Notes: generated by a model not told the origin, from the letters alone. Counted from the stretch's first letter, positions 1 through 57,258 are shown. The stretch: 57,258 nt of DNA from Ministeria vibrans ATCC 50519 (GCA_943704425.1 CALSCP010000519.1:36677-93934), one strand, 5' to 3'. A program made the numbers and translations.

Positions 1-1118
1 CAGACACACACACAGAGTAACACTACACACACTCTTCTCTCGTGCGCTCCTACTTGATACTCCATGAGACCCGGCTCACAGCGGCGCATCACCGCACAAT
101 GAGCATCCGAGCTAATCTGACACACCCATCGGATCAGATCAATCTACAAAAGGGCAAAGAATCAAAAGCCGTAGTCAAAACGAAAAACAAAAACAACTCC
201 TGGTGACCTCCTCCTTCGACTTGATGACACGACATTCGCAAATCTCACGGAAGAGATAGGTGCGAACCGTGTTGTACTTGTCAATGCCGTCAAAAACAGC
301 GGGCGCCGTGAACGAGCCGGCGCGGTCGCCGTTCTCGCCGTACAGTGTGTGCACCTGAGCGGCATTGCGCGTCGTCAGAAACTACCAGGCGAGGCGAACG
401 TGTATGTGTGAGATTGCGGCGTGACAAAAACCAAGGCCAAGGCACAACATACCGAGTCAATTTCGTCGGCGTACAGCACACGGTCCACGCCAAATCGCTC
501 CTTGTACCTGCAAATCAAAATGAACACCATAATTTCGCGACGCCCCTCGACACTGACACTGTTGGCGTACCACTCAGTCGGGTGGATCTTGCCCTCCCAC
601 ACAGCATAGTGCTGCGGCAGACGAGGCATAAACAAGACGCCCTCGCCATTCTGGATGTCAACCAGACCGTAGAACTCGGGCAGTTCAACGCCAAAGAGAT
701 ACTGAGACATAGTAAAAAGTTGACGTTGAAAAAAAAAGCACTAATCTTGTTGGAATGATACCATAAAATGACTCTCCTGGCGGAACACCAGCTCGGCATC
801 GGTGTCGTACTTGTACTGCTGCACGCCGCCTTGAAGCAGTGCGACGCTGTTGCGGTCTACCCCCTCAGCGACTCGCATTCGCTCCACCAGACGAGCGCGA
901 CTCTACAGCACACTCTTAGCGCGCCACTTGGACGGCCCGCGCGAGTGAGTACGTACCGCTTTGTGCATGGCCATGGGAACCTTGTACGTCTGCTGGCCCT
1001 TGGAGATGTACGGGCCCTGCATCAGACGCATCAGTCGTGCACACTCTTCCTTCGGTCTCACCGTCACCGCTCGCTCGTCGCCTCCATCGCATTTCTCGTC
1101 ATTTGAACGCTTCGACAT
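1..1118 (-). CDS. PEPD: Xaa-Pro dipeptidase (prolidase), 5' exons; continues off the left edge of the window
   Basis: ATG at 1118. Spliced exons give YKVPMAMH, LLQGG..YDTDAELVFRQES, YLFGVELPEFYG..FMPRLPQHYAVWEGKI, ECRVIKSKEE and ISSDAHCAVMRRCEPGLMEYQ, all typical of prolidase. Confidence 0.9.
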
Positions 1119-1288
1119 GGTGCAAATGGAATCCTAGAAATAAATCTGCACCAAAATCCAATTGAGTACTGATAACTGACCAAATCTGAATCTGTCAATC
1201 TGAAGAGTGAAGTTTTCGTTTCATCAATCATCTAAAATTAATTTTGTCGCCAATCGGACAATCGTACAAAGATTATTATTTCTTCAAT

Positions 1289-2572
1289 ATGCTTGGTGTC
1301 CTTCTCTTGTTTGTGGTAGCCGCTGCTCACGGCGGCTCGAGCACCCCAACCTCCGACACACCTGAGTTCTCCATGTGCGGTCGTCTCAACTCTACCACTT
1401 GCCTCGGTCTGCCGTGCTGTGAGAGTCGCGATCTCGGCCCGAGTTGTTGTCCCTTTGGTGATGGCGTGTGTTGTCCTCCACCCACGCTGTCCTACGGCAC
1501 TGCCGACCACTTGCTCGCCTCGCAGCAACGATGCTGTCCCAAGGAGTTCCCCGTGTGCCCGTCGCCGGCAATGCCCAACTACAATGGCGTCTGTACAAGC
1601 GTCGTCGGTGACCGAGGTCCGTTTCCCACTTCGACCGTCTCAACGGCGCCCCCGTCGCCGCTTCCGCACGGCCGTTACCTGTCAGCTGCAATTGTGTGGC
1701 ACGGTACCGTCTACCTCTTTGGTGGACGCAACATCACGTCGAATGAGGGTGAACGCGACGTTGCCGTGTACCAACCGTACTCGCGTCGGTGGTCGTCCCT
1801 GGGAGCATCCATGCCGCGCCCGCGTGTCGACCTCTACGCGGTTGTTGACCCAACACACGACGACGTGTATGTTTTTGGTGGTGGTGAGTCTACTGTCGCG
1901 TCGACGCTCGACATTTTGCACATGCCAACCCGCAAATGGCGGTCGGGGCCGTCGTTGTCACTTGGCACGGGACAAGTTGTGCTTGCCGGTGCGCTCTTTC
2001 CCAACACACACCAAGTGGTGGCAGTCGTGAGTGAGGGTGTTTCAGATTCGACAATTCGTCTTCGACCATTTCTCCTCGACGCTACACCGAATGGAACGCA
2101 ATGGTCTACTTCAGCAAGCCGCTCGCCACTTTTCACCGCCTCCAATGTATACCGCCAGGTGGTCACCTCGGCTCAACTCGATGGTAGTCTCTATCTTGTG
2201 ACCCAGCATGACTACGAGACTGTGTCGTCGACCATGCAAGTGTACAACGCAGTGCATGATCGCTGGAGCACCGTCTCCGGCATGGGCTTGAGCGACCTCG
2301 TCATGTTCAGTGCTATTGCCCTCGATGACACGGAAAACATAGGTTTCTTTGGGGGCTGTCAGTGCGGTTCGTCGTGTAGCGCGACCGGCTCGGTTGCCGT
2401 TTACAATGTACACCGACAGAGCATGACTGCTCTTCCGTCGCTTCTGCGCGTGCGCTGTGCTCCGAGTCCGGTTCTTGTCGAAGACGGCGTGGTGTTTGTC
2501 GTCGCTGGCACCACCGACGGACCCGCAGAGACTCGTCGAGATGTTGAGATGTACTTTTTCTCCAATACATAA
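1289..2572 (+). CDS. Secreted protein: signal peptide + granulin-like Cys module + Kelch-repeat beta-propeller (intronless)
   Basis: Signal-like N-terminus MLGVLLLFVVAAAHG. Four CC pairs ending CCPKEFPVC. Kelch motifs VYLFGG..VYQPYSRRW and VYVFGG..PTRKW, plus FFGG and VVAG. Confidence 0.8.
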   Translation: MLGVLLLFVVAAAHGGSSTPTSDTPEFSMCGRLNSTTCLGLPCCESRDLGPSCCPFGDGVCCPPPTLSYGTADHLLASQQRCCPKEFPVCPSPAMPNYNGVCTSVVGDRGPFPTSTVSTAPPSPLPHGRYLSAAIVWHGTVYLFGGRNITSNEGERDVAVYQPYSRRWSSLGASMPRPRVDLYAVVDPTHDDVYVFGGGESTVASTLDILHMPTRKWRSGPSLSLGTGQVVLAGALFPNTHQVVAVVSEGVSDSTIRLRPFLLDATPNGTQWSTSASRSPLFTASNVYRQVVTSAQLDGSLYLVTQHDYETVSSTMQVYNAVHDRWSTVSGMGLSDLVMFSAIALDDTENIGFFGGCQCGSSCSATGSVAVYNVHRQSMTALPSLLRVRCAPSPVLVEDGVVFVVAGTTDGPAETRRDVEMYFFSNT

Positions 2573-2602
2573 CATCATAGTAGTTTATACTTCCTCTCCA
2601 AT

Positions 2603-3083
2603 NNNNNNNNNNNNNNNNNNNNNNNNNNNNNNNNNNNNNNNNNNNNNNNNNNNNNNNNNNNNNNNNNNNNNNNNNNNNNNNNNNNNNNNNNNNNNNNNNN
2701 NNNNNNNNNNNNNNNNNNNNNNNNNNNNNNNNNNNNNNNNNNNNNNNNNNNNNNNNNNNNNNNNNNNNNNNNNNNNNNNNNNNNNNNNNNNNNNNNNNNN
2801 NNNNNNNNNNNNNNNNNNNNNNNNNNNNNNNNNNNNNNNNNNNNNNNNNNNNNNNNNNNNNNNNNNNNNNNNNNNNNNNNNNNNNNNNNNNNNNNNNNNN
2901 NNNNNNNNNNNNNNNNNNNNNNNNNNNNNNNNNNNNNNNNNNNNNNNNNNNNNNNNNNNNNNNNNNNNNNNNNNNNNNNNNNNNNNNNNNNNNNNNNNNN
3001 NNNNNNNNNNNNNNNNNNNNNNNNNNNNNNNNNNNNNNNNNNNNNNNNNNNNNNNNNNNNNNNNNNNNNNNNNNNNNNNNNNN
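2603..3083. other. Assembly gap hiding the 5' end of ACC
   Basis: Run of N. Confidence 1.
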
Positions 3084-3145
3084 ACCAAAAAAAAAAAAAA
3101 AACTGTGTCAATGTGTTGATGATTTGCTTTCTCGTCCTCCACCAG

Positions 3146-11674
<8,529 letters not shown>

Positions 11675-11772
11675 GAGGAAATGAGAGAGAGGAGAGAGGA
11701 GAGGGAGGAGCTTAATGGTTATTCAAAAATAATTTAGTTTTATTTTTATTTTTTTCGTCCATTGGTTTCGAT

Positions 11773-13104
11773 ATGCCCCCCAAAGTGTGTAGTGTATGCC
11801 AGACGGCCAAGGCGTCTTTGAGGCGCCCCAAAACGGGAGCGCCCTTTTGCAAAGAGTGTTTCTTTCAGGTGCGGGTGTATGGGGATGCTGCTGACGCACT
11901 GACGCTCTCTGCGCATGTGTAGGCGTTCGAGGACGAGATCCACGAGACGATTGTATCGAATGGGCTGTTCAAGAAGGGAGACCGCGTTGCGATTGGCGCG
12001 AGTGGCGGCAAGGACAGCACCGTCCTGGCGTACATCATGAATCTGCTGAACGAGCGCCACGCGTATGGCCTTGAGCTGTTTCTGTTGAGTATCGACGAAG
12101 GTGAGCAGGCGTGTCGGCAGACGGCTGACGCGCCATGCATTGACAACAGCTCTTTTCGTTTGTTTCAAGGGATTACTGGATACAGAGACGATTCGTTGGA
12201 GACGGTGAAGCGCAACGAGGCACAGTACGGGATCCCGTTGAAGATTGTGAGCTACGAAGAGCTGTATGGATGGACGATGGATGCGATTGTGTCGGCCATT
12301 GGGCGCAAGAACAACTGCACGTTTTGCGGGGTGTTTCGACGACAGGCGCTCGACCGAGGAGCAGCGCTGTTGAACGCGACGTGCATTGTGACGGGCCACA
12401 ATGCCGACGACATTGCCGAGACGGTGCTGATGAACATTTTGCGCGGTGATATTGCGCGCTTGAAGCGATGCACGTCGATTGTGACGGGAGGCGGAGCGGA
12501 CGGACTCGCACGCAGCAAGCCCTTCAAGTACACCTATGAGAAGGAGATTGTGTTGTATGCGTACTACAAGAAGGTAAGCGATAAAGAAGAACACAAAAAG
12601 CCAGATGTGTATGTGGCGGGTGTATTTGTATGTGTACATGTATTTGTATGTATGTGCAAAATATGTATAATTATTATTATTAATTTAATTATTATAAATA
12701 TGTATGTATGTTTGTGTGTATTGTGTGGGTATGTGCGTATGCGTATACTGACGAAGCGTGCGCAGCTGGACTACTTCAGCACCGAATGTATCTACAGCCC
12801 CAATGCGTATCGGGGGTATGCTCGGACGTTTCTCAAGGACCTTGAGACTCTGCGGACGTCTACGATTCTGGATGTGATACGGTCGGGAGAGGCACTGGGA
12901 CGGGGAGTGGAGGAGGGCACGCGGATGCCGACGCAGCGGACGTGTGTTCTGTGTGGGTACATCAGCTCACAGGAGCACTGCAAGGCGTGTGTGTTGCTGG
13001 CGGGGCTCAACCAGGGCCGCGCACGCCTGTCCATTGGTCGCGAGAAAGCCATGCGCCAACTCATGGCCGAGCCAGATGCCCCGGGGCCCTCTGCTCGCCC
13101 CTGA
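11773..13104 (+). CDS. CTU1: Cytoplasmic tRNA 2-thiolation protein 1 (Ncs6/ATPBD3), 4 exons
   Basis: N-terminal CxxC..RPKTG..CKECF. PP-loop [50 protein letters not shown]-terminal CxxCGYISSQxxCKAC. Confidence 0.97.
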
Positions 13105-13199
13105 GTGCCGTTATTTGTGTACAAACTGAAACTGAAACTATCGTTAACAAAAAAAGTTACGTGACGTTTTATTGGGGTGTTTTTTTAGAGAGAGAGAGC

Positions 13200-14069
13200 T
13201 CAGTAGTAGTAGTAGTGGTTGCGACGGTAGGGACGACGGCCGTAGTAGGAGTAGTTGTCGCGGATGATGACCGTCTCGGTAGGAGGTGCGACATAGTACG
13301 AGGGAGCAGATGTTGTGTAGACGACTTGCGGTGGCTGCTGCACGTAGACGACGGGCTGGGGCGGAGGTACGACCGCCACGGGCACGGCGGTCGGTTGCGT
13401 CTGGTAGTAGCGCGGCTGTGGTGCAACAGGCTGATACTGCTGGTGCTGCTGCTGGTGCTGAGTTGGAGCCTGTTGTGCGCCGGCGGGGACCAGACGGCGC
13501 TCGGGCGGCGGAGCGACAGGGCCCTCTTCCCAGGCAAGGGCAAGGGTGATGTGGCCAGCAACACAGCCGCTCTTGTCAAACACATCGTGCTGTCTCTCGT
13601 CGACGAGCACCGACTGGCAGTGTGTGATGTTGAGTTCCATCCATGCCAGAAATGCTCCTGACTGAGTCTCCAGCTGAACTTTCAGCGACGTCACGCCGTC
13701 GCGCACGCGAAAAGCAACAGCCTAAGGAAAGATACACACGTCAGTGCCCGTCAGCCGCGTGCCTGGCGCAGTGCGAGAAGGGCCCTTCCCGCACGGGCAT
13801 TTCCCCAAAAAAAGAAAATCGACAAGAAAAAAAAATTCGCCAAGAAAATGATTTTAAGGGATTAAACGAAAGAGGGGTGTGGAGGGGGGTTGGGGGGCGA
13901 GCGCAGAGTGGACGGGGGNNNNNNNNNNGGTGGGGGGCGGGGGGCGTCGTACCTGCTGGGGTTGAGTGCGGAGGGTTTCGCCATCGCAAGTGGCGACGAC
14001 GGCCACGCGCTGGCCTTGGCTGGGCAGAGCCACCGCGGGGACTGAGACGGTGAGGGATCCGCTGGGCAT
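13200..14069 (-). CDS. Small C2-like domain protein with Pro/Gln/Tyr-rich tail (exons 14069-13953 and 13721-13200)
   Basis: A phase-0 GT-AG splice joins MPSGSLTVSVPAV..LRTQPQQ to AVAFRVRDGVTSLKVQL..AGHITLALAWE. The beta-strand pattern resembles a C2 domain. The tail is PQY-rich and ends YYYY-stop. Confidence 0.6.
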
Positions 14070-14391
14070 TGTAAAGAAGGTGGCAAAAAGAAGAAGATGA
14101 ATATTTTTGACTTTTGAGAATTTTGATTATTTTCATTTTCTGAATTAGTTTCAGTTTAGTAGCACGGTTGACTAGAGCGTGTCAGAGTGAGTAGAGAGTG
14201 GCGACGTATGCTGGCGCTATCAATGCAAATTGCAACTTAAATAACTTTGACCTTTAAGTGTTTCACTGTTCTTTCTTGCTCTCTCTATAGATTTGGCGTG
14301 ATTTAGCTAATCGTCTATGAGTCGTCTCACTCGTCATTCAACAAAATACATTAAATTACATATTTCACACACACATTTTTAATTAATTTAC

Positions 14392-14902
14392 ATGTCTGGC
14401 TTCATCAACGATCTCTCTCCGGCTCAGGAGGACGCATTAAATGAACTGTGGGTGCTCTTGTTGGACGTCGATCTCCATCGACCCGAAATGGTCAGCACAC
14501 CAAACGACTTTTGCTCTTTCCGCTTCTGATTCGCTCTGTCTTGCGTTGCGCAGTTCTGGGAAGCCGCTGGTGTTATGGACCCTGATGGTTTGAAGAACGA
14601 AAGACGTGCGCAGCTCACACTTTCCTCTGCTTTTCAGCGTTTCTTCTGCGATTTTTGCGAGCGAGGCAGTTCTCGGTGAAAAAGGCATTTGCGCTGATGA
14701 AATCCATGCTGGAGTGGCGCGAGGAGTACCGCCCCGGCAGCCTCACCGCCGAGAGCATTACAGACAAGCGTTTCTTTGCGTCGGGGTTGAGCTTTTTGCA
14801 CGGCCGGTGTGTGGCGGGTCGGCCGGTCGCCTACATCCGCGTACGGGGGAGGCCCACGCACACACACACGAAACACACACACACACACACACACACAATA
14901 CG

Positions 14903-14988
<86 letters not shown>

Positions 14989-15848
14989 AACACAGCCCTC
15001 ACTCAAACACACTCGAAACACACTTTTTCTCACTTGCTCTGACACACTTCGACACCACCCTCACTAAAAACACACACACAAACACACACGCTTCACTCAA
15101 TTCTACACAAACCCCTCTCTCTTTCCCACACACTCACAACATCAAATTTTTGCAGGTGAAACTGCACAACAAGAATGATCGCGACATCAAGGAGCTGCAG
15201 CAGTTTACTGTGATGCAGATGGAGTTGGGACGACGGCTGATGCTCGAGGGAGCGGAGCAGTCGACTATGGTCTTTGACATGTCGGGCTTTTCGCTTAGCA
15301 ACATGGACTTTGAGTTGGTGAAGTTTCTGATCAAGGCGCTGGAGCAGTACTATCCCGAGACGCTTGGCGTGCTGCTCATTGTGAATGCGCCCTGGCTCTT
15401 TTCGGGTTGCTGGCGCATGATTCGCCCGTGGCTCGACGAGCGCGTCTCGCAAAAGATCAAGTTCATCAGTGTCGCCGAACTGCCACAATACATCGAGCCA
15501 GCCATGCTACTTGAGTCGCTTGGCGGCACCAGCGACTACGTCCATGAGTTCAAGACGATTGGAGACGACGATGGCATTGTGTGGCAGCCCAGAGGCGCAC
15601 ACGCGCGCGACGATGCTGCCGCGCTCGGCGACGCCCTGACGGCGGCACGCGCTGACTACATTGCTGCCAAACGGGCGTTGGTGCAGGAGAAGGGCGCTGC
15701 GGATGTGGCGCAGCACAAGGAGGCACTGCACGATGCTCACTCGCGCATCGACAAGAGTGTGCGCTTTCGCTGTCCACGCTACCACTTTGCTAATCTGCAC
15801 GCCGACGACATCGCCATGCACAAGCTCAATCCAGACTACGGAGAGTGA
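14392..15848 (+). CDS. CRAL-TRIO / Sec14-family lipid transfer protein
   Basis: MSGFINDLSPAQEDAL, DPDAFLLRFLRARQFSV, VFDMSGFSLSNMD, YYPETLGVLLIVNAPWLFSGCW..IRPWLD, SLGG. Confidence 0.93.
14858..14985. repeat. (CA)n microsatellite in CRAL-TRIO intron
   Basis: Seen directly. Confidence 0.95.
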
Positions 15849-16068
15849 TCGATTCAATGAAGAAGTGACGGTGTACAGATTTTGCGAATATCACAGATCA
15901 TTGAGGTGCATTAAAATAAGAGGAAGAAGACATTAGACATTTCAATATAATCCAAAAATTTATTTTTCATTGCGGGTATTGTTCTCGGTTGGCCTATACC
16001 ACTTTACATACCAACCAAACTAAAACGGCTTCGTAGCGCGCACGGCTGACAGCAACAGAACTCTCTCA

Positions 16069-16466
16069 ATGTGAAGAAGAGCCGATACTAACAATACATT
16101 TTTTGTTTTGCGCTGATTCTTGGCTGTTCTGCAGGGATTACACCTCGTCGTACACTTCAGGCGGTGGAGGCGGCGCGCGGCCCAACAATGACAAAGTGAA
16201 TGCGTTGAAAAACGACGCGGGCGAAGTGGTGGGCGTGATGAGAGACAACATTGGTAAGGGCACACCCCACACGCGCTTGCACCGCTTGCACGCCCCCTCA
16301 CCCGCTGTGCCGCTGTGCAGATGCGCTCCTGCAGCGGGACGACGCTCTGAGTGCCATCCAAGACAAATCCGACAATCTGAACGACGCATCGAATCAGTTT
16401 AAGAAGCAGGCGGTGCGCGCGCATCGTAAACAACGAGCGTGCTTTGGTCTGTGCAGCATCATGTGA
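16069..16466 (+). CDS. Synaptobrevin/VAMP-like R-SNARE of about 88 aa, no transmembrane segment, C-terminal CaaX (exons 16069-16070, 16135-16253, 16321-16466)
   Basis: EVVGVMRDNIDALLQRDDALSAIQDKSDNLNDASNQFKKQA is an R-SNARE motif with the zero-layer Arg. The protein ends RACFGLCSIM-stop. Confidence 0.85.
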
Positions 16467-16525
16467 GCGAGAGGAGCGGCAGGGATGCAGTGCGAGTCCC
16501 AGAACCTGACGAGCAGTGTTGTCGA

Positions 16526-16527
<2 letters not shown>

Positions 16528-16567
<40 letters not shown>

Positions 16568-16632
16568 GTGTGTGTGGGTGTGTGTCTTTGTGGTGCGTTT
16601 GTGTGTCTTTGTGGTGTCTGTGTCGTGTGTGT
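16528..16632. repeat. (GT)n microsatellite between convergent genes
   Basis: Seen directly. Confidence 0.9.
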
Positions 16633-16674
16633 GAATCGTGTACAACAGAAAAATTTGATGCTTGCATTGGAATT

Positions 16675-19600
16675 TCAGACCACTCGATAGTGAAGAGTGT
16701 GTAGAGCCCCATTGTTGGCAGCAGCAGGAGCACCCACATAAAAAGTACGCAGGCTCGCATTGGACGAGGCAGACCGGGAGGTGGCGGCGACTGGAGAGGC
16801 GTCAGAGGTGCCCGACGGAACACCCGAACCATGAATGCGCATGGCAGCGCGCACCGTCCCATCGTGCGCCAGCATAGCCAAGTACACATCATCGACCGCA
16901 TTGAGGCCCATCAGCAGGTCGTTGATACCATCACCGTCGGTATCGCCCGCCGATGCAAGTGTGCAGCCTACACCTGCGTTGGCTGCAAGCGTTATCTCCA
17001 GTCCCCCCGACACAGGTGTCACCAGTTGCTCGCCCACCACTTCACCCGTTGTGTTAAGAAACAGTACAAAGAATCCACTGCACAACTGTGGCGACGCCGC
17101 ATCCGCAACACCCACTGCCAAATCGGGCACTCCATCATCATTTACGTCGCCCAAAGGCGCAAGAGAGCTGCACAGAGAAATCAAACAGATTGAGTATATA
17201 GCTATTAATTGCAATGGTGCCGACTAAGTGTGCTTACATGCCCATTGTGAGCCCGTTGAGAGGATCGAGGAGGCCGCCCGTGCCCAATGCAAGGAGACGA
17301 GTGGCACTAAAGCCGGTGCCGGCCGAAATCATTGTGACAATGAGCACTGCGCCTCCGCGCGTGCCGTAGCCCGGGATGCCAATGGCCAAGTCCGTCCCAC
17401 TCGCGCGCCCCGTCGCACTGTCCACGTTGCCCACCAGTGCAAGTGACGCTCCAAACTGCAAGTCGCTACCAGACAACTCGTTGAAGTCGTTGGACGAAAA
17501 GGTGCGAAAAAGAGTGGGATCGCCGCCACGCGTGAGCTGCACGAGGTAGACGCGACCGCCGTCGTTGAGGGGCGCACCCACGTAGAAGTTGAGGCGCGGC
17601 GATACAAAGGGTGTGCCTGTTGTGAGCAGCGAGAAGAGTACGGCAGACGCACCAAAGGCATCGTAGGTCGACGGCGCATTCGCCGGGTCGATAAGTGCCG
17701 CATCGAGCCAGTGGAGGTCCTTGATGTCACCGTGTGCGGTCGACCAGACGATAGCAAGCGCCCCAAAGCCAGCACGGTTGGTTGTGCCCACAAGCACGTC
17801 GTCGACGCCGTCCATGTCGAGGTCACCGAGAATGGCGACGCTCGACGCAAATCCAAACGCACCCGATTCAGCGGTGCGGTTCATGGAGCCACTCGCAGGT
17901 GAGATGTGCTGCTCGGCGAGAATCGCCGTATCTGAGCTCATGAGCAGTGGCGTGACATCGCCGTGGCGAATGTTACCGCGGAGACCACCGGCAGGGCTAA
18001 AATGATTGCCCACGACAAAGTCGGTCTCGCCGTCGCCATTGAGGTCGCCTAGCGATGAGAGGCCAATGGTACGCCCTGGCATAGAGACGGGGCTGATGAC
18101 GTTAATTTGAAAAGGAAGCGTCATGGACACGGCGCTTGCAAGGGTAGGCGTTGACGTGGATGACACGGTGAGGCGATGGAGGAGCACTAGATCGTTGGTG
18201 CCGTCAAAGGAGGTCATGAGGAACTGATTGTCGCCGAGGCTGGCCATGGCCAAGCCGATGAGCGCACCGTTAGGACTGATGCCCACGTTGATGGTGGGGG
18301 GCGTAGCGAAGGAAGTGCGGCCAGTAGCATCGAAGGATATGATAAAGAGGAACGCGGTGGGGCCGGTCGGAGCGGTGGCGACCAGCTCAATAGTGCCGTC
18401 GTTGTTGACGTCGCCCAGAACCGCCACGGCCGACGGAAAGTTGCCGCTGGTCGACTGGCTGGGTCCACCGGGGCTGTCGTTCAGGTCAATGGCGGCCTTG
18501 GAGGTGTACGTGCCCGTCGCACTCAACTCTACGAGCCACAGGTACCCTACGTTGTTGTTTTCGTCGCCAATGACCACCTCGGGCTGTCCGTTGTCGTCAA
18601 TGTCGCCCACGTAGTCCATGGTGGAGCCAAAGAAGGTTGGTCTTCCCGCGGGCGGCGATTCGAGCGTCGCGTTGCCCACATGTGTCCCGTTGCGCCCCAG
18701 GAACACAACAATGACGACATTCTGGAGAGTGCCTGCACAAAATAACAAAGCGAGCGAAGAAGCACATAGAAGTCAACAAAAACGGCATCAAGCCAGTCGC
18801 AAAGGAAGCGCCTAAACACACACCATACAAAACAGGGGTGAGCCGAGGAAATTCTTACCCACAAGCAAGTCGGGCACACCGTCGCCATTAAGATCGTTCA
18901 GACGCGCAAGAGACGTGCCAAAGCCACAGTTCAGAAGGGGACAGACATAGCCGATCTGAGTAGAAGACATGGATTAGTCGCACGAACAAGAGACATGGGT
19001 GACAAAAAATGTATGTACCTGAGTCACCGAGCGGTACGTTCCATCACGACGCATAAACGCAATGTACACCTGGCCAGTGGACGAGTCCTCGCCGGGCGCA
19101 CCAATGGCCAGGTCCGCAATGAGGTCGCCATCCACGTCACCAATCCTGTGTCAACGAAGTGTGTCAAGGGGGCGGTGATCGGTGAGTGTCTCACGACAAT
19201 GTACACATAGCAAGACAAGACGTACTCTCGCACAGCATAGCCAAATAGCATGAGATCCTGCTCCTCATAAGGAAAGGGATGTGTGGCGCTGTCGAGGAGA
19301 TGGGACGCCTCGAGCTGGATGACCGCGGAGAGATTGCCAGCCAGGCAAAGAGTGTCGCTGTTGGCAACAAAGCCATCGTAGCAGGCACAGCGGTGGAGAC
19401 CCGGGCCCATGTAGAGGCAGGAGGCGAGCGGGCCGCAGTCGTGTGTGTCATCCACGCACGGATTGATGGCATGGCACACAAACCCCGAACCGCGATAGCC
19501 TGTGCCGCACACACACACGGTGCCGGTCAAGCCAGCGACAGCCGTAAGGCATACGGCGTTGGCGTCGCAGCGGGAACAGCTGCTGGCGTTGGCAAGGGGC

Positions 19601-19902
19601 GCGGAGGACGGGGAGGAGGCGGACGAGGCCTCGAGCAGCGCCAGACGCGCTTCGGACGCTGCCAGCCGACTCTCCAGGTCGGTGCCGTCGCGGAGACGCA
19701 GACGACCTTCAACACTGACCACTCCGGACTGCGCAGGGAACGGCGTGAGCGTGAGGTCGCCGCCTTCGTTGAATCTAAAGAACGGTCAAAATAAGGTTGT
19801 GAGAGAAAATAAATCATCAATTATATACATTGCCGCCTCGTTGGCTGCTGTCGTGGACACGAACAGGAGCCCAACAAAGAGTACAACCACTGCCCGGCGC
19901 AT
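16675..19902 (-). CDS. Secreted protein: signal peptide, short coiled coil, 2 EGF-like domains, about 12 FG-GAP (integrin-alpha-type) repeats; no TM segment seen
   Basis: ATG at 19902 (MRRAVVVLFVGLLFV). EGF motifs CDANAVC..CVCGTGYRGSGFVC and INPCVDDTHDC..CACYDGF. Repeats IGDVDGDLIADLAIGAP, LNDLNGDGVPDLLV, LGDLNGDGETDFVVG, LGDLDMDGVDDVLVG, LGDVNDDGVPDLAVG, AGDTDGDGINDLLMG. Confidence 0.85.
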
Positions 19903-20136
19903 CAGAAAGAAATGGCAAGAGGACTTGAGGAGGAAAGAAGAAAAAAAATGAGATAGGAGAGAATAAATACTGAGTTATAATTTCGATTGGACGAAATTTT
20001 ACCGCAAAATTTTGCGAAAAATGGAAAGCGCAAAAAAATAAAAATAAAAAAATTAATAAAAATAAGATGTATAATCAAAAAGACGTAGTTTTACTTAGTA
20101 GGTAGAATACAAATCGCCATTGATGCTGCGATGCTA

Positions 20137-21054
20137 CTACTGCTTTTTGGAATGAGACGCAAGTTTTGTGCGGCGACGCAAGGAAGTCTTGTGCTTGACT
20201 CGAAAGTCGGACTTGAGCCAGGTGCGCTGCTCCTCCCAGGACCAGCCCCCAAAAGCGGCGCGCACGCCGTCGTCGCCCAGTGGCACTTGCTGGTAGGCAC
20301 ACAACCGACCGTCCAGTGAAATGCGGTTGGCGAGTGCCTCGGTGCGTGTGTGGAAGAAGAAGGTGGACGGAGCGTGCTTGGCAATGTCGGCTTCAGCGTC
20401 GTGGGTGTCGTCGCCGTAGCCGGTCTGCTGTTGGTCATCGTAGTAGGCGGCCGAGTCATCGTAATAGCCCTCTTGGTCGTAGTAGGCATCGGCATCATCC
20501 CCATAGGCATCGGCGTGGCCCTGCGTGTCGTCGTGAGCGGTGTCGCTCGCAGTGGGCAGCTTGAGCGAGAAGGACTCGGCGTTGGCGGGCGCCTCGAAGA
20601 GGGAGCGCAGACTCGAGTGTTCAGTGACAAAGCGAGACGATGCCGACAACTCCTTTTTGCTTTCAGTCGAGGAATCAGCAGAGGATGACGAGGAGGACGA
20701 AGACGACGAAGACGAAGACGACGACGAGGAAGAGGACGAAGACGAGGAGTCCGAGTCTGAGTCTGAGTCCGAGTCCGAGTCTGCGTCGGAATCAGTGCTG
20801 TCAGACTGACTCGTCTGTGTCGTCTTCGCGTTTTCCTTCGCACCACTCGGTGTGGAACTGTCCGCCTCATCTTCTTCGTCGCTGCTGCTCTCCTTATCTT
20901 CCCCACTGTTAGCGTCGCCGTCCTGCGCACTGTCGCCTTTGCCCTCGTCGTCCTCATCCCCACTGCTGCTCGAGTCACTTTCTGCACCACTCACGTCCAT
21001 CGGCGCTTGTCTGTCACTCGCATCGTCGCCACTTTCCTTGAGCTCCTTCTTCAC
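20137..21054 (-). CDS. 3' part of an acidic/Ser-rich protein, probably nucleolar protein 8-like; 5' end in gap
   Basis: Long S/D/E tracts. The C-terminus FFFH...WEEQRTWLKSDFRVKHKTSLRR resembles the NOL8 C-terminal motif as I recall it (FFF..W......L..D.R.KHK). Confidence 0.55.
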   Translation of the reverse strand: MKKELKESGDDASDRQAPMDVSGAESDSSSSGDEDDEGKGDSAQDGDANSGEDKESSSDEEDEADSSTPSGAKENAKTTQTSQSDSTDSDADSDSDSDSDSDSSSSSSSSSSSSSSSSSSSSSSSADSSTESKKELSASSRFVTEHSSLRSLFEAPANAESFSLKLPTASDTAHDDTQGHADAYGDDADAYYDQEGYYDDSAAYYDDQQQTGYGDDTHDAEADIAKHAPSTFFFHTRTEALANRISLDGRLCAYQQVPLGDDGVRAAFGGWSWEEQRTWLKSDFRVKHKTSLRRRTKLASHSKKQ

Positions 21055-22002
21055 NNNNNNNNNNNNNNNNNNNNNNNNNNNNNNNNNNNNNNNNNNNNNN
21101 NNNNNNNNNNNNNNNNNNNNNNNNNNNNNNNNNNNNNNNNNNNNNNNNNNNNNNNNNNNNNNNNNNNNNNNNNNNNNNNNNNNNNNNNNNNNNNNNNNNN
21201 NNNNNNNNNNNNNNNNNNNNNNNNNNNNNNNNNNNNNNNNNNNNNNNNNNNNNNNNNNNNNNNNNNNNNNNNNNNNNNNNNNNNNNNNNNNNNNNNNNNN
21301 NNNNNNNNNNNNNNNNNNNNNNNNNNNNNNNNNNNNNNNNNNNNNNNNNNNNNNNNNNNNNNNNNNNNNNNNNNNNNNNNNNNNNNNNNNNNNNNNNNNN
21401 NNNNNNNNNNNNNNNNNNNNNNNNNNNNNNNNNNNNNNNNNNNNNNNNNNNNNNNNNNNNNNNNNNNNNNNNNNNNNNNNNNNNNNNNNNNNNNNNNNNN
21501 NNNNNNNNNNNNNNNNNNNNNNNNNNNNNNNNNNNNNNNNNNNNNNNNNNNNNNNNNNNNNNNNNNNNNNNNNNNNNNNNNNNNNNNNNNNNNNNNNNNN
21601 NNNNNNNNNNNNNNNNNNNNNNNNNNNNNNNNNNNNNNNNNNNNNNNNNNNNNNNNNNNNNNNNNNNNNNNNNNNNNNNNNNNNNNNNNNNNNNNNNNNN
21701 NNNNNNNNNNNNNNNNNNNNNNNNNNNNNNNNNNNNNNNNNNNNNNNNNNNNNNNNNNNNNNNNNNNNNNNNNNNNNNNNNNNNNNNNNNNNNNNNNNNN
21801 NNNNNNNNNNNNNNNNNNNNNNNNNNNNNNNNNNNNNNNNNNNNNNNNNNNNNNNNNNNNNNNNNNNNNNNNNNNNNNNNNNNNNNNNNNNNNNNNNNNN
21901 NNNNNNNNNNNNNNNNNNNNNNNNNNNNNNNNNNNNNNNNNNNNNNNNNNNNNNNNNNNNNNNNNNNNNNNNNNNNNNNNNNNNNNNNNNNNNNNNNNNN
22001 NN
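21055..22002. other. Assembly gap
   Basis: Run of N. Confidence 1.
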
Positions 22003-22039
22003 TTTTTTTTGTGAATTTCTCCTTCCACTCCTCTTCTAG

Positions 22040-25000
22040 CGATCCAAGAGCAGTGGAAGCTTGAACGGGGAGGCGAGACTGGAGAGCGGGGTGCCGACAT
22101 CGCCCTCGCCCGCGGCCGAGTCCGAGCCGGTACCGTCGTCGTCTCGTCTGAAGAGTATGTTGCGCTCGTTGGGGCGAAGTTTCACGTCGAACACTGACGA
22201 GACAATAATGGATGACACGGTGAATGCGGGCACACCTGCCGACGCTGCTACACGCGCCGTGAGTGCATCGCTTGAGTCCATTGGGCCGCTTGCGGGTGCC
22301 TCGCCGCCCCCGCCTCCGCCTCCGCCGCCACCGCCCTCGTCACGGTCCTTCCCGTCCATCCCACGATTCTTCCGTCGTGACAGTGATGACCTTGCTCTCG
22401 GTGACGCTACTCCTCTCGGAGCGTCGCTTGACGAACAACGTGCCGGTCCCCAACAGGTCTTTCGGTTTTTTGTGCCGTGGCGCAAACAGAACCGCCAGGG
22501 TGGCCAGGACACAATGGCGGGCGCCTCTTCGGATGACGACGTTCTGGTCGAGACTGACCAACGACGACCGCGCCGCAGCTGGCGACCGCGCCTGCCCCGC
22601 CTTGGCACACCCGGAGTTGTCGCAAGCTCACGTGGTGTGTCGGGGGTGAGCGACGATGAATCATTGCGACACCAACCACGACGCCGGAGTGAATCGGCGC
22701 CGCCACCGACTCTGTCTCATCCCATGAATGACGACGAGGACGATGCCGGCGACAGTCGTGCTTGCAACATGGTTGAAGATGGCATGAGCACTGACAATGG
22801 TGGTATTGGAGATGAAGAAGACGACGATGACGAAGGCGAGGAGGAGGAGGAGGAGGAAGACGATAATCACCGCCACGACGATGACGGTGACGAAGACACC
22901 GACGCAGGGATGTCTCCGCTTTCAAACCGTCGGCATATGGAGGGCAATTTATCGCGAACAGATAAAATCCGACGTTTGTCGCAGTCCATCGGACGCTCGC
23001 TTGGACGGCCCTCAGCACCGAAAGGTGGGTCGCTGACGGACGAGCGAATGACAGTGGGACCACCACCACGACGACACGGTCGTGGAACAGAGCGAGCTGC
23101 GAATGCAGGGCGCAGACGCGTGCGCGTGCCGACGGTGGCCATTGACGATGGAGACACGGCCGACGACGAGAACCCGTCGTCGGTGGGACTGTTGGACATG
23201 AGCACGCTGATGCAGGGTCTGCGCCGCATGAAGCCCTCCATGAAGCACGTCAAGGCCTACAAGAAGTATGCCGCGGCGCGTCTGCGCAACTTTGGACAGC
23301 GTGGTGCAGGCGACACTGATGCGGACACGACGGCTGGTGATGTGCCGGGCGGCGACGAGTCGGACCGGGAGACGGCTGCGAGTACAGCAACTACAACAGG
23401 CGTGGCGGATGTCGCTGGGCCATCCACGACGACAAACACCACAACGACCACGGCGACTGCGGCCACCATAGCGACTGTGACACCGCGCACGCGCTCGGCG
23501 CAGGTGGACAAAGGGCCACTGGCACGAATCCGACGACGCATGACCGCCGGGCGTCAGTCCGAGTCTGAGACTGAGACTATCGATGAAGCGGCAGTCTCGA
23601 TGGACTTTTGGGGCTCGAAGGAGGCCGACGAAGAGATTATGGACATTCGTGGGTACTTGGGTGAGTCGCATGTTGACGAGCAGGCCGCTGGCGATGTTGT
23701 GTCGCTCGTGCAGTCGTTGAGCAAAGCCGACGAGAACCGAATGGGGCTGTTGCACCACTCTGAGGACGGGCCTTTCTTTAGCGACGAAGAATTTGACGAC
23801 GATGATGAGGATGAGGATGATGATGAGGATGATGATGATGATGAGGAGGAGGATGACGACGAGGAGGAGGAAGAGAATGAGGAGGAGGAGGAGGAGGAGG
23901 AAGATGACGACGGCGAACTAGAGTTTGAAGTTGATGAAGAGGCGAAAGAGCACAACGCTGAGGGGGTGCGAGAGCATCACAAAGCCACAGCGGCTGCTAC
24001 CGCGTCTTCTACTACAACTACAGCTTTTCCCGAAAAGCGTGCAGGTGACTCGACAACTGGCTCGTCGATTGTGCCGTCAACGACAAGTGTTGCTGCTCAT
24101 TTGTTGTCGTCACGACAGCACAAGCAGGCGAGACGGAAAACGTCATCGCTGCAGAAGAATACGAAGAAAAAGGGTCGCCAGGTGCATGCCGGTGAAACCA
24201 TTCACGAGGAGGGTATGGGAGAGAACGAAGACGATGACAATGACGACGACGATGATGAAGGAGAGCACGGGAGACAGCGACACCACAATAGCATGGACGG
24301 TCGTCGTCTGGGCGACGACGATCTGCTGAGTTTTGTGGGGCACACGGGACACAGTAGTTTTGGGGTGAACAGCAGCATTACAGACTGGGCGTCACTGACG
24401 CGCGAGACTATGCCGCACATGCGTGTTCTGATTGCCACGGTGGGATCGCGTGGGGACATTCAGCCGTTTGTGGCGCTTGGACGGGGTCTTAAGGAGTTTG
24501 GACACGACGTGCGCATCGCCGGATTTGAGGTGTTTCGCTCGTTTGTCGAGCGCAACGGCCTTGAATTCTACCCTTTGGCGGGCGACCCACGCGAACTGAT
24601 GCAGTTGTGTGTGCAGAATGGAATGTGGTCGCCATCGTTTATTGTCGAGGCATTCACACGCTTTCGGCGGTTCTATCGCGACCTATTTCATTCGCTGTGG
24701 TCAGCGTGCACCGAGCCGGCCGCGGGCCACTCGTACTACTGCCCTCATGTTATCATCAGCAATCCGCCTGTGTTTGGACACTATCATGTGGCGCAGGCGC
24801 TGGACGTGCCGCTCATCATCAGCTTCACCATGCCTTGGTCCAAGACACGCGACTTCCCACATCCCATGGTTGCCGACCGGGGTTTTGGAAAGCGCGGCTC
24901 CAAGTACAATCGTCGCACCTACACGCTGCAGGAGAAGGTGGTCTTTCTCGGCATGATGGACGTCATCAACACCTGGCGCAAGGAGCAGCTCCGCCTGCCT

Positions 25001-26829
25001 CCCATCAGGTACGCTGGCACAACGCTCAGCGACACTCCAGAGATTGTCCTCATCACCGCTACTCTTCGTTTTTTTTTTTTTTTTTTTTTTTTTTTACGCG
25101 AGCCATCCATCTTTCTCATCATCATCCTTACGTTAGCTTCTACAAGGGCGCGCACTATTTGCGACTTGCTAAAGTGCCACACATTTACTGTTATTCGCGC
25201 AGTCTGCTTCCCAAGCCACACGACTGGCGTGAACACGTCAAGGTAGGTCGCTTGTTGCCGCGCCATCTCATGTGGCCATCTCATGTGCTGTGTGATGCAG
25301 AATACCCACCACGCAAGTGTTTATCACCAAAATTTCTGTTTTGCATAGGTGACGAATTTCTGGTTCTTGGACGAAGGGAGCAATGAAGAGTTTGTACCTG
25401 GGGCAGAGCTAGCGGCGTTTCTTGCGTGTGGGCCTCCACCGGTGTACATTGGGTTTGGATCGATTGTGGTGGAGCAACCGGAGAGTCTAACGCAGCTGAT
25501 TGTGTCTGCGGTGGAGGCGGCAGGTAAACGGGCGGTGGTGGCGCGGGGTTGGGGCGGCGTGGGCCAGCCAAACCAACCTGACTGTTGCGTGCACTTTTTG
25601 GACTTCTGCCCCCACGACTGGCTCTTCTCGCGCGTCGAAAGCGTCATTCACCACGGCGGTGCAGGCACCCTTGCCGCAGGCCTCCGTGCCGGCCGCCCCA
25701 CCGCCATTGTTGCCTTCTTTGGCGACCAGTTCTTCTGGGGTCCTCTTATTGAGAAAACCAAGGTAAAATTTGTCTATTGTTTTCTATTTCTCTTTGATCA
25801 CTTTCTTTTTGTTTCTATCTCATTTTTACTACTGCTTTGTTTCTCTGTCGCTCTTTGTTTTCTATCTCTCTCTATCACTTTGTTTCTTTCTCTCTCTCTT
25901 CGTTTGTTTCTTTGCTCTCTCTATCACTTTGTTTCTCTCTCTCTTTCTATCTCTCTCTCTTTCTATCGCTCTCTCTTTCTCTCTCGTTTTATCTCTTTGT
26001 TTTTGTTCCTCCTCTTATTGTCATTCCGTTTTACTTTGTTTACTGTCTTTCTCTGTTGCTGAGTCTATTTTTGCGTCTGCGTGTAGGTGGGCGTGTGGAC
26101 ATCGGTGAAGAAGCTGACGTTTCAGTGGCTGGTAGACACGCTGCAGTTTTTGTCGCTGCCGAGCACCCAGGAGAGTGCAACTGCTCTGGGTGCGGAAATC
26201 AACGCCATCAATGGCGTCGAGGAGGCCATTGATGCGTTCCACCAGTTTGTTCCGCCCGAGGTTCAACTTGAAACGTTTTATTTTACGATTGTAAATTAAT
26301 GGCGTAATCAACCTTTGCTTTGCAGATCACTCACTCGGTGGCGTACGAGCGACACTACGAGATGCAACGCAAGTATCCCTTGCGTGGCTGGGTCAAGGCG
26401 ACGCTGAACACTCAGAAGTATTGAATGACACACTGTGTGGCACTTTGAATGAGTACCTTGCTCATGTTGTTGTGTAGGACGGGTCTAACGAGTGTCTCGG
26501 GAGACGGAGACGCATTCACCATGCCTGCACGACATGGATGGCGCTGGGACGGAGATTGGATTGTGGACGACGCTGAGCCCGAGTGGGAACACTCCAAGGA
26601 CTGGCGACTGGAGTTTCATCGTGAGATGCGTATCACGGATCTTGTCCGTCGACGACGAATCAAGCGACGAGTAAGAAAGAATAATAATAATAATATTATT
26701 ATCGTATTTTCATGTTTGTTTGCTCTACAGCGGGTGCGGATTCGAGATGAAATTCTCTGGGCGGAGGAGTCCATGTCGACTGCTGCTTCGGATGATGGCG
26801 ACGTTGCCGAGAAGGTCACGACTGTGTAA
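22040..26829 (+). CDS. Sterol 3-beta-glucosyltransferase-family enzyme (UGT80/Atg26-like) with long disordered acidic N-terminus and C-terminal DysF domain; 5' end may lie in gap
   Basis: RVLIATVGSRGDIQPFVALG..GHDVRIA, IISNPPVFGHYHVAQAL, FTMPWSKTRDFPHP, PPPVYIGFGSIV, PHDWLF..HHGGAGT..FFGDQFFWG. Last exons at 26326-26417, 26478-26670 and 26731-26829. Confidence 0.92.
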
Positions 26830-26922
26830 ATAAATTGAAATCTAATCTGAAACACAACAAGTCAACATAAATAATTATGAATAATAATAATAATAGAATA
26901 GATTTTTTTCCACTCTGTGACT

Positions 26923-29900
26923 ATGGAGATTGAAGAGGATCTGAGCGACGGAAGCGACTCGGGACTCCAAAATGATGATGTGTACCACCCCGTACACCAG
27001 TACAGTGGACTCATCAAGATCAAGGTTTGTTGGTTTCTTCTTTTTTTTTTTTTTTTTTTCAAACCCGCTGTCGTGCCCCGACGAACGCTCCAGCGCTGGC
27101 TCTTTTGGCATGGCCGCGTACGGTGTACACGAGCTATACTCTACGTTGCGGCCGGAATGAGCCTGAGGGCCCCGTCAGCCGTTTGACGCCCCTGCCTTTT
27201 TTTATATTTCGATGAATCCCACAGTGATGACGTAGCCCTGCGCAGGGGGGGCATGCGCGTCTGCTGGCGGCTGTGTGTGCAGTACGGGCCGTGCGGGGCG
27301 GTGCTGTGGTGCGCCGTGGCTGCCCCTGGCGAATGTTTTCGCTGCTGACGATTGAATTTCCTGTCCGCGTCCGCTCCCATCCCCACCGCCCGTCGCTCCT
27401 GCCCGCCCCGCCCCTCCGTGTCCCGCCTGTGCCTTCCAAATGGCGCCGTTCACCCATCCCAGCGCTGCTTCCCCCCAGTCCCTTCGTGAGTTCGCTGTGA
27501 TGAGGTTTGCAACACTCTGGGCTCTTTTTTTTTCTTTTTTTGAAAAAGTGACTGTCCCATTTGAGATTTTTCAAGTTATGCACAAAAGCGCCGCATCTGA
27601 ATCACCCACCCCGCTCCAGGCGAACCTCTGACTGTGCATTTGCTGCTGTGTTTGTGGCGTATCTATAGTTTTTTTCGTTTTTTTTCTATGTCTTTTTTTT
27701 TTTTTTTGAAAAGTTCCATTCGCATCGAACCTGACGTGTCGTTGTCTTTGTCTTGCGTGTGGTCTCTCTGCGTAGGTGCTTGAAGCGTCTGGTCTGAAGA
27801 CAGTAGAGATGCCTGGGGGCGGAAAGCTGAAGGACATCGATCCGTTTGCAGTAGTTCAGGTGAGGAACGAAAGAGAGAGTCAGTTCGCGTTGTCAATGTG
27901 TTTGGTTGCTTGTGTAGATTGACGAAGAGGCCATTGGACAGACGACAGCCAACACGAAGGCGTTTTGTCCGATCTGGAATGAGACGTTTGAGTCGCAAAT
28001 TTCACATGCAAAGACACTTGAGGTGGTTGTGATGCACAAAGGTACAAATTCCGCTTCACTTTGCTCTTTGATTTGGTGTTTTGCCTGTTTTTGTTTCGTG
28101 CCATCTGGTGAATGTCATGAGAGATCACTGTGTATTGACGCTTGCGCGCGCGTGTGTGTGTGTGTGGTTCTTCTTTTTTTAATTAAGGGATTGCACAAAA
28201 GACGTTTGTGGCAAATGTGCAAGTGATGTTACACGAAGTGATTGATCAGGAAAGCGGAAAGAAAGATGCATGGTTGAACCTTGAGCCGGCCGGAAAGGTT
28301 CACGTCGTCGTCACATTTGTACATGAAATGGAGAAGAAAGGTAAGGAAAGAACATTATTTTTGTTTCATCTCATCGCTTTGATGTACCCTTCTTTTTTTG
28401 TTTTTCTTCTTTTTTGTTATTTTTTTTTGTCATGTAGTTTTCAATGCGAACGAGAAGGCGTTTGCCGCGCGACGAGGTGCAGTGCGAAAACGCAAAGTGC
28501 ACGAAGTGAACAGTCACAAGTTTATGGCGCGCTTCTTCCGACAACCGACCTTCTGCTCACACTGCGGCGATTTTATCTGGGGGCTGGGCAAGCAGGGCTA
28601 CCAGTGCCAAGTGTGTCAGCTGGTGGTGCACAAGCGATGCCACGTCAAGACGGTCAGCGTGTGTACGGGCAACAAGAAGAAGGGCGCAGATGCCAACGTG
28701 AGTGCACGCTTCGGCTTCAACATCCCTCACCGCTTCAAGGTCCACACTTACAAGACCCCGTCCTTCTGCGACCACTGCGGCTCTCTCCTCTACGGTATTT
28801 TCCGTCAAGGCATGAAATGTGAAGGTATGAGAATAAGAAAGAAAAGAAGAACAGTTGTAATTTTTTTTTATTGTAAAGCGCCTGCGTGCAAGATGAACGT
28901 ACACAAGCGGTGCATGCACAAGGTGCCCAATTTGTGCGGAGTGAACGAAAAAATGCTGGCGGCGGCGCTCAACGACATGGGCATGACCAGCTCGTCCATC
29001 AACACGTCCAAGGTCAAGACGGGCGGTAGTGTTCCAGGCTCTCCCGGCGACCGCACTTCCTCCACTGCCTCCCTTCCCGTGCAGACCATGGTACGACTTG
29101 CATTGTCAGTGTCGACCCTAACTTTTTCTTTTCTTTTTTCTGTGTGTAGACTGCCCTGAGTGACTCGTCCGGGCGACCCAAATTCTGCATGGACGACTTC
29201 CGATTCCTCAAGGTGCTCGGCAAGGGTTCGTTTGGCAAGGTGTTGCTGGCGGAGCGCAAGGGCACGGACGAGGTGTACGCCATCAAAGTGCTGAAGAAGG
29301 ACATCATTCTTCAAGATGACGACGTCGAGTGCACCAACATTGAGAAGCGCGTCCTCGTCGCCGCCTGCAAGCATCCTTTCCTTTGCGGCCTCCACTCGTG
29401 CTTCCAAAGCGTCGACCGTCTCTTCTTCGTCATGGAGTACATCAACGGTGGTGATCTCATGTTCCAGATCCAGCGTGCTCGCAAGTTTAGCGAAGACCGC
29501 GCTCGCTTCTACGCCGCCGAAATTGTCTCTGCGCTTGCCTTTCTGCATCACCAAGGCATTATGTAAGATGCCTTTGTTTTTGTTGTTGATGTATCCTGTG
29601 TTCCAACGTATTTCCTTGTGTTTTTGTAGCTACCGTGATCTCAAGCTCGACAACGTGTTGCTCGATTGTGTAAGTGACGATGTAATTGGAAACACCGTGA
29701 GCATCTGTTTGACGGAGTGTTGGGAATGGTGTAGGACGGGCATGTGAAGCTGGCAGACTTTGGCATGTGCAAGGAGGGCATTTTGAACTCACAGCTGACC
29801 AACACCTTCTGCGGCACACCCGACTACATTGCACCGGAGATTCTGGAGGAGAAGGACTACGGCTCATCGGTGGACTGGTGGGCTCTGGGAGTGCTGATGT

Positions 29901-30067
29901 ATGAGATGATGGTGGGCCAGCCGCCCTTTGAGGCCGACAACGAAGACGACCTGTTTGAGGCCATTTTGCAGGACGAGGTCCTCTTCCCCGAGTGGCTCTC
30001 CAAGGATGCCATGGGCGTCATCAACGGCGTACGTCAGTCTTTATATCATTGATTTTTTTCTTCTTCT

Positions 30068-30098
<31 letters not shown>

Positions 30099-30580
30099 GT
30101 CATATTCAAAAGTTATAATTATTATTATTATTATATTATTTTATTATTAATTCGTTATTATTGTTTTTTTAGTTTTTGACCAAGAATCTGTCTCATCGAT
30201 TGGGGTGCAACCCCGTGTCGGGTCAGAAGGACATTCGCGCGACAGCATTCTTCAAGAAGATTGACTGGAGGAAACTGGAGGCACGACAGGTTGACCCGCC
30301 TTTCCGACCCAAGATCGTACGTATCCAAACCTCCCGTATCGCTTTGCCTCATGTTTTTTTTTCTTTTTTTTTGTAGAAAAACAAGAAGGATGCGGGCAAC
30401 TTTGACTCGGACTTTACGAACGAACCGGCGGAACTGACGCCCACAGGTAGAGAGAGAGAGAGCGAAGGAGATAGATAGAGAGTCGCACACTGATATGCTG
30501 TTGTAGACCGCGAGACCATCACCAACATCATACAGGAGGAATTTACCGGCTTCTCCTTCACGTGCAGCGGGGCCGTATAA
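26923..30580 (+). CDS. Novel-class protein kinase C (epsilon/eta-like): C2-pseudosubstrate-C1A-C1B-kinase
   Basis: [16 protein letters not shown]2 start. Pseudosubstrate [11 protein letters not shown]. Two C1 domains ([17 protein letters not shown]; [17 protein letters not shown]). [29 protein letters not shown], hydrophobic motif FTGFSF. Confidence 0.96.
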
Positions 30581-30594
30581 CAATATTCTTTATT

Positions 30595-30598
<4 letters not shown>

Positions 30599-30688
<90 letters not shown>
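30599..30688. repeat. (GA)n microsatellite 3' of PKC
   Basis: Seen directly. Confidence 0.95.
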
Positions 30689-30692
<4 letters not shown>

Positions 30693-30844
30693 CCAATACA
30701 TTTAGTGAAGCGATCTTTATTTTGTACTAATCAACACACAATTTTGATTGATGGAGGATTTTTTTTCTTCATCTCACTTTACTTCGTGTGTACACAGTTG
30801 CATGTTTAAAACCCCGCTGGTTCGGTCTCCCTGTTTTCGGTGAT

Positions 30845-33076
30845 TCAGGCGCGCGTGACCCGCTCGAAGAGATCGAGAGTGATGGTGCTGGTGAAGGCTG
30901 GTATAGATTTGAACTGGCTGAGGCAGGCGGTGATGGTTGTGGGAAGGGATGCGCTGAAGGGGGTCTCGAGGACATCCAGTGCCGAACCCGACCGTTTGAA
31001 CATGAGACAGTCTTCGGAGCGGTCGTGGTAGGCGCTGCGCAGGGTGTACGTAGTGCCGTCTGTCTCGGCGCTCATGTCAATCTTGTAGCCCGTCAGTTCA
31101 TAGCAGGCGGTGCGAAACTCGTTGATCTTCTGCGTGAAAACCGTGCGTAGTCGTTGGTTGGCCACTTCGGCGGTGCTGAGCTGTTCGCGCAACGCACTAA
31201 GCTCTTGTGAGACAATGGCAGCCGCGCCCGACGTACCGGCACCATCGACATTGCCTGCGCCTGCAAGTACCTCTTCTTTGAGGCGCTGGCACTCTTCTTT
31301 GAGCTGTTTGACCTGTTGTGCACGCGCTGCGCGTGCCATGCTCAAAGGATTCTCGGCCAAATGCAGCACCTGAGTGGTGTCGGCATTGAATTCGCCACGC
31401 CCCACTCGGCGCTCGAGCGTATCGATGGCCGCACGTGCCTGCTCAATGGCCGATTCAAGGCTCTGCGTGGTGTCTCGGGCCTCGTGCAGATCTGCCGTGA
31501 GCGCGTCCGTCTGGTCTTGCAGCGCCTCGACACGCAGCGCAAGCTGGTCACGGTCGTGCGACGCTGTCTGCAGTTGCTGCTCGAGCAGTCGGAAATGCTC
31601 GCTGCGTGGGCCGTCGTAGGTACTCGGGTCGGACATGGCCGCCGCCTCCTGTTCGTAGGACTTTAGCAATTCGCGGAGTCCGTCGCGTTCGTTGCGCACA
31701 AAGACGAGGCGCCGCTCGAGCAGACGCGCACCGTCACCTTTTGATGCAGTACCCTGACGCACCTGCTCTAGCTCGGCTCGAGCACGATCACGCTCGTTGA
31801 CCAGGCGGCTCCGCTCTGCTTCGCTGCCTGTCAGTTGCGCGCGCAGCTGCCCTGACTCGTCGAGGGCCACGGCAAGTTCACGTTGCGTGCGCGCCACGAG
31901 CAGACCGAGTTGACGCGGGGACTCGGCGCCTGCAAATGCACTTTGCATTTCCCGAAGCTGTGCGAGTTCGAGACGAGCGGCGTCAAGTTCAACACAGCGT
32001 GCACGCGTTCGCTCCAGCTCTGCGACCACCTCGGCCTTCTGCTCGAGCAACAACTCGGTATTCTCAACTTTGGCCTGCAAATACTGATTCTCTTGTTGAG
32101 CGCGACGCAATCGTCGCTCACACTCCGCCAGCGACGCCATCTTATTGCCACGCTTCTCCATGGGCGTTCCGGGCTGTTGCAATTGCGATTGGTCCAATTG
32201 CCTTTGCAACACGTCCTGTTGTTGACGCAACTGTGACACTTGGTGCGAGGAGGCGCGCAATTGCTGCTGCAGATCGTCGGCAGCGGCGGCACGTGCCATT
32301 GCTGACTCGGCACGCGCGCGGGCACTCGCCAACTCGACTTCACGTTCGCGCAACTGATCAGTAGCAATTTCCTGCTGGCGTGCAGCAGTCTCGCTGGCGT
32401 GTTCGAGCTGAGCTTTGAGTTGGCGCGCGCGAGACTGTGCGTTGGCCGCTTCGACCTGCAAGCGTTCGACGGTACCCTCAAGCACGCCAGTCTGTGCAGA
32501 GTGAGCGCGCTTCTGTTGCTGCAACTCCTGTTCCAAGGCGGCGATGCGAGCGCGTGTCTCGCCATCACGATCGGCGAGGTAGGCGCGTTGCTTCTCCAAA
32601 CTGGCCAGTCGCGTCGCCGCTTGACTGTCGTCGAGCGATTCCGTTGTGCGCGCCTGGTCCCTCTCGAGAAGGGCCACTGCGGCATCAGACCGCGCACGAG
32701 TCACTTGACTTTCAAGGTCCGCCACACGAGACTGCAAAGCAACAATCTCGGCTCGCTGTGAAACGAGACAAAAAAACATGTTATTTTCAAAAAAAAAACA
32801 CCCTAAACGTACGGAAGCTCTGAAATCGTCAGCACGGTCGTAAGGAGAGGCTTCGTGTCGTAAAGACTGCTGAGCTACCAGCGGCGTGGGGTCGCGAGAT
32901 GGGTCGTCGACGGTCGATTCGGAGGCGTTGAGGAAGTCGTCGAAACGCGACCGAATGCGCTGCAGGGTGCCCGACTCGGACGCGGCAGCCTTGCCCACGC
33001 TGTTCAGGACACCTGCTCGACGCGATGTACTCTGCCCCTGGGTCGGCGTTCGATACGGATGGTGACGAGACGACAT
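30845..33076 (-). CDS. MAD1: Mitotic spindle checkpoint protein MAD1
   Basis: Long coiled coil. Mad2-interaction-like segment TQVLHLAENPL. C-terminal NQRLRTVF..KINEFRTACYELTGYKIDM and SIPAFTSTITLDLF. Confidence 0.93.
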   Translation of the reverse strand: MSSRHHPYRTPTQGQSTSRRAGVLNSVGKAAASESGTLQRIRSRFDDFLNASESTVDDPSRDPTPLVAQQSLRHEASPYDRADDFRASVRLGCFFFENNMFFCLVSQRAEIVALQSRVADLESQVTRARSDAAVALLERDQARTTESLDDSQAATRLASLEKQRAYLADRDGETRARIAALEQELQQQKRAHSAQTGVLEGTVERLQVEAANAQSRARQLKAQLEHASETAARQQEIATDQLREREVELASARARAESAMARAAAADDLQQQLRASSHQVSQLRQQQDVLQRQLDQSQLQQPGTPMEKRGNKMASLAECERRLRRAQQENQYLQAKVENTELLLEQKAEVVAELERTRARCVELDAARLELAQLREMQSAFAGAESPRQLGLLVARTQRELAVALDESGQLRAQLTGSEAERSRLVNERDRARAELEQVRQGTASKGDGARLLERRLVFVRNERDGLRELLKSYEQEAAAMSDPSTYDGPRSEHFRLLEQQLQTASHDRDQLALRVEALQDQTDALTADLHEARDTTQSLESAIEQARAAIDTLERRVGRGEFNADTTQVLHLAENPLSMARAARAQQVKQLKEECQRLKEEVLAGAGNVDGAGTSGAAAIVSQELSALREQLSTAEVANQRLRTVFTQKINEFRTACYELTGYKIDMSAETDGTTYTLRSAYHDRSEDCLMFKRSGSALDVLETPFSASLPTTITACLSQFKSIPAFTSTITLDLFERVTRA

Positions 33077-33278
33077 GGGACCAAGCACAAGAAGAAGAAT
33101 AATCAATTATCAAACGAATATTAATAATTATTATATCAATGAGAATAATAAGAATAATACGAATAGTAGTAATAATAATGATTGTTAATAATAATAATAA
33201 TCTTACACTTATAATAATAATGATAATAACATTATTAATGGTTATTGGTTTCCTTCATTGACCATCTTTTTAACTTCT

Positions 33279-33437
33279 CTACAAGGTATCATAGTCCTCC
33301 TCAAACGCGGCCGACAACCGTTCGGCCGCTCGGTAAACAGGAGAGGACTGCGAATTGTACAGCTTGGCATTGGAAAAGACAAGACGTACATCATTGGCAT
33401 ACTACAACAACAACAACAAGAACAACAACAACAACAA

Positions 33438-33472
<35 letters not shown>

Positions 33473-36400
33473 GCAAAAGAGTCAGATGCAGAACTAGACA
33501 AAGAGAACAGAATATAATATTCTCACCTGCTCCAACGACGTATAGTGATGCTGCGCAAGGCGATCGTGGATTGTACCCAGGTCCATTGGCTCACGCACTA
33601 CCTCCAAATACTCGGGCGCACCGTGTGCCACTGGGTCGACCGGCTCGGCAAAGAATCGCTGTCGATCTTTCTTTTGAAGCTTCTTGTGCACGCCTACGCA
33701 TAAAAAAAGAGTCAAAAAACAAAGCAAAAAAAGGCAAACAGATGCACTCACTTCGAACAGCATCCAAGTCAAACGTTACTCGACGGCGCTTCTTCACTTT
33801 TCGTCCAGGCCGGGCTGCACTGCGCTGTGGACGCCAGTGCTGTGCTGACCCACTGTCGTAGTCGTCATCTTCGCCTCCTCCATCGTCATCGTCCTCCTCC
33901 TCCTCTTCTTCTTCTTCCTCCTCCTCTCCTTCCCAGTCACTGTCGTCCTCACTGCTTCGCTTTCGTTTCGTACACACAGCGGTCTCTGTCGCTGCTGCTG
34001 CTGCTGCTGCTGTTGTTGTTGTCGTGGTTGTTGTTGTCGTCGTCGTCGTGGTACTTTCTATGACACTTGGTGCCGCAGGCGTGTTCTTGGCGGCTTCAAG
34101 CGCTTCGCACACGACAGCGTAGTCGGGAAGAGTGTCAATGGCAATATTGGCGAGAGTTGTGTCTTCAACGAACATGGTCAGTTGGTTGGCAACAAGCGTC
34201 GCTACCAGCGCAGGTGCACTGCCGACTGCGTGCCCAAGACAACCGTTGGCACGCAACATGTCCACGTCGTAGAGAAGCGCCTGTCGCTGACGGTAAAAAT
34301 TGCTCTCTACACGCGCCACAATGGTCTCCAAGGACATGGGATGCACGGCGGACAACGACTTGCTCAGGATGTTGACGAGCTCGGGGTAAGCGGCTTGAAG
34401 GCCTCGCATGCCGGCAAGTAGGCGTTGTTGCTCCGCAGCAGCGTTGGCAGTCCTCGCATCCGCAAACATGCCGTCATCGCGTAGCATGGGAAACGTGAGC
34501 GACTCAAACGGAAGCGTCTCGTCGCTGTCGTCACCAGGCTCAAGTGGAACCAAATCCCACGGGCTCACCTGATCCGTATTGCCATCAATGGCCCACAAAA
34601 CAGAAATCGACAGCCACGGCTCGCTGTTCGGCGCTTCCACACCGACGCTGGGCGTCGTTGCTGGCTCAGACACCACCACAGTGCCCACGAACCAGCGGTC
34701 GCCCTCGTCAGGGTCGCCAAACTGCGAGCGAACGCGCAGTCCGGGCGACCACGACACTGAAGTGGCCCGGTCAAAGCGACGGGCGGGCACAAGGAAGTCG
34801 GCACAATCGTCGACGTCTGCCAAACGCAGCGATATGTGCATGGGAACAGTCGAAGATGCAGGTTGCTGATTGGGAGCACTAGAGAAACTCAGGATGTCGA
34901 GACGCACATCGGCAACGACAACATTGCCAAGCGTCTCAAAAGCAAGGCGGCTGAGGCGACAACGCATCATGGACGTCAGTTGGGCCATGCGCAGTCCCGG
35001 ACCAAGACGAAGGCGCGCCTGGTAGCGCGTGAATATACCCTGCATGATTGCCTCGTCCCGGTACGTGTTGAAGCCCGCAAGCACAAACACAACGTCATCG
35101 CCCATTTGTGGGTAGTAGGGTGTCATGCGAGGTGTGGTCTGTCCCAGCCAGTGGTTCGTACGTGCACGCCGCGCCAGCTGCGCCTCCTGACTCTCCTGCA
35201 GCAGCACGCCACCAAGTAACCCTCCCCCTTGCTCCCCCCCTTTGTGTTCACCTGCATCCTCTTCATCATTGTCGTCGTCGTCGTCGTCGCCGTCATCGTC
35301 GACAACGTAGCGTGCACGCCTTGTCGCACGCCGACCTCCAACAGCGTGTGCCCGCCTGCTGCTGCTGCCGCGTGCGAAAGTCTGGTATTCCTCTGGCACC
35401 GCGTCCTTTCCTCCCTCTCCCCCTACTTCGTCGTCATCGACGTTATCGTCGTTCACAACAAATCCTGCCATCTCGAAACGTCGATTTCTCGTTCGACGGC
35501 CGCCTCGATACGTCTTGTAGCCGTCATCGTCGTCGTCGTCGTCGTCGACGGGCCCGTGAGACACGCGAGCGCGTCGGCGTCGACTCGAGCGACGCAAATC
35601 TCGAGACTTCCGTCGAGCGCTCCTTGGAGCAGGTCCACGACTGCGCGTACGATAGGTGGCACTTCGATCGTTGTCGTCTGATCCCTGTCCCGCATCAAAA
35701 GCGCCGTACTCACCAAGTTCTGCGTCGTCGCCGTAGTCCTCTTCGTCCTCATCGTCGTCGTCGTCGTCTTCCTCGCCGTCTTCTTCGTACTCCTCTTCTT
35801 CATCGTCGTTGCCACCGTCGTCGTCGTCCTCCTCCTCCTCCTCCTCAGCATCGTCAAGATAGGTCATGCCCTCGCGACCCGCCTGACGGGCGCGACGCAA
35901 CCGTGCCTGAAGAGATCGCCCGGTCAACGTCGATGACGACGCTGCCGTCGCCGACGACGAGGACGCAGTCGTGGATCCCAAAGTGGCCCCCGGAACGTCT
36001 CCTACTGCAGCGTGAACGACACGCCGCGCAGGACGCAGCGCCTGACGTACTGTGGATGCATCGATCTCCTCGTCGTTGACTGCGACAAGCAACATCGCCT
36101 CATCGCCGGCAACAGCTGTCAGTCCATCCCCAACAATGTTGCTGTTGTTGCTCTGTGCAACGCGACGACGCAACGTGCGTCCTGCGCTGCCGCTTGAAGG
36201 CGAAACAGTTGCCAAAGCTGAGGCTACGGCAGCGCGCGTCGAAGGCAGTGGGGCAACACGACGACTGCGATGAAGCAAATCGAGCTCAACCTCACGCCGC
36301 AACAGTTGTCGTCGACGATCCTCACAGCGGTCGGCTACGTCGTCGGCGAGCAACACCCCGATGGGTTCACGCTCATCGGGAGCAATTTGCAAGTGTTGCG

Positions 36401-38524
36401 GATACGCGCCGTTGCGTCGGTCCGTGAGCAACGGTGCGACAAGACGATGCGGAGGCATGCCCGTTGTTTCGTCCAAGACATTGCCCGTCGTCGAATCGCG
36501 TACAAGAGGATGGTAGTCGGTAAAGAAAAATTGGTCGCGTGGCAAATGGGCAAACACAGACGGGTCGTGCAGGCCGTATACACTGAGAACACCACGATCG
36601 TCGACAACACAGAAGGACGTGCCGTCGGGCGCCCAATGGCAGTCGGTTACGCCGGCCACCTGCTGGCCTTGGTCACCATCTTCGACATGGTCGTCGCCAT
36701 CAATGTCGTCGTCATCGTCGTCGTCGTCGTCGTCGTCGCTGGCGTTGTTGCCATTGTTATCGTCGTCAGCGGTCGCACCACCACCCGCGTCACTGTGGGG
36801 GGTGTCACTGCGGTCACGGTTGTTTCGGAAACGTCTAGAAGGTGGAGTGTTGCGCAGCGAAAGGCGGGGCGTAGCGGTGAGCAGGTCCACAACCATAATG
36901 AGACCGTCGTAGCCGGCGGTGAGCATGAGATTTGAATTGTGTGGATGCGGTTCGAGCACGTAGACACGCGACGAGTGTTGCTCAAAGCGAGTGTGATGGG
37001 TAAAGTGATCGGTGTGACCGGACCACACATCGACACGACCAGACTCGGTCGCTGTCACAATCCAGCGACCATCCAGGCTGAAGCGCACGGTCGAAACACT
37101 GGAGGGTACCCCGCGCTCGATGCTGCTAAGTGTCATAGGAAGCGCGCAAGAGCACCACTTGGCAGTTTCACTCATGTTGCGCCACCAGACACGTACAACG
37201 CCGTCGCGCGAGCCAGTGACGATGCGGGAACTGTCGCTGGTGACGTCGACAACCTCAATGCGATCGTGATGGCCCACCAGCGTAGCAATAAGCGCCGGTT
37301 GTGGTGCGCCAGCGACGCGATAGAGTCGGAGCACAGCGTCATTGCTGGCGACAGCCAAAATGGCGCCACCAGCTGAGAAGCTGGCAGTGCGCGGCTCGGC
37401 GCGTTCGGTCACCTCGAAAATGGAGGGCTCGGCGACGTTCAAGACGGCACCCGAGTCAACGTTGTAGCGCCAAAAGCGCACTGTGCCATCGCTGCACAAG
37501 GCGACAAAGCTGCTGCAGCGGTCGGTATCGGGCGGAGCCGGACAAAACTTGATGGTGTTGATGCAACGCTTGCGTGCCGGAGTTGCCATCAGCACCGACA
37601 CCGGATGGCCATTGAGCATGTCCCACATGCGAATGTAACCGTCACCACTACTCACCAGCACAAATCGATTGTCCATGCTCACGTCCATGTCGGTGATGAC
37701 GTCTGCGTGACCACGCAGCGACACGAGCAGTCGCCCTGTGCGCACCGACCAGATCTTGACGAGACGGTCGTCGGCACCGGTGATGATGCGTTCGCCAGTA
37801 CGATCAAACGACGAACAGTAGCAAGGCGACAGGTGGCCCAGAGTGGCAAAGTGTCGATGCACACGCGACTGTGTCAGCAAACTGGACGGTTGGTCGAGGT
37901 GCGCGCGCAGCACGCTGTCGTGCCGAATGTCGCCGCCCAGGTCGCGTTGACGCAACGCCTGAAAGAGCGAGCCACGAGAGCGTAGGCGTCGCATTTGCGT
38001 GCGTCTGCGCTGACTCTCGACGTCTGTGGATCGCAGTGGGTCGTTGGGACCACAACCGACCAGAGAGTGCAGATTCCGAGCAGGCGGCGGTGCCAACTGT
38101 TCGCCCATGGCCAGCAGACGCCCCATGGCACGTTGTAAGAAGTCGCCTGTGATGTGCGGGTGCTGTTGGCGGAGTAGGGCGGCGCTGCGCGGCTGCCGTG
38201 CGCCAGTCCAAAGAGGCTCGCTGCCGAGCAACCGTTGGTCGTCCAACTGCGAACAAAACGAAAGCGACAAAAGGAAGGCAGAATGAGACATGGGCAGGAG
38301 GAACCCCACTGGTGGCGTACCTCACGACGTAGCTGATCGGCGGCGGCTGGACACGATGAGGACTCGAGGAAGCGAAGCACCACAAGAAACAGCTCTACGC
38401 ATTAGTTTAGAAAAAAAAAATAGAGAGAGAGAGAAATGCATTTTGTCTGACCATGATTCTCAACTCTAGGGTCGCTGGCGTTCGCAAAGCCACGGGGCAC
38501 CGCCTCGGCAGCCGGGTCGCCCAT
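33279..38524 (-). CDS. Bromodomain and WD-repeat protein (BRWD1/BRWD3/PHIP family)
   Basis: ELFLVVLRFLESSSC N-terminus. WD repeats (FDRTGERIITGADDRLVKIW). DQFFFTDYHPLVRD, PYYPQMGDDVVF, cryptic Tudor SPWDL. C-terminal bromodomain FAEPVDP..YLEVVREPMDLGTI..VFSNAKLYN. Confidence 0.95.
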
Positions 38525-38691
38525 CTGTTAATTTGCAGAGAAAATTACTGAAAAAAAAGTCAGTCAGTCAGTCAGAGGACATAGTGATTATTTGATCGTT
38601 TCCATTTCGCTTCATTCCTGTTTATTATAGTTTCCCCTAGTCCATCAACCCTTCTAATCACACCGATCGCACTATTTCTTCTGAGTTTAGA
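38525..38691. promoter_or_regulatory. Probable bidirectional promoter BRWD/MacroD (167 bp) with tandem TCAG repeats
   Basis: Head-to-head ATGs at 38524 and 38692. TCAGT on the minus strand at 38547-38551 and three overlapping copies on the plus strand at 38560-38572. Confidence 0.6.
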
Positions 38692-38810
38692 ATGATTTCC
38701 AAGGTCGGCGATATTGTGACGTGGCTTTACTCGTATGCCATCCACAGACGTGTTCAGGCGAGTTTGCAGCCGGTGGCGCAACGGAATGACGCACTGAGTA
38801 ACAAAGTAAG

Positions 38811-38846
<36 letters not shown>

Positions 38847-39718
38847 TCGTCGTCGTTGTTGTTTATTGTTCTTGCTTAGGTCGCCTTGTGGCAGGGCAAT
38901 GCGGTGCTGCTCGAGATCGATGCGATTGTGAACGCAGCAAACAACAGTCTTCTCGGGGGTGGGGGCATTGACGGCGCCATCCATCGTGCGGCGGGCCCTG
39001 CACTTGTCAAAGAGGTGCGACGCACAAGTGACATTCCCCCCGTCCATTTCTCCCTTTCCTTACCCCCTTTGCCCACCGCCAGTGCCGCACGCTGAACGGC
39101 TGCGATACGGGCGATGCCAAAATTACTCAGGGCTATCGGTTGCCGGCGAAGCATGTCATTCACACGGTGGGTCCAGTTGGGGAGAACGCGAAAGCACTGG
39201 CGAGCTGCTATCGGCGCGCCTTGGATGTCCTTGTCGAGAATCAACTGCGCACCATCTGCTTCTGCTGTATTTCTACCGGGGTCTATGGCTATCCGATTGC
39301 GGCTGCTACGCACGTGGCCCTTGCGACGACACGCGCCTGGCTCGAACACGAAGACAATGCCGATAAGGTCGACAAGATTGTCTTTTGCGTGTTTCTCGAT
39401 CGTGACCGAGCCATCTACGAACAGACCCTTCCCCATTACTTTCCTGTCGACACACCTCCACCATCAAGCGACGGTGAGGCCAAAGAAGATGCGAATAGAC
39501 AGTCTGTGACCTCGCCCATTGCCGACATGGTGGCCGGTGCGTCGCGACTTGCGAAAGCCATTTCCGACAAGTTGCAGCTCGAGCGCCATTCTAGTGGATT
39601 GAGTCAAGAAGGCGACTCTAGCGAGGTGGTGCCCAATGAAAAGAGTAGGGACGCGATGGAAGTTGGCGAAAGTGAACGTGAAGCGACAAGTCAGCCTGCG
39701 AGTGCAGCGAAGGAATGA
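38692..39718 (+). CDS. MacroD-type macrodomain protein (ADP-ribose hydrolase / O-acetyl-ADP-ribose deacetylase)
   Basis: [52 protein letters not shown]. Confidence 0.95.
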
Positions 39719-39765
39719 GCCTGCAACAAGACGTATAAAATATTTTTATAATAAAAATAACTATA

Positions 39766-39766
39766 A

Positions 39767-39818
<52 letters not shown>

Positions 39819-39826
39819 ATTATTAT
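39766..39826. repeat. (ATT)n microsatellite
   Basis: Seen directly. Confidence 0.9.
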
Positions 39827-39992
39827 GATTGATTGATGATTGGTTTTGGATTTGTTATTAAAATTAATGTTTTATTATAATATTATTTTATTATTATTAT
39901 GATAGTGATTGTTGTGATGATCTATCACATGTATATCTTCTTTATGGTTGCGATGTGGAAGTAATGCTGGCGTTCTACGAAAACTCAATGGA

Positions 39993-42382
39993 TCAGAAGG
40001 GCGGGCGGGAAGAGAAGTGGGCGGCGAGACGACGGTACTCGCGCAGCAGCACACCCACATCGTCAAGGGTCAGCGCTCCCACTTGGCACGTGAGGAAGCG
40101 CTCTTCGATCGACACCGAATCGTTGTCAAACACGGCTGTGAGAGTACGTGGAACAGTCAGCAAAGTGACACCTTATCATATAGAATGGTTTACCGCGCGA
40201 AGTGTTGACTGGCGCCGACTGAGATTCGGATGAGTGGGTAGAGGATGATGAGCGCGCGTCGTCTGCAGGGCGATCGCCGTCTTCCGCATCATTCGCATCG
40301 TCGACATCGTCCAGGTCGTCGAAGACGGCACTAGATGAGCCTACGGGGCCATCGAGAACAAAAGAGCCACGAATGGCCGGGTGCACCGTGGTGTCAGTGG
40401 GGCGACCGGGCGAGGCAATGACTGCCAGATTGTGGTCGGCACTGGCAACGGCAGAGCCGGCAATGGCGGCATCGACACCCGGAAGCGTGCTGGGAGCAGA
40501 GGAAGATTCTGAAGCGGCAGTAGACAAGGGTAGAGTGTCGGCGGTAGAAGCAGACGCATCGGTTGCCAATGTGGGCGCGCTATGCTCCCCTTCGGCGGCC
40601 AGAGACAAGGACGACGATGCCGCAACAGCCTCGGCCAAAACCGCGTCCACTCCGTGCACCGACGACACACGTGGGTCGTCTACACGATTTCTCTTGACAA
40701 ATGCCGCGCGCGACGGTCGTCGGTGCATTTGTTGTTGGAATTCCTATAAGATGATTATTATCATCATTATTATTATAATTATTTATAATAATTTATCAAT
40801 AGTATTAAAATGATGATATGAGAAGGTATTGCTTGCCTCGTCGTCGAGATTTAGCTTTGCAGCATCCAGCTGGACGATGAAACTGACAGCACAGTCAAGA
40901 TTCATAAAGGCAAACGCTTGCTCGCCGGTGCAGAGACGGTCGGGGTGGCGGAAGCGCCGAATATACTCAAGGTGAGAGCGCAACTGGGGCGGGTTCGCCT
41001 TGAGCGTCGTGTAAATGAGAGCGGGTAGGAAGGAGTCGGCGCTCGCCTCGACGTTCGCCTCCTCAATCATGCTGATGACAATCTTCGTACAGTTCAGTAC
41101 GCAGAGTAGTTTGTCGCGTGGTGTCTTGTACTGCGCGAGTTTGCGCAGTTCACGTTGGGCCGTTGCAAACGTCGGCGAATCGAAAATGTGCGCCTCGACC
41201 TCGAGCAAGGGTGGCGTAACAAAGTGGAGTTGTTTGATGCGCCGCTGAAGACTCTCGTCGGTAATTTGATCGCCCGAGCCGGGCGCAGCAAACACCGTGG
41301 GATACAACTTGGTCATGACGTACTTTTCAAGACCCTCTCGGGCGCGATCAAAGTCGCCCTCACCGACACCCAGCCAAAGCGGATGGCGTGCCATGCTGTT
41401 GCCACATGCGTCTAGGAATTCACGTACGACTCGCGCCACCTGCTCCATGTCGACGGTGCGCTCGCCACATGCGCGCTGTGTTGCGGTAATTTGCTGTTTG
41501 ATACTTTTGTACAAGGGATAGGCGGCGGGTTTGCGCATCTTGTCAAGGAAGTCGGCAAATGTCGATGTGGGCACAACGGGTAGCGCAACGGCCGGTGACG
41601 CAACATGCTGAACAACACTCGAGTTTGCTGGCTCAACGAGTTGCGCATGCGTAGTACTAGCAGTGGCAGGCGGACCGGGGTCGGTAGCGAGCGAGTCAGT
41701 GAAAGAACCGCCTGGTGTGGATGGGCTAATGGACGTCGCAATGGGAGGCGTGTTGTCGTTGGTTCGCGTGCCACTCGGAGCAATCGGTGGTGATTTTGGT
41801 ACGGCGATTGCTGAAGTGGATGACACCTGCCGCGTCATGGGCGACCGTGACGGAGGCGGTGGGGGTGGGGCGCGTCTGCGTGTCTCCGGCGACGACGAGG
41901 GTGAATGGTAGGCATTGCGCGAAGAACCGGGACCCCACAAGCAACCTGGGTAGGTGACGGGTGTATTGATAAGAGCGCACTGCAGAAGAGTGCCGTTGAC
42001 GTCGACGGTGAACTCGCCAACGACACGGAACTCCGCAGTGGGTCTGAGGCCGACGGAGGCGAACCGAGGCGGGTCAAACGTGTCGTAGCGCGAGCTGGAG
42101 TCGGGTGTACCCACATACACGTGCATTGTGTCTTTGTTGACGGCGCGGTACAGACCGCACAAGCCGTTGGGTGTGATGTACTGGTCGGTGCGTGTGGGAT
42201 TTCGCAGGGCAACTAACATATAAACAATAGTAATAATAATAATAATTATTATTATTATTAAATTTTTATAAATGCGTGTCGTTTGGTCGCGTTTCTCGTA
42301 CTATGACTGTCAACAAAATCATCCACGAGATCAATGTAGGTGATGGACTGGGCGCGTGGCACAAGGAGCAAGGCAGGAGGCT

Positions 42383-42476
<94 letters not shown>

Positions 42477-43285
42477 GGAGAAAGAAACAAAGTGATAGAG
42501 AGAGAGAGAGGAGAAAGAAAGAAACAACGTGATAGAGAGAGAGGGAGAGAGAGAAAGAGAGAAAGGAGGGAGAAAGGAACAAAGTGAAAGTGGTTGACAA
42601 GGCGTACGCAAGAGGAAAAGGTATTCTTCGAGGCCGTTGACGACTATTGCGTGTCGAGTGCAGACGAGAGAGAGCCATTGAGAGAGGAGAAGGTCGAGCA
42701 GCTGCTTTGGAGCGCTGTCGTCGTCGTGAATACCTACATCGGCGCCTGTGGCATCGCGGAGGGCCTGGAGTACGGCAACGGCCGAGGCAGTGCTGTTGGT
42801 GGAACGAATTGAGCGTACAGCGAAGACAGGGTCGGACGGGATTCCTGGCGGAATGACACTCGACACGCGCTCAAGCTCGTTGATGACGGATTGTGTTGCC
42901 CCCGATATGGCATTGGTGGCGGCGAGGTCGCGTGCGACATCGGCTGGAGTGAGAATGGGGCGACGCGAAAGCTCATCGACGGCTGCGTCCTCTTTGAAGC
43001 GCTGGCGGAGCAACGACGGCGGCGTAAACGGCGAAGCGCGCTTCAGACTGCGGGGAGTGCCGTCGCGCACCGGTGGAGCGTTATCCTCCTCGCTGCTGCT
43101 GCTGCTTCTGCTGCTGCTGCTTCTGCTGCTGCTGCTTCTGCTGCTTCTGCCACTGCCACTGCCACTGCACTGCTACTGCTACTGCTCCTGCTGCTTCTGT
43201 CGCCGTGCGCAGGTCTTTTGATAATATCCCTCACCGGCACTGCCAGCATCAGGTCATCGTCTTCGTCGCTGCCGTCCGAAGACAT
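39993..43285 (-). CDS. VPS9-domain Rab5 GEF (Vps9/Rabex-5-like core) with an extra N-terminal domain; 5' exon structure uncertain
   Basis: FADFLDKMRKPAA, EGLEKYVMTKLY, YKTPRDKLLCVLNC, SADSFLPALIY..NPPQLRS, GEQAF. C-terminal LTLDDVGVLLREYRRL. Confidence 0.9.
42388..42472. repeat. (GA)n microsatellite in VPS9-gene intron
   Basis: Seen directly. Confidence 0.95.
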
Positions 43286-43357
43286 GCTACAAGTGTCGAA
43301 GAAAAAATGACTTTATTGTTTTTATTATTTGTTTCAAATCATTTTACACGCACAACA

Positions 43358-44145
43358 CTAATGAAACGCTTCATCGTCGCACGAAGGCAGTCGTACTACG
43401 GAATGGAGGCGGGGCTGGTGAGGCACACCCTTGATGGGCTTCTTACTGAGCCGCAAGTGGCGATTCCACTCGGGACCGACTGAATGTGTGTAGCAGCCAA
43501 AGATGGTCGCAGCATGGTGCATCTGCATTCGCTGGTAGGCCGAAAGACCAGTAAAGGTGACCAGGTCGCGTTCGGTCTGTCGACAGAAGCCTCGGACGAC
43601 AGCACGGCTGACTTCTTCAGGGTGAGTGCGAAAGCGCCGTTGGAACGCATCGTCCGGACAGTAGATGCGGCCTGCCTCGTAGACCTGACCCGATCTCCCG
43701 GTAGACTCGTCATTGACTGTTGCATCGTGCTCGTGGCCATGAAGGAGGCTTGTCAGAGCATGGCTGGCGGCGTGGCGAAGGTTACTCATCATAGCTTTCG
43801 CGCGCGAGTTTGACCGCCCACGGTGCGCGTCAACAAGAGCCTCACTCTCATTCTCGTCTTCCTTATTCGCTTCAAGTTCATCAATAGGTTGTTCTACGTC
43901 GGTCGGCTACAAAGAGTACACGAGAAATTTCCGAGAATAAAGAAGTGCGAGAAAAATTGGAAAATTTAGTAAACAAAAGGCAAAAGTTGGGTCGTGACAG
44001 ACTCGCTTACCGGTTCCATGGTGGCGTCATGCTTTGTTGTTGAGACTTCGTGAGCATCACCGTCGGGAAGGGACACATCGCGCTGTCTTCTCGCCCAAGG
44101 TTTCCTTTTGTTCTGTCCAGCCGTGCGAGTGCCGCGCTTTCCCAT
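43358..44145 (-). CDS. R3H-domain protein
   Basis: FTGLSAYQRMQMHHAATIFGCYTHSVG contains the RxxxH motif. Basic N-terminal exon starts at ATG 44145. Confidence 0.75.
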
Positions 44146-44418
44146 TGGAATCGTGTGTAAGGTGAGGGGAAGAAGGAGACGGTTGCGCGACGATCGGGCA
44201 ATAGGATAGTGGTTTGGGGGAAAAAAGTGTTTTTTTTTAATAGAATCAAGAGACATTGAGACAAGAATGAACTAATGAAGAAAGAAGTCAAGAAGAAGTT
44301 AAGAAGTTTCATTACTCATGATTTTTCGAGGAAGAATGAAGATTGACACGTAGAATTAGTCGCAAAATGAACCAAAGGACCGACGAGGCAACGTAGTTAC
44401 ATGTACAATATACTTTAT

Positions 44419-44753
44419 TCAGTACAACGCGGCTTTTTTTGCCTGGCGTCGGGAGATGGCATAGCCAATGGGGTAGAACAGAACAGGAAGAATGCAGAGC
44501 AGCGTAAGCGCAACAATCAACGGCGGTTGATTGTGTCGTGGAATGTCACACTGTTTGTCGCTCCACACTCGCTATAAAGATTAAGGAAGAAATAGATGTT
44601 GGGAGGTGACTGTATTGCGCTTATTGACGATACCTGCACGTTTGTGACAGTGTCGGCAAATTGAGCGTTGGCTTGGCATGCCTAAGTGGTTGCAACACAC
44701 ACACATACACACATCACAAAGAGACATATATATATATATATCAAAAAGACACA

Positions 44754-44794
<41 letters not shown>

Positions 44795-45410
44795 GGACAG
44801 ACAGAGACAGGAGAACATTAGCACAAATTGACGCTGACCGGATTCACGTACTTCACTCCGTTCAGAGTAGTATTCGAGGAAATTCGAGTAGAACGATTCG
44901 CACACATGACAAACAAGTGTGTTGTTCTTAACTATGTGAGTACAATTGAAGAAGTCGCGCGCCAATTCGTCCGACGTTTCGTACTAATGAAACAAGCGAG
45001 GGCGATTGAGTGAGTCTCAACCAACAGCTCAGTCTCACCTCCGTTTTGGAGCAGTCGTCGCAATGGCTGCTATCCCAGACCCCATGGATGTAGGACGTGG
45101 TCTCGCTGATGGGAATGCTTTCGTTGCAGGCGGGCGGAAGAGCATCCAGCTTTGCCGTGACCGTCTTGTACACTGCGTCACAGAGCTACGCAAGTGTGGC
45201 GCGTGTAAGCGCTGTCGCTTTGCTTGCACACCCACAGACGCATACCTGGCAGTAGGTGACCGGCGTGGCGTTCTCCATGACGCACTTGGTGAAGTTTCCG
45301 CTCAATTCGATGGCGTCGTTGTATTGTGCCTTTCGACATGGTTTGGACGAGGCACTCAGCGACGCGGTCGTCACCACTGCCAGCCAGGCAACGTACACCA
45401 GTACTTTCAT
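44419..45410 (-). CDS. OSTM1: OSTM1-like type I membrane glycoprotein (ClC-7 beta-subunit family), 5 exons
   Basis: Signal peptide. FTKCVMENATPVTYCQ/LC, WDSSHCDDC, FFNC..VCHVCESFYSNF, RVWSDKQCDIP. TM segment LIVALTLLCILPVLFY followed by a basic tail. Confidence 0.8.
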
Positions 45411-45675
45411 CCGTTCAACACACACGCACACACAAAAGAGTGCCAAGTCACGAGTGGCGTTTCACGTCAGTGAGATCAAATTAATCAGTGAACTAACATT
45501 GGTGTCTTGTCCCATCACTCACTCCACACCCACTCATTTTTTCTGATATTTCGCGGGGCCCGTTGTCAGAGCCACTAGTCAGCACTCCGCAGCCACCGCT
45601 ACTACTTCGTACTTACGGCGCGTGCGGGTTGAATCGGACACACGGTTCGATTGATCGACTCGCCCAGCAGATAGG

Positions 45676-46649
<974 letters not shown>

Positions 46650-47023
46650 CAAATGAGCACATTATCTGTACAAGAAGAAGATATATATTTTATCATATTT
46701 CACTGCATTCAGAAGACCTCCGACGGTCCGAGTCGCTGACGAGTCACAAAACACGTATTGGTTTGATCACTGTCGTCAGGCATCACACAGCTCAAGGCTG
46801 AGCAGGTCTGGGCTGTCAAAAACATATTAATTGTTAAATTCATCGGGTTTCACAGTTTACACTGGGTTAAATAATTAATAATTAAATAGGACATGAGTTT
46901 GGCACACTCTATGACTCTAAAGTTTAAAGTGCGCCAATAGGAATCATATTAAAATAGGTACAATTTTTTTTTCAAATTTTATCTGAATAAAATTATTATT
47001 CTCAAATTCTCATTTTTTCTTCG

Positions 47024-49734
<2,711 letters not shown>

Positions 49735-49822
49735 TGGAATAATTACAGTATAAAAGTGTCATTTTTGTACAGACAAAGCACTATATTTGTTTGTTGTGCG
49801 TGGGATTGTGGTGGGTGGCGTG

Positions 49823-50449
49823 CTAGGCAAGACATCGTTCGACAAGCTGTAGCATCGTGGGGTTCTCGATGGCAGCTTGCGCGCGCTCTTTGTCGTTGAT
49901 TCGTTTGTTGACTAAAACACGGGATGAGCGAAAATCTCATGATTGCAATCTTCTTTGGCGTTGACATACTGTCCTCTTCCGTGCTGTGCGATCCTTTGGT
50001 CACTTGCAAGTCCAACTAAAGCGTGATCGCAGCAGACGGGGAATGAACACCCAGATGTCGCATATGATATGACTCACCTTGAAGGGTTCGTCAAGCACAC
50101 GTTCCAGCTTGACGCGTAGAAAGAGCCCAATGGTGGCGGCCAGCGAGCAGTGGGGCACGGTGGGCGTAAATGAAATCCATATTCTCGTCGAGGCGAGGCC
50201 GTCCGAGGGAGCTGTGACTTTGACGAGAGCGAGTGAGACCACTTTGAGTTCCTCGAGAGTGTGCGGATGTTCTGGATCCTAAAACACGACTTGTCAGCGC
50301 CTTCTAGGCCTCTCGCATGAATGGGAGCGTACCTTGATATCGCGTATGTAGTCAAATACCTCTTCGGCCGAGAGTGCAAGCGAGTAGGGAGCGGCGGGGG
50401 CGCGAGGAGCATCCGGCGCAAACACTTGCGGATTGGGATTGTCTAACAT
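49823..50449 (-). CDS. CIAO2A: Cytosolic Fe-S assembly component CIA2 (MIP18 family, FAM96A-like), 4 exons
   Basis: IRDIKDPEHPHTLEELKVV, FTPTVPHCSLAATIGL, GSHSTEE, INKRINDKERAQAAIEN. Confidence 0.9.
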
Positions 50450-50632
50450 CGCAAAGCAACGCCGCTCTTCAACAAAGATCAACAAAGAGTAATCAGTGTG
50501 TCTTTAGTGTTTGCACTTTGGTAAAATAAAAAAATGAAAAGTAGCAACAGTATTCAGTCTCAAATCAACAATGGACGATCGATTGACGGGCACTGACCAC
50601 TATTTTCTTATTCTTCTTTGTTTTCTTTCGTT

Positions 50633-51700
50633 ATGTCTCGGCTACTGATCTACCTCGACGTGAACAAAACGGTTATTATGGAAGATCCGGCTGGTGGCAA
50701 ATCAAAGGAGGTGTGGCAAGAGAATCAATGGTCCAATGTGGTGAGACGTTTTCTTGTTAGGACGTCATTTCGGACATTATTGTGGAGCACCTGTACGGCA
50801 AAGTGGACGAAGCAGGAGAATTCACCAGCGCTCGTCTTGATTTTGACAGTGCATTGGCCGACGACAGTGAGATTTCGTACAAAACGTATTTGTGCGACCA
50901 TCGCCATCCCTTTCCACAACATCCGCCCACCGCGTCAAAACAAGACATTCTCGCCGCCAACCGACTCGCCAAGGTACACTCAACAGCCTTGTTACTGCCA
51001 CTATTGTCTGACGAGCGGCCCATCGCGATCGCCTGTGTCGCCGTAGAGTCTTCGAAACGACGCAGTCAGAAATGTGTTTGACGAAGCGCACTCGCTGCAC
51101 ACGGAGGATCTGCGCAACGCCTTTACAAGTCTTGTGTCACACATGGATCATGATCGCATGCTCGTCCCTGCCTTTTACCGACTCGTGGAGCATTTGGACG
51201 AGAAATTTCCCCGACAGTACACTCTGTGCTTTCGCACGTTTGGCGAAGACCTCGATCGAATCAGCGAAGAGCTGCGCACACAAGGTTTTCCTGTGGATCT
51301 TCGTGGGAAACTGGAGCGAAGCGACACCGAGACTCGACTGGTGGTGGAGGGACAGACAGAGATTGTGGGAATGACGCGCATTGCGGAGTTTCTGCAAGGC
51401 CGGCAGGAGCGGGTGATTGCCATTCGCGACGACTACAACCACTGGTCGGCGAATGGCGAGGCGGCGCACGCCGGAAAGGTCTTCTTCAGCGACACGGACA
51501 CACAGCGGACGGTCTTCTTTGACGACAATGCAGGCGAGTCAATTCTCGATCTGCGCTGTGCGCGCTCAGGCGAGCCTCTGACGTTGGAAGGGTCTGTGCG
51601 CGACGCTCATGCCGTTGCCGTACGGCCCATCGAAGTCATCAAGAACCACAATTATTTTGTTGAGCAGTTGGAGCGTGTTCTTCAACTCAAGAGTCAGTGA
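50633..51700 (+). CDS. Uncharacterised HAD-like protein, 3 exons
   Basis: LIYLDVNKTVIMED (motif I-like), LCFRTFGED (motif II-like), AGKVF, VFFDDN (motif IV-like). Confidence 0.7.
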
Positions 51701-51879
51701 TTGCATGATACACCCCAATACATAATAGTTTTTGTATTACAACAGTTTTTGACCATTATTCGTGTTTTATCTTCAATCTTGAGTCTTCTCACTCTTCTGA
51801 GACCTGAGTAATCATTTATCATTTTTTTTTGCAAGTCTTGTCTGCTACCCCCACCCTTGCTTTACTACAGTCTGCAAGC

Positions 51880-52497
51880 ATGACGTCGTCTCCAGCGTGC
51901 ACCTTCAATGTGATTGCCGAGCCAGACACACTCGCGGGCAATGCCACCGCCGTCCGCGAACACTACAACAAACTGGGCGAGTCGACGGCCGACCGCAACG
52001 AGAGCGACGTACTCTCATTGAGGCAGTACAACAACTGGGTGAAAAGCGTTCTTCTTCAGGTGAGGTGGCGCTGAAATGTGTCGCATCCAATATTGCCCAA
52101 TCGACTTCTCTCTCTCTCCCTCTCTCTCTCGTTCTGTCGAGCCCCAAGCGTTTGGACTCTTTCTCAACACCCATGTGTCATGTCTAAACACTGTTGTCGC
52201 ACCCTGTTTTCTGTCAGGAGAGCGGTGTGCTGCGCCAGCCAGGCGGTCGCGTTCTCGACCTGTGCGGCGGTCGTGGAGGCGATTTGCCCAAGTTTGGCAA
52301 GTCCAATGTGCGCCTTGTGGTTGCCGTGGACGTTAGCGACGAGTCCTTGAGAGTACTCATGGAAAGACAAACGGAAAAGGAAAGCCAACAATTTTTCTAT
52401 TTCTGCGTAGAGGTACACAGAGCGCCATCGATTGGCTCAAGAGCGACCGCGCGCGGCCAATCTGGAGCTGCACGCGTTTGCTGGAGACTGTGGTGCT
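51880..52497 (+). CDS. RNMT: mRNA cap guanine-N7 methyltransferase, 5' half only (truncated at repeat/gap)
   Basis: VREHYN..RNESDVLSLRQYNNWVKSVLL. SAM-binding motif VLDLCGGRGGDLPKF. VAVDVSDES, FAGDC. Confidence 0.88.
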
Positions 52498-52550
52498 GTA
52501 CGACTGTCCGAAAGTGGTTGCTACACGTCATTGGTACAGGAATTCGATCA

Positions 52551-52766
<216 letters not shown>

Positions 52767-52803
52767 TTCTTTCCTATTCAATGTTGCTCCTTGTCTTGGT
52801 CAG

Positions 52804-54136
52804 AACACTATCAAAGCCTTGGGTGCGCGGCTTGTGTCGGTCCGCAAGAGCGTCCAGGACGAGACGAAGCGTCGTGACAATCTGGAAAAGGACATGGGTG
52901 GGCTGGAGAAGCTTAGGAAGACGTACACCGAAAACCCCGCCATGGGCAATCCGGTAAGAAATGCGACTTTGTGCCGTGCATTTTTGTGTGTTCTTTTTCT
53001 CTTGCTATAAATCGCTACCTTACTACTTTTGCTATTCGACAGGTTGACATCGAAATGAAACTGGTCGAGATGCGACGAGAGCATCGCACAATATCGCTTC
53101 AAATTGTCTCTGATTACGCTCAGCTGGAATTCATCCAGGCGAAGAACCAGGAACACGGCGACATCATCACAAGCGCACTGGACACGCCCGTTGACACCAT
53201 TATGACTCTTTCTCCCGCGTCACGCACACACTCGCAGCTTACTCGTTTTGCGGGCTCAACGTCCTCTGCCAAGCAAACGCTTTCGTACATGTCCAGTTCA
53301 TCCAACCCTGCGTCGCCACTCACAACCCGCCACGAGATGACGCTCACGCCTTCGTCACCCACGCCGAATCGCGCCAACTCTGGCGTGCTCGATCTCTCTT
53401 CCGGGTCTCAAATGAATCACGGCGACAAAAGTAGTGTCATTGTTGACGACGACGATGATAACTTTGAAGCTGATGTTATTTTTGAGCATGTGGGCCCGCG
53501 ACCCACGTCGACACGCACACTCAGCACTGACTCCGATTCGAAACGCACGCGAGGCTCTCCCTCGAGCTCGCGCGCTCATAGCGTATCCCAACTCACTATT
53601 TCCCGTCCAATTTCAACAGTCACCACCGCAAACGTCTCGGCACCGGCCTCTCCCGCCGTGGCTGGTGCCAAACCCACTGTCGCTGCCAACAAGCCCAAAC
53701 CATCCATTTTGGGCAACAAGCCCACCTTCCGACCGCCAACGTATGGCTCACCTGCCGCAAAAAAGCCCAGCTCCACCCGCAAGTCATCTGTCCCAACTCT
53801 CGAAGATGTCTCAGGTTTGCCTCCTCTCGAAGACGCCTCCGGTGACGACGACCCAACTATCATCGAGCCCGAGGCATCGGCTGCCGACTCCGCAGTCGCA
53901 GCGAAAAACGCACTGCAGAGACTCAGCTTGCCCGAGACGGACTTGCGCGCAGCTTCAGACGACCAAGACAGCTCCTACACTGCCCTCTACGACTTTTCTC
54001 CCACTGGTCCCGATGAGATTTCTCTTGTGGCCGGTGAACCACTCGTCGTGGAAGATTCCTCTGACCCAGAGTGGTTTTGTGTAAGAAAGAAAACAGAAAC
54101 TAAAAGCAATTTTAAACATAATAATAATAATAATTC

Positions 54137-54201
<65 letters not shown>

Positions 54202-54638
54202 TTTTGTACTACTAATGTTTCGCTTTTTTGTTATATACTTTAGGTGCGACTGGCCAACGGCACGCGTGGGCACGTTCCCGCTCTTTATGTGGCGCCCGTC
54301 AGTGATCCCGCCGCCGCTGGACGACCCCTTCCCAAAGCAAGTGCAAACGCTCCTGCTGAGGCCACTATTGCCGAAGTGCCCAGTGTGCCCCGCGTCGTGG
54401 CTGAGTTTGACTACACTGCCAGAACTGACGAAGAGCTCACCATTGTGTACGTGTCCACAATCATGACTGTGATATTATTAACAATATTTTCTCATCTGTG
54501 TCTCCTCTCGTTTCGTCCTATAGCGCCGGCGACATCATGACTGTGATTGGGGATGCAGGTGAGGGTTGGTCCCACGTGGAGTTCAACGGAAGGAATGGTC
54601 TTGTGCCAACGACTTACATCGTAGAAATTGTTGAATGA
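52804..54638 (+). CDS. 3' part of an HR1-like + two-SH3 protein (F-BAR family such as Bzz1/FCHSD probable); 5' part missing
   Basis: LEKDMGGLEKLRKTYTENPAMGNP resembles the post-F-BAR/HR1 motif. SH3 #1: ALYDFSPTGPDEISL..EWF..GHVPALYV. SH3 #2: AEFDYTARTDEELTI..EGW..GLVPTTYI. Confidence 0.8.
54118..54200. repeat. (AAT)n microsatellite in intron
   Basis: Seen directly. Confidence 0.95.
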
Positions 54639-54683
54639 ACTAAAATAATCTTGCATGATTGTGTATAATAATAATGTTTATTG

Positions 54684-54723
<40 letters not shown>

Positions 54724-54745
54724 GTATTATCGGTGTTCGTTTTAA

Positions 54746-56167
54746 TTAAATTTGCGGGAGGAGCCGAAAGCCAAGCTGCATGAGCCGACGCGTCTCGGTA
54801 AACGCCACGTCGGCGTTCCAGGCGTGCGTCCCATCCGCGTCAGCACTCATCTTAGAAGTGTCACACGACTTTATGTGCAGTTGAATGTCGTATGATATCG
54901 GTAGCTCGCGCTGCCTGTCGTAGTTCCGCTGGCGCACGAGGGCCATGTTGACCTCAAGCGTTGGGGCGCCGTCATTGGTAACGGAAAAGGAAACTCGACT
55001 GACTATGTTACGCAGGCAGTTGCATGTCAGCGTCGGCGTTAGGCCTGCGCGACGCATGCGGAGCGTCTCCACTTCAAAAAGGTCGTTTTGCTCGAGCTCC
55101 GTGAGTGCCGTCTGAATCGCATCGGCCGCTGGCCCTTCCTCTTCCACTTCAAATACGCTCTTGACAGCCAGGCGCAGGTCGCAGGCGGCGCCGAGCATTG
55201 CAAAGTCACGCATTGACTTGCGCTTCGACGTGCGCACCAACTTAACAGAGTACGCGCCTGTATCGTGGTCGTAGTTGACTACAAACTTGCGGTCTTCGGC
55301 GCCCCTTTGTTCAGCGTAGTACACATGTATTGCGGTGCTCATGGAATCCGCTTCGCTCTCATCGACCGTATCAAAGCCGCTCTCGAGCGTGCTGCGCAGT
55401 CGCTGTCGCGTCGCGTCAAAGACATCGCGCGCGTCATCAAGCGTCCTCGGAGAAGAAATTGCCGCCTTAAAGTTGCTGACGGTTTTCCCGCGATGCACCA
55501 TGTAATTGCGTACGTTTGCAACGGTCACTTCAGGCTCGCGCCTCATGGTGTTAGGCAACAAAAACGTGAGCATGCCAAAGTCGAGGCTGACTGAGTACGC
55601 CAACGGCTGCTCGTCATCCCCGCCGTCCGGGAGCCTCAGCTCGCGCTGCAAGCTGGCCATGACGCTGACGTGCGTCTCGTGATTGAGGAAAAACATGCCC
55701 ACGTGTTTCCGCTGGCGCTGCAACTCGCGCGCACCGGCCAATTCATCATTGGTGAAGTGCAGTTCGTGACTTGTGGCTGTCTCCGCAATCTCGGAAAATC
55801 GCTCCTGCTCCACACGCGGCTCCATCACGCGGACTTGGTCGCCATTTGGTTGATCACCAAGCTGAATGAGCTGCTCGTCCGTGCATGGATGCGTGCGCGG
55901 CGCGACAGTCGCAAAGTATTGCTCGCGCAAGCCGACATTGAATTGTGGCCGAGCATTGCCATGCCCGACTCCGCGTCCACCGCCGCGCCCGCGTGCTGGT
56001 CCACCGTCACGTCCGCGTGCTGGTCCGCCGTAGTCGCGTCCGCCGCCACGTCCGGCAAAACGTCCTCCGCTCTGTCCCGCATAAGCCCCTGTGCCCCGTC
56101 CGCCGCCTCGACCGGAAAAAAAACTTGCGCCCCGTCCACCGCCGTTGTATTGCACAGCGTCCGCCAT
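54746..56167 (-). CDS. Intronless orphan of about 473 aa: RGG-rich N-terminus + possible degenerate CYTH/triphosphate-tunnel domain
   Basis: ATG at 56167 opens a long ORF. GRGGGRG repeats. Motif order SLDFG, DLRLAVKS, SRVSF, EVNMALV, SYDIQLH. Confidence 0.65.
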   Translation of the reverse strand: MADAVQYNGGGRGASFFSGRGGGRGTGAYAGQSGGRFAGRGGGRDYGGPARGRDGGPARGRGGGRGVGHGNARPQFNVGLREQYFATVAPRTHPCTDEQLIQLGDQPNGDQVRVMEPRVEQERFSEIAETATSHELHFTNDELAGARELQRQRKHVGMFFLNHETHVSVMASLQRELRLPDGGDDEQPLAYSVSLDFGMLTFLLPNTMRREPEVTVANVRNYMVHRGKTVSNFKAAISSPRTLDDARDVFDATRQRLRSTLESGFDTVDESEADSMSTAIHVYYAEQRGAEDRKFVVNYDHDTGAYSVKLVRTSKRKSMRDFAMLGAACDLRLAVKSVFEVEEEGPAADAIQTALTELEQNDLFEVETLRMRRAGLTPTLTCNCLRNIVSRVSFSVTNDGAPTLEVNMALVRQRNYDRQRELPISYDIQLHIKSCDTSKMSADADGTHAWNADVAFTETRRLMQLGFRLLPQI

Positions 56168-56832
56168 TAGTAATTCAGTATTGTAAAGGAAGTTTGAGAT
56201 TGAGTCTTTTGAGATGTGAGAAAAAGACTGATTTCTTTCAGGGGTTTGATGAACGAAAAGTCCTACCTTTTCGAGGTTGATGCTGAAAAAAACAATTTTG
56301 GCCAAGAACAAAAAAAATTCCCAAGAAAAATCATTATTACGTCATCATAGTTGACGCCCTACTTTGTACTTAAGTACGGAGTCGGGAGTACGGACTACGG
56401 AGTTTTGTGTGAGCTGCGAAGTACGGTCTGTCTGTAGTCTGGCACTGTATGGAGCGGCGAGCTGATCGGCGAGGTGCCCACTGCGGACGCTGAATCTACT
56501 ACTCAGGCTTCAGAGTACAGAGTCCACTGACTCCAGTCCAGTCAATCCACAATTGACTCTTGTCGTTTCCTTTCTGCCGAATTAGTATATGTAACTTGAC
56601 TTTCGTACGCGACAGCTTTATTTGGGGCGAATTGAGCAAGCATGGAGAAGGAGATCGAACGGACGAAAGGTTTGCTTTTTCTCTGACCCCCTCAACCAAC
56701 AACGTCTTTCGTTCATTCGCGCTCGACATGGGGAGCGCATTAGCGCCATGACAGTAATGCGTGGCCTTGCGGTTTTAGCCTTATCATACCTCTTTGGCCC
56801 TTGAGCGCGTTTTTTTTTTGTTTCTCTATCAG

Positions 56833-57258
56833 GGGCCATTGAGCAACAGGCGGCCGATATCGCTCAGCTGCAGCGCACCATCGGGGCCTTGGAGACGCAG
56901 ATCAAGAATGCGAGAGAGAGAGGCGAGGACGTGACGTTGCTGGAAGAGGACCGGCGCGAAGAAAAGAAGCGACTGACAGCCAAAGAGCAGTCATTGGCCG
57001 CCAAAAAGCAGTCGTTGGCCGCCAGAGAGCAGTTGTTGGCCGCCAGAGAGCAGTTGTTGGCTATTGACAAGCAGCAGAAGGACAAAGCCAGTAAGGATGT
57101 GAACGGGAAAGCAATGCTCACCAGAATACTATTGCAGCTCGAGACTTCACGGTGCAGATGTGGGACGATTGGCGCAGCAGTAGTAAGGTGGCGTCAACAT
57201 GGAGCGATCTGAGGGCGACTGTGGCGGCCACTCTCAAACTGGACCCCAGCAACTTCAA
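56833..57258 (+). CDS. Partial gene with N-terminal coiled coil; likely continues off the right edge
   Basis: AIEQQAADIAQLQRTIGALETQIK..AKEQSLAAKKQSLAAREQLLAAREQLL follows a polypyrimidine/AG acceptor. Confidence 0.5.
56979..57062 (+). repeat. 4 x 21-bp coding tandem repeat (heptad A-K/R-E/K-Q-S/L-L-A)
   Basis: gccaaagagcagtcattggcc / gccaaaaagcagtcgttggcc / gccagagagcagttgttggcc / gccagagagcagttgttggct. Confidence 0.9.

Follow-up and report, generated by a model that had tools for sequence, protein, structure and literature searches.

Does the sterol glucosyltransferase gene at this locus end with its catalytic domain, or does it run on into three small exons that encode a dysferlin (DysF) domain, and what might such a domain do on this enzyme? 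We addressed these questions in a window of 57,258 nt (the whole stretch of DNA that was analysed), which belongs to contig C519; the eukaryotic assembly that contains this contig has a size of 29.7 Mb and short GT-AG introns. The function of DysF domains is still poorly understood, and disease mutations in dysferlin fall in its DysF domains. The present locus is of interest in this respect as it would join a DysF domain to an enzyme acting on a lipid of the membrane, and would do so in close relatives of animals. Such a simple system would bring its own readout, as the place and time at which sterol glucoside is made would report on what the DysF domain recognises. The reading that we favour, with a probability of about 0.7, is that one gene encodes an acidic arm, a sterol glucosyltransferase (GT) core and a C-terminal DysF domain that acts as a membrane-targeting module and replaces PH/GRAM.

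Gene model and glucosyltransferase core

We re-derived the exon borders from reading frames that are backed by homologues, which corrected the upstream part of the model (exons 1 to 4). The predicted gene lies on the + strand and comprises seven exons with a coding sequence of 3,930 nt, corresponding to 1,309 aa counted from the ATG at 22157 (Table 1). Its six introns measure 128, 106, 324, 65, 60 and 60 nt, and all six begin with GT, end with AG and are consistent in phase. The reading frame of exon 1 opens at 22061, a stop codon lying immediately upstream, and its donor site is found at 25009; the true translation start is uncertain because of an N-gap at 21051-22000. At the other end, a putative polyadenylation signal that overlaps the stop codon likely marks the end of the gene, and a neighbouring PKC-like gene starts downstream, near 26920. 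The original prediction had placed three small exons behind the GT domain, and these translate as it stated, with GT..AG borders and matching phases (0, 2 and 0) at the three junctions 26260/26326, 26417/26478 and 26670/26731. The translation of exon 5 is ITHSVAYERHYEMQRKYPLRGWVKATLNTQ plus 2 bases, exon 6 provides the 1 base that completes the codon and continues with TGLTS..ARHGWRWDGDWIVDDAEPEWEHSKDWRLEFHREMRITDLVRRRRIKRR, and exon 7 reads RVRIRDEILW...TTV before the stop.

Table 1. Predicted features of the GT-DysF gene, numbered from the first nucleotide of the window.
Feature	Position	Strand	Basis or remark
Exon 1, first part: acidic N-terminal arm of ~756 aa without recognised domain	22157..24424	+	Begins at first in-frame ATG
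Exon 1, second part: GT-B N-lobe (Glyco_transf_28), GSRGDIQPF motif	24425..25008	+	PF03033, 65.9 bits; phase-2 end
Exon 2: linker joining the two GT lobes (..FYKGAHYL..HIYCYSRSLLPKPHDW..)	25137..25242	+	tblastn with P0001-P0003 in order; splice sites and phases
Exon 3: GT-B C-lobe, UDP-sugar motif (PHDWLF..HHGGAGT..FFGDQFFWG)	25349..25762	+	UGT51, E 1.3e-27
Exon 4: C-terminal helices of the GT core	26087..26260	+	tblastn with P0001-P0003, E 2e-7 to 8e-6
Exon 5: short linker and N-terminal half of DysF (YEMQRKYPLRGW, YENQR..P..GW motif)	26326..26417	+	DysF HMMs
Exon 6: DysF loop and C-terminal half (HGWRWDGDW..EWEH..DLVRRRRIKRR), stacking Trp/Arg	26478..26670	+	phmmer and HMMs
Exon 7: end of last DysF strand (RVRIRDE), acidic C-terminal tail, TAA stop at 26827-26829	26731..26829	+	Translation; phase-0 junction
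AATAAA hexamer overlapping the stop codon (putative polyadenylation signal)	26829..26834	+	Read from the sequence

Searched exon by exon against the PDB, both GT lobes gave yeast UGT51 (5xvm/5gl5) as the best match, with E values of 3e-37 for the N-lobe and 1.3e-27 for the C-lobe. A profile of the three closest orthologues, described below, matched UGT51 among the PDB sequences with an E value of 3e-116, together with other GT1 enzymes. The catalytic and UDP-sugar motifs GSRGDIQPF, HHGGAGT and FFGDQFFWG are intact. When exon 3 was searched alone, the matches to PF06722 and PF00201 were below threshold. Judged by its sequence, the core is a complete GT1/GT-B catalytic domain of the UGT51/Atg26/UGT80 sterol 3-beta-glucosyltransferase type. 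By homology, the acceptor would be a sterol and the donor UDP-glucose. A six-frame scan of the whole assembly found PF03033 at one locus, namely the present gene, which is therefore the genome's single enzyme of UGT51/Atg26 type.

The arm that precedes the core is acidic (D+E 22%, S+T 17%). No Pfam domain was found in the first ~790 residues of the 982-aa exon-1 translation, and GRAM and PH were absent from this translation at E values up to 1. The gene does not encode a TM-like segment, as no 19-aa window reaches a Kyte-Doolittle value of 1.6 and the maximum of 1.53 lies inside the GT core. A second, N-terminal DysF domain was considered on account of a motif in the Salpingoeca urceolata protein and a weak tblastn match at 22406-22585, and was rejected as neither DysF HMM supports it.

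The C-terminal tail and its conservation

To identify the tail we used exon 6 (64 residues) as a phmmer query against 1.84 billion representative proteins and obtained six matches, one of which is the window's own ORF. The DysF signature is present in P0123 (E 2.1e-5), P0124 (1.1e-4), P0125 (5.6e-4) and P0126 (8.3e-4). Three of these proteins (P0123, P0125 and P0126) pass the cut-off of the Pfam Pex24p model PF06398 with 38.9 to 57.3 bits at profile positions ~245-358; P0123 has a Pex30-like layout, and P0126 also bears Tectonin and Hyd_WA repeats and is therefore TECPR1-like. The second phmmer match, P0122 (E 1.9e-9), is a protein with FG-GAP/PASTA repeats; its similarity is to the Gly/Asp-rich beginning of exon 6, and we discarded it as a composition artefact.

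We then built a known-DysF HMM from the four DysF instances among these matches, exon 5 not having been used in their selection. This HMM gave 48.4 bits for exon 6 (positions 45-101) and 13.8 bits for exon 5 (positions 7-29), the two halves being collinear and on the same strand. An HMM made from the tails of the three orthologues only gave 10.7 bits for exon 5, at positions 7-30, and recovered DysF proteins with 54.8, 35.7, 26.6 and 18.4 bits; it also picked exons 5 and 6 of the window and no other GT homologue. As a six-frame control, 1,433 stop-to-stop pieces of the whole window were scored with the two independent DysF HMMs. Both ranked the exon-6 piece first (49.0 and 15.7 bits) and the exon-5 piece second (14.3 and 11.0 bits), and the remaining pieces all scored 6.1 bits or less. 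Alignment of the three whole GT-DysF proteins with the DysF-protein profile by hhalign placed 101 columns on the tail (probability 95.2%, E 2.8e-8). The search of the orthologue profile against the PDB gave only two non-GT matches below E 0.8, and both fall on the tail: 4cah, which is dysferlin (E 0.09), and 2k2o, which is myoferlin (E 0.25). Features from the ESM language model point to PF06398 clusters and were taken as a lead only.

The original prediction had assigned the three exons to a DysF (Pex24-like) domain, and the DysF HMMs, which match exons 5 and 6 in order, agree with this assignment. The Pfam Pex24p model, which spans a whole peroxin of 358 positions, matched exon 6 alone, which carries half of the domain, at positions 295-358 of 358, with a score of 10.4 bits (E 0.33) that is below the cut-off of 26.8. 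Among the orthologues, P0001 reached 15.4 bits with PF06398, also below the cut-off, and P0002 and P0003 gave no match.

In an alignment of 12 sequences, residues W21, W23, W27, R58 and R63 of exon 6 are invariant and W36 is found in 90% or more. The DysF fold of TECPR1 is held together by stacking Trp and Arg residues, namely W116, W118, W122, W138 and an Arg run (PMC10476172). A single-sequence match to the TECPR1 DysF structure 8p5p aligned exon 6 with residues 50-105 (E 0.9), and in this comparison the positions of the W-x-W-x3-W, GW and VRRR(R/K) motifs coincide; by alignment, the stacking Trp and Arg residues of DysF are kept in the tail. The tail departs from the DysF signature, whose C-terminal half reads GWxWxxxW..GWxY..VRRRRWxR, in that the Trp after the Arg run is an Ile and the Trp of the central-loop WSD is missing. 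A DysF domain folds into two long antiparallel strands around which a long loop is wrapped. An AlphaFold2 model of exon 6 alone, computed for this half domain from a 12-row alignment, had a mean pLDDT of 43.9 and no strands. Altogether, the prediction that exons 5-7 encode a full DysF domain, located ~10 residues past the last GT helix, is well supported.

A search with the GT N-lobe returned 587 homologues. The three closest, which are 55-60% identical, are P0001 from Salpingoeca urceolata, P0003 from S. punica and P0002 from Chromosphaera perkinsii; the first two species are choanoflagellates and the third is an ichthyosporean. In all three proteins the GT core runs on into a Trp/Arg-rich tail, for which the known-DysF HMM gave 51.1 bits over its full length in P0002, 36.3 bits in P0001 and 26.6 bits in P0003. 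The S. urceolata transcript turns into nonsense rich in Cys ahead of the last DysF strand, which is thereby lost; in the S. punica tail the N-terminal half of DysF is unrecognisable. P0001 and P0003 each correspond to a complete ORF on one Trinity transcript, which means that GT and tail are co-transcribed in S. urceolata and S. punica, and P0002 is a gene model. In tblastn, the three proteins matched the exons of the window one by one and in the same order, exons 5 and 6 included. The DysF tail is absent from the other ~145 GT homologues compared (5 bits or less with the known-DysF HMM), and a search spanning the C-lobe and the tail found no additional GT-DysF fusions. A word-based homologue search with the P0002 tail returned only P0002 itself, and well-known holozoans were absent among the top GT N-lobe matches. 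Based on these sequence comparisons, the GT-DysF architecture is very probably real and conserved in at least four holozoans.

We also computed a quick maximum-likelihood tree of the N-lobe only, with the exon-1 piece of the window and 54 homologues over 217 columns, which came with long-branch warnings. The four DysF-bearing enzymes form one group in this tree (SH-aLRT 99). The adjoining group (SH-aLRT 95) consists of fungal-type enzymes with N-terminal GRAM and PH domains (P0131, P0135 and P0142), and the PH-bearing P0012 is placed next. This topology suggests a single origin of the GT-DysF fusion, with the DysF-bearing enzymes as possible holozoan counterparts of Atg26. Other relatives carry a PH domain (stramenopiles), a B-box or SAM domain (metagenomic sequences) or no accessory domain (plants), thus accessory-module swapping is usual in the sterol GT family, and DysF is a module previously unseen on it. 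The contrast that had been drawn between this gene and both the PH/GRAM-bearing fungal Atg26 and the domain-less plant UGT80 is therefore borne out by the domain content of the relatives.

The fusion had been put forward as one not recognised as described, and our literature searches agree: for DysF or the dysferlin domain together with (sterol) glucosyltransferase or Atg26 we found no paper that describes the combination, and for sterol glucosyltransferase in choanoflagellates we found nothing relevant. At this locus a known enzyme has a domain architecture that is new, which does not amount to a new kind of system, so that its designation as a candidate new system was overstated.

Possible role of the DysF tail

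In the reading that we favour, the core would transfer glucose from UDP-glucose to a membrane sterol, as expected from its family, and the DysF finger would be the membrane-targeting module, doing the job of the N-terminal GRAM/PH in fungal Atg26. Recruitment would occur through binding of a particular lipid or membrane state, as in Pex30 and TECPR1. The C-terminal helix of GT-B enzymes returns to the N-lobe, where the acceptor is bound; given this return of the chain and the short linker, the DysF domain would sit on the membrane-facing side. TECPR1's DysF domain binds sphingomyelin via its finger tip, for which the tip residues K152, K153 and W154 are needed (PMC10476172), and the DysF domain of Pex30 binds phosphatidic acid, likewise via the tip (PMC12101077, PMC12101078). 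In exon 6, W154 of TECPR1 aligns with Ile and K152 with Met. With W154 not conserved the lipid specificity is not transferable, and we rejected the idea that the sphingomyelin specificity of TECPR1 has been carried over. To our knowledge, TECPR1 and Pex30 are the only two proteins whose DysF domains have a known ligand. By analogy with them, we rate the odds of a lipid-targeting role for the tail as slightly better than even.

The DysF tail might instead be a regulatory or protein-binding module and not a membrane anchor, acting through autoinhibition or by docking to a ferlin, a peroxin or an autophagy factor. We know of no lipid ligand established for the DysF domains of ferlins, therefore the tail could be a module of this type; a ferlin with its own DysF is encoded elsewhere in the genome, and the short linker would let the domain pack on the enzyme. 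Other mammalian DysF domains do not share the sphingomyelin binding of TECPR1 and the tip residues are poorly conserved (PMC10476172), and the Ile found at the W154 position of the tail would be in keeping with a regulatory function. We nevertheless consider this explanation unlikely, since both DysF domains with a demonstrated ligand bind lipids (PMC10476172, PMC12101077, PMC12101078), relatives of the enzyme repeatedly bear lipid-binding GRAM and PH targeting domains and the enzyme's substrate is itself a membrane lipid.

A different explanation is that the fusion is illusory in this genome, with the transferase ending shortly after exon 4; exons 5-7 would then be a small gene of their own, a 3' end that is alternative or unused, or a remnant in decay. 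Without splicing, a stop is met past exon 4 at 26297-26299, 13 codons into the read-through, which makes a short isoform possible, and another past exon 5 at 26422-24. The last intron keeps the frame open if retained, and the public gene callers recorded only an intron-retaining ORF of 121 aa, P0121. In the nearest homologues, however, a single ORF covers both GT and tail, in two cases on an assembled transcript, and these proteins are collinear with the exons of the window, which also supports the earlier claim that the tail belongs to the GT gene. Furthermore, the splice sites and phases are exact at exons 5-7, and the exon-5 piece, which lies 65 nt from exon 4, has neither a start codon of its own nor space for a promoter. 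None of the stacking Trp and Arg residues has been lost from the DysF domain, which is intact. We thus regard an illusory fusion as very unlikely.

Finally, it is hardly credible that the DysF likeness arose by chance in a non-homologous, Trp/Arg-rich low-complexity stretch: the PF06398 and PDB single-sequence matches (E 0.33 and 0.9) are not significant alone and the model of exon 6 alone is unstructured, but the phmmer E values of 2e-5 to 8e-4 were obtained among 1.84e9 proteins, the reciprocal HMMs concur with each other and with hhalign, the N- and C-terminal halves, each on its own exon, are matched in the correct order, exon 5 having been unused in picking the DysF set, and nothing else in the six-frame control rises above 6.1 bits.

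Returning to a fused DysF domain that targets the enzyme to membranes, a bolder version takes up the role at damaged membranes or contact sites that the original prediction had raised. It holds that DysF senses a lipid exposed on the cytosolic face only of a stressed or damaged membrane, or one that marks a particular contact site, and brings sterol glucosylation there. We consider this version distinctly unlikely. If true, a dysferlin-type sensor would be linked directly to a chemical modification of the bilayer in unicellular relatives of animals, in an enzyme-based pathway of membrane repair or organelle turnover that would have disappeared from animals together with the enzyme. Should the architecture alone stand, the gene would add modestly to the range of known domain combinations.

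Comparison with known systems

The ferlins (dysferlin and myoferlin; 4CAH, 2K2O) represent the same domain family and give weak profile matches on the tail. Their inner and outer DysF domains are nested, whereas the present gene has a single DysF, and neither C2, FerA and FerB domains nor a TM anchor were found in the gene. The Pex23/Pex30 peroxins, which combine a reticulon-homology domain with DysF, share with the present protein a single, non-nested C-terminal DysF; the best phmmer match, P0123, has the peroxin layout, and the matching Pfam model is the peroxin one. In contrast to these peroxins, the present protein is devoid of a membrane-spanning reticulon-homology region and would be an enzyme, not a membrane-shaping tether. 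The N-terminal DysF of TECPR1 (8P5P), a sphingomyelin sensor of damaged endomembranes, belongs to the same domain family as the tail. TECPR1 differs in having tectonin repeats, a PH domain and an ATG5-binding region, all of which the present protein lacks (no Pfam match to Tectonin or Hyd_WA in the exon translations scanned), and its DysF is attached to an E3-like adaptor, whereas here it is attached to an enzyme.

On the enzyme side, plant UGT80A2/B1 belong to the same GT1 family and have the same motifs (P0108, P0139), but they lack an additional domain for lipid binding and lie farther away in the tree sample. Fungal Atg26/UGT51 (CAZy GT1; PDB 5GL5, 5XVM) has the same catalytic core with the GSRGD, HHGGAGT and FFGDQ motifs, and both it and the present enzyme would be soluble and require recruitment to the membrane. 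Whereas Atg26 has an N-terminal GRAM/PH, and the tree neighbours P0131 and P0012 likewise have N-terminal GRAM and/or PH, the present enzyme has an acidic arm of ~756 aa and a C-terminal DysF, so that its proposed targeting module has a different fold and is found at the opposite end of the protein. This comparison suggests that, in the two branches of opisthokonts, enzymes of Atg26 type acquired different modules for targeting, with GRAM/PH at the front in fungi and DysF at the back in holozoans.

The last intron and the 5' side of the transferase gene

The last intron of the transferase gene is in frame and holds no stop codon, so its retention would add 20 residues (VRKNNNNNIIIVFSCLFALQ) within the last DysF strand. 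The public protein that covers this tail, P0121 (121 aa, from a 691-nt ENA contig), is the open reading frame in which exactly this intron is kept, as called by public gene callers. Intron 3 carries a CT-rich, microsatellite-like tract over nearly its full length, and intron 1 contains a long T run. As an assembly gap lies directly upstream, it is uncertain where the gene really begins at its 5' end and where its promoter lies.

Features of the transferase gene and its flanks (window coordinates)
Feature	Position	Length	Remark
Assembly gap (N run)	21051-22000		adjoins gene, upstream side
DGPFFSDEEFDDDDEDE	23770-23800		N-terminal arm
T run, intron 1	25060-25100	~36 T	
Intron 3	25763-26086	324 nt	
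Last intron	26671-26730	60 nt	
Next gene downstream	26923-29200		C1-domain motifs

The C1 motifs of the downstream gene are of the phorbol-ester/DAG type, as in animal-like novel PKC, and agree with a holozoan origin of the genome.

DysF and other extensions in the genome and among homologues

A true ferlin is also present in this genome (L001, G000:C583:31523-34807), a 1,531-aa open frame with FerB, nested DysF and C2 domains, which brings the kinds of DysF protein in the organism to two or more. In the Salpingoeca urceolata homologue P0001, a second short DysF-C-like motif (GWAWLDGW ... VRRRKWVRD) was observed in the N-terminal region, at residues ~100-140. It scored only 5.5 bits with the profile built from the three orthologous tails, and the N-terminal arm of the window's gene has no counterpart of it.

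The sterol glucosyltransferase homologues P0004 and P0140 (bdelloid rotifers) and P0150 (Gonapodya) bear a different C-terminal extension of ~300 aa, abundant in G-x-x-G / KP-x-x-G amphipathic repeats and with zero Pfam matches. Gly-rich repeats resembling this extension precede the two DysF domains of P0125, one of the DysF proteins matched by exon 6.

A candidate phospho-FFAT motif

Within a very acidic tract of the N-terminal arm, DGPFFSDEEFDDDDEDE looks, by sequence, more like a phospho-FFAT than a plain FFAT motif, with Ser at position 4. If this candidate is real, its combination with DysF would suggest a contact-site enzyme.
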